Source: Eledone cirrhosa
Taxonomy: Eukaryota
Direction of reading: 5' to 3'
Length of the DNA: 64,000 nucleotides
Assembly (NCBI GenBank): GCA_964016885.1
Contig: OZ024741.1
Coordinates: 33,232,001-33,296,000, forward strand
Position numbers and translations under genes: made by a program
Shown here: one piece after another, positions 1 through 64,000 of the stretch
How positions within the stretch are numbered: the stretch's first letter is position 1
Layout of the letters: every line of letters starts with the position of its first letter
Notes under the pieces: model-generated
The model's database searches: none
What the model was told of the DNA's origin: nothing
The model's input: only the letters and a program-made list of their open reading frames with translations

Positions 1-352
1 AACAATATTAACTATAACATTCACTAGAAAAAATATAACAGTTTCTCATTCATCAGCACAACATAATACAAGTATATTTTGAACGTGAATGTACGTATCA
101 AGACGTATTCTACTTGGTAAAGTTTTGTTTTGCAAGGCCGAGAAAAGAGCAACTTACTTAACTATACATCGTCAACAACTAAGGAGAAATCCTCATACTT
201 TCAAAAGAATAATTAGAGGGTGCTGTCTCTTATGTGTCTGATCCACTATGTCCGAAAAATTAATAAGATGTCTATGATAATAGACCTGGTTGATGAGTAA
301 TGGCCGACGGCGAAGCAACAAAACTTGTCCATTTCATATACATAGCCATTAT

Positions 353-712
353 TACAGTATCGGTAGAGGGTCGAACGCCATGCTTCGCAGCATAGAGTTA
401 CGTCCCCTTGCAGTCTGGGTTCGAATCCTGCCGAGGTTCATTTTGCCTTTCATCCTTACGGGGTCGATAAAATAAAGTACCAGTAATGTACTGGATAATT
501 GCTGGCTTTGTGCCAAAAGTAGAAACAATTATTACAGTATAGCCATTATGGCAGTATCGGTAGAGAGTTGGACGCCAGTATGGAGTTACAGCCCTTTACG
601 GTCTGTGTTCAAATCCCGGCGAGGTTAACTTTGCCTTTCATCCTTACGGGGTCGATAAAATAAGTACCAGTAATACACTGGAATAATTGCTGGCCTTGCG
701 CCAAAAGTAGAA
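353..712 (+). mobile_element. Two tandem tRNA-derived SINE copies (family A, ~180 bp each)
   Basis: A-box-like TGGCAGTATCGGTAGAG, B-box GGTTCGAATCC/GTTCAAATCC, shared body GAGGTTAACTTTGCCTTTCATCCTTACGGGGTCGATAAAATAAAGTACCAG, 3' end GTAGAAACAATTA; many copies across the window. Confidence 0.9.
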
Positions 713-868
713 AAAATGATTACATAATTCGAAATATTCTTTCTTGTATTAAAAGACAGTAATATACGGGATTTAAAGATTGTTATTTCTAGGAGGCTGG
801 GTGACAGCATGAATGCCCACTAGTTAACTCATGAGGATGTATAGTCGACATTAATTACTATTGTGATG

Positions 869-1259
869 TGGATTGGCAGTATTGGTAGAAGGTCTGACGC
901 CATGCTTTGACGCATAGAGTTACGACCCTTGCCATTCTGAGTTCAAATCCCGCCGAGGTTAACTTTGCCTTTCATCCTTACGGGGTCGATAAAATAAAGT
1001 ACCAGTAATGCACTGGGTAATTGCTTGTCTTGTGCCAAAAGTAGAAACAATTAATTACTATTGTGATGGGTAGTGGATTGCCAGTATCGGTAGAGGGTCG
1101 GACACCATTGTTTGCAGCAAAGAGTTACGGCTCTTTATGGTCTAAGCTCAAATCCCGCCGAGGTTAACTTTGCCTTTCAACCTTACAGGGTCGATAACAT
1201 AAAGTACCAGTAATACACTGGACTAATTTCTGGCCTTGTGCCAAAAGTAGAAACAATTA
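869..1259 (+). mobile_element. Two tandem family A SINEs with a 19-bp flanking repeat present three times
   Basis: Same consensus; ATTAATTACTATTGTGATG at 850-868, 1050-1068 and 1256-1274. Confidence 0.9.
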
Positions 1260-2057
1260 ATTACTATTGTGATGCTAGTATTTTGGTATCCTCGTCGTTT
1301 TTTTGATATTATCTGAGTTGTTGTTACCGATGTCTGCTATATATTGTCATTGTCGACATAGAAAAGGGTTTGCCAGCGTAGAACAAGTAAGACCTATAAG
1401 TATATCCATATATATGTATGCAAACACACACACACATATATATATAAATATGTGTGTGTGTGTACATATATATATATATATGTGTGTGTACACATATATA
1501 TATATATGTATGTGTACACATATATATATACGTGTGTGTGTTGTTGCTGGTGTTGTTGTTTTGGTTGTCTCTGTTGCTGTCGTTGGCTTTCTCTTGCTAA
1601 TCTGTCTGTAGATACATATATATATTTCCCTTGCCGTCCTCCGAGGAAACGCCTTCTCCATTCTGTCCGCCGGGGCTGTGGGTGGGCCCCATCGCGTACC
1701 AATACATTAGTTAAATACAATTCTTTCATCTGATATATCTCTAAATTATATTGTGTACAATATATAAACACAAAGTATTCATATATAGGAAGATGAGAAT
1801 AAGCTAAGTGATGTTGCTGTTGTTATTAGTTAGTTAGTTGTATACTTCTGTCAACTCAACTTCCTGGAAATTATAATCCTGCAATATACATAAATGAGTC
1901 GGCTAGTTATAAGTAATTGGTGGTGATAGTTGTGACTGCTACATATTTGGGCTGTCAAGGTGGCAGCTGAATCATCTTTTGTGAGTGAAGATGCAGGGTC
2001 ATTGGCTTCCACCATTTGCTATTGCTACTGATTTTGTTTGTATTACAGGGCAATGAA

Positions 2058-2232
2058 TTAGCAGTATTGGTAGAGGGTCGGACGCCATGCTTTCCAGCAT
2101 AGTTACGTCTTTACGGTCTGAGTTCAAATCCCGTCGAGGTTAACTTTGCCTCTCATTCTTACAGGGTCAATAAAATAAAGTACCAGTAATGTACTAGATA
2201 ATTGCTGGCCTTGTGCCAAAATTAGAAACAAT
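2058..2232 (+). mobile_element. Family A SINE
   Basis: Matches family A consensus over its full length. Confidence 0.88.
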
Positions 2233-2403
2233 ATATGAACAATAGCATCGTTGCTTACAGATTTCCATTCGGTAAATAATTTACTTCAAGAACGACAAGG
2301 CGTGCTGCTTCGTGGTTTCAGTGAAGAGAATGGAGAAAGGATGCCCTGAGAGGTAGCAAGGAATGAGCGTGGAAATAACCATTCCAACTCGCGGATTTAA
2401 ACG

Positions 2404-2600
2404 GCTGTATTCAGACCTGGAGATGAGATGGGCTCCGCCAGATTTTAAAATGCTCTAGAAACGCCATATATCAATATGGCACCCCTACGACTCCCTCAAT
2501 AATTACGGCTCCTTACATACATACTAATGGCGACATATAGCGTTTCTAGAGCATTTTAAAACCTGGTGGAGCCTATCTAGTCTCCAGGTCTGAAAACAGC
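2404..2600. mobile_element. MITE / foldback element
   Basis: ~65-bp imperfect terminal inverted repeats GCTGTATTCAGACCTGGAGA...TCTCCAGGTCTGAAAACAGC; no coding capacity. Confidence 0.7.
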
Positions 2601-2665
2601 ATATTTCTCTACAGAGAAGGATACAGAATGACGGAATAGACTTGCGAAAGAGATACAGAGGAAGA

Positions 2666-2822
2666 ATCAACCCCAGTATTAGACTGGTACTTTTTTATCG
2701 AACTTATATGGATGAAAGGCAAAGTTGACGTCGGCGGGATTTAACCACAGAGAGCAAAAAGTTAAAACAAATACCGTAAAACATTCTATCCGACATTCAA
2801 ACGATTCTGCTAATCCACCGCC
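2666..2822 (-). mobile_element. Diverged SINE related to family A
   Basis: CTGGTACTTTTTTATCG...GGATGAAAGGCAAAGTTGAC..CGGCGGGATTT is the reverse complement of the SINE body. Confidence 0.7.
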
Positions 2823-3243
2823 TGTCCGTTAATTGTATATGATTAATTAAAATAACTCATTATAATCTCGTTAGAATTGAAACATGAACTATTCTATTGT
2901 AAAGAAACTCTCTTTCATACTTTCATTTATTTTCTAGTTATATTTTTGTTTTGTTTCACATTTATATATTTATTTCGTCATATATTTATTTACATTGAGA
3001 ATGTATTGGGGTTTTGTAAGTCATTCCACGTTGAATATATAACAGCGTGTTTGTGTTACTGCCGACGGATATTTTCGGTATTACAAATATTTTCTTATTC
3101 TCAAACAAACAACGTCATTATATTATTTACAAAGATATATAGGCTGTCTGTTTATATGTAGAATACATTATAAAGGTATACATCACCTGTAAATATTATA
3201 TAATATTCTGTAACAATATATATAGATATAGATATATGTGTGT

Positions 3244-3346
3244 TATTTATAAAACAAATCTGTATTTTATCTGATGAAAGCGCACCATAATTTGCCTTGG
3301 TTGCCCTTGAAATATGTATAATAAAATAAATATGGTTTTATAAATA
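3244..3346 (+). ncRNA. Type I hammerhead ribozyme motif
   Basis: TATTTTAT-CTGATGA-stem II-GAA-ATATGTAT-A-ATAAAATA; 8-bp stem I extended by a perfect 12-bp helix TATTTATAAAAC/GTTTTATAAATA; predicted cleavage AUA after 3320. Confidence 0.7.
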
Positions 3347-3459
3347 TAGTTTCCATTTATTAATATATTGTGTATTTACTCCGCTAATCTATTGAGTCCT
3401 TTATATCAGTTATAAAAATGTTTAAGCTTGTTGAATCCCAACAAATTAAACATAACCTC

Positions 3460-3511
<52 letters not shown>

Positions 3512-3624
3512 CCCATAGTATCTGTGATCTCTAAATTCGGAGAATTGAAAGATCACAGGTATTATGGGCATGTGATTAGAATATCTAAGGAAAGAATCGA
3601 TGTGCATGTATATATATACACTCG

Positions 3625-4805
<1,181 letters not shown>

Positions 4806-5212
4806 ATACATATATATATATATAACCGCAACTGCGGGACAGCAACTGCAGAAAACCTCTCTGCAAGATATAATTTAGTTACAAGTTTACAGGTGTAAAA
4901 AAAAATGAAAAAGAAATAAAAAGCATTCTAAAGTTCCATCACCCCCCACAGCCTCACCCCACGACCCCACCCACAACAACACCCCACAAGCCCACATATA
5001 CATACAACAGTCGCCAGTCATATGGGTGTAACTATTTGGAACTATTCCTGAGAAAACCCACCGGCAGTAATCTACTGTCTGGAGTAAGATAAGATAGACT
5101 CCAACTCTGTGAAAATATAATCACTGACGACCAATGTTACAACTACTATGACGTAGATAGCCTTAATTAAATGTTTTCTCGGATAACATATCCAGAAAAA
5201 ATATGCTAAAGA

Positions 5213-5216
<4 letters not shown>

Positions 5217-5282
<66 letters not shown>

Positions 5283-5343
5283 ATATGTACATATATATAT
5301 GTGTGTGTATGTATATATTGTATATATATATATATATATATAT

Positions 5344-5405
<62 letters not shown>

Positions 5406-5455
5406 TATGTAGATATATATACATATATATATGTAGATATATATGTGTGTGTGTG

Positions 5456-5506
<51 letters not shown>

Positions 5507-5515
5507 ATACATATG

Positions 5516-5603
<88 letters not shown>

Positions 5604-5645
5604 CATATCTATATATATATATGTATATATATGTATATGTAAATG

Positions 5646-5679
<34 letters not shown>

Positions 5680-5697
5680 TATATGTACATATATATA
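5217..5697. repeat. Compound (TA)n/(TG)n microsatellite
   Basis: Visible in sequence. Confidence 0.95.
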
Positions 5698-5774
5698 TTG
5701 TTATACTTTGGGGGGAGTCATGTTGCCAATAAGAAACACACGCACCAGTTGCTTTCACTTCAATTTATTATAAA

Positions 5775-6761
5775 CTAGCAGTAAAGCCCGGCGTTGCTCG
5801 GGGTCGCTCAGTAGCTGTGTTAAAGTTACAATGTTAAGTTTCTTTCTTGGCTTAAAAACTGTAGTGTCTACTGTGCAGACTTGCATGTGGTGTTTTTGAT
5901 TAATATTCCCTCAACCAACAATATGCCTTATGAAGTTAAGAAAACATAACGATAACCCGAATGTTATAACAAAAGAGGATGCTGGGGATAGAAACTGCAC
6001 TGGTTATTTATTAACAAAGATCGAAAATGTAAACACTGCAACGCAGAGAAAAACATTAGCGTAACCAAATTATCAGTTATGTCTGTCTGCACGCCTATAT
6101 CACCTCTCTGCACGACTGTCTGTCTGCACGCCTATATCACCTCTCTGCACGACTGTCTGTCTGCACGCCTATATCACCTCTCTGCACGACTGTCTGTCTG
6201 CACGCCTATAGCACCTCTCTGCACGACTGTCTGTCTGCACGCGTATATCACCTCTCTGCACGACTGTCTGTCTGCACGACTGTCTGTCTGCACGCCTAAC
6301 GACGAAATATTTGCTTGTTTTACGTAGTCTTTAAATAGACTTGTTTTCAAGTAAAAATATTGTTTTAAAATGCTTTTAAATGGAAATGAAGCAAAACGGA
6401 AGCCTAGTGTTCGAACTGATGAATTTTGCAGGTAAATATTTTGCTGGCTCGACAACTGTTCGTGTATTGTGTTAATGTCATTTTAAACGCTGAGAAAGCC
6501 AGCGTAATTTTTTACGTAAGACGCTCAATGTAAACAGAACAAAGGGAAATAACTGATAACTTACGCTCAAAAATCGATACATTATATTCGATTTCGTCAC
6601 ATAGGGTGGGTCAATTTGAAATATTTTTTTTCCGATGTCTTCGCTAAGGCTCAATGTACAAGTATAGCAATTTCGGTGCAATTCCGTCAGAGATTCTAAG
6701 AGGAGATGTGTGCCAAAAATCGATAGACAGACAGACAACCACAGTTTTATATATATATAGA
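5775..6761 (-). mobile_element. Non-autonomous Helitron
   Basis: Minus strand starts A|TC (TCTATATAT...GTCTGTCTG), ends CTAG|T, with subterminal GC hairpin CCCGAGCAACGCCGGG shortly before CTAG; no TSD. Confidence 0.8.
6080..6297. repeat. 37-bp minisatellite inside the Helitron
   Basis: GTCTGTCTGCACGCCTATATCACCTCTCTGCACGACT, about 5-6 copies. Confidence 0.92.
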
Positions 6762-6838
6762 TTAAATTTATAAATTTAGGAATTTATAAATTTCCGGTTG
6801 GTTGGTTGGTTCCACAACCAGACGATTGTTCATATATT

Positions 6839-6881
6839 GTCAAAGTTCTTTCGTCACACATTCTGTGACCTCTTCAGTGAC
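6839..6881 (-). ncRNA. Minimal type I hammerhead ribozyme motif
   Basis: Minus strand GTCA-CTGAAGA-G-GTCACA GAATG TGTGAC-GAA-AGAACT-T-TGAC. Confidence 0.6.
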
Positions 6882-7129
6882 TGGGCTGAGGATTCTTTTC
6901 TTTGTTTTTGTGCCTCTCCTTTGTTCTGTCCTACGCCATCTTAGATATTGTGATATATGTGGGAAAAAGTGTCAGGATAAATATTTTATCTTTGGCTTGA
7001 AATATTCTCCTATTGCGGACGACCAAAACCATTTTCATCATAATGGTACGGTACAGTATGGTCTCGTATTTCCTAATGGAATCGTAGGTGCGCCGAAGTG
7101 GCATCCATACAGCACCCATACGGCATTCA

Positions 7130-7565
7130 TCATTTGAAATAATTGATGCTTTCATGCCCTCATGAAAAGATGTGATTGTCAGGTATGCCAAGATTTCTTG
7201 AGGATTTTACAGAAAGTTTTGCGATTGACAGGGTCAAAGGCTTTGGTCAAGTTGAAAAAGCCATAAAGAGCTCAAGGTTCTTTTCACGAAGCTTTTCTGC
7301 AACTTGGCGGAGGGAGATCATATCAATAGTACCTCGACCTGTGTGGAAACTACATTGGTTTTCATTTTCATGGTAGATATCATCAACAAGTCCAGTTGTA
7401 ATTCTGTTAAGAATGACATAGGGAAGTAACTTACCAGCAATACAGAGGAGGGAAATGCCGCGAGATGTGTCACAGATTGATGATGTGCTTTTGTTCTTGA
7501 AGAAATGGGTTATGGATGTATCTCGGAAGTCTTGAGGGATATGTTCGACCTTCCAGCTTTCCAAG
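7130..7565 (-). mobile_element. RTE-clade LINE reverse transcriptase fragment, decayed
   Basis: IPQDFRD...RGISLLCIAGK...QCSFHTGRGTIDMI...EKLREKN...TKAFD...HEGMKA. Confidence 0.85.
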
Positions 7566-7569
7566 TATA

Positions 7570-8700
7570 TTAGTTAACATTAATCATCCTTCGAAGCAAC
7601 GTTTACTTGATTCGGTTTTCTGGAACTACGAGGCGGCTAGCATCAGGGGTTCTGCACACCAGAGAGATCACATCGTCCAGGTTCATATCATTGGGTAGTG
7701 GGGATTGAGTACTATTTATGCATTTAGTATTTAGATAAATCATTTTTATGATATATTGTTTCATATAAATAAAATAACATATAAATATAATATTGTAGTA
7801 AGAAAAATCATTGCTATTATGAGGAGGTAGCAGACGAATGTTCGATGTCACAACTAACTTCTCCATTTGAACTTTGAAACATTGTGATAAAATTATGTCC
7901 TGTGACAGTAAAAAGTACACTTCTGAATGCTTGATTTAATGATCTGGTTGATTGTTTTATACTATTAAACTTACCAGATAACCATAAACACATCTCCTTG
8001 CTTCTTTACTGTACAGGCATGTTCCATCATGTGCCATTGGAAATTCAATTCTCCCTGAATTTCCACACATTCTGAGATATAGACGTAGAATTATTTCTAT
8101 ACATTCACTTACATATGTGTTTGTACTTCATCTTGAAGTTGTTCTCCGTATGATTTCTTAAAATACCATTGACAAGTGTTATACTCGTGCAATATACCAC
8201 CGCCTTAGAGAGGCAACGAGTAAACAGTTTTTGATAGTTCTGTATTTGCAAATTAGATGTTTATGTGTGTATGTCTTAAACTATGATGCCGTAGCTTGGA
8301 ACTGATGATATCCAAGTAATTATAGCTAATACTAATGTTGTTCCTGTTAAAGTGTTCGTAGCTGAAAAATGTTTACTTAACAGTAGCAGGAAATTCCTAG
8401 CTATGCTGGGGATTATATCAAATTCATATTGTTGTATCGGTTGTACCAAATAATCCTGGTTCTGTTATATAATATTTTCTCACTGAAACTAATTATTGAG
8501 AGCTTCATTATAACATGAGATGTTATCGAAAGATTTCTATCAATGCTATCTATAAGGTTCTTTATGGTGGTTGGAGGGTGGTTGGAATGTTTTTATATTT
8601 ATTCTAAGTCTTAGTTTGGTTTTTCTCTAAGAGGGGAGTTTTGTTAGAGTGAAATCTAATTTAATGTATAAAAAAATTAAGAAAACTTAGAATTGCACTA
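7570..8700 (-). mobile_element. Highly decayed second Penelope-like element (GIY-YIG region)
   Basis: Broken translation IARNFLLLLSKHF...FNRNNISISY, CLSKAVVY, TENNFKMKY, VWK resembles PLE thumb/GIY-YIG motifs; many stops and frameshifts. Confidence 0.55.
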
Positions 8701-8781
8701 AGCGTGATTTTCAAACTGCATTGCTTAGATATGTCAATTATTTTCTAGATTTATCCATGTACCGGGGAGCTGAAAAGTTTC

Positions 8782-10055
8782 TGTGTATGTGTCCATATAT
8801 ATGTATATATGTGTTTGTGTGTGTATGTGCCCATATATATGTATCTATGTGTTTGTGTGTGTATGTGTCAATATATATGTATCTATGTGTTTGCGTGTGT
8901 ATGTGTCCATATATATGTATCTATGTGTTTGTGTGTGTATGTGTCCATATATATATGTATCTATGTGTTTGTGTGTGTATGTGTCCATATATATGTATCT
9001 ATGCATTTGTGTGTGTATGTGTCCATATATATGTATCTATGTGTTTGTGTGTGTATGTGCCCATATATATGTATCTATGTGTTTGTGTGTGTATGTGTCC
9101 ATATATATGTATCTATGTGTTTGTGTGTCTATGTGTGCATATATATGTATCTATGTGTTTGTGTGTGTATGTGCCCATATATATGTATTATGTGTTTGTG
9201 TGTGTATGTGTCCATATATATGTATCTATGTGTTTGTGTGTGTATGTGTCCATATATATGTATCTATGTGTTTGTGTGTGTATGTGCCCATATATATGTA
9301 TCTATGTGTTTGTGTGTGTATGTGCTCATATATATGTATCTATGTGTTTGTGTGTCTATGTGTCCATATATATGTATCTATGTGTTTGTGTGTGTATGTG
9401 CCCATATATATGTATTATGTGTGTGTGTGTGTATGTGTCCATATATATGTATTATGTGTTTGTGTGTGTATGTGTCCATATATATGTATTATGTGTTTGT
9501 GTGTGTATGTGCCCATATATATGTATTATGTGTTTGTATGTGTATGTGTCCATATATATGTATCTATGTGTTTGTGTGTGTATGTGTCCATATATATGCA
9601 TCTATGTGTTTGTGTGTCTATGTGTCCATATATATGTATTATGTGTTTGTGTGTGTATGTGTCCATATATATGTATCTATGTGTTTGTGTGTGTATGTGT
9701 CCATATATATGTATTATGTGTTTGTGTGTGTATGTGCCCATATATATGTATCTATGTGTTTGTGTGTGTATGTGTCCATATATATGTATTATGTGTTTGT
9801 GTGTGTATGTGTCCATATATATGTATTATGTGTTTGTGTGTGTATGTGCCCATATATATGTATTATGTGTTTGTGTGTGTATGTGTCCATATATATGTAT
9901 TATGTGTTTGTGTGTGTATGTGTCCATATATATGTATTATGTGTTTGTGTGTGTATGTGCCCATATATATGTATTATGTGTTTGTGTGTGTATGTGCCCA
10001 TATATATGTATTATGTGTTTGTGTGTGTATGTGCCCATATATATATGTATCTATG
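8782..10055. repeat. 37-38-bp minisatellite
   Basis: ATGTGTCCATATATATGTAT(C)TATGTGTTTGTGTGTGT, about 33 copies. Confidence 0.93.
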
Positions 10056-10166
10056 AGTTTATTTCCATCAATCACTATCTTGCACACAAATACACACACA
10101 CAAACTCTCTCTTTCTCTCCCACTCTCTCACTCTCTTTGTCTGTCTGTCTCTGTCTCTCTCACTCG

Positions 10167-10203
<37 letters not shown>

Positions 10204-10282
10204 TCACACTTCACTTTCTATCTCTCTCTCTCTTTCCCCTTTCATTAAACTCAATTTTTATTGATTATTTCTCTATTTAGTT

Positions 10283-10560
10283 TGGTGGTGGTGGTGTCGG
10301 TGGTGGCGGTGGTGGCGGTGGTGGCGGTGGTGGTAGCGGTGGTGGTGGCGGTGGTGGTGGTGGTGGTGGTGGTGGTGGTGGTGGTGACGGTGGTGGTGAC
10401 GGTGGTGGTGATATTATTGGTGGTGGTTGCGGTGTTTTTGTTGTTGTTAGTAGTGATGCTGGTGTGATGGTGGTTATGGTGTTGTTGTTGGTTTGATGTT
10501 GATGATGACGGTGAAGACAATGATGATAGTGTTAGTGGTGGTGGTAGTGCTGGTAGTGTT
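10283..10560. repeat. (GGT)n-rich trinucleotide tract
   Basis: Visible in sequence. Confidence 0.9.
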
Positions 10561-10794
10561 GATGTTATTATTGTAACTATTCTGCCTATTGTTATGTTGA
10601 TGTTGTTGGTAACGCCGCAAGAGTTGTGTGCCTCAGGTGCTGAAGATTATCATCCACAAGATAAATTGAAATATTCATGTTGAGCTGAATGGTAACTAAA
10701 CTTAGTTGTGAGAAAACAACAAACCCATCGCCTTCACAGTATGCTTGATGGTTTTGGAACACACAATGTTCTCTCCATTCTGTATTCTCTCTCT

Positions 10795-11130
10795 CCGAGA
10801 ATAAGTAAGAGACGTAGTCACTGCTTTAAAACTCATAGCGAATGGTCTTCTAAATGTTTTTAATTAAACATACAGTATATTGCCAAATATACTATATATA
10901 CATTCATGTATACATCGCTATTTCAGAGCACCAATCCTAATACCTAATTTTTACTGGACCGGCAACCGCTCTGTGTAATCAGCTCTGGAATTCTATAAGA
11001 ATCCAGCCTCTATGATTCTCGATGAAGGCAACTGAGTGTGTGGTCTTGATAAACGCTCACAAGCTAGAAACAGACTGTTTGTCGGCCGCTCTCTGTTGTT
11101 TTTGCCGAGAATAAGTAAGTGACATAGTCA
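10795..11130 (+). mobile_element. Retrozyme-like element, 310-nt monomer plus 26-nt terminal redundancy (copy 1)
   Basis: Direct repeat CCGAGAATAAGTAAG.GAC.TAGTCA at 10795-10820 and 11105-11130; contains an HHR; homologous to, but permuted relative to, 62936-63250. Confidence 0.75.
11015..11112 (+). ncRNA. Type I hammerhead ribozyme, U3-A8 variant (stem II partly decayed)
   Basis: GGTC-TTGATAA-ACGCTCACAAGCTA-GAA-ACAGA CTG TTTGT-C-GGCC with extended stem I; predicted cleavage GUC after 11083. Confidence 0.65.
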
Positions 11131-11270
11131 GATGATTGAACGTCTGAAAGTATATGCTTTCCTTATGCATATTAACGGCTGAGCAGCCTAATTTGCATAT
11201 CGAGTGAGTTAATCGGCCGTTAATATGCATAAGGAAAGTATATACTTTCAGACGTTGAATCATCTGGCAG
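11130..11270 (+). promoter_or_regulatory. Candidate compact snRNA/H1-type promoter (octamer + TATA-like), present as an inverted duplication
   Basis: ATTTGCAT at 11191-11198 (on the inverted arm); TATA-like AG(C/T)ATATACTTTCA, then 14 nt, then TGGCAGG; same motifs and spacing at 17343-17422. Confidence 0.4.
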
Positions 11271-11332
11271 GAAGGTATACGATGCTGACGATAGCTAATA
11301 AGCTTGAAACTAGTACATCGTTCCTTTGCCAG
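11264..11332 (+). ncRNA. Type I hammerhead ribozyme with palindromic stem III
   Basis: CTGGCA-GGAA-..-CGATG-CTGACGA-T AGCT AATA AGCT T-GAA-ACTAGT-A-CATCG-TTCC-TT-TGCCAG; predicted cleavage GUA after 11315. Confidence 0.75.
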
Positions 11333-11339
11333 TGTTAAA

Positions 11340-11552
11340 CAAAAGGGCAACGATGGTTGCTAAACACTGTACGGCTTAATTCGGGATTTTTGTTTACAAA
11401 AACACCGAGCATTATAATAAATGTTCGGTAAATCCATACGTACATATATATATGTGTGCATGTATGTATATATATATACATACTACTGTACGTCTGTATA
11501 CATATATGTATGTACGTATACATACTTATATATATGTATGTACGTATACATA

Positions 11553-11608
<56 letters not shown>

Positions 11609-11758
11609 TATGTATAAGTACATACATATATACATACATGCACACATATATTATGTACTAATGGATTTACTGAACATTTATTATAATGCTCGGTGTTTTT
11701 GTAAACAAACATCCCGAATTAAGCCGTACAGTGTTTAGCAACCATCGTTGCCCTTTTG
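11340..11758. repeat. Long inverted repeat (family X, tail-to-tail) around (TA)n
   Basis: ~105-bp arms AAAAGGGCAACGATGGTTGCTAAAC... / ...GTTTAGCAACCATCGTTGCCCTTTT. Confidence 0.85.
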
Positions 11759-11809
11759 AGTCAGGACCTCGACGGCTGAGCTCCGGCCGTTTCGACAGCT
11801 AGACCGAAC

Positions 11810-12730
<921 letters not shown>

Positions 12731-12778
12731 AATAAAGTTAAATAAAAGTCAAATGATTAAAATTTAGCTTCGTTTATT

Positions 12779-12833
12779 ACTGCTATATATATTTCAGTGA
12801 CAGCCATCTTTGGCTGTGACCTCTTCAGGCAGT
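12779..12833 (-). ncRNA. Type I hammerhead ribozyme motif
   Basis: Minus strand ACTGC-CTGAAGA-GGTCACAGCCA AAGA TGGCTGTCACT-GAA-ATATATAT-A-GCAGT. Confidence 0.72.
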
Positions 12834-12970
12834 TTGAATTAGTATGGTATAGACAAGTACATATGTTATTTAGGTGTACACCAACCTGCGCACTTCGTCG
12901 AGTGCTCCAGCCTGCATACTGAGGTGTTGGTATACAACCAACATAAACTCAAAATCTATATAATATATAT

Positions 12971-13027
<57 letters not shown>

Positions 13028-13155
13028 GTGAGGTTTTTTTTACAAAATGAAAAATAACCGAGGTGTCCTACACGAGTGAAAGTATAAAGAAAAAGAGATG
13101 AAATCGAAAATGCAACTGGAGTCTTATTTTTTTTTTAAATATATTTATTTGGTTC

Positions 13156-13191
13156 CTTTACCGGTTTCGCAGTTCTTCTGCTTTTCAAAAG
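13156..13191 (-). ncRNA. Minimal hammerhead ribozyme, U3-A8 variant
   Basis: Minus strand CTT-TTGAAAA-GCAG AAGAA CTGC-GAA-ACCGGT-A-AAG. Confidence 0.65.
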
Positions 13192-13220
13192 TAGAGTTGA
13201 GATGGAGGGTCTGTGGTTTT

Positions 13221-13275
<55 letters not shown>

Positions 13276-13294
13276 TTATATATCTATATATATA

Positions 13295-13437
13295 TAGTTC
13301 GGATCTAGCTGTCAAAACGGCCGGAGCTCAGCCGTCGAGGTCCTGACTCTTTTCCTATTACCCACTCTACAACCCTAAATATCGAGTACTCTGGTGTGTT
13401 ATGGTCCTCCTGGTATCTTACCACACCTTCTTTGTTA
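13295..13437 (+). mobile_element. Family H short element carrying the 3' half of a hammerhead
   Basis: TAGCTGTC-(G)AAACGGC..GAGCTC.GCCGTC-GAGGT plus ~95-bp tail; other copies at 11758, 27966, 30336, 56199, 57325 and 58178. Confidence 0.75.
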
Positions 13438-13483
13438 TATATATATGTATGTGTGTGTGTTTGTGCGTGCGTGCGTGTCTGTA

Positions 13484-13541
<58 letters not shown>

Positions 13542-13867
13542 GGGGGGGGGGTGTATATATGTGTGTGTGTGTGTATGTGTGTATGTATGTATGTATGTGT
13601 ATATATATATATGTAAATATGTTAATATGTTGTTTATTTGACATCATAGATAATCAACAATTACATCACTGGTTGTGTGTTACTCAGCGGACCAATCACT
13701 GATTCACTGCATTTCTAACAGTGAACCTTCTAAAGGGAGTGACTCAGTGAATTTGTGGGCAGAATAAATACCTCAAGGGACTTCGTTAGCAGATCACCTG
13801 TTTTTGTGTTGTTTTGTTTTGTTTATTCTCGATATTGTTTTGTAACAATTCCACTGACACATTAAGG

Positions 13868-13953
13868 ATGAAACTATGGAACAAAAGACACTGGGCATGG
13901 GACAGATGGACATCCGAATACTTCACTCGTCCAAGAAGTGGACATTGTGGCAG
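13868..13953 (+). CDS. Possible first coding exon of an unidentified host gene (MKLWNKRHWAWDRWTSEYFTRPRSGHCG)
   Basis: Apparently unique sequence; upstream CCAAT (~13692), TGACTCA and AATAAATA; strong donor CAG|GTGAGC; no recognised homology. Confidence 0.25.
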
Positions 13954-14092
13954 GTGAGCAGCTAAAAACAGACATCACCTAGCAACGGCTAAAGGAGGGA
14001 AGGATGGTGATAAGAGTTTGGTATGATTGGCAGAGAGAGGGGGAGAGAGGAGGGGAGAGATTGGGGGAAGTAGTTGATTCTAACATGCAATA

Positions 14093-14275
14093 ATTATTTC
14101 TACTTTTGGCACAAGGCCAGCAAATACTCAGTGCATTACTGGTACTTTATTTTATCGACCCCGTAAGGATGAAAGGCAAAGTTAACCTTGGCGGGATTTG
14201 AACTCAGAAAGGAAAGGGCAGTAATTCTATGAGTCAAAGATTGGCGTTCGACCCACTACCGATACTGCCAATCCA
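14093..14275 (-). mobile_element. Family A SINE
   Basis: Reverse complement of consensus. Confidence 0.88.
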
Positions 14276-14525
14276 CCCCCATTCAATAATGAAATCTCTC
14301 CAAAGAATTGGATCCAATGAGTTAGGGAAAGAGGACAGAACATTCAACTGAAAGAGGATAGATCATTCAACTGTTAAAATGGGACTCCTGCATAGGCTTG
14401 GCTAGCGCATAGCTAGAACAAGATATAGTACTGAAGATACGTACATGCATATGTACACGCAGGTATACATATATACGCAAGTATACATACATACAAACAA
14501 ACATGCATACATACCTGTATTCATA

Positions 14526-14723
14526 CGAGGAGGTGCTGAGAAGTACATAAACTGACTATGAAGCAGTGATGCTAGAGCTGTGAAATGCTCCATGGATTAA
14601 TTTCAACTCTTCTTATTAATAACCGCATTCTTTCTTTCTAGGGAATATGTTGAAAAATACACCTCATTTGGTTATTCCATGAGAGTATCTTGGTCCTCTT
14701 ACGTACTTTTCAGCCGACCCTAG
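14526..14723. mobile_element. Mariner-type MITE
   Basis: TA|CGAGGAGGTGCTGAGAAGT ... ACTTTTCAGCCGACCCTAG|TA; imperfect TIRs with TA duplication. Confidence 0.65.
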
Positions 14724-14834
14724 TACACACATACAAAAATGTTTGACTGAACACGAACGGGTTTTTATTGTTTTTTTCCCCGTTTTTGTCCATTCCTTCC
14801 TTTTCTCACTCTTTATCTTTTATTTCTCATTCTA

Positions 14835-14965
14835 TCTTCTGATGAAAGACTAGTGCCCGATACGTGAAACCATTTTTTCCTATTATTACTCCTATTCGAA
14901 TGTTAAACTAATATATTACTTCAATGTACTGTGTCGTTTGCTGTGTTATTTCTGTTTACTTTTTA
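14835..14965 (+). mobile_element. Penelope-like terminal repeat copy with decayed HHR
   Basis: TCTTCTGATGAAAGACTAGTGCCCGATACG...GTTAAACTAATATATT..., shared with 31216, 33746 and 4730. Confidence 0.6.
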
Positions 14966-14973
14966 CACACACG

Positions 14974-15067
<94 letters not shown>

Positions 15068-15543
15068 AACATAAATTATCGAGAATCGCATTTCGGCCCA
15101 CGAAATAACGAAAAACAACCTCCGAGATGTGTGGCAAGTGCTCAATGATTCAGATGAACCAGAGCTATAACAAACGTTAAAGGCCAAACACACTGAGACG
15201 ATGGTTAAACAATCATTCGCATAGCCCCAAAAAAACGATCAAGTAATTCGGGTCAAACAAATAAAAAATATATGTGATTGAAAATTTACCCGGACCCCTG
15301 GAAGGTTGGTAAAATCCAGTATTTGGGTTTCTGCGGCTCCTAAATCAAGTACTGTCCGCTTACATAAATAATGTTAGGCTTCTGGTAAGATGATTGAACA
15401 AGGAAGCCACTTTCTCAACAGGTTTTAGTTCAATGTTAATACAAGGACTGACTATTGCTGACTCCACGTGGGGATCGGCAAGGGAGGCAATCCCTATATC
15501 AGGCGAATGAATTCAGTTGTGTATATTTTTGCAAGAATGCAAA

Positions 15544-15608
<65 letters not shown>

Positions 15609-15615
<7 letters not shown>

Positions 15616-16208
15616 TAGCGAAACAAACGGTTATTAAACAATTTTCTAAATAAATTAAAAAATGATTAAATAATCACCTGTTCAGATGCTGTTACCGACG
15701 GTTTCATCATTCCGAAAGATTGGAAATCCAACGAATTTCCAATGGAAAGTTCTATAATTTATTCTCCTTACGTAGAGAACAAAACGTTGAATAGTGCTGC
15801 TAATTTTAGTGGAAATTCGACATGTTTATAATATCCAGCTTTTATCAGCGACCTGATTTGCGTGTGTGTCACTTTAACGGCTTGACCGCATGCGTTGGGC
15901 AGGGAGCATAATATTTACTTGCTATACCTTATAGCGTGGAAATAGGGCTGTCTGAAGATTCATTTCTTTCCATTGGAAATTCGTTGGATTTCCAATCTTT
16001 CGGAATGATGAAACCGTCGGTAACAGCATCTGAACAGGTGATTATTTAATCATTTTTTAATTTATTTAGAAAATTGTTTAATAACCGTTTGTTTCGCTAC
16101 TTTTATATTGTTCTGGTATCTCGAATTAGTGCCATTAAACCACATGTATTATAAACAACTTGAATATTTCTACAAGTACATTGTACCTGTTGAAGTATCC
16201 ATCCACTT

Positions 16209-16215
<7 letters not shown>
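15609..16215 (+). mobile_element. HHR element with a ~141-bp apparently perfect 5' inverted duplication
   Basis: Arms 15609-15749 and 15966-16106; flanked by (TA)n. Confidence 0.8.
15947..16027 (+). ncRNA. Type I hammerhead ribozyme with long stem II
   Basis: GCTGT-CTGAAGA-long hairpin-GAA-ACC GTC GGT-A-ACAGC; predicted cleavage GUA after 16022. Confidence 0.72.
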
Positions 16216-16257
<42 letters not shown>

Positions 16258-16342
16258 CAAAAATATATATTGAGTTAAAAATTGGTCAAATTAGTCCCTT
16301 ATAATCAAAGTAGCTCAAGGGAAAAGATTTTCCAAACCTAAT

Positions 16343-16615
16343 AATTTTTTCTACTTTTGGCACAAAGCCAGCAATTAAACCACTGCATTACTGGTACTTT
16401 ATTTTATCGACCACGGGATTTGGACTCAGACCGCTGCAAAGCATGGCGTTCAACCCTCTACCGTTATTACCAATCCACTGCGAGCCTAATAATTGTTTCT
16501 ATTTTGGGCACAATGCAAGCAATTATCCCAGTGTATTACTGGTACTTTATTTTATCGACCCCCTAAGATGAAAGGCAAAGTTAACCTCGGTGAGTTTTGA
16601 ACTCTAATACCATAA
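16343..16615 (-). mobile_element. Two partial family A SINEs
   Basis: Reverse complement of consensus, with deletions. Confidence 0.8.
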
Positions 16616-16840
16616 AGAGAGACGAACACAGATATATACTTATATGCGTTCAAATCACAAGTGACAAAAAACCGCCAGGGTGAAGCGAATACTGACTAAG
16701 ATAATAAGGTTCACAAGACTCAATTAAAAGGATAAATTAAGATTTACAAACCGATTATGATATCTGTCAACATCCAGACAGCTTTGGGTAGGACTGTTCA
16801 CAAATCAGTGGAGAGAGTTAGAGATCTTGTGGTCTTCATT

Positions 16841-16927
<87 letters not shown>

Positions 16928-17056
16928 TATACTTATATATACACTATATATAATTATAAACAGTAAGAAAAATAGCTCAATGTAAATAGATCATATATTT
17001 TACAGATCCGGAATATAAATTACAGAATAATCAAAACTATGTTCAAAACATTTTAT

Positions 17057-17103
17057 TGCTGACAATCGTTTCTTCCAAATTTTCGTTTGAAATCATCGGA
17101 GCA
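17057..17103 (-). ncRNA. Type I hammerhead ribozyme motif (U4C)
   Basis: Minus strand TGCT-CCGATGA-TTTCAAA CGAAAA TTTGGAA-GAA-ACGATTGT-C-AGCA. Confidence 0.62.
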
Positions 17104-17428
17104 CTAGCAAAGTTTAGACTTATAATTAACCTCCTATTCTACAGAACAATCGTAAAGATACATAGATGTTATTGTTGTCATTAACAGTGTCATATTTAAA
17201 GAGTGAAGGTGATGTGGTCAGTATCAGTGGATGCGACAAAGATTATAAAAGAATAAAAGAATAATACAATAATTATAGAGGAATTAAAAAAGAAAGTTAC
17301 TCGCAAAATGAGGATATTAGCAGTACACATATGCAAGCGTACACCTGCCAAGTGTCAGAGCTAGTGAAAATATATGCTATTTTCTAAAATATACAGTGAC
17401 TGATTGGCCTGATTTGCATATTAGCAGA

Positions 17429-17501
<73 letters not shown>

Positions 17502-18223
17502 GATGGATTCAGTTTGAAACTGGTTAGACCATTACTCCACAGAGAACTCAAAATTTGAGGTAAAAAAGTATTATCACTTATAATTGTTTCTACTTTTGGT
17601 ACAAGGCTAGTAATTAGCCCAGTGTATTACTGGTACTTTATTTTATGGACCCCGTAAGGTTGAAAGGCAAAGTTAGATAATGAAATGAATTTACAATTGG
17701 ATAAATAAGGTATGCCCTTTTGGACAAACAATGTTCTCTGTTGATACAGTCAATTAGCCACCAACCCCTTCGGTAATCAGTCTAGAACTAGCTGTTGATA
17801 CGGCAAGAGCTCAGCTGTCGGATCCGTACACTTTATAATATGTATATATGTGTGTATGTGTGTCTGTGTATGTGTGTGTGTGTGTATGTGTTAATGTGTG
17901 AGTTTATGTGTGTGTATGTGCGTGCGTGTGTGTGTACATTGTGTACATGTGTGTGTATGTGTACATGCGTTTGGATGTGTATGTACGTGTGTGTGTGCAT
18001 GTGTACTTATGCGTGTGCATGTGTGTGTATATATGTATGTACATGTGTGCATGTGTATGTGTTGCCAGTTGTGAGAGATATTCATTACTAATCCACATCC
18101 AATCCCTCATATATTGAACAGACTTCAACCTAATTAGATACCACAGAAATTTTAATTGATTTATTTAAGATGATGGATTTAATCATTGAAGTAATTATAG
18201 ATAAGTGTCTTAGTACGACTGGT

Positions 18224-19052
<829 letters not shown>

Positions 19053-19399
19053 CTTACATAGATGCTTACATACATACATTCACACATACTTATATATGCA
19101 TACATGCAGAGGTATGCTTATTTGAATGCATATAGTCCTTCACACAAACGCACACACACGCATGCACATACCACCACACAGATGCACACGTGTGTATACA
19201 CTCACACATACACACTTACAAACTACCTCGTAAATACACTTTACCCCCCCCCCCCCCCATACACTGAAGCAATTACATGAGTTCTAATTAAGTAATTAAT
19301 CACTTTTACTTATTCACCCATTCGTTAGGTCTATCATGGTACTAAACAACAACCACAAAACCACTGACTGATCGAAAAACCTATTCTCGGGTCTCGAAT

Positions 19400-20115
19400 A
19401 ATCGTCCCTAGAGTAAGTATGCCGAGTAAGAGACCCGAGAGTATGGGACATGAGATGAGGACCGGAGATTAAGGGACCCGAATTAGAGAACCGAGAGTAA
19501 CTATGTCATGTAGGGGACCTGAGAGGAAAGGACTCGAAAGTAAGTAGCTCAAGTAAACGACCCGAAAGTAAGTATCTCAAGTAAGGGACCCGAGAGTAAG
19601 TATCCCGATAATGGACCCAAGAGTATCTCAAGTAAAGGACCCTGTAGTATGTATCTCAAGTAAGGGACCCAAGAGTAAGTATCTCAATTAAGGGACCCGA
19701 GATTATCTCAAGTAATGGACCCGAGAGTAAGTATCCCAAGTAAGGGACCAGAGAATAAGTATCTCATGTAAGGGCCCCGTGAGTAAGTATCGCAAGTAAG
19801 GGACCCGAGAGTAAGTATCTCAAGTAAGGGATCCGAGAGGAAGTATCCTGAGTAAGGGACCCGAGAGTAAGTATCTCGAGTAAGGGACCCGAGAGTAAGT
19901 AGGTCAAGTAAGGGACCCGAGTGTAACTATTAGAGTAAGGGACCCGAGAGTAAGTAGATCAAGTAAGGGACCCGAGAATAAGTTGGTCAAGTAAGGGACC
20001 CGAGAATAAGTAGGCCAAGTAAGGGACCCGAGATTAAGTATCCCAAGTAAGGGACTCGAGAGTAAGTATCCCAAGTAAGGGACCCGAGTAAGAGACCCGA
20101 AAGTAAGTATCCCAG
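19400..20115. repeat. 28-bp minisatellite
   Basis: AAGTAAGGGACCCGAGAGTAAGTATCTC, about 25 diverged copies. Confidence 0.92.
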
Positions 20116-20599
20116 TCTTAACTATTAAACCAAGAATTACTCCAAAATACCTGAAAAATATTTACATTTCAATGGTTAGATAACTTTTAATATAATCTAT
20201 GTCCGACACTAACTATTGAGAACTATTTGGTAATATATATATCAAATCTATATTTTTAGGTAGCCATGTAATCACAAGCTACAGATGCATTCTCGGAGCT
20301 CCAAACTTTCATCTAACGAAACATCCAGATACCCAGGATGTCATGGTTAGAATAGAATACGAGATGGTTGCACTAGTACTGGGCCTCTATTTTCTTTTAC
20401 CCTTAAGCATTTAAACCGACCATATCCGGCCAGAATTCTCTCACTACTTTCTGTTCAAACTGACTGTAACTGGGCGCTCATACTGACAATTTATGTAGCA
20501 GTAGCTCGAGAGACAATACATATAACATAGACTAGAGGGGACAACATTGGTGAACCGAGTGAATAATGTCGGTTCCGGGAGGTAGCCATTCACTCTGAT

Positions 20600-21025
20600 G
20601 AAAGATCAGATGTTGTGCATTGCAGCGAATCAGCCGCTGAATACGGGCCCGAAGCTTTGAGGACTGCCGCCATGTAGCAATGGTCGACCCTATCGAAAGC
20701 TTTCAATTCATCTTAGCTGATCAAGGCTCCATCTGTGCTAGTTTCCTTAGCCACCTTCTCTTTGATGTATCGCATAATTTGGAGGTGGTCATGGATGGAG
20801 CAGTCCGGAATGGCGCAAGTTTACGCCCCCCCCCCCCTACCAAACTACTGACGAGCTCGCGAAGCTCACACCTGAGGGCAGCCAACACTGTGCCGACGGT
20901 GGTGAGTAGGGATGTTGTCCTAGGGCCAAGGACACCAGAAGTCTCCATTGCTACTAATTCGTTCACAAACCTTCGGAGAGCGACCGATATCTCGAGACTT
21001 TACGTTCCTCGGCCCGAGGTGCAGT
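20600..21025 (-). mobile_element. CRE-like non-LTR element, 3' restriction-like endonuclease remnant
   Basis: VAMETSGVLGPRTTSLLTTVG...LRE resembles the RLE C-terminal E-T-x-G-x-x-G motif. Confidence 0.45.
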
Positions 21026-22540
21026 AGAGCCAAGGTTTGTCACAGACTATGAACCACGGAAGTATAAAAACCCACGGTAGTCTCAGCAGGAATTGAACTC
21101 AGAACTAAAAGGCAGTAAGTAAATGTAGTATTGTATTTTGTCTGACAGTTTACCGATTCTATTATTGTCAGCTTTTTGTTCCTCACTGAATATTTATTTC
21201 TAGTTTGCTTTTGAAGGTTGCCTAGATTAATTATTTTGACACCAACTTACCAGTTGTTTTTCTTCTATGAATTATTTAAACTGTAATCTGTCGATCTTCA
21301 AAAGTCATCCTAAAGCAGAAACAGAAAAAAATCGCTATAGATAGAAGCAGTAAAAATGTAAACAAAATTCTGACATCTCCACCACTGATCACACACTATA
21401 AAGAAAATCATGCGACAGAGAAACTAAATATATATAGGGAGAGAAAACCATACAAAAAAATGTTTATAACCGTCATTTGAGAGGAATGGAATTTAGTGCA
21501 AATAAATACGAGCCTAGTTGCTGTTATTAGAATGCCCACAAAGAACCACTCTAAAGACCTGCCAATCTCCAAAAACCCAAATTGAGAGTACCATGAAAAA
21601 AAGTGCCCAAAACGGGAAGAAATGAGGCAAAAGGGGGATAATGAAAGCTATACCCATTTTTACGAGAGAACACATCTCTCACCCACTCAAAAGTAGGTGG
21701 GAAAATTCCCCGTCTGACTCAACCATGCTTCTAAGTGTCCAAGTTTCTCTCTGAGCTTCTGTTTATTTCGACACCAAACTCACTATAATTTGTGTTACAA
21801 AAACTCAGGGATCCTTTGTTGTTCTACAGAAAGAAAACCCACTATAACTAATAATATTTTTGTTAACCATTTAAAGATTTAGTTTAGAAATATCTATATT
21901 ACAAAAGGATAGCTAGATTTAATAACAACGACTTCAGCTAATACAAGAACGGAAGCAGCCAGAAGGAAAATGTTAATAGTTAATGAGTGTGAATAAATGT
22001 ATTTGCAAATGGAAAACGATGACATCAGCGATCACTCTGTTTCCATGTTATAACAATAATGAATCGAAATACCTTCATACTGATAAACATATATCATACA
22101 ATGATTGCTGTGAACAGCATGCTAAAGCTGCACAACATTATTGTGGACTAGCAGAAAAACCACCCTCGGGTGGTTTTCTGCTAGCATATGTAGTGTGTAT
22201 ATTGATATTATACACAAATATATATGCATGTAGATATGATACATCAAATAAAATCGTAATTGACAATATACACAGAAATTGAACGAAGTCTATGTTACAC
22301 TGTCTTATGTAATCAGTAAAGTAATCCAAAATACATTTTAAAAAAGACGATATTATATATAAACTGCATTAGGAGAAAATTAGCGACGGAAATAATATGC
22401 GATATTTTTATAAGTGTTATAATATAACGGCCGCTAACCGGAAGTGTTGACATTTGAAAATGTTAAAGAAGTGAATCTTTAAAATAAGCTATAAATTATA
22501 TTTAATCAAAAGCCACGAAATTTAGCACATAAATTATGCA

Positions 22541-22997
22541 TGGATTGGCAGTATCGGTAGAGGGTCGGAGGCTATGCTTTGCAGCATAGTTACGTCCTTT
22601 TACGGACTGAGTTCAAATCCCGCCGAGGTTAACTAACTTTGCTTTTCATCCTTACGGGGTCGATAAAATAAAGTACCAGTAATGCACTGGTGAATTGCTG
22701 GCCTTGTGCCAAAAGTAGAAACAATTATTTATTCAAAGTAATCCAACTTATTTTACAAACGGGGTAAAAAAAATATATTCTGGACGCAGTCCCGCACTCC
22801 TTTCTTTATTATAGTTAAGATTGGCAGTATCGGTAGAGGGTCGGACGCCATGCTTTATAGCAAAGAGTTAGGGCCTTTATGGTCTGAGTTCAAATCCCGC
22901 CAAGGTTAACTTTGCCTTTCATCCTGACGGGGTCGATAAAATAAAGTACCAGTAATGCACTGGGATAATTGCTGGCCTTGTCCCAAAAGTAGAAACA
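22541..22997 (+). mobile_element. Two family A SINEs (22541-22727, 22818-22997)
   Basis: Match to consensus. Confidence 0.88.
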
Positions 22998-23438
22998 GCC
23001 TAAACTTTCACAAGGCTAACTGGAAAAAGATCAAAAAAGAGCTCCAGAAGCCAAAATGGAGCGACATCACCGCACAAGACACCAACACACATTTTCAAAA
23101 TTTCATGACAACAATACAAACTATATGCCATAAGTTTGTCTCGGAGAAAAAGGCTAACGGACACAAAATGTTATTCCCAGAGACAGGAAAATCCTTATGA
23201 GACAATGGACTAAATTATCAAACCACTTAAATGTACAACAAAAAAACAAGAAGGAATCCTATCTGGAACAGGCACTACTTGAAATTGAAACTGCACTCAA
23301 ACTTTCCCATGGAGGAGGGGACAGAGAGTGAAGCCAGGACCATAGAAAATATCAAAAAACAAACCCTAAGGCCTTCTTTAAATTTGCAAAAGAGACTGCC
23401 TCGGTACACTGCAAGATTGAGCCACTCTTCCATAAAGA
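22998..23438 (+). mobile_element. CR1/Jockey-group LINE fragment (EN-RT linker)
   Basis: LNFHKANWKKIKKEL...ICHKFV; ENIKK.NPKAFFKFAK after a frameshift. Confidence 0.65.
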
Positions 23439-23769
23439 TTTAAATTAAATAGATGACGCAGTTCTGGATTGCGTCTTTTGAGGATATCATTTATGTAACT
23501 CTAGAGGTGAGCGAGGGTTTGGGGGAAATAACGTGTGTTAGAAAGAGTCGAAAGGTGGAGGTCTCTGTAGTACAATAAATCACAAAATGAGATATGTCAA
23601 AAATATCAATAATGAATAAAGGATAGAATAAAATAAGATAAATTAGCCAAATTATGTGTGTAAAATAAATGGTCGATGTATGAATTAAATATGATAAAAT
23701 ATGAGGAAAATGTATAAAACTATATAGTCACAAATATGTTAATTACAGAACAATCAAAGAAATGACATA

Positions 23770-24026
23770 GTTAGAATGTCTGAGGAAAAATAAATGGACA
23801 GATTTCACGGGCAAAACCAACTGGCAGGAAACCTAGAGGTAGACCCCGAGAAAGATGGTTGGATAATATCCATGAGTTTGGCTGGTCTCGCTTAGGGGTT
23901 CCAGCAGGATCAGTTGGAGTTGGTTGCTTTTGACAAGAACCGCTGGAAAGGGGTGCTTGAGTACTCTTCCACCATGACCCTCTCAAGAAGAAGAAGAAGA
24001 AGAAGAAGAAGAAGAAGAAGAAGAAG
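23770..24026 (+). mobile_element. RTE (Expander-like) LINE 3' end with (GAA)n tail
   Basis: KPTGRKPRGRPRERWLDNIHEFGWSRLG; homologous to 35205, 52655 and 53275. Confidence 0.7.
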
Positions 24027-24049
24027 CTCAGACAAACTAACGTTGCAAG

Positions 24050-24765
24050 TATAAATCCGGATCGAATCTTCCTAGGATCAACACTGTCTCACCTGCCTCC
24101 GCCCCACCTCACAGCCAAACAGTGGTGCTTGGCTCAATTCAGGTCCTTCCTCATCAATTCAAGTCCTATCCTACTTGATGATGAGTGCACCCACATTGGA
24201 GTGGCACTGCACCACGCCCTCCGCGTGTGTGAGCCCCATAAATGCCGTTGTGGAGCTGTTGTTAATAAATCCAGTCTGCACCCATTATATTGCCGCCTTA
24301 GTGCAGGCCAACTCCCCAGTCCCGCTGCTTTTGACGATACCATCAGAAGGAGTCTCGACGCAGTCGGTTTCCCATCACAATTGGAGCCGGCTGGCCTCGA
24401 CCGTGGCGATGGCAAACGCCCGACGGATTAACCCTATTCCGTTTCGAGGGAGGCAAATACCTTATTTGGGACGCAACTTGCTGCAACTCGTTCTCCGCTT
24501 CCAGGATTGTCGTTTCGGTCACAAACCTGGGATCCACTGTCCGCAATGCAGAGGAAAAGATGACAGTTAAATACCTCTTTGTACTGGTCTCCGTTAAGAC
24601 ATCTGATGTTGGTCCCTGTATAGCTGATTTCCTCCATAAAATCGGAAAGACGGCGGTCCGCTTGAAGATGGAGTCCTGATAAGTCGGGTGGCTGTTGTAG
24701 CGGGTGTCTCTGGCCATTCTCCGCGGTAATGCCTTTATCATTTTGTTCGCGGGGCGAGGTTGACG
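24050..24765 (+). mobile_element. CRE-clade non-LTR retrotransposon 3' fragment (zinc knuckle + RLE)
   Basis: CRCGAVVNKSSLHPLYC; LEPAGLDRGDGKRP(DG)...WDATC; SLAILRGNA. Confidence 0.8.
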
Positions 24766-24872
24766 TGCCGCACAGACTGGCGTGTAGTGTCTGTCTCGAC
24801 CCCTCTCACTTTCTTTCGTTGCTTAATTCTTTTGTCTTTTTTTTTTCTTTTCATTTCCTTTTTTGTTCCCTG

Positions 24873-25200
24873 TGAAGGCGCATGGCTTAGTGGTTAGAGC
24901 ATCGGACTTACAATCGTTAGGTTGTAAGTTCAATTCTCAGACCGGGCTTTGTGCTGTGTTCTTGAGCAAGTCACTTTATTTCATATTGCTCCAGTTCACT
25001 CAGCTGTAGAAATGAGTTGCGACGTCACTGGTGACAAGCTGTATCAGCCATTCCCTTTCCTTTGGACAACATCAGTGGTGTGGAGAGGGGAGGTTGGTAT
25101 GTATGGGTGACAGCTGGTCTTCCAGAAACAACCTTGTCGGAGGAGAACTTTCTAGGTGCAAATCCGATGGTCATTCGTAACCGAAGGAGGCCTTTACCCC
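24873..25200 (+). mobile_element. tRNA-derived SINE family B
   Basis: GGCGCATGGCTTAGTGGTTAGAGC head; central GTTCTTGAGCAAG.CACTTTATTTCA...CTCCAGTTCACTCAGCTGTA; partial copies at 26269-26415, 26824-27110 and 57555-57650. Confidence 0.82.
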
Positions 25201-25724
25201 TTATGTTCCTTTTTGATAGTGTTTTGTTTTTTTGTAAAGAGCTTCGTAAAATAAAATTGTGGAATAAAAGAAAATACACGGTGTCAAAACTATTCAGTGT
25301 ACTAATATGACATGCGTTTTGGGGTTGAGCAGAAAACTGTTGGGAAAGTGTCAAAAGTCTGGCTCAATCGTATATGGTTTATTAAGTGCATTTAGTTACG
25401 CCATTGTCGCACGTAATTCGTTTAATTTCTGTTATTGTTTTGTTTTTGTCGATGTATTTTTTTAATTATAAACAATTGTGTGCTGACAGAGTCTTAGCGG
25501 TACTTCAAGACTCGAATTAAATTTAAAGCTAATAAATTTCCGATCAGAACATCGGAAGTTGAAAGATAAAATGTGAAGATTAATAAAAATTGATATACAG
25601 TTTGTAAATTGAATCACGAATTCAAATTCTAACCTAGTATTTCTGTGTTTTAATCTGATGTATCATTTCTCTAAATGTTATAAATTTGAATGTTGTGCGT
25701 ATGGTATCTGCAAAATAGAATAAA

Positions 25725-26046
25725 ACTGAGGCACTCCGTCGGTTACGACGACGAATATTCCGATTGATCCGATCAACGGAACAGCCTGCTCGCGTAATTA
25801 ATGTGCAAGTGACTGAGCATTCCACAGACATGTATACTCCTAATGTAGTTCTCGGGAGATTCAGCGTGACACAGAATGTGACAAGGTTGGCCCTTCGAAT
25901 TACAGGTACAACTCATTTTTTCCAGCTGTGTTGACTGGAGTGACGTGAATAAAGTGTCTTGTTCAAGGACATAGCGCTCTACCAGGAATCGAACCACCCT
26001 ACGATCGTAAGCCAAATACCCTAACCACAAAACCACGCGTCTTCAC
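25725..26046 (-). mobile_element. tRNA-derived SINE sharing the family B head/core, different tail
   Basis: Minus strand GTGGTTAGGGTATT...GGTTCGATTCC...TCCTTGAACAAGACACTTTATTCAC. Confidence 0.78.
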
Positions 26047-26150
26047 TGGACATGGAATACACACTGCAAATGTAGTATGATAATTAAATAGAAATATTTA
26101 ACCCATTAATATACTAATGCACTGTGCATGAAGAAGAAAGGCAGCGATTA

Positions 26151-26268
26151 TAGGGTTGTTAAAACCTTGGATTAAATCCCGGCGATTTGATAGGGTTGTT
26201 AAAACCTTGGATTAAGTCCCGGCGATCAGATAGGGTTGTTAAAACCTTGGATTAAATCCCCGCTATTT
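26151..26268. repeat. 40-bp tandem repeat x3 (fourth partial copy at ~26533-26561)
   Basis: TAGGGTTGTTAAAACCTTGGATTAAATCCCGGCGATTTGA. Confidence 0.88.
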
Positions 26269-27112
26269 GAAGGTGCATGACTTACTGGTTAGAGCATTGG
26301 CCTTGCAATCGAAAGGTTGTGAGTTCGATTCTCGGACCGGGTGATGTGTTGTTTTCTTGAGCAAGACACTTTATTTCACGTTGCTCCAGTTTACTCAGCT
26401 GTAGAAATGAGATGATAGGACTGGGGTCCCTATCATTAAATCACCCAAGACACCTCCAACGAGATATACCTTGGAGGAGGCCAGCTAAACCTGCATAGGT
26501 GTGAGCTGTAACAACAGCAATAACATATTTAATAGGGTTGTTAAAACCTTGGATTAAATCCGTAGGGATATTTCTCCGGCTCTCTGTTGAGGTTAACTTT
26601 GCCAGGCATCCTTTCAACGTTGATAAATAAAGTATCAGTCTAGGATGGTAGGGTAACGTAATTGTTATAGCGTAAGATGCTTTGTAGTATCTATGTCGGG
26701 TCTGGGCGTTCTGAGTTCAAATCCCGTACCCTACCACCTTTAAAATGGTAGCATAATAGGACTGTAGCCCCTGTTACTAAAAACACCCACGAAATATTAT
26801 TTGGGATGCAGCCTCTTAAGAGTGGAGGCGTGTGGCCTAGTAGTATGTGTGTTGGACTTGCGATCATACGGTCGTAGTTTCGATTCTTGGGCTGGGTTTG
26901 TGTTGTGTTCTTAAGCAAAACATTTCATTTCCCTTGGTTCCAGTATACTCAACTGACAATGAGTACCAGCAACAATAACTGGGAGGTTAACTCTACGATG
27001 TACTGGCGTTTTGTCCAGGAAGGTTCTTGTACTCTCAGTTGCTTCATGCCACGAAACCGGGATAAGCACCGGTCTGGCGAGCCTCTTGGCTTGAGACAGA
27101 CTTTAGCTTCTT
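26269..27112 (+). mobile_element. Cluster of family B SINE copies and fragments
   Basis: tRNA-like heads at 26269 and 26824 followed by the shared core. Confidence 0.72.
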
Positions 27113-27702
27113 AAAAAGCTGATTAAACCTAGGCGAGTGTTAACTGAACAACAACAACAACATATGTTATATGTGTGTTGATTGGGTGATCGGTTCAGTG
27201 ATGTTCGTGACAACTCATACAAAGATTTCAAATCCGTTTTCTTCTTGTGAAAGAAAATGATAAAGCGAGAGGAAGAACCAGCCTTAGTTCATGACTTGCA
27301 CTGTATTTAACAACTTCGCAAGAATAAAAATTCAAAGTTGATCTAGCCGGAATAAATGCCGAAATAACTTAAATCCGTCACCCTAGTAATTCTGTCAATA
27401 CGCCACATTACTCTATGGACAACTTGTTTCTATATACAGTCTCATCGTGAACTGAAAAAGGATGAAAAACAAGGTAAGTTTCACTCCTGTGCTCTCTTAG
27501 TTTACTCGGTTATTGTATTAAGTGTGTAGCTATGAATTCTAATGTGAGCTATGGTGTGGTTGCGTAAGTGTGTATGAAAATTGAACAGAGTAAGTGTATG
27601 AGAGAACTTCTATGCATTTGTGTGAATGAAAAATTGTGTGTATACATGTATGTGTGTAAAATAGTGTGTGAGTATATGTATATGGATTTGTGTGTTTATA
27701 TT

Positions 27703-27810
<108 letters not shown>

Positions 27811-27926
27811 TATATGCATAAGAGAGCGTTTGTGTGAGGGGCATGGAGAGATTTATGTACGCTGTACAATGTAGAGAGAGAGCTTCCGTTACATTTTTGG
27901 GATAGTGGAGGTGGGGCTTAAGTATA

Positions 27927-27965
<39 letters not shown>

Positions 27966-27967
<2 letters not shown>

Positions 27968-28150
27968 CGAAGAAAGTGTGGTAAGGAACCAGGTGGATCA
28001 TAACGCACCAGAGTACTTGATACTTTGGGTAGTAGAGTGGGTAATAGGAAAATGTTCAGGACCCCGACGGCAGAGCTCAAGCCGTTTCGACGGCTATATC
28101 TGGACAGTCCGGCTTGAGCTCTGCCGTCGGGGTCCTGAACATTTTCCTAT
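27966..28150 (-). mobile_element. Family H element with fold-back (41-bp arms)
   Basis: Arms 28044-28084 and 28110-28150; between (TA)n tracts. Confidence 0.8.
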
Positions 28151-28163
28151 ATATATATATATA

Positions 28164-28335
28164 TAGAAGTGGTAACACAACAGTTAGTTCACCATACCGA
28201 GAACAATTGTTTCACCTGAAACAATTCTTCTCGGTATGGTGAACTAACTGTTGTGTTACCACTTCTACCTAACTCGTCCCTAGGACTGAGTGCTCTACTA
28301 CAACGGATATTACCTTCCCGTGTTCTACCTCTCTC
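28164..28335 (+). mobile_element. Family G element with fold-back (51-bp arms), HHR 3' half at the apex
   Basis: Arms 28164-28214 and 28217-28267; homologue at 57978-58128. Confidence 0.8.
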
Positions 28336-28536
28336 TCTATATATATATAATAATAATAATGCTTTCTTTATTTATTTATTTATTTTTATTTATTTATTTT
28401 TTTATTTTTTATATATAATAATAATAATAATTGTTTCTACTTTAGGCACAAGGCCAGCAAATTACCCAGTGTATTACTGGTACTTTATTTTATCGACCCC
28501 GTAAGGACGAAAGGCAAAGTAAACCTCGGCGGGATA

Positions 28537-28567
<31 letters not shown>

Positions 28568-28702
28568 TATACTTATATATACACTATATATAATTATAAA
28601 CAGGAAAGGTCAGTATTTATATTTTTTACCACCTTATTACCAGTATGAAAAATAGCTCAATGTAAATACATTAGATGTCTTACAGAGCAGGAATATATTC
28701 TG

Positions 28703-28762
<60 letters not shown>

Positions 28763-29130
28763 TGTACATATGTATTATAACTATTAGCTCACGCTTTTTT
28801 ATCACCAATAAGAGATTAAGAAAGCAATTAAAAACAAGATCATAATAACATATTTAGAGTCAATAGAAAATCAATCTAGTAAATGCCAAAGATCATTCAA
28901 CAAGTTTCCAGGATTGAGCGGTGCAGATTTGGTGTTCTTAGGCTTCGTGCTACATCCCTCCTATCGCAGGAGCGAGTTGGAATAGCTTTCCTCTGGGGCA
29001 ACGCTATCTTCGTTCTGCCCACTATCTGGCGTTCCACATGCCAAACAGCATTCTCCCTGCCACACTGTCCGGGTTTGTATCATTGAGGAAACGATGGTAT
29101 GAGTCATGGATATCTAAGAGATTTATCCAA

Positions 29131-29180
<50 letters not shown>

Positions 29181-29257
29181 GTATATATATATATGTATAT
29201 ATATGTGTGTGTGCATATATATATATATATGTGTTTGTGTGTGTGTATATATATATA

Positions 29258-29774
29258 CCGTATATGCCGGCGTATAAGTTGATCCCGCGCACAGGTCGAC
29301 CCCTAATATTCTGAGATATAATTCAAGTTTAGACCTATATTCGCCGGATAAGATGACACCCCAAAATAATAAAGCAGTTGAAGGGGAAATAATTCAAAGA
29401 ATTTAGTGGCGCACTAAAGGCTAAGACACTTCAGTCGCAAGTGAGTTCTAACTCACTGAGTAAACCAGCTTAGCTTAACTTTAACGAACCTATGATAACC
29501 TACTCTATGGTAACCTACTCTATGGTAACCTACCCTATGATCTACAGCAAGTATTATTATAATCTCTACATTAAATAGACTTAACAAATATGAGATTCAG
29601 TAGGAAATTGTGGTGGGTTGCTTGAGTGGTGACGACGAGTTTTAAGCAGCCCTTTTTACTGTTTACCTCTCAATGGGGAAGGTTCACATTCAATATTCAG
29701 CGGACAAATCGAGCCCTGGTATTAGAGAGATATTTTTAGGCTCCAAATATCGACTTAAACGCCGGCATATACGG
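29258..29774. mobile_element. Non-autonomous Tc1/mariner-superfamily DNA transposon (MITE, 517 bp)
   Basis: TA|CCGTATATGCCGGCGTATAAGTTGAT ... ATCGACTTAAACGCCGGCATATACGG|TA. Confidence 0.85.
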
Positions 29775-29799
29775 TACTTCGTTTTTGAATTTCATTTTC

Positions 29800-30057
29800 A
29801 AGATTTATCTGAAAACGTGTGTTGAAACAGATATTCTTATACTTTGGGGGGGTTATGCTGCCAATAAAAACACACGCACCTGTTGGTTTTCACCTCAATT
29901 TATTAGAAACTCTGAGGCGCTTAGTTTATTTGTTGATAAACAACCATTCAGTTATTTAACTAACTGACGTGGAGTTAATAATAAATTGAAGTGAAAACCA
30001 ACAGGTGCATGTGTTTTTATTGGCAGTATGACCACCCACCCCAAAGTATAACAATAT
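29800..30057. mobile_element. Fold-back element (family I)
   Basis: ~75-bp inverted arms TATACTTTGGGG...CAATTTATTA; relatives at 5695-5772 and 41215-41610. Confidence 0.72.
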
Positions 30058-30242
30058 ATATATATAAATATATAAATATATAAATATATATATATATAAA
30101 TATATATATATATAATACTAACAAAATTATAGAAGTCATGTCTGAGAAATACACAAACATGCGCCATATCACCTGTAGAGGAAGCTCGAGATTCTAAAAA
30201 TGTCAATGTTTGATAGGTTTTTCTTCTGTATATATGTCAATC

Positions 30243-30335
<93 letters not shown>

Positions 30336-30336
<1 letters not shown>

Positions 30337-30482
30337 CAAAGAAGGTGTGGTAAGATACCAGGTGGACCATAACGCACCAGAGTACTCGATACTTAGGGTA
30401 GTAGAGTGGGCAATAGGAAAAGAGTCAGGACCCCGTCTGCTGAGCTCCGGCGTTTCGACTGCTAGATTCGTTTCGATAGCTA
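30336..30482 (-). mobile_element. Family H element
   Basis: Reverse complement of 13295-13437. Confidence 0.78.
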
Positions 30483-30498
30483 TATATATATAATATAC

Positions 30499-30536
<38 letters not shown>

Positions 30537-30965
30537 TGAAGAATAAGTATGCATAATGCATTTTTACAACAAATTTATGCGGAAAATTTCCATTACAATT
30601 ACATGTTTTGACGGGTTTGACGACTTTATAGTGTATCAGTCCGGCCTATTTCGATGATCTTATAAACCCGCCGAGGTTTACTTTGCGTTTCATCCTTACG
30701 GATGAATGCACTGGGTAATTGATGGCCTTGTGCCATCAATTACCCAGTGCATTCATATACATTATATACTCTTGGTTCTCTGGAGAAACATTTGTAATAG
30801 AAATTTCTGAATAAGTTATTGTAAAAACCCATTTTGCATACTTAATTTTCATTGCAAATATTCCGCCTGGACCACCTGATGTAATCTGGGATGGTTCAAG
30901 ATGTTGAGTGCTTACCCCAGGATACTTTGATATCTACCAGTTAGAATGTCCTACCAGAATATAAT

Positions 30966-31034
<69 letters not shown>

Positions 31035-31215
31035 TTCCTCTAATATGTATGTGTTTTGTGTGTGTAATTTTGCTTTCTGTGTTTTGTTTTGTTTCATTTA
31101 TTAACAAATTATATATATGAGATGTCAACATGAATGGACCTGATATTTTTCTCTAGCAACATTTTTTCCGATTCCGCCCTGCTCGTTCCTTCAATCTTTC
31201 TAATTTTTCTTTCTT

Positions 31216-31342
31216 TCTTCTGATAAAGGACTAGTGTCCGAAACTTTAAGACCCTCATCCAGCTATTTCAAGCGTTAAACTAATATATTCCTTCCATATA
31301 CTGTCCCGATTGTGGTGTTATATCTATTTACCTTTTACATAC

Positions 31343-31345
<3 letters not shown>
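31216..31345 (+). mobile_element. Penelope-like terminal repeat copy with minimal HHR (G8A mutated)
   Basis: TCTT-CTGATAA-A-GGAC TAGT GTCC-GAA-ACTT-T-AAGA plus shared 3' tail. Confidence 0.65.
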
Positions 31346-31409
<64 letters not shown>

Positions 31410-31441
31410 TGCGTGCTTGCGTGCGTGCGTGCGTGCGTGTG

Positions 31442-31529
<88 letters not shown>

Positions 31530-31545
31530 TGTGTGTGTGTGTGTA
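31345..31545. repeat. (GT)n/(GTGC)n microsatellite
   Basis: Visible in sequence. Confidence 0.95.
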
Positions 31546-32218
31546 TATTAATTTTAAAAATTATTTGTCTTTATTACTTAGACATCTCAATGAATGGATA
31601 AAATATACAAATAATATCACTCTGAGAAGTAATTTAACATATTAAACTCATGCCAAAATCTTCATTTAGGAGCTATAAGTTCATTCAATATTGGTAGTTC
31701 CAATCATCTGAAATAGCCAGTATTGTTTCTTTGTTCCAGAAACCATGGTAAAGAGATAACTATATGAGTTAGAAGAGTCTTATTTTAGCTGATCTCACTT
31801 ATACTCCCTTTAATTGAGATTTTGGAATAAGTTTAATATGGTAAATTACTTATCTATATTTTATCTCAAGATTTTATCTATTCATTGAGATGTCTTAGTA
31901 TTAGAGACAAATAACGTTTTAATTTATATTAATTACTCCTTGGCAGTATCGGTAGAGAGTCGTACTGGGTAATTGCTGGCCTTGTGCCTAAAATTAGAAA
32001 CAATTAATTACTCCTTCGTTGTGGAGTAAATTTAGACATTTTTGCTGTTATTTCTAACCTCATTATAAACCTGACGCATTGTCCTCATATATATCATATA
32101 TAGAGAGAGATGTTTTGATTTAGTAGTTCAACTACTCAACATATTGGACACCATGGGCTTAAGGCAACGAAATTATCTGTATACTTTATGTTCAATACCT
32201 CCTCTTATTCCAAAGAAC

Positions 32219-32318
32219 TCTCCCCTGAGGACAGAACTGTGTTCTTTCAATATTGGTTATTACAATAATTTGAAATGGCCAGTATTGCTTCTTTGTTCCA
32301 GAAACCATGGTAGGAAGA
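32219..32318 (+). ncRNA. Type I hammerhead motif with very long stem II
   Basis: TCTCCC-CTGAGGA-~70-nt stem II-GAA-ACCATGGT-A-GGAAGA; decayed second copy at ~31660-31760. Confidence 0.55.
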
Positions 32319-32404
32319 CAATTATGTGACTGACTTATTTTAGTCGGTCTGACTTAGACCCTGCTAAATTAAGATTTTGGCATAAGTTTAATATGTAATA
32401 TATG

Positions 32405-32978
32405 AATCTCTATCTATCTAGGGCGGGTAAAATTCCCGAGTTCTCTCCAGAGATCTCTGTCCTTCATCATCACCGCTATGTCCTGCCTCTCCCAGAGGCC
32501 ATTGTCTGTCTTTAGGGCATCAATATACGTCAACCTCGATCTCCCTCTTCTAGTGTGTCCGTGTAGGGGCTCCCACAGGAGCACTGAGTGCAGTGTCAAC
32601 TCTGAATGTCGGTGAGCATGTCTAGCTAACCTCAGTCTCCTTTGTGTTTCTTTCGAGCTGACTTTTGGGAAGCTCCCGTAGAGTTCTGAGTTCTTCATCC
32701 TCAGTGTATACCGATTAATATTCAGAGCCATCCTCAGCATTCTTGTGTCGCACCCATCTACCTTCTGAGTGAGTTTCTTGGTCAGTGTCCAAGTCTCAGA
32801 CCCTACAGTAGCACAGACTTCACTGTAGCAACGAAGAGACGGATCTTCAGGTCTTTACGAAGGTCCGACTTCCACATCGATATCAAACTGTGGCACACCG
32901 CCCAGGCTTTGATCTTTCTCTCAACCACATCATCCTCTGTGTTCCCAATCTTTGCTCCCAGATACAGGAAGTCCTCAA
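32405..32978 (-). mobile_element. RTE/RTE-X LINE 3' fragment with (TAGA)n tail
   Basis: GSETWTLTKK...TRMLRMALN...RRLRLARHAHRH...LLWEPLHG..RRGRSRLTYID...DRDLWR. Confidence 0.85.
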
Positions 32979-33004
32979 CCAACTATATATATATATCACG
33001 ATTT

Positions 33005-33665
33005 GGACACCATGGCCCACACAAGTAGAGAGTTATTGCTTACGAAGACATATCCGAATATAGGAGGTTCATCTGGGATTTCTTGGGAGGATTTGACCAA
33101 AGCCGTTTCGAATTTTATGGTATCTGTTTCTGTTTTAATGTTTTGGTTTAATGTTAAAAAGAGCGGGAAAAGATTTTTTGTTGTGGGTGGATTGCACGGG
33201 GACCAAGCCTTAGGTGTACTTTAAAGATGATGCCAGTATCATTTGGGCAATATTGATGAAATATTTTCCACGTCATGCAGGTAATATAGCGCTCACGGCA
33301 GCGTTGGAGAAAGCTTTAAAAGCTTTTGTAGTCGACCACAAAAGTCAATGCATGTCCTGTCGTCTATCTTTTTTGTGATTGACCTTTGTGGTGCTTCATT
33401 TGTTTCGTGTGGGGAGACCACAATGGACAACAGTATTCACGGTGGCGTCGGGCAAAAGTAGAGAAGAGACGGACAATGGGGTGGATATCACTCGACAGGA
33501 AAGTTCTGAGAATCCAGAAACACATCCTGTGTATCATGTCAACGTTGCTATTTGTATGTGTGGCCCAGCTTATGTTGTTATCAACAATTTCTCTCACGTC
33601 TCTCATGTTGTTGGATGCCATGAGGATTTCACCTGGCGGGAGGGAATATGAGAGGCTCTGACTCT
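33005..33665 (-). mobile_element. CR1-clade LINE 3' fragment
   Basis: VDNNISWATH...WILRTF...EYCCPLWSPH...LQRCRERY. Confidence 0.82.
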
Positions 33666-33745
33666 CTACGATATTTACACTCTACTATACCAAGCATCGA
33701 GTACGTTGCTGAATTATGGTCTTACTAGTTTAAACTGGTATAATC

Positions 33746-33778
33746 CTGATGAAGGACTAGCGTCCGAAACGTTAAGAC
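33746..33778 (+). ncRNA. Minimal PLE-type hammerhead core with ACGT palindromic stem III
   Basis: CTGATGA-A-GGAC TAGC GTCC-GAA-ACGT-T-AAGA, followed by the PLE terminal tail to ~33870; 5' strand of stem I is lost. Confidence 0.62.
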
Positions 33779-33943
33779 TCTTTTCCTACTATATCAAGCG
33801 TAAAACTAATAATATAATTCTTCATTTACTTTACGTCGTTTACTTTGATAATTCTGTTTGTCTTTTGTATACATACACACACACGCACGCGCACATACAC
33901 ACACGCGCACGCACACACGCACACACACACACACACATATATA

Positions 33944-34145
33944 TATAATTGTTCCATTACCAAAGGTTTCAGGAAACTAGATGGTCCTCGTTCCTCAGGC
34001 TGGACGTTTATGTAAGGATCGTCTAGTTTCCTGAAACCTTTTAGTAATGGAACAATTATATTGTGTTGTTTATTATGTAATTAAATAGCTCTGTACTATA
34101 CATAGAACACTCTTCTTTCCTTTATCTTTTCTACGGAAATACTTA
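33944..34145. mobile_element. Fold-back HHR element
   Basis: Arms 33944-33988 and 34015-34060; left arm on minus strand reads CTGAGGA...TCCT-GAA-ACC TTT GGT-A-ATGGA. Confidence 0.65.
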
Positions 34146-34152
34146 ACACACA

Positions 34153-34213
<61 letters not shown>

Positions 34214-34500
34214 CGAGGTTTACTTTGCCTTTCATCCTTACGGGGTCGATAAAATAAAGTACCAGTAATGCACTGGGTTTTTGCTGGCCTTGTGCCAAAA
34301 GTAGAAACAATTATATTATATTGTGAATTGGCAGTATCGGTAGAGGGTTGGACGCCATGCTTTCTAGCATAGTTACGTCCCTTTACCGTCTGAGTTCAAA
34401 TCCCGCCAAGGTTGCCTTTCATCCATACGGGGTCGATAAAATAAAGTACCAATAGTGTACTGGGTATTTGCTGGCCTTGTGCCTAAAGTAGAAACAATTA
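34214..34500 (+). mobile_element. Partial plus near-full family A SINEs
   Basis: Match to consensus. Confidence 0.85.
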
Positions 34501-35204
34501 TATTACCGTATGGAATCTGTGTGTATCTGTCTGTCTGTATGTCTGACTATCGATATATATTTAACGATGTACTGCTGTGTATATGACAGTTAGTGAAAGA
34601 AAAGAAAGTATATAGGTATGTGTTTTTGTAAGTGTATGTGTCTGTGTGCGTATGTTTGTGCCTATGTGTATGTATGTTTGCATGTGTGTTTGTGTGTTTA
34701 CGTGTTTGTTTGTTTATCTATGTGTCTGTTCATGTCTGTGTGTATTTGTATGTCGGTGATTGTGTATAAATATATATATATGTGTGTATGTTTGTGTGAC
34801 TGTGCATGTATGTATGTGTGTGAGTAAGTCACGGGTTTGACACACTAATGATCCATTAGGATGGCAGTCAAGTTTACTGAGTGTGAGCTTACTGTTAGTC
34901 CCTACTTGACCTCAAGTCACTTCACGTCATCTCAAAACACCTTCTTCTTTCCTGAACCACCCAAACCTTCATTCAAATACTACTTCCTCCCCTTCTTACC
35001 TACTCCCCCCCCCCCCATCTATACACTGTCCCTTCTGTCTTTTCTCCCAACCACTTCCGTTTTCGTCACCATATTTTTCTTTACTAACATCCACTTCATT
35101 TGCCGGTCGATGTCGCTATTATCACCACCGCCGCTGTCAACCACATGATGCAGCCAGCATGTTTATATGCAGGTGCTTGACCTGCTAGAAATAGCAACCG
35201 AATA

Positions 35205-35470
35205 GTTCTTCTTCTTCTTCTTCTTCTTCTTCTTCTTCTTCTTCTTCTTCTTGCCGTGGGAGAAGAGTCCTCAACCACTCCTTCCAGTGGGTCCTGCCAG
35301 AAGCAAGCGCCTCCAACTTATCCTGGTGGAACCCCAAACGTGACCAGTGGAGCTCATGGATGTTATCCAGCCATCTTGCTCGGAGTCTACTCCTGGGTCT
35401 CCTGCCAACTGGTTATTCCCATAAAATATGTCCAGTGATTCTTTCCTGGGACATTCTAACCCCATCCCCA
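35205..35470 (-). mobile_element. RTE (Expander-like) 3' end with (GAA)n tail
   Basis: Homologous to 23770-24026. Confidence 0.68.
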
Positions 35471-35678
35471 TAGTATCGGAGCTAACACTAGTCTTAAAGC
35501 AAAAAGGGACACGCTAGATAATGTAGTCCTGGAAACACTGAATAAATTGTGATCTGGCTTGAACAGACTTAAGACTATAGACTTAAGCCAAGAATTAAAC
35601 ATGATCGTAGAAAACTGGAAACTTCTTAAATACTTTAAAGATTTTCATTATGTGCTTTTAACATAGACTAAAATTACT

Positions 35679-35865
35679 GGTGGATTGGCAGTATCGGTAG
35701 AGGGTCGGACGCCATGCTTTGACGCATGAAGTTACGGTCCTTGCCATTCTGAGTTCAAATCCCGCCAAGGTTAACTTTGCCTTTTATCCTTACGGGGTCA
35801 ATAAAATAAACTACCAGTAATGTACTGGGTAATTGCTGGCCTTGTGCCAAAAGTAGAAACAATTA
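35679..35865 (+). mobile_element. Family A SINE
   Basis: Match to consensus. Confidence 0.9.
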
Positions 35866-35974
35866 TAAAGAAGAACCAAAGAAACAGGCATATCTTAACA
35901 TATCATTTAAACATGTTAAGAAAAAGTATTTATTTCGCAGGCTCAGAAATACAACACAGAACAATGACTTCTAG

Positions 35975-36170
35975 TATAGCCACAAGGCCAGTAATATGGG
36001 GGGAGAGGAAAGTCGATTAAATCGACCCCAGTACGTTACTGGTGCTTTATTTTATCGACCCTGTAAGGCTGAAAGGCAAAGTTAACCTCGGCAGAATTTG
36101 AACTCAGACCGTAAAGGCCCGTAACTCTATGCTGCAAAGCATGGTGTCCGACTCTCTATCGATACTGCCA
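35975..36170 (-). mobile_element. Family A-related SINE with alternative tail
   Basis: Reverse complement of head and body; tail differs. Confidence 0.82.
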
Positions 36171-36215
36171 GTATGATGCACATAAATGAATTAGAACTGT
36201 GAAAATAACAGAATA

Positions 36216-36574
36216 CTATTGTGTCCCAAATAATATGGGTGGGGGATAACCGGGGGTTGGAATAAATGGTTGGCTGGAATATGCGGTAATTTTTCTACGT
36301 TTTCTTTTTAAAAACCAGAATTAGCTGTTTAGTTTGCATATTGAGACCCTCAAACCATCGTATTTATTTTATAACCTATTAGATTTCTAATAATGTACTT
36401 TTTTGTGATGTATAATGTTTTTTAATATATAAAGAAAATTAATTGTCGCAGGAATGCCACCACTTAAAATAAAATGTCAGCAGAGATAGATTAGAAAACT
36501 TTAATAAGCGGGGGGTGTGGGGAAATTGGAAAAGTTAATAGGCGGAGTTGGGGGCATTATTCGAGACCAGAGAG
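36216..36574. mobile_element. Possible old TA-flanked MITE
   Basis: Weak TIRs CTATTGTGTCCCAAATAAT versus reverse complement CTCTCTGGTCTCGAATAAT. Confidence 0.35.
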
Positions 36575-36998
36575 TACCTCAATCATAATAAAACCAATGG
36601 AACATCATAATGGTGACCACAGATTGATAAGGAAAACAAAGAATTTAGGTGTGAAACTCCACCTAGTCAATAAAGAGCAGGTGTTGGGTGAAATGGAGCT
36701 ACGGGTAGGATTCGGTCAACGTCCGTAGTTTGCTGACCCTTGAAATGCATAGGTAAAAGTACAGGCAGACAGACAAATTTCTGTTTATTTGCCACTAGGG
36801 CACAAAAGAAAGGGACATGTACATGGGTGAGGGAGTTTACATAAAAATCGAGTAAGAAAAATATAACAAACAAAATAGTAACAAGAAGGTCCTCAATAGG
36901 GAGGGATCGTTTGGGGGTCACACACACCCCCGAAAAAAAGTGTGCGACCCTTCTCCACGGGAGCACAAAGAGAAGGTGCTCCCTTCTTCCTGTTCCAC

Positions 36999-38804
36999 CT
37001 ACAGGCTGAGGTAGAGAGAAGGCCCATTCACACGGGCCATTCTCGCAACTTTCACCCACCTTTCATAAAACTGGCTGGAGTGGAGCACCTCTCTCTCCAT
37101 CCTGATCCTTCTTCCGAAATGGTATCGGAAGAAAAGGACCAGTTGTTGGCCGGAGAGAAAGGTGTCCGACCTCAGCCCTTTCAGACGCCTCCGCCATATA
37201 GCCTCTTTTACCATGGCTATTACACAGAGGAAGACCGCCTCTCCTTCATTTTTGAAGGGGGGAGGCGGCTTGACCGTTACAATGGACTCGGTGGTCAACC
37301 TAATTGGTCCCACCCGTGACAGCAGTTGTTCGACATAGCCCCACAGATCGGCAACGCCCGGGCAGTGCACCAATGCGTGCGCGACGGATTCCTCGTCGCG
37401 CACGCATCTGGGACAGATCTTTTTCGAGGGGTCCCTACCCGGGCGCCCGTGTCTGTAGAGATTATCCCGAACGGGCAGAGGCCCTCGGTAGCACTGCCAG
37501 GCCAAGGACTTCTGGAAGTTGTCCATAGGTCCCGGGCCGAAAGTCCTACCGAATAGACTGGCCAGTTCGTCCTCCTCCATGCCTAGGTTTTCTCCGAGGG
37601 CGTCGTCGCACCCGCTAACCACCAGCCCTCTATAGAATGACGAGGTGGATTCTCCACTGACAGTCGGGTCCGCCTGCCAGAGAGCCGTGAGCGCCAGGGC
37701 ACACTCGGTGTGCCAGTCGCCCAGTTTTCTCGGTCTTTGCTTCACCCAGGACTGCAGCTCGGTGAGCGAGACGAGCCTCGGGAAGGTTCGCCTCACAAAC
37801 GGGGCCCACACCGGTTGACCGGTGAGGAATACCTGGAGGTGCCTTAGCCTCAATGCGTGTTTACGCATTTTTAGCCACGGCATCCCCAGCCCTCCTTTCA
37901 AAGGGTGTTGACAGCAGATGGATCTCCTCACCAGAGGAGACCTCTTTTTCCAAAGGAAATAAAAGAGGGCGCGCTCCATTTTGGCAAGGATCTCACCCGG
38001 GCAAGGTCCGACAGTCAAGCGGTAATAGATGACGGACGCTATGTAAGCGTTCGCCACCTCCGCCCGACCTTTCAGGGATAGTTTGCACTCGGCCCACTTC
38101 TGGGTCAGTGCAAATACCCTATTCGTCACCTCACCCCAGTTTTTCTCCACCTGGAGGTCCGGTCCGAACCAGACCCCAAGCAACTTCACCGGGCCCTCCG
38201 TCCACCGTCCGACGATACCGTCGCACGACATCGCTTTGCCCCTCCACTCGCCGAGTTGCAAAGCGACTGACTTGTCCCGGTTCAGCTTAGCCCCTGTCAA
38301 CCTTTCGTACTCCTCCAGTAAGGTGCCGATTGCCTCGATTTCCGAGGTGGTCGACACCATTACTGTTACGTCATCGGCATAGGCCGACACCACTTTGCGC
38401 AATCCCGGTTCCAAAGGGATGCCCTGCAACAACTCCAACTTCCGCAGTAGTGGCTCGAGAGCCAATACATACAGAAGGGAGGAGAGAGGGCATCCCTGTC
38501 GGATGGAGCGGGTGATTTCGAATGGCTCCGAAAGGTAGCCGTTCACCTTGACTCTAGAGCAGATGCGGCTGCTGTGCATGGCAGTGATCCAGCCCCTGAA
38601 AACGGGTCCGAACCCAGCCGCCGCTAGCACCGCATCCAGGTAACCATGGTCCACCCTATCGAACGCTTTAGGCTGATCTAAATTTATCAGGGCCCCACCA
38701 AATCCGGGTTCGTTCCCAACCCTCTCTATGATGTATCGCATGAGGTGGAGGTTGTCGTGGATGGACCTGGACGGGATAGCGCATGTCTGCGCATCTCCCA
38801 CCAT
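36999..38804 (-). pseudogene. Tx1 ORF2 segment 3: reverse transcriptase core + zinc knuckle
   Basis: LDQPKAFDRVDH, RQGCPLS, AYADDV, LGVWF, GGLG, CPRCVRDEESVAHALVHC. Confidence 0.92.
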
Positions 38805-39298
38805 GACCCCACGACAAGCGCCAACCTCTTCGCTAACACCTTGGCCAAAATCTTTAACTCTGCATTTAGCAGATTTATGGGCCTAAAATTACTAATGTCA
38901 TCCCCCTTGTTCTCGTCCTTTCTCACTAGCGAGACTACGCCCTTGGTCACAGAACAGGGAATTCTCCCGTTCTGTTGCCAGTTGCAGTAGACCGCCTCGA
39001 GGAGATCGGGGAACAAGTCCGGCATATTAATATATAGTTCGTAGGGCAGACCATCGAGCCCTGGAGATTTGCGTTTGCCGCATAGGCTCAGCATGTCCCC
39101 TATTTCAGCAGCTGAGATCGGCCCGTCGCAGGACCTCGCCTCCCTGTCCGAAAGACGCGGCAGGCCGTCGAGGTATGGACCGAAATCCACATTCCCAACA
39201 GGCCCCCCACCCCTCCCGAACAATTGATCAAAGTACCTTTGAAAGGCCTCGCACATTTGCTTAGGTTCAAGGATCAACCGTCCATCCTGGTCTCGCAA
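38726..39298 (-). pseudogene. Tx1 ORF2 segment 2: RT N-terminal region
   Basis: KSPGLDGLPYELY, NFRPINLLNAELKILAKVLAKRL. Confidence 0.9.
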
Positions 39299-39331
39299 AG
39301 ACCGGATAGTGGATTTAATCCCACTTTTCGC

Positions 39332-40404
39332 TTATGTCACGCGGGCCCAGCTAACAGCTTTGGTCCCCTCGTTTCCCAGAGCACGTATTTTGCTTCGGAC
39401 AACGCAGCTTTCGTGGTTCAAGGCCGTTCTCGACGCTTGCACTCTGGCCACGTTGCCGCTTCTCATTGCCTCTTCAACATTAACTACCAACTCCCTTTCC
39501 TTCCTATTTCTATCTGAGGCTAACTCCTTACTAACTCCTATTGAAACTACTCTAATCTCTCTTTTTAGAGAGCCCCACCACCTGCTGTTGACGATGGCGC
39601 CCGTCAACCGCTCCTTAACTAAGGTTCTAATCCGGTCCCTGTAAGCTCTACTTGCCGGTAAGGACAAGTTGAGCTTCCAGTAACCGGGTCCCTGCCTATG
39701 CGTTCTATCAAGGTGGACTACGCAGGTCACTAACTTGTGGTCTGAATAGCCCACCATGAGCATTTTTGGACAACTTAAAAAGTCCCTATCCTTAATTCTA
39801 ACTAAGAACCTATCTAGGTACGATCTAGATTGACCACTGTTATTTGACCAAGTCCAGGTTGGCACAGTCGGAAAATCTAGTCGGTATCTATCGGCCAGGT
39901 CAAATCGGCCGATTAACCCCTTGAGGCTGTTACACCCTCCTCTATCGGGACATGCCCCTACATAGTCCCAACGTGCATCTAGGATACCATTCCAGTCCCC
40001 CACTAAAACCAAGGAGAGGGACGTCCCTAGAAAAGACTCCACACGATGGAAGAAGTCCGACCGCATTGCCCCAAAGGGGGCGTATACGGCGACAAGCCTA
40101 AAAGCTGCGCCTTCACCACTGCCAAGGTCCAGAACCACGAGTTGACCCTCCGGGTCCAAGTGTACCGTCTGTGTTGCGAGACCCAGATGTTTTTGCAGCA
40201 GAACGACAACCCCACTCCCACCTCCGGGCTGACAGAGAGATGTGTGCATCTCAAATTCATCAAAGGTCGGGGCTAGCTGTCGCACGCTGCTGATCCGGGC
40301 CTCGCAAATAACCATCACATTTATATATTGTGACCTGAGGTCATTTAGAAGTTTAGCTTGCTTCCAAGGTGAGCCCAGGCCACGCGCATTTAGACAACCT
40401 ACTC
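39332..40404 (-). pseudogene. Tx1 ORF2 segment 1: apurinic-like endonuclease
   Basis: CLNARGL, ICE, VYAP, GDWN, YLDRFLV, SDHK, GPGYWKLN. Confidence 0.9.
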
Positions 40405-40646
40405 TTTCGTGGCTATTATGCAAAAACATTACATCATAGAGATGCAGTATTTTTGTCAGGTTTGCCGACTTATCAAGAGGATACCGCATTAAGAGTTTCA
40501 AAACACGTCCGTAGGACGCGAGATAGAATCCCGAAAGGCGGAGCGGGAACTTATCACGTGATACAGCGTCAAGAAACAGAGCTAAGCTTCTTACAACCAA
40601 GAGAAAAAATACTGCATCTGTATGTTTTTGCATAATAGCCACGAAA
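40405..40646. repeat. Inverted-repeat element abutting the Tx1 5' end
   Basis: TTTCGTGGCTATTATGCAAAAACAT..AGATGCAGTATTTTT and its reverse complement at 40605-40646. Confidence 0.75.
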
Positions 40647-40787
40647 CTACGTAGTCGAGGATAATGAAGGAATGTAGGCATATTATATCTTTTTATTTAT
40701 ATCTAATGTTTCTTCTTTCTTTATAATGTATTATATAGCTCTGATATTGAATCAATTTAATCCATTCAGATTATTTTCTCCCTATTA

Positions 40788-40824
<37 letters not shown>

Positions 40825-40846
40825 CACATACACTTATATACATCTA

Positions 40847-40936
<90 letters not shown>

Positions 40937-40969
40937 CACATATACATATATACATATACACATCTACTG

Positions 40970-41096
<127 letters not shown>

Positions 41097-41214
41097 TATA
41101 TACACACCACATACACTTATATACATCTTCTGTGTAGTGATGGATATATACACCACATACACTTATGCACATCTACTGTGTAGTGGTAAATATCTATCTA
41201 TATATATATATATA

Positions 41215-41934
<720 letters not shown>

Positions 41935-42080
41935 TGTTTTTCTTTTTTTATCCTTTCTTTGATTCGTCAAAGATGACATTATTGAAAAGATGAGATTATT
42001 GAAAAGATGACATTATTGAAAATATGGGGGGGAGAATTCTTTTTAAAAAAGTTTTATAATGTATATAAAGTATCTAAAGT

Positions 42081-42122
42081 ATTACCGGTTTCGATGTATT
42101 ATTAAAATTCATTTTATCAAAT
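42081..42122 (-). ncRNA. Decayed U3-A8 hammerhead motif
   Basis: Minus strand AT-TTGATAA-AATG..CATC-GAA-ACCGGT-A-AT; stems I and II weak. Confidence 0.4.
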
Positions 42123-42675
42123 GTTGAGTATTGAAATAAAAAATTATAAAGAATTAATAGGAGTTAAAAACTAAAAATTAAAGATTTAAATTTAAAATCA
42201 AATGCTGGAGTAAGATTTTTTCCCATCTTTCTTGCTCAAAGTTTGGCTGGAGAATGAGTTCTTGTTAATAGAGAGGTGGTAGTGAAGATAGCAGCAGCTG
42301 TGTTTCTTCACAGAACAAAGTTGTTTTTTAGGGGCAAAGCAAACATCCTGTAAATATATGTATATCTGATTGTGTTAATTGACTGGTCAGAAGTTCAAAA
42401 GGGAATTGTAAGCTAGAGGTAAATTCTATGGCAGCAGCAGGAGTGTAAGAGAAATTCTATTATTGGAATATGGTTTTAGGGAGTGTGTATATATATATAT
42501 ATATAGTGTGAGGGTGTATATATAACAATACACACACATGTGTGTGTATTGTGTGTTTTTCAGCCTGTCTGTAACAGTCCCTTTAGCAATACACACATGG
42601 GTGTTCAGCTTGTCTGTCACAGGTCCCTTTGTGGTGGGAAATTTTAAATTTTAAACAGACAGGCGGACAAACAGA

Positions 42676-45600
42676 CAGGCAGGCTGACATGAAGGTAACC
42701 AGGTAGACAGTCTGACATGCAGGCAGGCTGACATGAAGGTAACCAGACAGACAGGCTGACATGCAGGCAGGCTGACATGAAGGTAACCAGGTAGGCAGGC
42801 TGACATGCAGGCAGGCTGACATGAAGGTAACCAGGTAGGCAGGCTGACATGCAGGCAGGCTGACATGAAGGTAACCAGGTAGACAGTCTGACATGCAGGC
42901 AGACTGACATGAAGGTAACCAGGTAGACAGTCTGACATGCAGGCAGACTGACATGAAGGTAACCAGGTAGACAGTCTGACATGCAGGCAGGCTGACATGA
43001 AGGTAACCAGGTAGGCAGGCTGACATGCAGGCAGACTGACATGAAGGTAACCAGGTAGACAGTCTGACATGCAGGCAGGCTGACATGAAGGTAACCAGGT
43101 AGACAGTCTGACATGCAGGCAGGCTGACATGAAGGTAACCAGGTAGACAGTCTGACATGCAGGCAGGCTGACATGAAGGTAACCAGGTAGGCAGTCTGAC
43201 ATGCAGGCAGACTGACATGAAGGTAACCAGGTAGACAGTCTGACATGCAGGCAGGCTGACATGAAGGTAACCAGGTAGGCAGGCTGACATGCAGGCAGGC
43301 TGACATGAAGGTAACCAGGTAGGCAGGCTGACATGCAGGCAGGCTGACATGAAGGTAACCAGGTAGACAGTCTGACATGCAGGCAGGCTGACATGAAGGT
43401 AACCAGGTAGGCAGGCTGACATGAAGGCAGGCTGACATGAAGGTAACCAGGTAGACAGTCTGACATGCAGGCAGGCTGACATGAAGGTAACCAGACAGAC
43501 AGTCTGACATGCAGGCAGGCTGACATGAAGGTAACCAGGTAGACAGTCTGACATGCAGGCAGGCTGACATGAAGGTAACCAGGTAGGCAGGCTGACATGC
43601 AGGCAGGCTGACATGAAGGTAACCAGGTAGACAGTCTGACATGCAGGCAGGCTGACATGAAGGTAACCAGACAGACAGTCTGACATGCAGGCAGGCTGAC
43701 ATGAAGGTAACCAGGTAGACAGTCTGACATGCAGGCAGACTGACATGAAGGTAACCAGGTAGACAGTCTGACATGCAGGCAGACTGACATGAAGGTAACC
43801 AGGTAGGCAGTCTGACATGCAGGCAGACTGACATGAAGGTAACCAGGTAGACAGTCTGACATGCAGGCAGGCTGACATGAAGGTAACCAGGTAGACAGTC
43901 TGACATGCAGGCAGGCTGACATGAAGGTAACCAGGTAGGCAGGCTGACATGCAGGCAGGCTGACATGAAGGTAACCAGGTAGACAGTCTGACATGCAGGC
44001 AGGCTGACATGAAGGTAACCAGGTAGACAGTCTGACATGCAGGCAGACTGACATGAAGGTAACCAGGTAGACAGTCTGACATGCAGGCAGACTGACATGA
44101 AGGTAACCAGGTAGGCAGGCTGACATGCAGGCAGGCTGACATGAAGGTAACCAGGTAGGCAGGCTGACATGCAGGCAGACTGACATGAAGGTAACCAGGT
44201 AGACAGTCTGACATGCAGGCAGGCTGACATGAAGGTAACCAGGTAGGCAGGCTGACATGCAGGCAGGCTGACATGAAGGTAACCAGGTAGGCAGGCTGAC
44301 ATGCAGGCAGGCTGACATGAAGGTAACCAGGTAGACAGTCTGACATGCAGGCAGGCTGACATGAAGGTAACCAGGTAGGCAGGCTGACATGAAGGCAGGC
44401 TGACATGAAGGTAACCAGGTAGACAGTCTGACATGCAGGCAGGCTGACATGAAGGTAACCAGACAGACAGTCTGACATGCAGGCAGACTGACATGAAGGT
44501 AACCAGGTAGGCAGTCTGACATGCAGGCAGGCTGACATGAAGGTAACCAGGTAGGCAGGCTGACATGCAGGCAGGCTGACATGAAGGTAACCAGGTAGGC
44601 AGGCTGACATGCAGGCAGGCTGACATGAAGGTAACCAGGTAGGCAGTCTGACATGCAGGCAGACTGACATGAAGGTAACCAGGTAGACAGTCTGACATGC
44701 AGGCAGGCTGACATGAAGGTAACCAGGTAGGCAGGCTGACATGCAGGCAGGCTGACATGAAGGTAACCAGGTAGACAGTCTGACATGCAGGCAGGCTGAC
44801 ATGAAGGTAACCAGGTAGGCAGGCTGACATGCAGGCAGGCTGACATGAAGGTAACCAGGTAGACAGTCTGACATGCAGGCAGGCTGACATGAAGGTAACC
44901 AGGTAGGCAGTCTGACATGCAGGCAGACTGACATGAAGGTAACCAGGTAGACAGTCTGACATGCAGGCAGACTGACATGAAGGTAACCAGGTAGACAGTC
45001 TGACATGCAGGCAGGCTGACATGAAGGTAACCAGGTAGACAGTCTGACATGCAGGCAGGCTGACATGAAGGTAACCAGGTAGGCAGGCTGACATGCAGGC
45101 AGGCTGACATGAAGGTAACCAGGTAGACAGTCTGACATGCAGGCAGGCTGACATGAAGGTAACCAGGTAGGCAGGCTGACATGCAGGCAGGCTGACATGA
45201 AGGTAACCAGGTAGACAGTCTGACATGCAGGCAGGCTGACATGAAGGTAACCAGGTAGACAGTCTGACATGCAGGCAGGCTGACATGAAGGTAACCAGGT
45301 AGGCAGGCTGACATGCAGGCAGGCTGACATGAAGGTAACCAGGTAGACAGTCTGACATGCAGGCAGGCTGACATGAAGGTAACCAGGTAGGCAGTCTGAC
45401 ATGCAGGCAGACTGACATGAAGGTAACCAGGTAGACAGTCTGACATGCAGGCAGACTGACATGAAGGTAACCAGGTAGACAGTCTGACATGCAGGCAGGC
45501 TGACATGAAGGTAACCAGGTAGACAGTCTGACATGCAGGCAGGCTGACATGAAGGTAACCAGGTAGGCAGGCTGACATGCAGGCAGGCTGACATGAAGGT

Positions 45601-48600
45601 AACCAGGTAGACAGTCTGACATGCAGGCAGGCTGACATGAAGGTAACCAGGTAGGCAGGCTGACATGCAGGCAGGCTGACATGAAGGTAACCAGGTAGAC
45701 AGTCTGACATGCAGGCAGGCTGACATGAAGGTAACCAGGTAGGCAGGCTGACATGCAGGCAGGCTGACATGAAGGTAACCAGGTAGGCAGGCTGACATGC
45801 AGGCAGGCTGACATGAAGGTAACCAGGTAGACAGTCTGACATGCAGGCAGGCTGACATGAAGGTAACCAGGTAGGCAGGCTGACATGCAGGCAGGCTGAC
45901 ATGAAGGTAACCAGGTAGGCAGTCTGACATGCAGGCAGACTGACATGAAGGTAACCAGGTAGACAGTCTGACATGCAGGCAGGCTGACATGAAGGTAACC
46001 AGGTAGGCAGGCTGACATGCAGGCAGGCTGACATGAAGGTAACCAGGTAGACAGTCTGACATGCAGGCAGGCTGACATGAAGGTAACCAGGTAGGCAGGC
46101 TGACATGCAGGCAGGCTGACATGAAGGTAACCAGGTAGACAGTCTGACATGCAGGCAGGCTGACATGAAGGTAACCAGGTAGGCAGGCTGACATGCAGGC
46201 AGGCTGACATGAAGGTAACCAGGTAGACAGTCTGACATGCAGGCAGGCTGACATGAAGGTAACCAGGTAGGCAGGCTGACATGCAGGCAGGCTGACATGA
46301 AGGTAACCAGGTAGACAGTCTGACATGCAGGCAGGCTGACATGAAGGTAACCAGGTAGGCAGGCTGACATGCAGGCAGGCTGACATGAAGGTAACCAGGT
46401 AGACAGTCTGACATGCAGGCAGGCTGACATGAAGGTAACCAGGTAGACAGTCTGACATGCAGGCAGGCTGACATGAAGGTAACCAGGTAGACAGTCTGAC
46501 ATGCAGGCAGGCTGACATGAAGGTAACCAGGTAGACAGGCTGACATGCAGGCAGGCTGACATGAAGGTAACCAGGTAGGCAGGCTGACATGCAGGCAGGC
46601 TGACATGAAGGTAACCAGATAGGCAGGCTGACATGCAGGCAGGCTGACATGAAGGTAACCAGGTAGACAGTCTGACATGCAGGCAGGCTGACATGAAGGT
46701 AACCAGGTAGGCAGGCTGACATGCAGGCAGGCTGACATGAAGGTAACCAGGTAGACAGTCTGACATGCAGGCAGGCTGACATGAAGGTAACCAGGTAGGC
46801 AGGCTGACATGCAGGCAGGCTGACATGAAGGTAACCAGGTAGACAGTCTGACATGCAGGCAGGCTGACATGAAGGTAACCAGGTAGACAGTCTGACATGC
46901 AGGCAGACTGACATGAAGGTAACCAGGTAGGCAGGCTGACATGCAGGCAGGCTGACATGAAGGTAACCAGGTAGACAGTCTGACATGCAGGCAGGCTGAC
47001 ATGAAGGTAACCAGGTAGACAGTCTGACATGCAGGCAGGCTGACATGAAGGTAACCAGGTAGGCAGGCTGACATGCAGGCAGGCTGACATGAAGGTAACC
47101 AGGTAGGCAGGCTGACATGCAGGCAGGCTGACATGAAGGTAACCAGGTAGACAGTCTGACATGCAGGCAGGCTGACATGAAGGTAACCAGGTAGACAGTC
47201 TGACATGCAGGCAGGCTGACATGAAGGTAACCAGGTAGACAGTCTGACATGCAGGCAGGCTGACATGAAGGTAACCAGGTAGACAGTCTGACATGCAGGC
47301 AGGCTGACATGAAGGTAACCAGGTAAGCAGTCTGACATGCAGGCAGGCTGACATGAAGGTAACCAGGTAGACAGTCTGACATGCAGGCAGGCTGACATGA
47401 AGGTAACCAGGTAGACAGTCTGACATGCAGGCAGGCTGACATGAAGGTAACCAGGTAGACAGTCTGACATGCAGGCAGGCTGACATGAAGGTAACCAGGT
47501 AGACAGTCTGACATGCAGGCAGGCTGACATGAAGGTAACCAGGTAGACAGTCTGACATGCAGGCAGGCTGACATGAAGGTAACCAGGTAGGCAGGCTGAC
47601 ATGCAGGCAGACTGACATGAAGGTAACCAGGTAGGCAGTCTGACATGCAGGCAGGCTGACATGAAGGTAACCAGGTAAGCAGTCTGACATGCAGGCAGAC
47701 TGACATGAAGGTAACCAGGTAGGCAGGCTGACATGCAGGCAGGCTGACATGAAGGTAACCAGGTAGACAGTCTGACATGCAGGCAGGCTGACATGAAGGT
47801 AACCAGGTAGACAGTCTGACATGCAGGCAGGCTGACATGAAGGTAACCAGGTAGACAGTCTGACATGCAGGCAGGCTGACATGAAGGTAACCAGGTAAGC
47901 AGTCTGACATGCAGGCAGGCTGACATGAAGGTAACCAGGTAGGCAGGCTGACATGCAGGCAGGCTGACATGAAGGTAACCAGGTAGACAGTCTGACATGC
48001 AGGCAGACTGACATGAAGGTAACCAGGTAGACAGTCTGACATGCAGGCAGGCTGACATGAAGGTAACCAGGTAGGCAGGCTGACATGCAGGCAGGCTGAC
48101 ATGAAGGTAACCAGGTAGGCAGGCTGACATGCAGGCAGGCTGACATGAAGGTAACCAGGTAAGCAGTCTGACATGCAGGCAGGCTGACATGAAGGTAACC
48201 AGGTAGGCAGTCTGACATGCAGGCAGGCTGACATGAAGGTAACCAGGTAGACAGTCTGACATGCAGGCAGGCTGACATGAAGGTAACCAGGTAGGCAGGC
48301 TGACATGCAGGCAGGCTGACATGAAGGTAACCAGGTAGGCAGGCTGACATGCAGGCAGGCTGACATGAAGGTAACCAGGTAGACAGTCTGACATGCAGGC
48401 AGGCTGACATGAAGGTAACCAGGTAGACAGTCTGACATGCAGGCAGGCTGACATGAAGGTAACCAGGTAGACAGTCTGACATGCAGGCAGGCTGACATGA
48501 AGGTAACCAGGTAGGCAGTCTGACATGCAGGCAGGCTGACATGAAGGTAACCAGGTAGACAGTCTGACATGCAGGCAGGCTGACATGAAGGTAACCAGGT

Positions 48601-51600
48601 AGGCAGGCTGACATGCAGGCAGGCTGACATGAAGGTAACCAGGTAGACAGTCTGACATGCAGGCAGGCTGACATGAAGGTAACCAGGTAGACAGTCTGAC
48701 ATGCAGGCAGGCTGACATGAAGGTAACCAGGTAGGCAGGCTGACATGCAGGCAGGCTGACATGAAGGTAACCAGGTAGGCAGGCTGACATGAAGGCAGGC
48801 TGACATGAAGGTAACCAGGTAGGCAGGCTGACATGCAGGCAGGCTGACATGAAGGTAACCAGGTAGGCAGTCTGACATGCAGGCAGGCTGACATGAAGGT
48901 AACCAGGTAGACAGTCTGACATGCAGGCAGGCTGACATGAAGGTAACCAGGTAGGCAGGCTGACATGCAGGCAGGCTGACATGAAGGTAACCAGGTAGGC
49001 AGGCTGACATGAAGGCAGGCTGACATGAAGGTAACCAGGTAGGCAGGCTGACATGCAGGCAGGCTGACATGAAGGTAACCAGGTAGGCAGGCTGACATGC
49101 AGGCAGGCTGACATGAAGGTAACCAGGTAGGCAGGCTGACATGAAGGCAGGCTGACATGAAGGTAACCAGGTAGACAGTCTGACATGCAGGCAGGCTGAC
49201 ATGAAGGTAACCAGGTAGACAGTCTGACATGCAGGCAGGCTGACATGAAGGTAACCAGGTAGGCAGGCTGACATGCAGGCAGGCTGACATGAAGGTAACC
49301 AGGTAGACAGTCTGACATGCAGGCAGGCTGACATGAAGGTAACCAGGTAGGCAGGCTGACATGCAGGCAGGCTGACATGAAGGTAACCAGGTAGGCAGGC
49401 TGACATGAAGGCAGGCTGACATGAAGGTAACCAGGTAGGCAGGCTGACATGCAGGCAGGCTGACATGAAGGTAACCAGGTAGGCAGGCTGACATGCAGGC
49501 AGGCTGACATGAAGGTAACCAGGTAGGCAGGCTGACATGAAGGCAGGCTGACATGAAGGTAACCAGGTAGACAGTCTGACATGCAGGCAGGCTGACATGA
49601 AGGTAACCAGGTAGGCAGTCTGACATGCAGGCAGGCTGACATGAAGGTAACCAGGTAGACAGTCTGACATGCAGGCAGTCTGACATGAAGGTAACCAGGT
49701 AGACAGTCTGACATGCAGGCAGGCTGACATGAAGGTAACCAGGTAGACAGTCTGACATGCAGGCAGGCTGACATGAAGGTAACCAGGTAGGCAGGCTGAC
49801 ATGCAGGCAGGCTGACATGAAGGTAACCAGGTAGGCAGGCTGACATGAAGGCAGGCTGACATGAAGGTAACCAGGTAGGCAGGCTGACATGCAGGCAGGC
49901 TGACATGAAGGTAACCAGGTAGGCAGGCTGACATGCAGGCAGGCTGACATGAAGGTAACCAGGTAGGCAGGCTGACATGAAGGCAGGCTGACATGAAGGT
50001 AACCAGGTAGACAGTCTGACATGCAGGCAGGCTGACATGAAGGTAACCAGGTAGACAGTCTGACATGCAGGCAGGCTGACATGAAGGTAACCAGGTAGGC
50101 AGGCTGACATGCAGGCAGGCTGACATGAAGGTAACCAGGTAGACAGTCTGACATGCAGGCAGACTGACATGAAGGTAACCAGGTAGACAGTCTGACATGC
50201 AGGCAGGCTGACATGAAGGTAACCAGGTAGGCAGGCTGACATGCAGGCAGGCTGACATGAAGGTAACCAGGTAGACAGTCTGACATGCAGGCAGGCTGAC
50301 ATGAAGGTAACCAGGTAGGCAGGCTGACATGCAGGCAGGCTGACATGAAGGTAACCAGGTAGGCAGGCTGACATGAAGGCAGGCTGACATGAAGGTAACC
50401 AGGTAGGCAGGCTGACATGCAGGCAGGCTGACATGAAGGTAACCAGGTAGGCAGGCTGACATGCAGGCAGGCTGACATGAAGGTAACCAGGTAGGCAGGC
50501 TGACATGCAGGCAGACTGACATGAAGGTAACCAGGTAGGCAGGCTGACATGCAGGCAGGCTGACATGAAGGTAACCAGGTAGGCAGGCTGACATGAAGGC
50601 AGGCTGACATGAAGGTAACCAGGTAGACAGTCTGACATGCAGGCAGGCTGACATGAAGGTAACCAGGTAGGCAGTCTGACATGCAGGCAGGCTGACATGA
50701 AGGTAACCAGGTAGACAGTCTGACATGCAGGCAGGCTGACATGAAGGTAACCAGGTAGGCAGGCTGACATGCAGGCAGGCTGACATGAAGGTAACCAGGT
50801 AGACAGTCTGACATGCAGGCAGGCTGACATGAAGGTAACCAGGTAGGCAGGCTGACATGCAGGCAGGCTGACATGAAGGTAACCAGGTAGGCAGGCTGAC
50901 ATGCAGGCAGGCTGACATGAAGGTAACCAGGTAGGCAGGCTGACATGCAGGCAGGCTGACATGAAGGTAACCAGGTAGACAGTCTGACATGCAGGCAGGC
51001 TGACATGAAGGTAACCAGGTAGGCAGTCTGACATGCAGGCAGGCTGACATGAAGGTAACCAGGTAGACAGTCTGACATGCAGGCAGGCTGACATGAAGGT
51101 AACCAGGTAGGCAGGCTGACATGCAGGCAGGCTGACATGAAGGTAACCAGGTAGACAGTCTGACATGCAGGCAGGCTGACATGAAGGTAACCAGGTAGGC
51201 AGGCTGACATGCAGGCAGGCTGACATGAAGGTAACCAGGTAGACAGTCTGACATGCAGGCAGGCTGACATGAAGGTAACCAGGTAGGCAGGCTGACATGC
51301 AGGCAGGCTGACATGAAGGTAACCAGGTAGGCAGGCTGACATGCAGGCAGGCTGACATGAAGGTAACCAGGTAGGCAGGCTGACATGCAGGCAGGCTGAC
51401 ATGAAGGTAACCAGGTAGGCAGGCTGACATGAAGGCAGGCTGACATGAAGGTAACCAGGTAGACAGTCTGACATGCAGGCAGGCTGACATGAAGGTAACC
51501 AGGTAGACAGTCTGACATGCAGGCAGGCTGACATGAAGGTAACCAGGTAGGCAGGCTGACATGCAGGCAGGCTGACATGAAGGTAACCAGGTAGGCAGGC

Positions 51601-51656
51601 TGACATGCAGGCAGGCTGACATGCAGGCAGGCTGACATGAAGGTAACCAGGTAGGC
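42676..51656. repeat. 44-bp satellite/minisatellite, about 204 copies (~9 kb)
   Basis: AGGCTGACATGAAGGTAACCAGGTAG(A/G)CAG(T/G)CTGACATGCAGGC. Confidence 0.98.
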
Positions 51657-52654
51657 TGTGTGTGATGGGAGAAAAGGCATGGGAAGGGAGAGTAATGTAT
51701 GTCGGGAAAAGTTAAAAAACTACAACAGGTTGAATACATCTGTCTGAAACATAGTATTGTTGTTTATATTGATGTAAGGGGCACCACAGCAGTGGGAGGG
51801 GCGAGGAGAGGTAAGTGAGGGGAGATGGGGAGAAAGGAGGGGAGAGGGGGCTGAGATAGAGGGGAGAAAGATAAGGGAGAGGGATGAGAGATAGGGGAGT
51901 GGGTTCTGAGAGGGAGAGAGAGAGGAGAAAGATGGGAGAGAAGGGGGAGAGAGGGGTAGAAACATGGTGGAGGGGACGAAACAAAGAAAGAAAGAGGAGA
52001 CAGGTGGAGGAATGGGAAGAGAAAGAAAGAAAAAAGAGAGACAGAGAGAATATATGAGATTGTGTCTGTTATTTGTAGAATCGTTAAAATGTCGGACAAA
52101 CTATCTTCCACTTATCCGTTCAACATCTTTACGTTCAAACCCCGCCAACGTCAAATTTATTTCCAAAATTGATAAAATAAAGTATCAATTCTTTGATCAA
52201 ATTTCCAGGTTAACGTTGTCTTTCATTTATTCAAAAGTGATTAAGTACAAACCCTGAGCTGTGGCTTGGCGAAATTATTAGGACTTCGGAAAAATGTCTT
52301 CTTCTTCTTCTTCTTCTTCTTCTTCTTCTTCTTCTTCTTCTTCTTCTTCTTCTTCTTCTTCTTCGCCCACCGTGCATCAAATCATCCTTGGACCGTTCCA
52401 GTAACTTATAACTATATAAAGACACTGCTAGCTCATCACCTAACCCACCTTCATTTCCGGGAAAAGTGATAGTGTGATTGATCCACCATGACAACATACG
52501 TTGTTGATTCCATATAAGGAGTGTAGTAGAGAATTGGATTTATTAAAAGAATAGAAAGTTATTTATCCTGCGACGAAGAAAGGCAAAGTTATCCTCCTTT
52601 GAACTCAGATTAGAAAGCCGGAAAAATTATGTAATGTATTCTTTTTCTTCTTCT

Positions 52655-53048
52655 TTTTCTGCGCCCATTTATTCCTACGAGGGCCGAGGGGGAAGAGTCT
52701 CCAAACACTATTTCCAGCGAGTCCTGTCAGAAGCAATCATTTCCAACAGATCCAGCTGGTTCCCCAAGCAAAACCAGCTAAGCTCATGGAGGTTATCCAA
52801 CCATCTTGCTTCTCCTGTCGGTTGGTTTTTCCTGTAAAATCTGTCCAGCGATTCTTTCCTAAGATATTCTAACCACATGCCCATATTTTCTGAGCTGTGA
52901 TCTCCCAATTCGGAGAAGTAGCGGCTCTACCTAGTGACTCTCTGATCTCCGAGCTACGCACTCTATCCAGTAAGGTTAATCCAAAGACCATTCGGAGGAA
53001 CCCCATTTCGGTCGCTTGTATTCGCGATCGTATTCTTTCGGTCATTAC
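52655..53048 (-). mobile_element. RTE (Expander-like) LINE 3' fragment
   Basis: MTERIRSRIQATEMGFLRMVFGLTLLDRVRSSEIRESLG...WLDNLHELSW..LG..LLEMIASDRTRW. Confidence 0.82.
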
Positions 53049-53274
53049 TATATATATATACATATATATAGGGATGGCAGAATTGGTAGAGCGTCAAACA
53101 AATGCTTTGTAGTGGGTCCGTATGGTTCTATATGTTTTGGGTTCAAATCTCCCTGCGATCAAGTTTGCCTTTCCACCTCCCGTTATCTATAAAATAAAGC
53201 ACCAATCAAGTACTAGAGTCGATACAATCGACTTTCTTCGACTACCCCTACCCCATATTGTTGGACTTGTGTCG

Positions 53275-53535
53275 TCTTCTTCTTCTTCTTCTTCTTCTTC
53301 TTCTTCTTCTTCTTCTTCTTCTTCTTCTTCTTCTTCTTCCGGCTGGATCCCCAAACGAGACCAACCAAGCTCATAGATGTTATCCAACCATCTTGCTCGG
53401 GGTCTACCCCTGGGTCTCCCGTCGGTTGGTTTTTCCTAAGACATTCTAACCATATGTCCATAGTATCTGAACTGTGATCTCCCAATTCAGAGAAGTAGCG
53501 GCTCTACCTGGAGTGACTCTCTCATCTCCCAGCTA
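53275..53535 (-). mobile_element. RTE (Expander-like) 3' fragment
   Basis: Homologous to 52790-52950; (GAA)n tract. Confidence 0.72.
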
Positions 53536-54039
53536 GAAATCAATATATGTGTATAAAAACGAGAATGTAGTGGTGCTTATTATGAATAGCAACAACAGAA
53601 CTAAGGTAAAATATCCCAAAGAAGCGTTCAGCATACTGAATACAAATATACTAGGGTGTCATACCTGTAAGAAGTGAAACCTGTTTATTTTCTTTTAAAC
53701 ATCCCAAAGGGAGTTTCTGTCTCCTAGTTACACGGATAATCTCAGTATATTGCACGTATCAAACACTACAAGCTTACTATACTAGGATCTCACTATATTG
53801 TATGTATCAGATACTATGTACTGCCTGTGTATTTAATATGCAGAAAGTTCGCCTGAGTTAACATTACTTCAGCCATATTGCAGACCATCATCATCTGAAC
53901 AACCTCATAGTCACCATCATTATCGTCATCGTCATCGTTAGCGTCGTCGACATTGTCATCATGGCCACCGCCATCGTGACTATCATCAGCATCATCATCA
54001 TCATCATCACCATTATCATTATCATTATTATCTTTTAAT

Positions 54040-54358
54040 TTCAAATCCCGCCGAGGTTAACTTTGCCTTTCATCCTTACGGGGTCGATAAAATAAAGTAC
54101 CAGTAATGTACTGAGATAATTGCTGGTCTTGTGCCAAAAGTAGAAACAATTATTATCTTTTAACTTAGGCGGAGGATTGGCAGTATCGGTAGAAGGTTGG
54201 ACGCCATGCTTTGCAGCATAGAGTTACGCCCCTTTACAGACTGAGTTCAAATCCCGCCGAGGTTAACTTTGCCTTTCATCCTTACGGGGTCGATAAAATA
54301 AAGTACCAGTAATGTACTGAGATAATTGCTGGCCTTGTGCCAAAAGTAGAAACAATTA
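54040..54358 (+). mobile_element. Partial + full family A SINE in tandem with a triplicated flank
   Basis: ATTA(T/C)ATCTTTTAA at ~54024, ~54149 and ~54356. Confidence 0.87.
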
Positions 54359-54388
54359 TCATCTTTTAACTTATTTTAATCATTTCAG

Positions 54389-54521
54389 ATATGATGGTTA
54401 CTTGCAATACAAGTGGACAACTGCCGGACGAATAAGCAACAGTGGTAAACTACTAGGTGAGATGGAGCAATGTGTGACACCTGTAGCTGCCAAGAAAACT
54501 GTCACAACCCAAAGGATGTGA
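54389..54521 (+). CDS. Possible terminal exon of an unidentified host gene (YDGYLQYKWTTAGRISNSGKLLGEMEQCVTPVAAKKTVTTQRM*)
   Basis: Acceptor TTATTTTAATCATTTCAG|; apparently unique balanced-composition sequence; phase-compatible with 13868-13953; no recognised homology. Confidence 0.25.
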
Positions 54522-54914
54522 TTACGACGAGGCGAGTAAAGGCCGCCTCTAAAAAGAGCCAAGTGTTCGTGGGTTTGACAAAGTACCAGATTGGTGACTG
54601 GCGCGAATAAGACCTCTGAGACTGACACGTATCCTACCATCCTTCATGTGGGTTAACAAGGAACGCATTCAGATGTTAGGTAGAAGGGCCTGCTCGAAAA
54701 ATATATTGCAGTCTCCATTTTTTCCCACTTATCTATATTTTTCTTCTCATCTATTTCCTCTACTTTTCCGCCTTTGTTTATCTACCCCCCCCACACACAC
54801 ACACACACCTCATCCTCCCCCTCCTTGCATTTCTTCTTCCTCTTCTTTTTCTACTTTTCCCCCTCCTTTCTCCTATCGTTTTCTTCCTTTTCTTTTTCTC
54901 CATTGATTCACAAA

Positions 54915-54942
54915 CAGCAACTACTACAACTTCTAATACTGT

Positions 54943-54976
<34 letters not shown>

Positions 54977-54990
54977 GCTACTAATACTGT

Positions 54991-55033
<43 letters not shown>

Positions 55034-55047
55034 GCTACTAATACTGT

Positions 55048-55082
<35 letters not shown>

Positions 55083-55509
55083 GTACTACGCTGCTGCTGC
55101 TGATACTACCACTGCTACTACAACTTCTATTACCATCATTACTACTACTACTACTACTACTACAACTTCTACTACTGTCACTACTACTACTACTACTACT
55201 ACTACTACGCTGCTGCTGCTGCTGCTGCTGCTGCTGATTCTACTACTAAAACTACAACTTCCATTACTATCATTACTGCTGCTACTACTACTACTACTAC
55301 GATGCTGCTGCTGATACTACCACTACTGCTACAACTTCTACTACTGTCATTACGACTACTACACCTACTACTACTGTCACTGCTAATACTGTCACTACTA
55401 CTACTACTACTACTACTACTATTACTAGTGCTGGTGTTACTGCTGCTAGTGCTGCTGCTGCTGGTGCTACTACTACTACAACTACAATTACTACTACTGC
55501 TACTACTGT

Positions 55510-55547
<38 letters not shown>

Positions 55548-55790
55548 TTATTCTGCTACCATTACTACACTGGAACTAGGTATACTACAGCTAGTGCAGT
55601 TACTACTACTTTTACAACTGATACTGCTATAATCACTACTACTACTTCTACTACACAACTGCAACTACTAACACTACTACTACTACAACCACTACTAGTA
55701 TTTGTAGTAGTAGCAGCAGCAGTAGTAGTAGTAGTAGTATTAGTAGTAGTAGTAGTAATGTTACTAGGTATTACCACTTCCACTACTGTG
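54915..55790. repeat. (CTA)n/(CTG)n degenerate trinucleotide tract
   Basis: Visible in sequence. Confidence 0.92.
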
Positions 55791-55997
55791 ATAACATCTA
55801 TCGTGTGTATGCGTATGTGGTGTGTGTGCGTGCGTATGTGTATCTGTGTGTGTGTGTCGTCGATGGTGGTGAAGGAGGCGTCGTAAGAACTGGTTTGTCA
55901 CACCGTTTGTGTAATTTTTCCATATTACTTGAAGTTGTGTATACACATATACACACACATACAGGTGCGCGCGCACTTACATGCACACACACATATA

Positions 55998-56047
<50 letters not shown>

Positions 56048-56163
56048 GTGTGTGATGATGACCCTGTGTAACAAGACTCACTACTTAACCTTAATAAAAT
56101 TAATATTAAAACTCTACTTCGTTGTTGAGTACTCTATTGTCTCAACAATCAACCACGTACGGG

Positions 56164-56197
<34 letters not shown>

Positions 56198-56198
56198 T

Positions 56199-56403
56199 AT
56201 AGGAAAAAGTAGGACCCCGACGGCAGACCTCAAGCTGTTTCGACGGCTATTTCTGGAGTGGAGTCCAGAAATAGCCGTGTCGAAACGGCTTGAGCTCTGC
56301 CGTCGGGGTCATACTTTTTCCTATTTCCCACTCTACTACCCTAAGTATTGAGTACTCTGGTGCGTTATGGTCCATCTGGTTCCTTACCACAATTCCTTTG
56401 TTA
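56199..56403 (+). mobile_element. Family H element with fold-back (~60-bp arms)
   Basis: Arms 56199-56257 and 56264-56324. Confidence 0.8.
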
Positions 56404-56508
56404 CATATATATATATATATATTTATGTATGTATGTATATACCTTATATAAAAGTATATCTATTTTCTTTGATTTATAAAACAAAAGTAATTTTACATAT
56501 AAACACAC

Positions 56509-56586
<78 letters not shown>

Positions 56587-57162
56587 TTATTTATTTATAT
56601 TCACACACGCACATCACATACCGAGACAGGAGGACATGGAAAGAGCGAAAACTAGAGAGTGAACTTGGGCTAACAATATATACACGCATGTAGACGCATT
56701 TATTCATGTAAATAGTATCGCATATACATATACACATTTATATATATATGTATGTATATGTATATATATGAGTATGTGTGTATTTATAAATGTATGTATA
56801 TTCACACGCACGTATACATACATTGACACCTACTAACAGATAGACTGACCGACGTAGTGACATATTCACGTTATCAACACAACGCATTCATCTCTCAACT
56901 CCGAACCATCACATTTTCTATACCTGGTCTTTAATTTTTAAACACACCGGAAAAAAATAAACTCTTCCTAAATCCAGGTAAGACCACCTAATTTTTCTGT
57001 GTATGTGTGTATAAACTCCAGAGTAACTCGCTATTTAGCCTTAATAAAATGAATGTACAAATATATATATATTATATATAAACTAATATATTTCTTTCAT
57101 GTACTGTGCCGTTTGATTTGTTATTTCTGTTTACCTTTTACGTACATCCATTCATACATATA

Positions 57163-57206
<44 letters not shown>

Positions 57207-57233
57207 GAAAGTCTATGGCTCCGTTAATGTATC

Positions 57234-57285
<52 letters not shown>

Positions 57286-57295
57286 CTCGTTCTAT

Positions 57296-57329
<34 letters not shown>

Positions 57330-57664
57330 ATAGAACGAGTTTCGAACTAGTTAGACTATTACTCAACAGAGTACTCGATACTTGGGGAAATAGAGTAAGG
57401 ATATATTATAAAGATTCGGGGCCCAACGGCTGAGCTATTGCCGATTCAACAGCTAGTTCCAGTCTGAATATGCGTGTATATATATATCAACAGTCGATTG
57501 ACTTTAGTCAAATCGGTCCGAGGAAACCGCGTTTCCGTTGTTCTTTCCAGTTGCTAATACTTTCTATTGGTCGCTACTCCAGGTAGAAGGAGCAACGGGA
57601 AATAAAGTGTCTTGCTGAAGGACATAACGCATCGCCTGGTCCAGGAACCGTGTGTGTGTGTGTG

Positions 57665-57710
<46 letters not shown>

Positions 57711-57763
57711 TATATTATATATATATATATACATATATATATAATATATGTGTGTGTGTGTAT

Positions 57764-57812
<49 letters not shown>

Positions 57813-57937
57813 ACACCTGTATATATATATATACGTACACGCACACACACACACACACACGCATATATATATATATATATATACACACACACCTGTACGC
57901 ATATATATATATATATATATACACACACACCTGTATG

Positions 57938-57981
<44 letters not shown>

Positions 57982-58009
57982 TGGTTACACAACACTTAGT
58001 TCACCATAC

Positions 58010-58047
58010 CGAGAACAATTGTTTCACCTTAGCGGATCCTCAGCTCG
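58010..58047 (-). ncRNA. Minimal type I hammerhead of family G
   Basis: Minus strand CGAG-CTGAGGA-TCC GCTAA GGT-GAA-ACAATTGT-T-CTCG. Confidence 0.65.
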
Positions 58048-58136
58048 TAATGTAACCACTTTTACCTAACTCGTCCCATGGACTGAGTGCTCTACCACTA
58101 CGGATATTAACTTCCAGTGTTCTACCACTATATATA

Positions 58137-58177
<41 letters not shown>

Positions 58178-58179
<2 letters not shown>

Positions 58180-58367
58180 CGAACGAAATGTGGTAAGGAA
58201 CCGGATGGACCATAACGCACCAAAGTACTCAATACTTAGGGTAGTAGCGTGGGTAATAGGAACAAGTATGACCCCGACGGCAGAGCTCAAGCCGTTTCGA
58301 CGGCTAATTCTGAACTGAATTAGCCGTCGAAACGGCTTGAGCTCTGCCGTCGGGGTCATACTTGTTC

Positions 58368-58371
<4 letters not shown>
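58178..58371 (-). mobile_element. Family H element with perfect 55-bp fold-back
   Basis: Arms 58256-58310 and 58317-58371, loop TGAACT. Confidence 0.85.
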
Positions 58372-58398
<27 letters not shown>

Positions 58399-58609
58399 AA
58401 TAAAGATTCAGCGAGTATCGCATTTTCGGCGGGCAGGAAAAGCGAAGCGAAACGCCAAAATATATACACACACCTTTATGTATTATGTGTTAACTGTAAT
58501 GTTTATTGTTGCTGATGTTGTTGTTGGTATTTTGCCGCAAGTGAAACCTGATCCATTAGAACTATGACCACAGGTGTTGTAATCGTTACCGTTGCCTGTA
58601 TTTGTGAGT

Positions 58610-60905
58610 TATTGTTGCTGGTGTTGTTGGTGGTGGTGTTGTTGTTGTTGGTGGTGTTGTTGTTGTTGGTGTTGTTGTTGTTGGTATTGTTGTTGGTGGT
58701 GGTGGTGGTGTTGTTGGTGGTGGTGGTGGTGGTGTTGGTGGTGTTGTTGTTGTTGTTGTTGGTGGTGTTGCTGTTGTTGTTGGTGGTGGTGGTGTTGCTG
58801 TTGTTGTTGGTGGTGGTGTTGTTGTTGTTGTTGGTGTTGGTGGTGTTGGTGGTGGTGGTTTTGTTGTTGGTTGTGTTGGTGGCTGTGTTGGTGGTGGTGG
58901 TGGTGGTGGTGTTGTTGTTGGTGGTGTTGGTGGTGTTGGTGGTGGTGGTTTTGTTGTTGGTTGTGTTGGTGTTGGTGGCTGTGTTGTTGGTGGTGGTGGT
59001 GGTGGTGGTGGTTGTTGGTGGTGGTGTTGGTGGTTTTGTTGTTGTTGGTTGTGGTGGTGTTGGTGTTGGTGGCTGTGGTGGTGTTGTTGTTGTTGGTGGT
59101 GGTGTTGTTGGTGGTTGTGGTGGTGTTGGTGGTGGTGTTGTTGTTGGTGGTGGTGTTGTTGTTGGTGGTGGTGGTGGTCTTATTGTTGATGGTGGTGGTG
59201 GTGGTGATGGTGTTGTTGGCGGTGGTGTTGTTGTTGTTGTTGTTGTTGTTGGTGGTGGTGTTGCTGGTGGTGGTGGTGGTGGTGGTAGTGGTGGTGGTGT
59301 TGTTGTTGTTGGTGATGGTGTTGTTGATGGTGGTGTTGTTGTTGTTGTTGTTGTTGGTGGTGGCGGTGGTGTTGCTGTTGTTGGTGGTGGCGGTGGTGTT
59401 GCTGTTGGTGGTGGTGGTATTGGTGGTGGTTTTGTTGTTGTTGGTGGTGGTGGTGGTGCTGTTGTTGTTGTTGTTGTTGGTGGTGGTGATGTTGTTGTTG
59501 GTGGTGGTGGGTGTGTAGTTGGTGGTGTTGTTCGTTGTGGTGGTGGTGTAGTTGGTGGCGTTGTTGATTGTGGTGGTGGTGTAGTTGGTGGTGGTGGTGG
59601 TGATGTTGTTGTTGTTGGTGGTGGGTGTGTAGTTGGTGGTGTTGTTGGTTGTGGTGGTGGTGTAGTTGGTGGTGTTGTTGGTTGTGGTGGTGGTGTAGTT
59701 GGTGGTGTTGTTGGTTGTGGTGGTGGTGTAGTTGGTGATGTTGTTGTTGGTGGTGGGTGTGTAGTTGGTGGTGTTGTTCGTTGTGGTGGTGGTGTAGTTG
59801 GTGGTGTTGTTGTTGGTGGTGGTGGTGTAGTTGGCGGTGTTGTTGGTTGTGGTGGTGGTGTAGTTGGTGATGTTGTTGTTGGTGGTGGGTGTGTAGTTGG
59901 TGGTGTTGTTGGTTGTGGTGGTGGTGTAGTTGGTGGTGTTGTTGGTTGTGGTGGTGGTGTAGTTGGTGATGTTGTTGTTGTTGGTGGTGGGTGTGTAGTT
60001 GGTGGTGTTGTTCGTTGTGGTGGTGGTGTAGTTGGTGATGTTGTTGTTGGTGGTGGGTGTGTAGTTGGTGGTGTTGTTGGTTGTGGTGGTGGTGTAGTTG
60101 GTGATGTTGTTGTTGGTGGTGGGTGTGTAGTTGGTGGTGTTGTTGGTTGTGGTGGTGGTGTAGTTGGTGATGTTGTTGTTGGTGGTGGTGGTGTAGTTGG
60201 TGGTGTTGTTGGTTGTGGTGGTGGTGTAGTTGGTGATGTTGTTGTTGTTGGTGGTGGGTGTGTAGTTGGTGGTGTTGTTGGTTGTGGTGGTGGTGTAGTT
60301 GGTGGTGTTGTTGGTGGTGGTGGTGGTGGTGATGTTGTTGTTGTTGGTGGTGGGTGTGTAGTTGGTGGTGTTGTTGGTTGTGGTGGTGGTGTAGTTGGTG
60401 GTGGTGGTGATGTTGTTGTTGTTGGTGGTGGGTGTGTAGTTGGTGGTGTTGTTCGTTGTGGTGGTGGTGTAGTTGGTGGTGTTGTTCGTTGTGGTGGTGG
60501 TGTAGTTGGTGGTGTTGTTGATTGTGGTGGTGGTGTAGTTGGTGGTGGTGGTGGTGATGTTGTTGTTGTTGGTGGTGGGTGTGTAGTTGGTGGTGTTGTT
60601 CGTTGTGGTGGTGGTGTAGTTGGTGGTGTTGTTGTTGGTGGTGGGTGTGTAGTTGGTGGTGTTGTTCGTTGTGGTGGTGGTGTAGTTGGTGGTGTTGTTG
60701 TTGGTGGTGGTGGTGTAGTTGGTGGTGTTGTTGGTTGTGGTGGTGGTGTAGTTGGTGGTGTTGTTGTTGGTGGTGGTGGTGTAGTTGGTGGTGTTGTTGG
60801 TTGTGGTGGTGGTGTAGTTGGTGATGTTGTTGGTGGTGTAGTTGGTGGTGTTGTTGGTGGGTGTGTAGTTGGTGGTGGTGGTGTAGTTGGTGGTGTTGTT
60901 GTTGG
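58610..60905. repeat. (GGT/GTT)n-derived tract with ~30-33-bp higher-order units
   Basis: GGTGGTGGTGTAGTTGGTGGTGTTGTTGGTTGT units from ~59500. Confidence 0.93.
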
Positions 60906-61020
60906 CGTGGAGCGGGCGTTAGTGTCGGTATTTATGGTTGCGATGGAGGTAATGACCCCGGATGATAAACGATATTTTATTGATCCTGTAAACATATGAT
61001 GAAAGTTGCTCCAATCGTGA

Positions 61021-61053
<33 letters not shown>

Positions 61054-61169
61054 AGGATCTAGGGTGCATTATTCAGGAACACACAGTTTAGCATATCCTT
61101 CTGCTATATTGTAAAGGTTATCTAGCTGCTGTTTCTAGCAAACCAAGTGGTTGTGTCGTTATGATTCAG

Positions 61170-61225
61170 TTTTGTGTGTGTGTGCGTGTATCTGTGAGCG
61201 TGTGTATGTGTGTGTGTGTGTGCGT

Positions 61226-61265
<40 letters not shown>

Positions 61266-61309
61266 GTACGTGTTTGTGTGTATGTGTGTGTGTGCGTGTG
61301 TGTGTTTGT

Positions 61310-61346
<37 letters not shown>

Positions 61347-62380
61347 TGTGTTTATGTGTATGTGTTCGTGTGTATGTGTGTGTGTTGCTATTGCTGTAAT
61401 GTTGGCGTGTTAAATATAATCGGTTATCGATCTATGTCAACTTATCAATAGGGGTCTAGCAGGTTACTACAGCCTCCAATACTCGCTTAACAATGGGGCT
61501 TCGACCACATTTAAAGTCATCTTGTTGGACAACACAGCTCATATCAACACATGTTGTATTGTGTGTGTCTATGTATGTCTGTGTGTCTGTGTGTCTGTGT
61601 AGGTGTCTGTATATGTGTGTCTGTGTCAGTGTCTGTGTGTGTCTGTGTGGTAGTGTCTGTATGTGTGTGTCTGTGTGGTAGTGTCTGTATGTGTGTCTAT
61701 CTATGTGTGTGTCTATCTATGTGTGTATGTCTGTGTGTGTATATGTGTGTGTGTCTGTGTCTCTGTGTCAGTGTCTGTATGTGTGTGTATGTCTATGTGT
61801 GTGTTTGTGTCTGTGTCAGTGTATGTTTGTGTGTGTATGTCTATGTATGTCTATGTGTGTGTGTGCGTGTGTCTGTGTCAGTGTCTGTAAGTGTGTGTGT
61901 GTCTATGTATGTGTGTATGCGTAAATGTATGTCTGTGTGTGTGTACCTGTGTCTGTGTATGTCTGTGTATAAGTGTGTCTCTGTGTGTCTCTCTCGGTGT
62001 GTATGTGTCTGTGTGTGTGTGTGTGGCTATGTCTCTGGGTGTGTGTGTGTACGTGTGTATGTGTCTGTGTGTGTGTGTATGTATGTGCGTGTCTGCCTTT
62101 GTATGTATGTGTATGTGTGTGTGTGTGTGTGTTTATGTATGTGCGTGTCTGCCTGTGTATGTGCGTGTGTGTGTGTATGTGTGTCTGTATGTGTCTGTAT
62201 GAGTGTGTATGTGTATGAATGTGTGTGTGTATGTGTGTGTGTATGTGTGTATGTGTATCTGTATGTGTGTGTGTCTGTATGTGTGTATGTATGTGTGTGT
62301 ATGTGTGTATGTATGTGTGTCTGTATGTGTGTGTGTGTATGTATGTATGTGTGTATGTGTGTATGTGTGTGTCTGTGTGT
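61170..62380. repeat. Degenerate (GT)n tracts
   Basis: Visible in sequence. Confidence 0.9.
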
Positions 62381-62534
62381 AAGGAAATATATATAAGCTA
62401 ACCACTGTTTACACTTGATTTTTTTATCCTGTGTTCATCGCACGTAAAAATATATACTACAGAGCAACATATTCCATCAGCTATATTTCAAATACACAAT
62501 ATATATATATTGTATTTTGTATTTATATATACAT

Positions 62535-62769
62535 ATACATGAGTATGTACACGCACATACATATATGTATACAGACGTACAGTAGTATGTATATATATAT
62601 ATATACACATACATGCACACATATATATATATATGTACGTATGGATTCACCGAACATTTATTATAATGCTCGGTGTGTTTGTAAACAAACATCCCGTATT
62701 ACGGCTTAATACGGGATGTTTGTTTACAAACACACCGAGCATTATAATAAATGTTCGGTGAATCCATAC

Positions 62770-62809
<40 letters not shown>

Positions 62810-62876
62810 ATGTATGTATATATATATACATACTACTGTACGTCTGTATACATATATGTATGTGCGTGTACATACT

Positions 62877-62880
<4 letters not shown>
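62535..62880. repeat. Long palindrome (family X, head-to-head)
   Basis: Centre CCCGTATTA-CGGCT-TAATACGGG; ~165-bp arms homologous to 11370-11530. Confidence 0.85.
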
Positions 62881-62935
<55 letters not shown>

Positions 62936-62937
<2 letters not shown>

Positions 62938-63245
62938 TAGAATTGGAGCTCTGAAATAGCAATATATATATATGGATGTATATATAATGTATTTTGCAAT
63001 ACACTTTATGCTTAATTAAAAGCATTTTGAAGACCGTATGCTATTGTTTTAGAGTAGTGACAAATTCACTTACTTTAATCTCAGCAAACAGGGGAGATAA
63101 GCCGACAAGGTCTTGTTTCGCTTTTGTTGAAGCTTATCAAGGCTAACTACCCCTCCTGTCTACTGAGATTACTGATGTTATATTCTTATAGAATACTAGT
63201 AAATAATCAGGAGCTGATTATACAGAACGATTGCTGGTCAGGCAG

Positions 63246-63250
<5 letters not shown>
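62936..63250 (-). mobile_element. Retrozyme-like element copy 2 (circular permutation of 10795-11130)
   Basis: Same blocks in different order; flanked by (TA)n on both sides. Confidence 0.75.
63077..63170 (-). ncRNA. Complete type I hammerhead ribozyme, U3-A8 variant
   Basis: AATCTCAGTAGACAGG..AGCC-TTGATAA-GCTT CAACAA AAGC-GAA-ACAA GACC TTGT-C-GGCT..CCTGTTTGCTGAGATT; predicted cleavage between 63104 and 63103. Confidence 0.8.
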
Positions 63251-63276
<26 letters not shown>

Positions 63277-63362
63277 CGATATTAAACAAATGGAAACTAT
63301 ATTTATAAAACCATATTTATTTCGTTATATATATTTCTGGGATATCATATTAAAAATATGGT

Positions 63363-63562
63363 NNNNNNNNNNNNNNNNNNNNNNNNNNNNNNNNNNNNNN
63401 NNNNNNNNNNNNNNNNNNNNNNNNNNNNNNNNNNNNNNNNNNNNNNNNNNNNNNNNNNNNNNNNNNNNNNNNNNNNNNNNNNNNNNNNNNNNNNNNNNNN
63501 NNNNNNNNNNNNNNNNNNNNNNNNNNNNNNNNNNNNNNNNNNNNNNNNNNNNNNNNNNNNNN
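63363..63562. other. Assembly gap (200 N)
   Basis: N run. Confidence 1.
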
Positions 63563-63854
63563 ACATATAAACACACACACACACATACATATATATATAT
63601 TGTAATATGTCATGTCTAAAAAATGTTATTCGTCGCACCACTGATTCTCCGTTTCTTATGTGATATATGCGTATATATATATATCATATATATATATATA
63701 TATATATTACAATCGTTTCTCTGACGACCAGCTCGATCGAGGCACGATCGATAAAATTATCGAACCTGACTCTGAAATTGCAAGGTCCTCAGATACGTCT
63801 CGATTCTTCGAAGCAGAGTTACCGCATACGGACGCTTTAAGCATCCCACATCAA

Positions 63855-63923
<69 letters not shown>

Positions 63924-64000
63924 TTTATCCTGGATTCAATCGTGGGTAATCACAGTTAGTAAGGTACTCAATACTTGGTAATAAAATTAGATAACCCCTG

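Follow-up and report, generated by a model that had tools for sequence, protein, structure and literature searches.

A hammerhead retrozyme family of Eledone cirrhosa with the insertion signature of Penelope-like elements

Two short, non-coding repeats located in the window (the whole 64,000-nt stretch of Eledone cirrhosa DNA that was analysed) belong, almost certainly, to a family of non-LTR retrozymes, and this family is very probably inserted into the genome by the machinery of Penelope-like elements (PLEs). In the reading that we consider likely, a PLE reverse transcriptase (RT)/endonuclease would insert the family by copying a single RNA monomer, probably a circular one. The furthest-reaching form of it, which could equally well prove right or wrong, is that of an active retrozyme with about 1,000 fresh insertions, each made by two Penelope RTs rolling from two fixed sites round one RNA circle. 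The window copies themselves are ordinary, being two decayed copies; it is the family that is unusually informative on mechanism.

Two models have been put forward for the re-entry of animal retrozymes into the genome, PLE reverse transcription of circles (PMC7229834) and DNA-level expansion (Li, Clavereau, Pollet 2026, bioRxiv 10.64898/2026.07.22.740005), and the present family separates them from sequence alone. For the in vitro PLE assay that is already established, it also offers a natural template of 310 nt with known start sites, with which the PLE tail, the inverted arm, the partial tandem, and the role of the ribozyme become testable. If rolling on a circle is true, the family would prove, directly from genomic DNA, that a viroid-like RNA undergoes rolling-circle retrotransposition, and this would suggest that the pseudo-LTRs, tails, and inverted arms of PLEs arise from circular templates as well. 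Searches of the literature, covering papers largely outside the subscription journals and neither Repbase nor supplements, listed neither a cephalopod retrozyme nor such a haplotype pattern per insertion.

The window copies and their family

Copy 1 (10795–11130, plus strand) is a partial tandem of the old (O) subfamily, truncated at its 5' and 3' sides and comprising 1.08 units. It starts with block B (10795–10941, plus strand), the conserved 3' part of the unit with both fixed insertion ends inside, continues through block A (10942–11104, plus strand), and finishes with the first 26 nt of a second block B (11105–11130, plus strand), 24 of them identical to 10795–10820, which gives a 310-nt period. 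Coordinates, blocks, and period were as the original prediction had them, and the B-to-A junction, which might have been unique to this locus, turned out to be the ordinary unit junction of the family. The "tail" (10912–10941, plus strand), located between the two fixed 3' ends, is internal to the tandem here; mapped on copy 1, the N end falls at about 10912–10915 and the T end at 10941. In contigs from three runs of one sample, many sequences break off into (TA)n at 10912 and 10942, and these loose ends correspond to the two fixed ends. The type I hammerhead of copy 1 (11040–11089, plus strand; core at 11046–11052, cut predicted after 11083) has lost in stem II a pair kept by its relatives, with 3 bp left; with this stem weakened, the ribozyme is decayed and likely inactive. 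The best relatives of copy 1 are 82–91% identical (among 40 scored of 3,995 first-look candidates).

Copy 1 ends at 11130, a point that is not among the ends of the family, tail-to-tail with E2, a two-armed insertion (11129–11538, arms on both strands) of a second retrozyme-like family. The minus arm of E2 (11129–11220) is 3'-truncated and likewise stops short of E2's own ends; its plus arm (11213–11538) follows, with a minimal type I hammerhead (11280–11320, plus strand; cut predicted after 11315). A deletion between the two adjacent insertions is the simplest reading of this join. Since copy 1 is truncated against the E2 arm, the 26-nt repeat is a remnant, and its interpretation as a target-site duplication was rejected, as was the proposal that copy 1 had gone slightly more than once around, overshooting by 26 nt. 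E2 was also found at 11569–11758 and 62539–62879 of the window and at further loci (L370–L381); its tandem unit measures 429 nt (424 first-look candidates), its arms are head-to-head, and its 3' ends, fixed at two sites, lie at (TA)n with a spacing of about 60 nt. This second family is apparently unrelated to the family of copies 1 and 2.

Copy 2 (62936–63249, minus strand) is a single arm of the young (Y) subfamily that covers unit positions 6–317, i.e., about one monomer in the order A-B, as predicted, with a canonical T end at 62936 and (TA)n flanking both sides. Its type I hammerhead (63100–63144, minus strand; core at 63140–63134, cut predicted between 63104 and 63103) is intact, with perfect stems seated on a long outer stem, and the 111 nt of the long stem region fold with a z of -5.4. 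Against the Rfam model Hammerhead_HH9, copy 2 reached 24.5 bits (E 6e-4), short of the gathering score, which is 52. Three relatives gave no Rfam match at gathering level, the whole window returned only microsatellite miRNA noise among the matches listed, and the hammerhead was not recovered in minimum-energy folds of the isolated ribozymes of 61–66 nt (z -1.3 and -1.9).

At both loci, the unit is non-coding and about 310–317 nt long, and it carries a type I hammerhead with a UUGAUAA core, GAAA, and a GUC site. The ribozyme type, the UUGAUAA core, and the GUC site had been correctly recognised from the start; pairing of the stems is perfect in copy 2 and weakened in stem II of copy 1. Similarly, the identity of some 80% estimated outside the ribozyme stems applies to block B (80%, 120/150 columns; BLAST E 1e-31), not to block A (61%, 103/169). 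The window copies are members of two subfamilies and, taken alone, no footprint of a circle: the circular permutation that had been read as one is the 5' truncation of a tandem plus the 3' truncation of copy 1. Both are truncated, older products of the insertion process proposed below.

Other features of the window include a broken LINE (36999–40696, minus strand) with endonuclease-like and reverse-transcriptase-like frames, identified from motifs, a 44-bp satellite (42676–51627; about 203 copies, 96% match), and an inverted repeat of about 200 nt around (CT)n(TA)n(AG)n (41716–41925), where the Rfam miRNA matches are low-complexity noise.

The search with copy 2 in the 3.0 Gb assembly gave 1,422 first-look candidates, 38 of which were scored, with identities of 96–98%. 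Four homologous subfamilies (O, Y, C, and D) were distinguished on one scaffold, with unit periods of 310–321 nt and arrays of 1 to 27 units. A U3/A8 core is found in O (copy 1) and in Y (copy 2, period of 317 nt) and a canonical C3/G8 core in C, all three with a full stem III. Subfamily D (period of 310 nt, 64% identical to Y in register) carries a minimal hammerhead with a palindromic short stem III in the scaffold that holds full hammerheads in the other three. Exact ribozyme motifs numbered 173 plus 9 for Y and 1,566 for one ribozyme variant of D. As for tandem organisation, the cut site is crossed at least twice by 30 of 129 Y arms and once by each window copy, and 58 D arrays have at least three units.

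A type I hammerhead is present per repeat unit (descriptor scan and covariation), and self-cleavage is predicted for the family. Among 23 hand-picked natural sequences of O, Y, and C type, 91% of 540 cells were paired, compared with at most 40% in slid controls, and 13 of the 24 hammerhead pairs showed two-sided changes, the cells being non-independent events and the structure having been drawn from the same 23 sequences. The catalytic 3-8 pair was U3-A8 in 17 of them and C3-G8 in 6, a paired swap of the core such as selection for activity would give. The monomer is well folded (circular MFE z -4.3 to -5.7), GC is under 50%, and LTR, PBS, and PPT are absent, the last two as judged from the layout. 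In all, the family shows each testable feature of metazoan non-LTR retrozymes, and the retrozyme family that had been predicted is borne out, with a conserved hammerhead and in thousands of copies.

Several other identities were discarded. A plant LTR retrozyme (type III hammerhead in LTRs, 4-bp TSD) was rejected on the type I topology and the lack of an LTR layout, and an autonomous PLE on the composition of the insertions, which consist of the ~310-nt units alone, with no ORF for RT and GIY-YIG. The window copies were also rejected as ends of a long coding element: the ends in this family are indeed fixed, but no coding element is attached to them. A further repeat with a full type I hammerhead, a D-like stem II, and ends at (TA)n was observed at L201:128–283, L058:3146–3260, and L024:1946–2060.

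Insertion ends and Penelope-like elements

Insertion ends were mapped in a Y set selected only on a 40-mer of the ribozyme (all loci behind 9 matches and the first 100 of 173), which yielded 77 loci and 138 arms. The 3' ends of 64 arms lie at unit position 315–317 (T), those of 61 at 285–291 (N, within a TA run), and the remaining 13 elsewhere. Two fixed 3' sites, separated by about 26 nt, thus account for 125 of the 138 arms; measured downstream from the ribozyme cut, they lie at some 140 and 165 nt. The variable start points on a circle that had been proposed were rejected, as only the far (5') ends vary. A (TA)n run adjoins 62 of the 64 T ends, and the tail between the two sites measures about 26–30 nt in the family. 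Two arms were found head-to-head in 57 of the 77 loci, 45 of them combining N and T, and at most of these junctions the arms overlap by a few microhomologous bases or enclose a short insert. Arms had a median length of 1.0 unit, none exceeding 4.1 units, with two-arm totals of up to about 6 units. The same N and T ends were read by eye in 21 O and 18 C loci. Regarding D, 59 loci selected on their T ends included 47 with N and T, 7 with the second arm beyond the fetched stretch, and 5 single ones, and a partial tandem plus an inverted arm was present in 54 of the 59.

The 5' ends of the Y arms are scattered round the unit, with no pile-up at the cut site itself (4 vs 2.8 expected in Y; 4 vs 4.7 in D) and an enrichment of about twofold 5–30 nt downstream of it (22/129 vs ~9 in Y; 20/133 vs 11 in D). 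This excess could be due to stalling at a hairpin or to trimmed ends of cut linear RNA. An apparent pile-up at unit position 1 was a filter artefact, as short extensions had been dropped.

This layout of two fixed ends and head-to-head arms is the insertion signature of PLEs. The published layout of these elements includes a partial tandem, an inverted truncated copy, a tail at one end, and (TA)n (Craig et al. 2021, bioRxiv 2021.04.23.441226), and the purified PLE protein of anole (PAc) uses two adjacent internal start sites, with extension on both strands (PMC11167929); the ends, arms, and target of the retrozymes match both. The PLEs of this genome, two families of which were measured, insert in the same manner as the retrozymes. 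The first, Hydra-type, family (61,972 first-look candidates; RT plus GIY-YIG, with the CxCX5C linker of the Hydra clade) carries a minimal hammerhead, a tail, and (TA)n ends. A second, younger family (RT plus GIY-YIG, 1,185 first-look candidates) behaves likewise, and we take it from its motifs to be "Neptune-like". The tails of these two families measure 35–66 nt. Since Pfam gave no match for the Hydra-type proteins and only a sub-threshold RVT_1 for the second family, motifs are the basis of the PLE assignments. In the window, the Hydra-type PLE is represented by short pieces of its 3' end at 57914–58052 and 28148–28267, the younger family shows long open frames and a tail of ~56 nt, and PLE loci of the genome include L062–L097, L238–L266, L181, L183, and L319, with further RT plus GIY-YIG families present.

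In addition to this common anatomy, fusions were detected. A second retrozyme arm is missing from 20 of the Y loci. In four of these (L107, L174, L040, and L154), a PLE 3' fragment lies head-to-head at the 5' end of the retrozyme, and in L107 the PLE arm bears its tail and the retrozyme arm the N end. Locus L138 is a retrozyme-PLE fusion in direct orientation, L130 and L168 are less clear fusions, and in L041 and L132 the retrozyme is joined to LINE-like pieces, the remainder of the 20 being next to (TA)n, other repeats, or unassigned DNA. Older retrozyme-PLE fusions were found in L002 and L196, the latter also direct. The fusions involve several PLE families, and these are raw counts from a genome where PLE debris is abundant. 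No readable fusion was found at the single-arm D loci, in one of which a PLE lies across an N gap. Regarding descent, no PLE pLTR homologous to the unit was found in the two PLE families compared in depth, in a genome that holds more families, and derivation from either of the two was rejected. On one RNA scaffold, hammerheads of the canonical, U3/A8, and minimal kinds would have replaced one another, and this scaffold may be mobilised by several PLE clades.

Haplotypes of subfamily D and the template of insertion

Subfamily D (loci L258 and L297–L369, e.g., G000 C1:36481500–36491400) presents 1,013 exact T ends fused to TA and arrays of up to 27 units that are 99.4–100% identical, and it is, to judge from its sequences, probably active now. 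For the analysis of variants, 60 of the first 100 listed ends were taken, L337 being dropped because its array was missed, and 11 of 16 earlier loci were added, leaving out L300 (less than one unit), L303 and L306 (gaps, likely duplication), and L046 and L118 (locus edge). Among the 70 D loci, 58 have at least three full units (580 units), and 52 of these arrays span both strands; the median length of the 125 complete arms is 3.3 units, and the longest reaches 27.

The 58 arrays correspond to 29 fixed haplotypes. In 51 of them, single-unit variants aside, no variant is limited to part of the units, and in the other seven a variant appears in some units only, one of these being an alignment artefact. 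Thirteen arrays hold a fixed variant absent from all the others, 11 of them with both arms, and private fixed variants run across both arms through all 18 units of L358 and all 17 of L369. In addition, 80 variants of single units were found. From the haplotype frequencies, the chance that two independently drawn arms match is about 8%. As a new variant fixed in all units of both arms points to a single-monomer template, the circle being the simplest such template, the counts favour the copying of one monomer at insertion, with arrays that would have been made at that moment. These counts are carried to the O and Y copies of the window by homology. A circular template is thus the best reading, as the prediction had held, but by way of the single-haplotype arrays of a younger relative and not of the window copies.

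A similar analysis in Y (100 loci) showed agreement of lineage columns within the same locus in 181/203 tandem and 251/287 inverted comparisons, versus 20,605/90,857 between loci. Rare Y variants gave an ambiguous picture, being common to all overlapping segments in 13 cases, to some in 18, and single in 473, and locus L149 is a mosaic; subfamily D was young enough to decide. The distance within and between loci (~2% vs 2.9%) was set aside as evidence, as later mutation dominates and it is not decisive.

The structure, the covariation, and the precedent of coral, mussel, and axolotl suggest that a tandem copy would be transcribed and that its hammerheads would excise monomers, to be ligated into circles of ~310 nt. 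From the target and the two-armed product, both observed, we infer a PLE protein that would cut a (TA)n site and prime from both DNA strands, two cDNAs beginning at the two fixed sites about 26 nt apart. Each of them would go from less than 1 to 27 turns round the same monomer, leaving no scar at the cut site, the observed lengths and the single haplotype being what points to a circular template. The last step, the head-to-head joining of the two cDNA ends, is seen in the insertions, where the arms meet mostly at microhomology of a few bases; in some of them one arm comes from PLE or LINE RNA instead.

The same PLE machinery could have used instead a long linear multimer that came from the transcription of an array already in place and was left uncut, with any circles as by-products, which we regard as unlikely. 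Such a template cannot fix a new variant in every unit, which is at odds with the 29 fixed haplotypes of the 58 arrays. Moreover, if both arms came from one linear multimer, copied from the same start, a difference inherited by one arm should recur in the unit of the same index in the other, and index-matched units of the two arms shared no sporadic difference in 46 of 47 loci (138 unit pairs). The exception is L308 (G000 C1:136718900–136726600), where the first two units of both arms carry one haplotype and the units after them another; this mirrored mosaic points to a composite multimer template there, and a simple monomer circle does not explain it. In vitro, the anole PLE also acts mainly on unprocessed RNA (PMC11167929), and the D arrays are long enough to act as mothers. 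In Y, two-arm totals that reach about 6 units where no arm exceeds 4.1 units speak against the multimer. The longer arms of D than of Y fit an uncut multimer as well: the longest arrays are those of D, whose minimal ribozyme is probably weak, which would also leave long uncut transcripts.

A slightly less probable template is one cut linear monomer, on which the PLE enzyme, related to telomerase, would jump repeatedly from the 5' end to the 3' end. At the DNA level, this is equivalent to a circle and accounts equally well for one haplotype per insertion, and template switches were seen (L138, L328, and L149), in addition to the excess of 5' ends just downstream of the cut site. End-to-end template jumps usually leave scars, as known from work on R2. 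In contrast, the crossings of the cut site were clean: among 636 D segments, the indels nearby amount to one 1-nt insertion, 2–4 nt downstream of the predicted cut and fixed in seven arrays (L310, L317, L338, L343, L346, L355, and L363), which is possibly a ligation-site variant. That 5' ends do not accumulate at the exact cut site also speaks against jumping.

The insertion of short monomers or dimers derived from PLE termini, followed by expansion at the DNA level through unequal crossover and conversion, is the model proposed for vertebrate retrozymes (bioRxiv 10.64898/2026.07.22.740005) and would fit a few variants present in adjacent or recurring units (L110, L175, L321, L341, and L361). 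We find it improbable here, as both inverted arms are long and have private variants in common (11 of 13 arrays), the arrays are nearly identical throughout with exact ends, and a variant in all units of one arm only was seen in a single array of the 58 (L361). Finally, that the homogeneity within arrays is a product of assembly or polishing is scarcely credible despite the N gaps or duplicated look of some loci (L303 and L306), as polishing would pull towards the genome-wide majority and not towards locus-private haplotypes on both strands, and the single-unit variants survive.

Comparison with known systems

Metazoan non-LTR retrozymes are known from coral, mussel, and axolotl (Cervera & de la Pena 2020, PMC7229834), and their features were also compared with PMC7761336. 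As in those described in PMC7229834, the family of Eledone has a non-coding tandem unit in the 150–450-bp range with a type I hammerhead and GC under 50%, a well-folded monomer without LTR, PBS, or PPT, and thousands of copies, and it shares its genome with PLEs that carry minimal hammerheads. Expression and circles were demonstrated for those retrozymes, whereas the Eledone family is known here from DNA. Mobilisation by PLEs and tandem cDNA from circles are presented in the available text of PMC7229834 as hypotheses, and its results and discussion, as far as that text goes, contain nothing on insertions that start at fixed sites, on a tail, on (TA)n as the target, on head-to-head arms, or on haplotypes per insertion.

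With PLEs of the Hydra and other C-terminal GIY-YIG clades, the family has in common the partial tandems, the inverted 5'-truncated copy, the tail at one end, the (TA)n target, the two adjacent internal start sites with extension of both strands, and a hammerhead in the terminal repeat (Craig et al. 2021; PMC11167929). Unlike PLEs, it has no ORF, and the entire unit of about 310 nt is repeated many times. Its tail is slightly shorter than the 30–40 nt of published PLEs (Craig et al. 2021), and the full stem III of O, Y, and C sets these subfamilies apart. Non-autonomous PLEs of the Chlamys type, such as MRC1, have their 3' sequence in common with the autonomous partner, and Chlamys elements are mostly devoid of hammerheads, according to the available text of Craig et al. 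(2021).

Like the vertebrate retrozymes (Li, Clavereau, Pollet 2026, bioRxiv 10.64898/2026.07.22.740005), the Eledone family seems to depend on PLEs and has units of similar sizes, organised from monomers to multimers. That work argues from co-occurrence and pLTR homology and invokes tandem expansion at the DNA level. In the present case, no homologous pLTR was found in the two PLE families compared, and the link is made by insertion anatomy and fusions; in contrast to that model, the D arrays look as if made at insertion.

Follow-up and report, generated by a model that had tools for sequence, protein, structure and literature searches.

A compact cassette, consisting of an octamer-containing block, a TATA-like block and the heptamer TGGCAGG, is shared by two sites (at 11.1–11.3 kb and at 17.4 kb) in the 64,000-nt stretch of the Eledone cirrhosa genome that was analysed here (hereafter the window). 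We tentatively explain it as a Pol II promoter, octamer plus TATA-like box, that is carried by a mobile element and recopied by tandem read-through, an explanation to which we give slightly less than an even chance. According to this model both sites would be 5′-truncated 3′ ends (pseudo-LTR-like) of Penelope-like elements (PLEs) or of non-autonomous retrozyme derivatives. The cassette would act as a compact promoter in which a POU octamer lies near -70 and a weak TATA-like box precedes the CA of the conserved heptamer by about 30 nt, one lineage having a CCAAT box as well, and transcription would start at the base of ribozyme stem I. Such a promoter lies upstream of its own start site and can therefore be renewed only if the template is tandem or circular, as in pseudo-LTRs and newt satellite 2; it would be copied with the unit ahead of it, forming the 3′ part of that unit, and the long read-through RNA would be cut by a dimeric ribozyme. 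The head-to-head inversion at 11129-11266 may be a by-product of insertion.

The earlier note on this DNA had placed one copy of the cassette at 11130-11332. The motif strings and spacings that it quoted were all located (11200-11129 on the minus strand, 11237-11271 on the plus strand and 17421-17344 on the minus strand), but at the first site they are not contiguous on one strand and represent a reconstruction from the two arms of an inverted duplication, which was confirmed, the arms being identical at 49 of 51 common positions (Table 1). The short arm, read on the minus strand, terminates at T|G, the G being the first one of the heptamer, and thus before the ribozyme. The long arm, read on the plus strand, presents block 2 (11237-11250), the conserved heptamer (11265-11271) and then the ribozyme, this last part forming an extension of about 70 nt that is missing from the short arm. 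With +1 set at the first G of the GG in the heptamer, the octamer of the 11.3-kb locus as it stands is found in reverse orientation at -75 to -68. In the 17.4-kb copy the octamer block (17407-17421), a CCAAT (17403-17407), the TATA-like block (17365-17378) and the heptamer (17344-17350) follow one another, which puts the octamer at -70 to -63, CCAAT at -58 to -54 and the TATA-like hexamer at -27 to -22. This hexamer reads CATATA in both octamer-bearing copies (two of the three copies) and TATATA in the long arm only, and CCAAT is present in one of the two copies, the 17.4-kb one.

Table 1. Features at and around the two cassette sites (positions within the window).
Feature	Positions	Strand	Remarks
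Family X, 310-bp hammerhead repeat	10795-11130	+	one monomer + 26 nt; U3-A8 core variant at 11046
Short arm of head-to-head inversion	11129-11200	-	carries blocks 1 and 2; stops at base of ribozyme stem I
Block 2, TATA-like, short arm	11145-11158	-	CATATA; 13/14 identical to 17.4-kb copy
Block 1 with octamer (11191-11198)	11186-11200	-	14/15 identical to 17.4-kb copy
Junction filler between arms	11201-11215		apparently scrambled adjacent arm sequence (by eye)
Long arm	11216-11339	+	5′-truncated, without octamer; start about 11216, 3′ boundary approximate
Type-I hammerhead	11265-11331	+	core 11285-11291, GAAA 11306-11309, predicted cleavage after 11315
Non-repetitive stretch, flanked by two (TA)n runs	16953-17431	-	about 480 nt; 3′ end recurs at about 28560-28700
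Hammerhead-like motif (17099)	17057-17103	-	U4C in core, long stem II, +251 from 17.4-kb cassette
Hairpin (17317-17351), then T4 (17305-17308) and T6 (17286-17291)	17286-17351	-	no catalytic core
Sole contiguous cassette	17344-17421	-	octamer block, CCAAT, TATA-like block, heptamer

Within the window the best match of the actual short arm is the 17.4-kb site, with a local score of 59 that was reached by none of 40 dinucleotide-shuffled queries (maximum 55). In a tiled alignment of the window the same site stands out at z 5.1 among 6322 tiles, the next best being at z 2.5. As the short arm alone picks the 17.4-kb site as its top match, the similarity of the cassettes is independent of the reconstruction. 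The proposal that motifs and spacing are kept and spacers diverged was borne out in part: the blocks agree at 14 of 15 and 13 of 14 positions, the single mismatch in block 1 sitting immediately outside the octamer, against 12 of 28 and 5 of 14 positions in the spacers (combined 17/42, a residual similarity at binomial p 0.03), but the clustering of matches is marginal (p 0.006 for 78 columns, rising to p 0.055 when the edges are trimmed to leave 68 interior columns) for a pair of sites that had been picked for its blocks and that provides two independent copies. The octamer alone is not enriched (two in the window versus 4.8 expected), and the TATA-gap-hexamer pattern occurs five times versus 4.1 expected. 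No third copy of the cassette was detected in the window by motif searches or tiled alignment, nor with an nhmmer profile built from the three known segments, whose best further match had an E of 1.4. A scan of GTDB for host contamination returned four matches, all bacterial and none with a hammerhead core or (TA)n, which were treated as chance, and a sigma-70 scan was empty.

The hammerhead repeat that abuts the short arm (family X in Table 1; second copy at 62936-63245 on the minus strand) was considered as a third carrier of the cassette and was left as suggestive only: unanchored, its upstream region ranks eighth against the cassette (z 2.7). In anchored alignments to the 17.4-kb cassette p values of 0.003 (63-kb copy) and 0.03 (11-kb copy) were obtained, to be set beside 0.14–0.58 for both copies against the 11.1-kb arms, and family X has no octamer at the position corresponding to that of the cassette. 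A TATA-like 13-mer is conserved in this family about 50 nt upstream of the core, its resemblance to the cassette being weak and non-significant. Both copies contain the U3-A8 core variant, which has been described in PMC4209133.

The statement that the heptamer opens stem I of an intact hammerhead was confirmed at the 11.3-kb site. The ribozyme is of type I, its core is intact, and it has three stems: stem I is open and bulged, stem II has a U·U at its base, and stem III is a 6-nt palindrome around a loop of 2 nt. Its fold is better than that of 197 of 200 shuffles. Because stem III closes a loop of 2 nt, this ribozyme is predicted to cut only as a dimer. For the other element, the hammerhead announced about 240 nt downstream is indeed represented by a motif at +251, but its core is altered (Table 1) and it folds no better than shuffles (z 0.48). 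That this motif and the 17.4-kb cassette belong to one element we infer from their common stretch of about 480 nt between (TA)n runs, their sole tie, a second copy spanning both being absent. Hammerheads were called with a purpose-built descriptor, which reported seven type-I-like motifs in the window, and none scoring at least 10 was obtained in six block-shuffled windows. Neither site was assigned by Rfam (gathering and E-value modes) to a hammerhead, snRNA or tRNA family, the matches being microsatellite or hairpin artefacts, and none of the ribozymes of the window is named by it. Further hammerhead-like motifs without an upstream cassette are located at 3271 (plus), 6877 (minus) and 12828 (minus), of which the AT-rich one at 3271 may be due to chance.

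Behind the 17.4-kb heptamer the sequence forms a weak hairpin (p 0.058), and a 7-mer occupies exactly the position that it has in stem-loop II of the 11.3-kb ribozyme, a coincidence seen in 174 of 64114 tiles (0.27%). When aligned to this ribozyme, the 17.4-kb region is identical at 24 of 63 positions and its core is lost; over the whole region the downstream similarity gives p 0.09. These alignments suggest that the two sites may have a common ancestry beyond the cassette, the 17.4-kb copy having lost its proximal ribozyme and kept the blocks. Since the blocks are conserved at about 93% while the ribozyme-matching region has decayed, the cassette appears to have been kept independently of the ribozyme.

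With respect to the type of promoter, the earlier note had proposed a type-3 Pol III promoter of the compact H1 kind, and this form found no support. In the accessible text of PMC9652321, snRNA-type promoters are described with a PSE about 40–70 bp upstream and an octamer at -250 to -170, and the compact H1 promoter is reported to retain Staf and PSE between octamer and TATA (PMC11340601, accessible part). The cassette resembles H1 in that an octamer and a TATA-like box lie upstream of a G start within 100 bp; it differs in that the octamer itself fills -70 to -62, in the slot of the PSE, and that neither PSE nor Staf is found between octamer and TATA, the remaining, least conserved part of the zone being the spacer with 12 of 28 identities. 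Both octamers of the window are proximal, and none is distal or Staf-associated upstream of a PSE. A TATA would be expected at about 25–35 bp upstream, where a TATA-like box does lie, yet it reads CATATA in most copies. The 17.4-kb copy has a T4 at +42 and a T6 at +59, ahead of the +251 ribozyme, and two T4 runs on the transcribed strand of the cassette itself, so that Pol III could neither reach this ribozyme nor recopy the promoter, and is a poor fit for read-through. The 11.3-kb arms are without T4 before +122, where the first T5 occurs. Rfam yielded no snRNA or other gene above threshold anywhere in the window, and we found no description of a mollusc PSE in the literature that was searched. 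The more general part of the proposal, that the element has its own promoter and keeps it through a circular or tandem template, is plausible and has a precedent.

A compact Pol II promoter is favoured by the conservation of the blocks relative to the spacers, by the fixed geometry and by T-runs that are contrary to Pol III. With the heptamer's A as start site, the TATA-like box would be at -30, the usual distance for Pol II. Histone H2B and immunoglobulin promoters have octamer/TATA spacings comparable to this compact Pol II octamer-TATA type. The minimal promoter of mouse Nos2 likewise has octamer and TATA within about 60–70 bp of the start, and in the accessible text its pNOS-62 version, which has both motifs within 62 bp, functions as a Pol II core (PMC3891534). 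Nos2 and H2B are, however, vertebrate host genes, whereas the putative promoter described here belongs to a mollusc mobile element. The Pol II reading is weakened by the number of copies (two), by the trimmed clustering value of 0.055, by CATATA in two of three copies and by CCAAT in one of two. It is further weakened by the absence of an adjacent PLE ORF, by the absence of the cassette from the published Naiad, Chlamys and Hydra consensuses as searched, and by the promoter of D. virilis Penelope, the sole mapped PLE promoter, which according to the accessible part of PMC2377424 is TATA-less with Inr and DPE.

The blocks could also have no promoter function, the two sites being remote homologues within a single repeat lineage in which uneven decay, ascertainment or a constraint from RT, endonuclease or RNA folding left two stretches better conserved than the rest. 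The trace of homology retained in the spacers, the in-register 7-mer downstream, the borderline interior clustering, the approximately five octamers expected by chance and the sample of two all agree with this explanation, which we nevertheless consider rather unlikely: it is the octamer and the TATA-like box, at promoter-like spacing, that are best kept while the ribozyme core of the 17.4-kb copy is lost, and the overall downstream similarity is not significant. A different origin of the conserved 3′ part would be the end of a 5′-UTR intron, with either the heptamer or block 2 (at its T-rich end) as splice acceptor. The intron of D. virilis Penelope terminates at the 5′ end of ribozyme helix I (PMC4209133 and PMC2377424, accessible text), the heptamer has CAG/G at the base of stem I, and an AG follows block 2 in both copies. 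The absence of a pyrimidine tract before the heptamer, the position of the best branch-like pentamer of the 17.4-kb copy only about 10 nt from the AG, and block 1, which an intron leaves unexplained, make this very improbable.

A SNAPc-dependent snRNA-type promoter, in which block 1 would be a cephalopod PSE and block 2 the TATA, would produce short Pol III transcripts from the first G, of about 45–60 nt in the 17.4-kb copy or extending across the ribozyme in the 11.3-kb copy. Block 1, with its 15 nt, exceeds the octamer and lies in the PSE zone, a pyrimidine-G is present at the putative start, the hairpin followed by T4 and T6 resembles a small Pol III unit, and the 11.3-kb arms would allow transcription up to +122. 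The U6 gene of Schistosoma japonicum has a putative PSE at -71 to -51, and comparison by eye shows 8 identities between its first 11 nt and block 1; in the accessible text this PSE is predicted by alignment only (PMC5460494), the distance from block 1 to TATA is 42–43 nt here versus 35 in that gene, and schistosome snRNA promoters have been called highly derived (PMC2770079, accessible part). With T-runs inside the cassette blocking the read-through required for recopying, and a hairpin that is not significant and has no Rfam small RNA match, we consider this reading distinctly unlikely. A bolder version is that cephalopod hammerhead retroelements carry a portable snRNA promoter of the host type, with block 1 as PSE, that is better conserved than the ribozyme and swapped between families, one lineage driving a core-less hairpin RNA of about 60 nt with a T6 terminator. 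This is a long shot; if true, the portable promoter would be an external promoter surviving retrotransposition via tandem or circular templates, independently of newts.

For the element-borne Pol II promoter, a PLE-type origin is suggested by the combined anatomy of inversion, tail and (TA)n, by the palindromes of the window, by the Hydra-clade form of the ribozyme and by a GIY-YIG remnant. An adjacent inverted 5′-truncated copy, a one-sided tail and a preference for (TA)n are given as hallmarks of PLEs in the accessible text of PMC8557442. The 11.1-kb and 17.4-kb sites together present an inverted 5′-truncated copy, a one-sided tail, a hammerhead near the 3′ end and (TA)n targets, the 11.1-kb inversion being nested in other repeats and not directly in (TA)n, and 8 of the 12 self-palindromes of the window lie beside (TA)n. 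Likewise, the Hydra clade and other endonuclease-bearing PLEs share with these sites the inverted truncated copy, the one-sided tail and the (TA)n context. Hydra-clade ribozymes lie near the 3′ end and resemble the one at 11265-11331 in that stem II starts with an unpaired T·T and stem III is palindromic (PMC8557442 supplement, as far as accessible). In contrast to endonuclease-bearing PLEs, the sites described here have no attached RT-GIY-YIG ORF, and the tail is about 70 nt rather than 30–40. No PLE ORF was found next to either site, and no PLE domain (E 0.01) in the longest 150 of the 158 unmasked ORFs. As an RT-GIY-YIG ORF is not adjacent, the class assignment is limited to a PLE-like end, with neither site tied to a named autonomous family. 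The GIY-YIG endonuclease remnant, unlinked to the sites (3931-4131, plus strand; Pfam E 0.0095, below cut-off), probably derives from a Penelope-like element; in a protein search with it, none of 28 candidates was significant.

Octopus Hydra and Naiad families exist, and Penelope-like families of Octopus vulgaris have been reported as recently active (PMC13282606, accessible part). In the published file of Naiad, Chlamys and Hydra consensuses, none of six octamer matches is followed by the cassette, with the caveat that a match interrupted by a line break of the file could have been missed. One Naiad 3′ end resembles the heptamer region by eye, without flanking similarity. Non-LTR retrozymes are recognised by tandem monomers of 150–400 nt, each with a type-I hammerhead, and no tandem arrangement of the cassette elements was found in the window; animal retrozymes have been argued to descend from PLE pseudo-LTRs in the accessible text of bioRxiv 10.64898/2026.07.22.740005.

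Other repeats surround these sites. The repeat at 11340-11758 and 62500-62935 adjoins family X at both loci; its 11.5-kb locus consists of tail-to-tail arms (96%) with the same start and a (TA)n core, and the one at 62.7 kb is head-to-head. An apparent hammerhead 3′-half repeat family was observed at 11758-11809, 13297-13435, 27967-28147, 30336-30470, 56202-56403 and 58179-58368, forming head-to-head inversions at three loci, with a tail of about 80 nt separating long and short arms and with ends in (TA)n. A 28-bp minisatellite (19429-20088) has a short stretch in common with the monomer junction of family X. The window as a whole is rich in microsatellites, about 39% of it being masked as tandem repeat, and includes a 44-bp satellite (42676-51627; about 203 copies, 96% matches) that is open in three minus-strand frames. 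A SINE-like family of about 190 bp, presumably a common octopus SINE, is abundant and several times tandem (342-725, 850-1270, 2050-2240, 14085-14276, 22540-22997, 34214-34511, 35680-36170 and 54040-54373). A LINE on the minus strand (36999-40696), presumably of the Tx1 type, has its endonuclease, RT and zf-RVT domains spread over three reading frames, and its RT has its nearest named relatives in Argonauta hians (62%) and Acanthosepion pharaonis.

Among known systems, newt satellite 2, an amphibian non-LTR retrozyme, is the precedent on which the earlier note relied. Coats, Zhang and Epstein reportedly found in 1994 that its promoter uses an octamer together with a PSE. The snRNA type of this promoter stood up, but in the accessible text it is cited as transcribed by Pol II (PMC2220036). 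Like the 11.3-kb locus, satellite 2 is a short repeat with a type-I hammerhead and a weak palindromic stem III (PMC7229834), and it has its own promoter elements and needs tandem read-through (PMC2220036, PMC7229834; accessible parts), as is proposed here. It differs from the Eledone sites in its Pol II snRNA promoter; the cassette has a TATA-like box and no conserved PSE, and it does not form a tandem array in the window. Schistosoma Sm-alpha, also a lophotrochozoan hammerhead repeat, has its own promoter as well, putative in our case; as described in the accessible sources it is SINE-like and tRNA-derived with a Pol III promoter, whereas no tRNA family was matched here (Rfam).

Only T7 promoters are mentioned in the accessible text of the 2020 retrozyme paper (PMC7229834), and the word “promoter” is absent from that of bioRxiv 10.64898/2026.07.22.740005. 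We found no description of an octamer-TATA cassette in cephalopod hammerhead repeats in the literature that was searched, most subscription papers lying outside it. That a ribozyme repeat can have a promoter of its own is already known from newts and schistosomes, and the cassette is at most a variation on this concept. Its importance is limited, since it is represented by two decayed repeat fragments, one of which is split across an inversion. Nevertheless, the transcription of animal retrozymes and PLE ends is largely unmapped: the only promoters that we found in the accessible literature are those of newt satellite 2, schistosome Sm-alpha and D. virilis Penelope. In this respect, a short cassette of octamer and TATA-like box whose distance from ribozyme stem I is fixed offers a concrete and cheap test and, if active, could be used as a minimal promoter to express transgenes or guide RNAs in cephalopods.

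Follow-up and report, generated by a model that had tools for sequence, protein, structure and literature searches.

On its minus strand at 63170-63077, the window (the whole stretch of 64,000 nucleotides of Eledone cirrhosa DNA analysed here) carries a genuine type I hammerhead ribozyme motif, whose U3-A8 core and covarying stems are confirmed at the level of sequence. The motif belongs to a family of young, non-coding ~317-nt non-LTR retrozymes, a class already described from animals. In our preferred explanation, which we consider probable, it is the hammerhead of a solitary young unit of this kind, the RNA of which was likely copied into (TA)n by a Penelope-like retrotransposon (PLE).

The hammerhead motif and its covariation

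The extended hammerhead (63077-63170, minus strand) was delineated from its fold, a structural descriptor, Rfam, and covariation. Its core letters U3-U4-G5-A6-U7-A8-A9, read from the sequence and the alignment, occupy 63140-63134 (U3 at 63140, G5 at 63138, A8 at 63135). They are joined by a 4-bp stem II with a 6-nt loop II (63120-63133), closed by the pair G10.1-C11.1 and backed by sequence and covariation. On the same strand come G12-A13-A14 and a 4-bp stem III with a tetraloop (63105-63116). Across this stem III region, the commonest family type reads as a perfect 12-nt palindrome, which is broken in the window copy. Cleavage is predicted 3′ of C17 of a GUC triplet (63104/63103), based on the sequence and the hammerhead consensus. 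All elements of a type I core are present, namely the 3-8 pair, G5, A6, G12-A13-A14, A15.1-U16.1, and a NUH site. Stem I begins with 4 bp and a 5x3 internal loop, followed by another helix of 4 bp, a single bulged nucleotide, and finally a 16-bp helix that contains exactly two G-U pairs.

A sequence-only reading of this stretch had described the U3-A8 core, the G-C-closed 4-bp stem II, the 4-bp stem III with its tetraloop, and the GUC site, all of which are borne out by the sequence and the fold, and its predicted cleavage position (63104/63103) agrees with C17 at 63104. Its account of stem I was right about the internal loop and about the two G-U pairs of the 16-bp helix, and omitted the 4-bp helix and the 1-nt bulge. 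It had also called this ribozyme the best preserved, which holds within the window, where the site is the sole match to a strict 4/4/4 descriptor, but not in the family, where its loop III A is rare (4 of 45 copies). At that position (63111), 40 of the 45 near-identical copies carry G, 4 carry the A of the window, and 1 has a gap; the G of the family likewise predominates in contigs of X1 and X2, two runs of unknown kind.

The predicted fold of the window hammerhead had a z-score of -5.47, with equal stability in none of 200 shuffles, and the strict descriptor matched once over 300 shuffled windows, which together indicate that the hammerhead is not a product of chance. Its match to Rfam Hammerhead_HH9 (RF02275; E 7.3e-4, 24.5 bits) fell under the gathering score of 52, and a scan of the window at gathering level gave zero matches. 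The motif is like HH9 in the geometry of stem II and loop II, in the stem I internal loop, and in the GUC site, and unlike it in this low score, its 4-bp proximal stem I, and its U3-A8 pair. The GC content of the ribozyme (0.46) compares with 0.277 in the enclosing 2-kb bin. When drawn by hand, the hammerhead fold of the window copy lies 1.2 kcal/mol over the minimum, with stem III pair probabilities of 0.03-0.05.

Covariation was assessed in an alignment of 16 selected related copies from four lineages, or subfamilies. Both sides changed in 15 of the 25 hammerhead pairs, a figure that counts few events since the rows stem from four lineages. These include the 3-8 pair, which is U3-A8 in 9 rows and C3-G8 in 7. 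Paired cells, which are not independent for the same reason, amounted to 94.8%, compared with 40-48% in slid controls, where at most two pairs were changed on both sides. Covariation thus backs three helices with stem I open, the type I arrangement. As regards a possible contact of loop II with the stem I internal loop, the A, C, and A of loop II and two U's of the internal loop are unchanged in 16 of 16 rows and resemble HH9. The U3-A8 pair is a published natural covariation (PMC3088659; PMC4209133), and U3-A8 cores such as this one are known from Cercyon PLEs of Schistosoma.

The window unit, its family, and the insertion footprint

Genome matches and tandem loci delimit a single retrozyme unit of subfamily A around the hammerhead, with one ribozyme and about one lap of the 317-nt unit (62934-63249, minus strand). 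A (TA)n run identified from the sequence and a repeat scan adjoins its 3′ end and represents the insertion target (62881-62933), and another (TA)n run adjoins its 5′ end (63250-63277). The window copy ends at the long one of the two fixed 3′ ends of the family, with the ~25-nt tail between long and short end at 62937-62961. No ORF of at least 150 aa overlaps the unit. Release of a unit requires two ribozymes and this locus holds one, so the window copy cannot excise a monomer or a circle. As a locus it is an ordinary, solitary retrozyme, a dead end that covers about one lap. An older copy, of subfamily B, lies on the plus strand at 10796-11131, with a U3-A8 core at 11046-11052 and an A.A mismatch at the base of stem II. 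It begins elsewhere in the unit, which explains the "permutation" in the earlier description of a permuted ~310-nt element; that description stands, with the unit set at 317 nt by the tandem loci.

Several other repeats surround these copies. The window unit sits in (TA)n at the end of head-to-head 3′ ends of another repeat family (62500-62920), a fuller copy of which (11131-11758) has a C3-G8 hammerhead, a U.U at the base of stem II, and a 130-nt hairpin. Just upstream of the window unit and on the same strand is the 3′ half of a third hammerhead family (63278-63362, minus strand), from which read-through could transcribe the unit. This third family is homologous to a motif at 3263-3328 and to the locus L069, and its core would fall in an N gap. 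No (TA)n separates the subfamily B copy from the second hammerhead family at their junction (11131), and in L119 that second family is fused to a subfamily A 5′ end; both junctions possibly reflect template switching between families. Further hammerhead-like motifs with a short palindromic stem III were seen at 3263-3328 (plus strand) and at 12779-12833, 13156-13191, and 17057-17103 (minus strand), one of the four having C at position 4.

In its own genome (G000, 3.0 Gb), the family yielded 83 matches of 92-100% identity among 39 scored of 1383 candidates. There are four related subfamilies, A (that of the window) and B with U3-A8 cores and C and D with C3-G8 cores; a first look gave 2524 candidates for B, 1993 for C, and 32 for D. 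Units in tandem loci are spaced 315-322 nt apart, in arrays of 2-6. The 29 subfamily A loci studied were the best hits, a choice biased toward full-length young copies, and two of them hold two full tandem units while most hold fewer than two. LTRs, PBS, and PPT are absent from non-LTR retrozymes, which may have a long target-site duplication (TSD); none of the 29 loci has an LTR-like layout, and TSDs are unreadable within (TA)n. The median distance between subfamily A units was 4 within a locus and 14 between loci, and only 45 of 76 units had their nearest neighbour in their own locus. The longest arms come from subfamily D, where the locus L153 (G000:C2:362123800-362130300) holds, within (TA)n, 14 C3-G8 units of 311 nt that are all identical and form opposite arms of 9 and 5, short end left and long end right. 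Arrays consist of pure units without an ORF between them. A contig of X4 that spans a unit junction was dropped as evidence of circles, as it fits tandem DNA equally.

Retrozymes are recognised by a type I hammerhead in tandem units of 150-450 bp that are non-coding and have a GC content below 50%. The family fits this description; tandem units are lacking at the window locus and present at other family loci. With the metazoan non-LTR retrozymes described in PMC7229834 and bioRxiv 10.64898/2026.07.22.740005, the family shares a canonical type I hammerhead, an AT-rich non-coding unit of ~310-320 nt, an occurrence as monomers, dimers, and short arrays, and co-occurrence with PLEs. Axolotl retrozyme families display dimer-dependent cleavage, which is a prediction for the present family. 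It differs from metazoan retrozymes in the U3-A8 core of two of its four subfamilies, in the perfect 12-nt palindrome of stem III, which according to prediction also serves as an anti-core lock, and in insertions into (TA)n that are mostly head-to-head and have two fixed ends. The words "inverted" and "microsatellite" are absent from the main text of PMC7229834, whose supplement shows other invertebrate retrozymes.

A head-to-head inversion occurs in 21 of the 29 best-hit subfamily A loci, with end pairs that are long/short in 16, long/long in 2, short/short in 1, and other in 2. Long/short pairing is thus found in 16 of the 19 loci in which both ends could be classified (p 0.002). Neither of the fixed 3′ ends coincides with the cleavage site; they lie ~140 and ~165 nt 3′ of it, and the short end is ~25 nt upstream of the long one, its exact position blurred by an internal TA run. 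TA-rich DNA adjoins 108 of 148 3′ ends, compared with 19 of 48 5′ ends and a background of 10%. Partial tandems, inverted 5′ arms, a tail at one end, and microsatellite targets are traits of non-autonomous PLEs, and all were seen. Published PLE features include partial tandems, inverted 5′ copies, and a one-sided tail of 30-40 bp (PMC8557442), as well as internal initiation of reverse transcription (PMC11167929). Based on the (TA)n targets, the head-to-head arms, and the two fixed 3′ ends, the insertions of the family are likely to be Penelope-made.

The comparison extends to PLEs with a C-terminal GIY-YIG domain, a Neptune-like zinc-finger motif, and hammerheads in their pLTRs (PMC4209133, PMC8557442, PMC11167929). 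Shared with them are partial tandems, inverted 5′-truncated arms, a one-sided tail, an internal start of reverse transcription, and AT-rich targets. In contrast to these elements, the retrozyme has no ORF, its hammerhead is full and canonical with a long stem I instead of minimal, and in the loci tested no pLTR had homology to it.

Predicted locking of monomers and cleavage of dimers

Folding energies were computed for secondary structure without Mg2+ or the contact between loop II and stem I, both of which favour the active fold. The forms of stem III were counted in 114 subfamily A ribozymes from the fetched loci, a few of which may overlap, and the window copy was excluded from this set. 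Stem III is a perfect 12-nt palindrome in 52 of these ribozymes, a 13-nt form in 24, and the form of the window in 2. For the commonest type, the models pair the 5′ half of stem III with G5, U4, and U3 and with stem I (P 0.95). This lock has a predicted probability of 0.85 in subfamily C, 0.33 in the window copy, 0.29 in D, and 0.04 in B. The predicted cost of the active monomer fold is 5.8 kcal/mol for the commonest type, 2.5 for the window copy, 1.6 for B (median), and 6.8-6.9 for C and D. With B predicted to be active as a monomer and the lock weak in D, locking is not universal in the superfamily.

Dimers gave a different picture from separate monomers. In 10 of 10 natural dimers (9 of subfamily A and 1 of D), the double hammerhead is predicted to be 0.9-6.7 kcal/mol uphill, versus 14.1-22.5 kcal/mol for two separate monomers. 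The active fold of the circle, calculated for the units of these dimers, would be 3.1-7.3 kcal/mol uphill, and the fold of one circle had a z-score of -7.07 (60 shuffles). These predictions suggest that monomers and circles typical of the family are locked by anti-core pairing, and that natural tandem dimers favour the double hammerhead. Restriction of cleavage to multimers by a palindromic stem III is an established idea (PMC4209133).

The G>A variant at 63111 is predicted to weaken both the lock and the palindrome, whose self-duplex would have -8.8 kcal/mol, compared with -19.5 kcal/mol for the 12-nt form. As a consequence, the window copy may cut alone and is probably more able to do so than its relatives. 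The sequence-only reading had called the ribozyme monomer-competent, which these models make plausible for the window copy only, by way of its rare variant (2.5 versus 5.8 kcal/mol), whereas its stem III is predicted to be just 4% populated.

RNAalifold also selects the lock helix, in which two of five pairs change on both sides between subfamilies A and C, a covariation that is weak evidence since it comes from two lineages and stems I and III constrain the bases involved. The pairs 3:15.4 and 2.1:15.5 are C-G and U-A in subfamily C and U-A and C-G in subfamily A. Tentatively, and with more doubt than confidence, we propose from these models that the retrozyme circle turns off its own ribozyme, with the stem III palindrome acting both as a toehold for dimers and as the anti-core strand. 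Under this same reading, the lock would have been retained through the swap from a C3-G8 to a U3-A8 core, and the window copy would represent a naturally occurring, unlocked mutant. Searches of an open-access library returned no animal retrozyme with a direct anti-core helix. If true, this would explain by RNA alone, in this family, why metazoan retrozyme circles avoid linearising themselves, a question left open by PMC7229834. The commonest type, predicted to be locked, and the window copy, predicted to be less so, are natural variants with a one-base difference, which makes the family suitable for testing how abundant circles with a ribozyme escape self-cleavage.

Proposed cycle, rival explanations, and candidate helpers

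Based on these findings, we postulate that a tandem locus would be transcribed and that neighbouring ribozymes would pair through their palindromic stem III into a double hammerhead, excising one unit. A host ligase would close the excised unit (RtcB in published cases). Within monomers and circles, G5, U4, and U3 of the core and stem I would be paired to the 5′ half of stem III, switching the ribozyme off. A cut in (TA)n would then be made by the RT-endonuclease of a PLE, which would copy the circle into cDNA from one DNA end or from both; the copying would begin at two positions inside the unit, ~140 and ~165 nt 3′ of the cleavage site. If read through, the window copy would probably undergo a single cut in cis by means of its loop III variant, with no release of a circle. 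We count against this explanation that 8 of 9 predicted Xenopus retrozyme dimers were uncleaved in vitro (bioRxiv 10.64898/2026.07.22.740005). A PLE origin of metazoan non-LTR retrozymes has been argued in the same source. The two fixed start sites and the (TA)n target are precise enough for the published in vitro PLE assay, which could address whether PLE proteins copy circles.

The circular template is the step on which a somewhat improbable alternative differs: arrays could arise from linear multimeric transcripts of a master locus or from duplication or conversion at the DNA level, the ribozyme only trimming transcripts. Most loci do hold fewer than two units, and hammerhead cleavage is dispensable for insertion of an Anolis PLE in vitro (PMC11167929), but two observations argue against this alternative: one insertion has the same unit throughout its two arms and keeps its long/short pair of ends, and different permutations of one unit occur within the window. 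We consider it unlikely that the ribozyme acts alone in cis throughout the family and ligates its own ~310-nt monomer into a circle. This is set against by the single ribozyme at the window locus, the predicted lock of the commonest family type, and the self-ligation of just 1-3% in tested retrozymes, despite a stem III of 4-5 bp where 1-2 bp are usual in metazoan type I motifs (PMC4209133), a loop II and internal loop like those of HH9, a 2000-fold rise in ligation through tertiary contacts in a Schistosoma ribozyme (PMC6155905), and the predicted monomer activity of subfamily B. Axolotl and mussel retrozyme monomers yielded ~3% and ~1% circles by self-ligation, compared with >80% and ~30% by RtcB (PMC7229834); with such low values and one ribozyme at the locus, the earlier claim that the element is able to circularise its monomer is unsupported.

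It is very unlikely, in our judgement, that the unit is a detached pLTR of an autonomous PLE, present as 5′-truncated copies, and that the ribozyme serves the full element. The insertion footprint equals that of PLE pLTR fragments, and Xenopus retrozymes are homologous to pLTRs (bioRxiv 10.64898/2026.07.22.740005). However, the arrays are of pure units, up to 14 of them identical, with no intervening ORF, and no pLTR homologue was found in 50 GIY-YIG loci of 10597 candidates. PLE loci were sought via the GIY-YIG domain (PF01541). Elements with RT and GIY-YIG are abundant in the genome; the 50 loci in which no pLTR was homologous to the retrozyme unit are a small part of the 10597 candidates. 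One RT and GIY-YIG family combines a minimal U3-A8 hammerhead with (TA)n targets and two fixed ends 68 nt apart (~25 in the retrozyme), and a 5′-truncated pLTR of this candidate helper family, with its minimal U3-A8 hammerhead, lies in the window at 13015-13228 (minus strand).

Profile searches for a parent pLTR returned weak pieces only, one with E 6e-4 to another hammerhead family (L071) and one with E 9e-4 over 60 nt (L036). In blastn, the older copy (subfamily B) matched L074 and L076, but these hits were TA-rich noise and were rejected as parent pLTRs. Six letters common to the long ends of the retrozyme and the U3-A8 PLE were judged weak, subfamilies B and D differing there. The frameshifted LINE-like element at 36999-40696 (minus strand), with APE endonuclease, RVT_1, and zf-RVT domains, was set aside as a partner, its ORFs having no link to the retrozyme.

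Further observations concern PLEs and repeats at other loci and in the window. In L098 (1222-1811), the 3′ end of a PLE pLTR is fused to a 5′-truncated subfamily B unit, all within (TA)n, an arrangement in which template switch and nested insertion are indistinguishable. A near-intact PLE (L061, G000:C1:145868500-145878000) forms a partial tandem with a 4979-bp period; RT and GIY-YIG share a 938-aa frame, and each pLTR has a minimal U3-A8 hammerhead. Its relatives L062, L066, L069, L070, and L072 have 95-98% identity to it. A further C3-G8 hammerhead family is present in L070 (8590-8705) and L073 (3715-3826) as short, perfect head-to-head insertions that end in (TA)n. The window also contains a 9-kb array of a 44-bp unit at 42676-51627 (203 copies, 96% matches) and a 28-bp array at 19530-20088.
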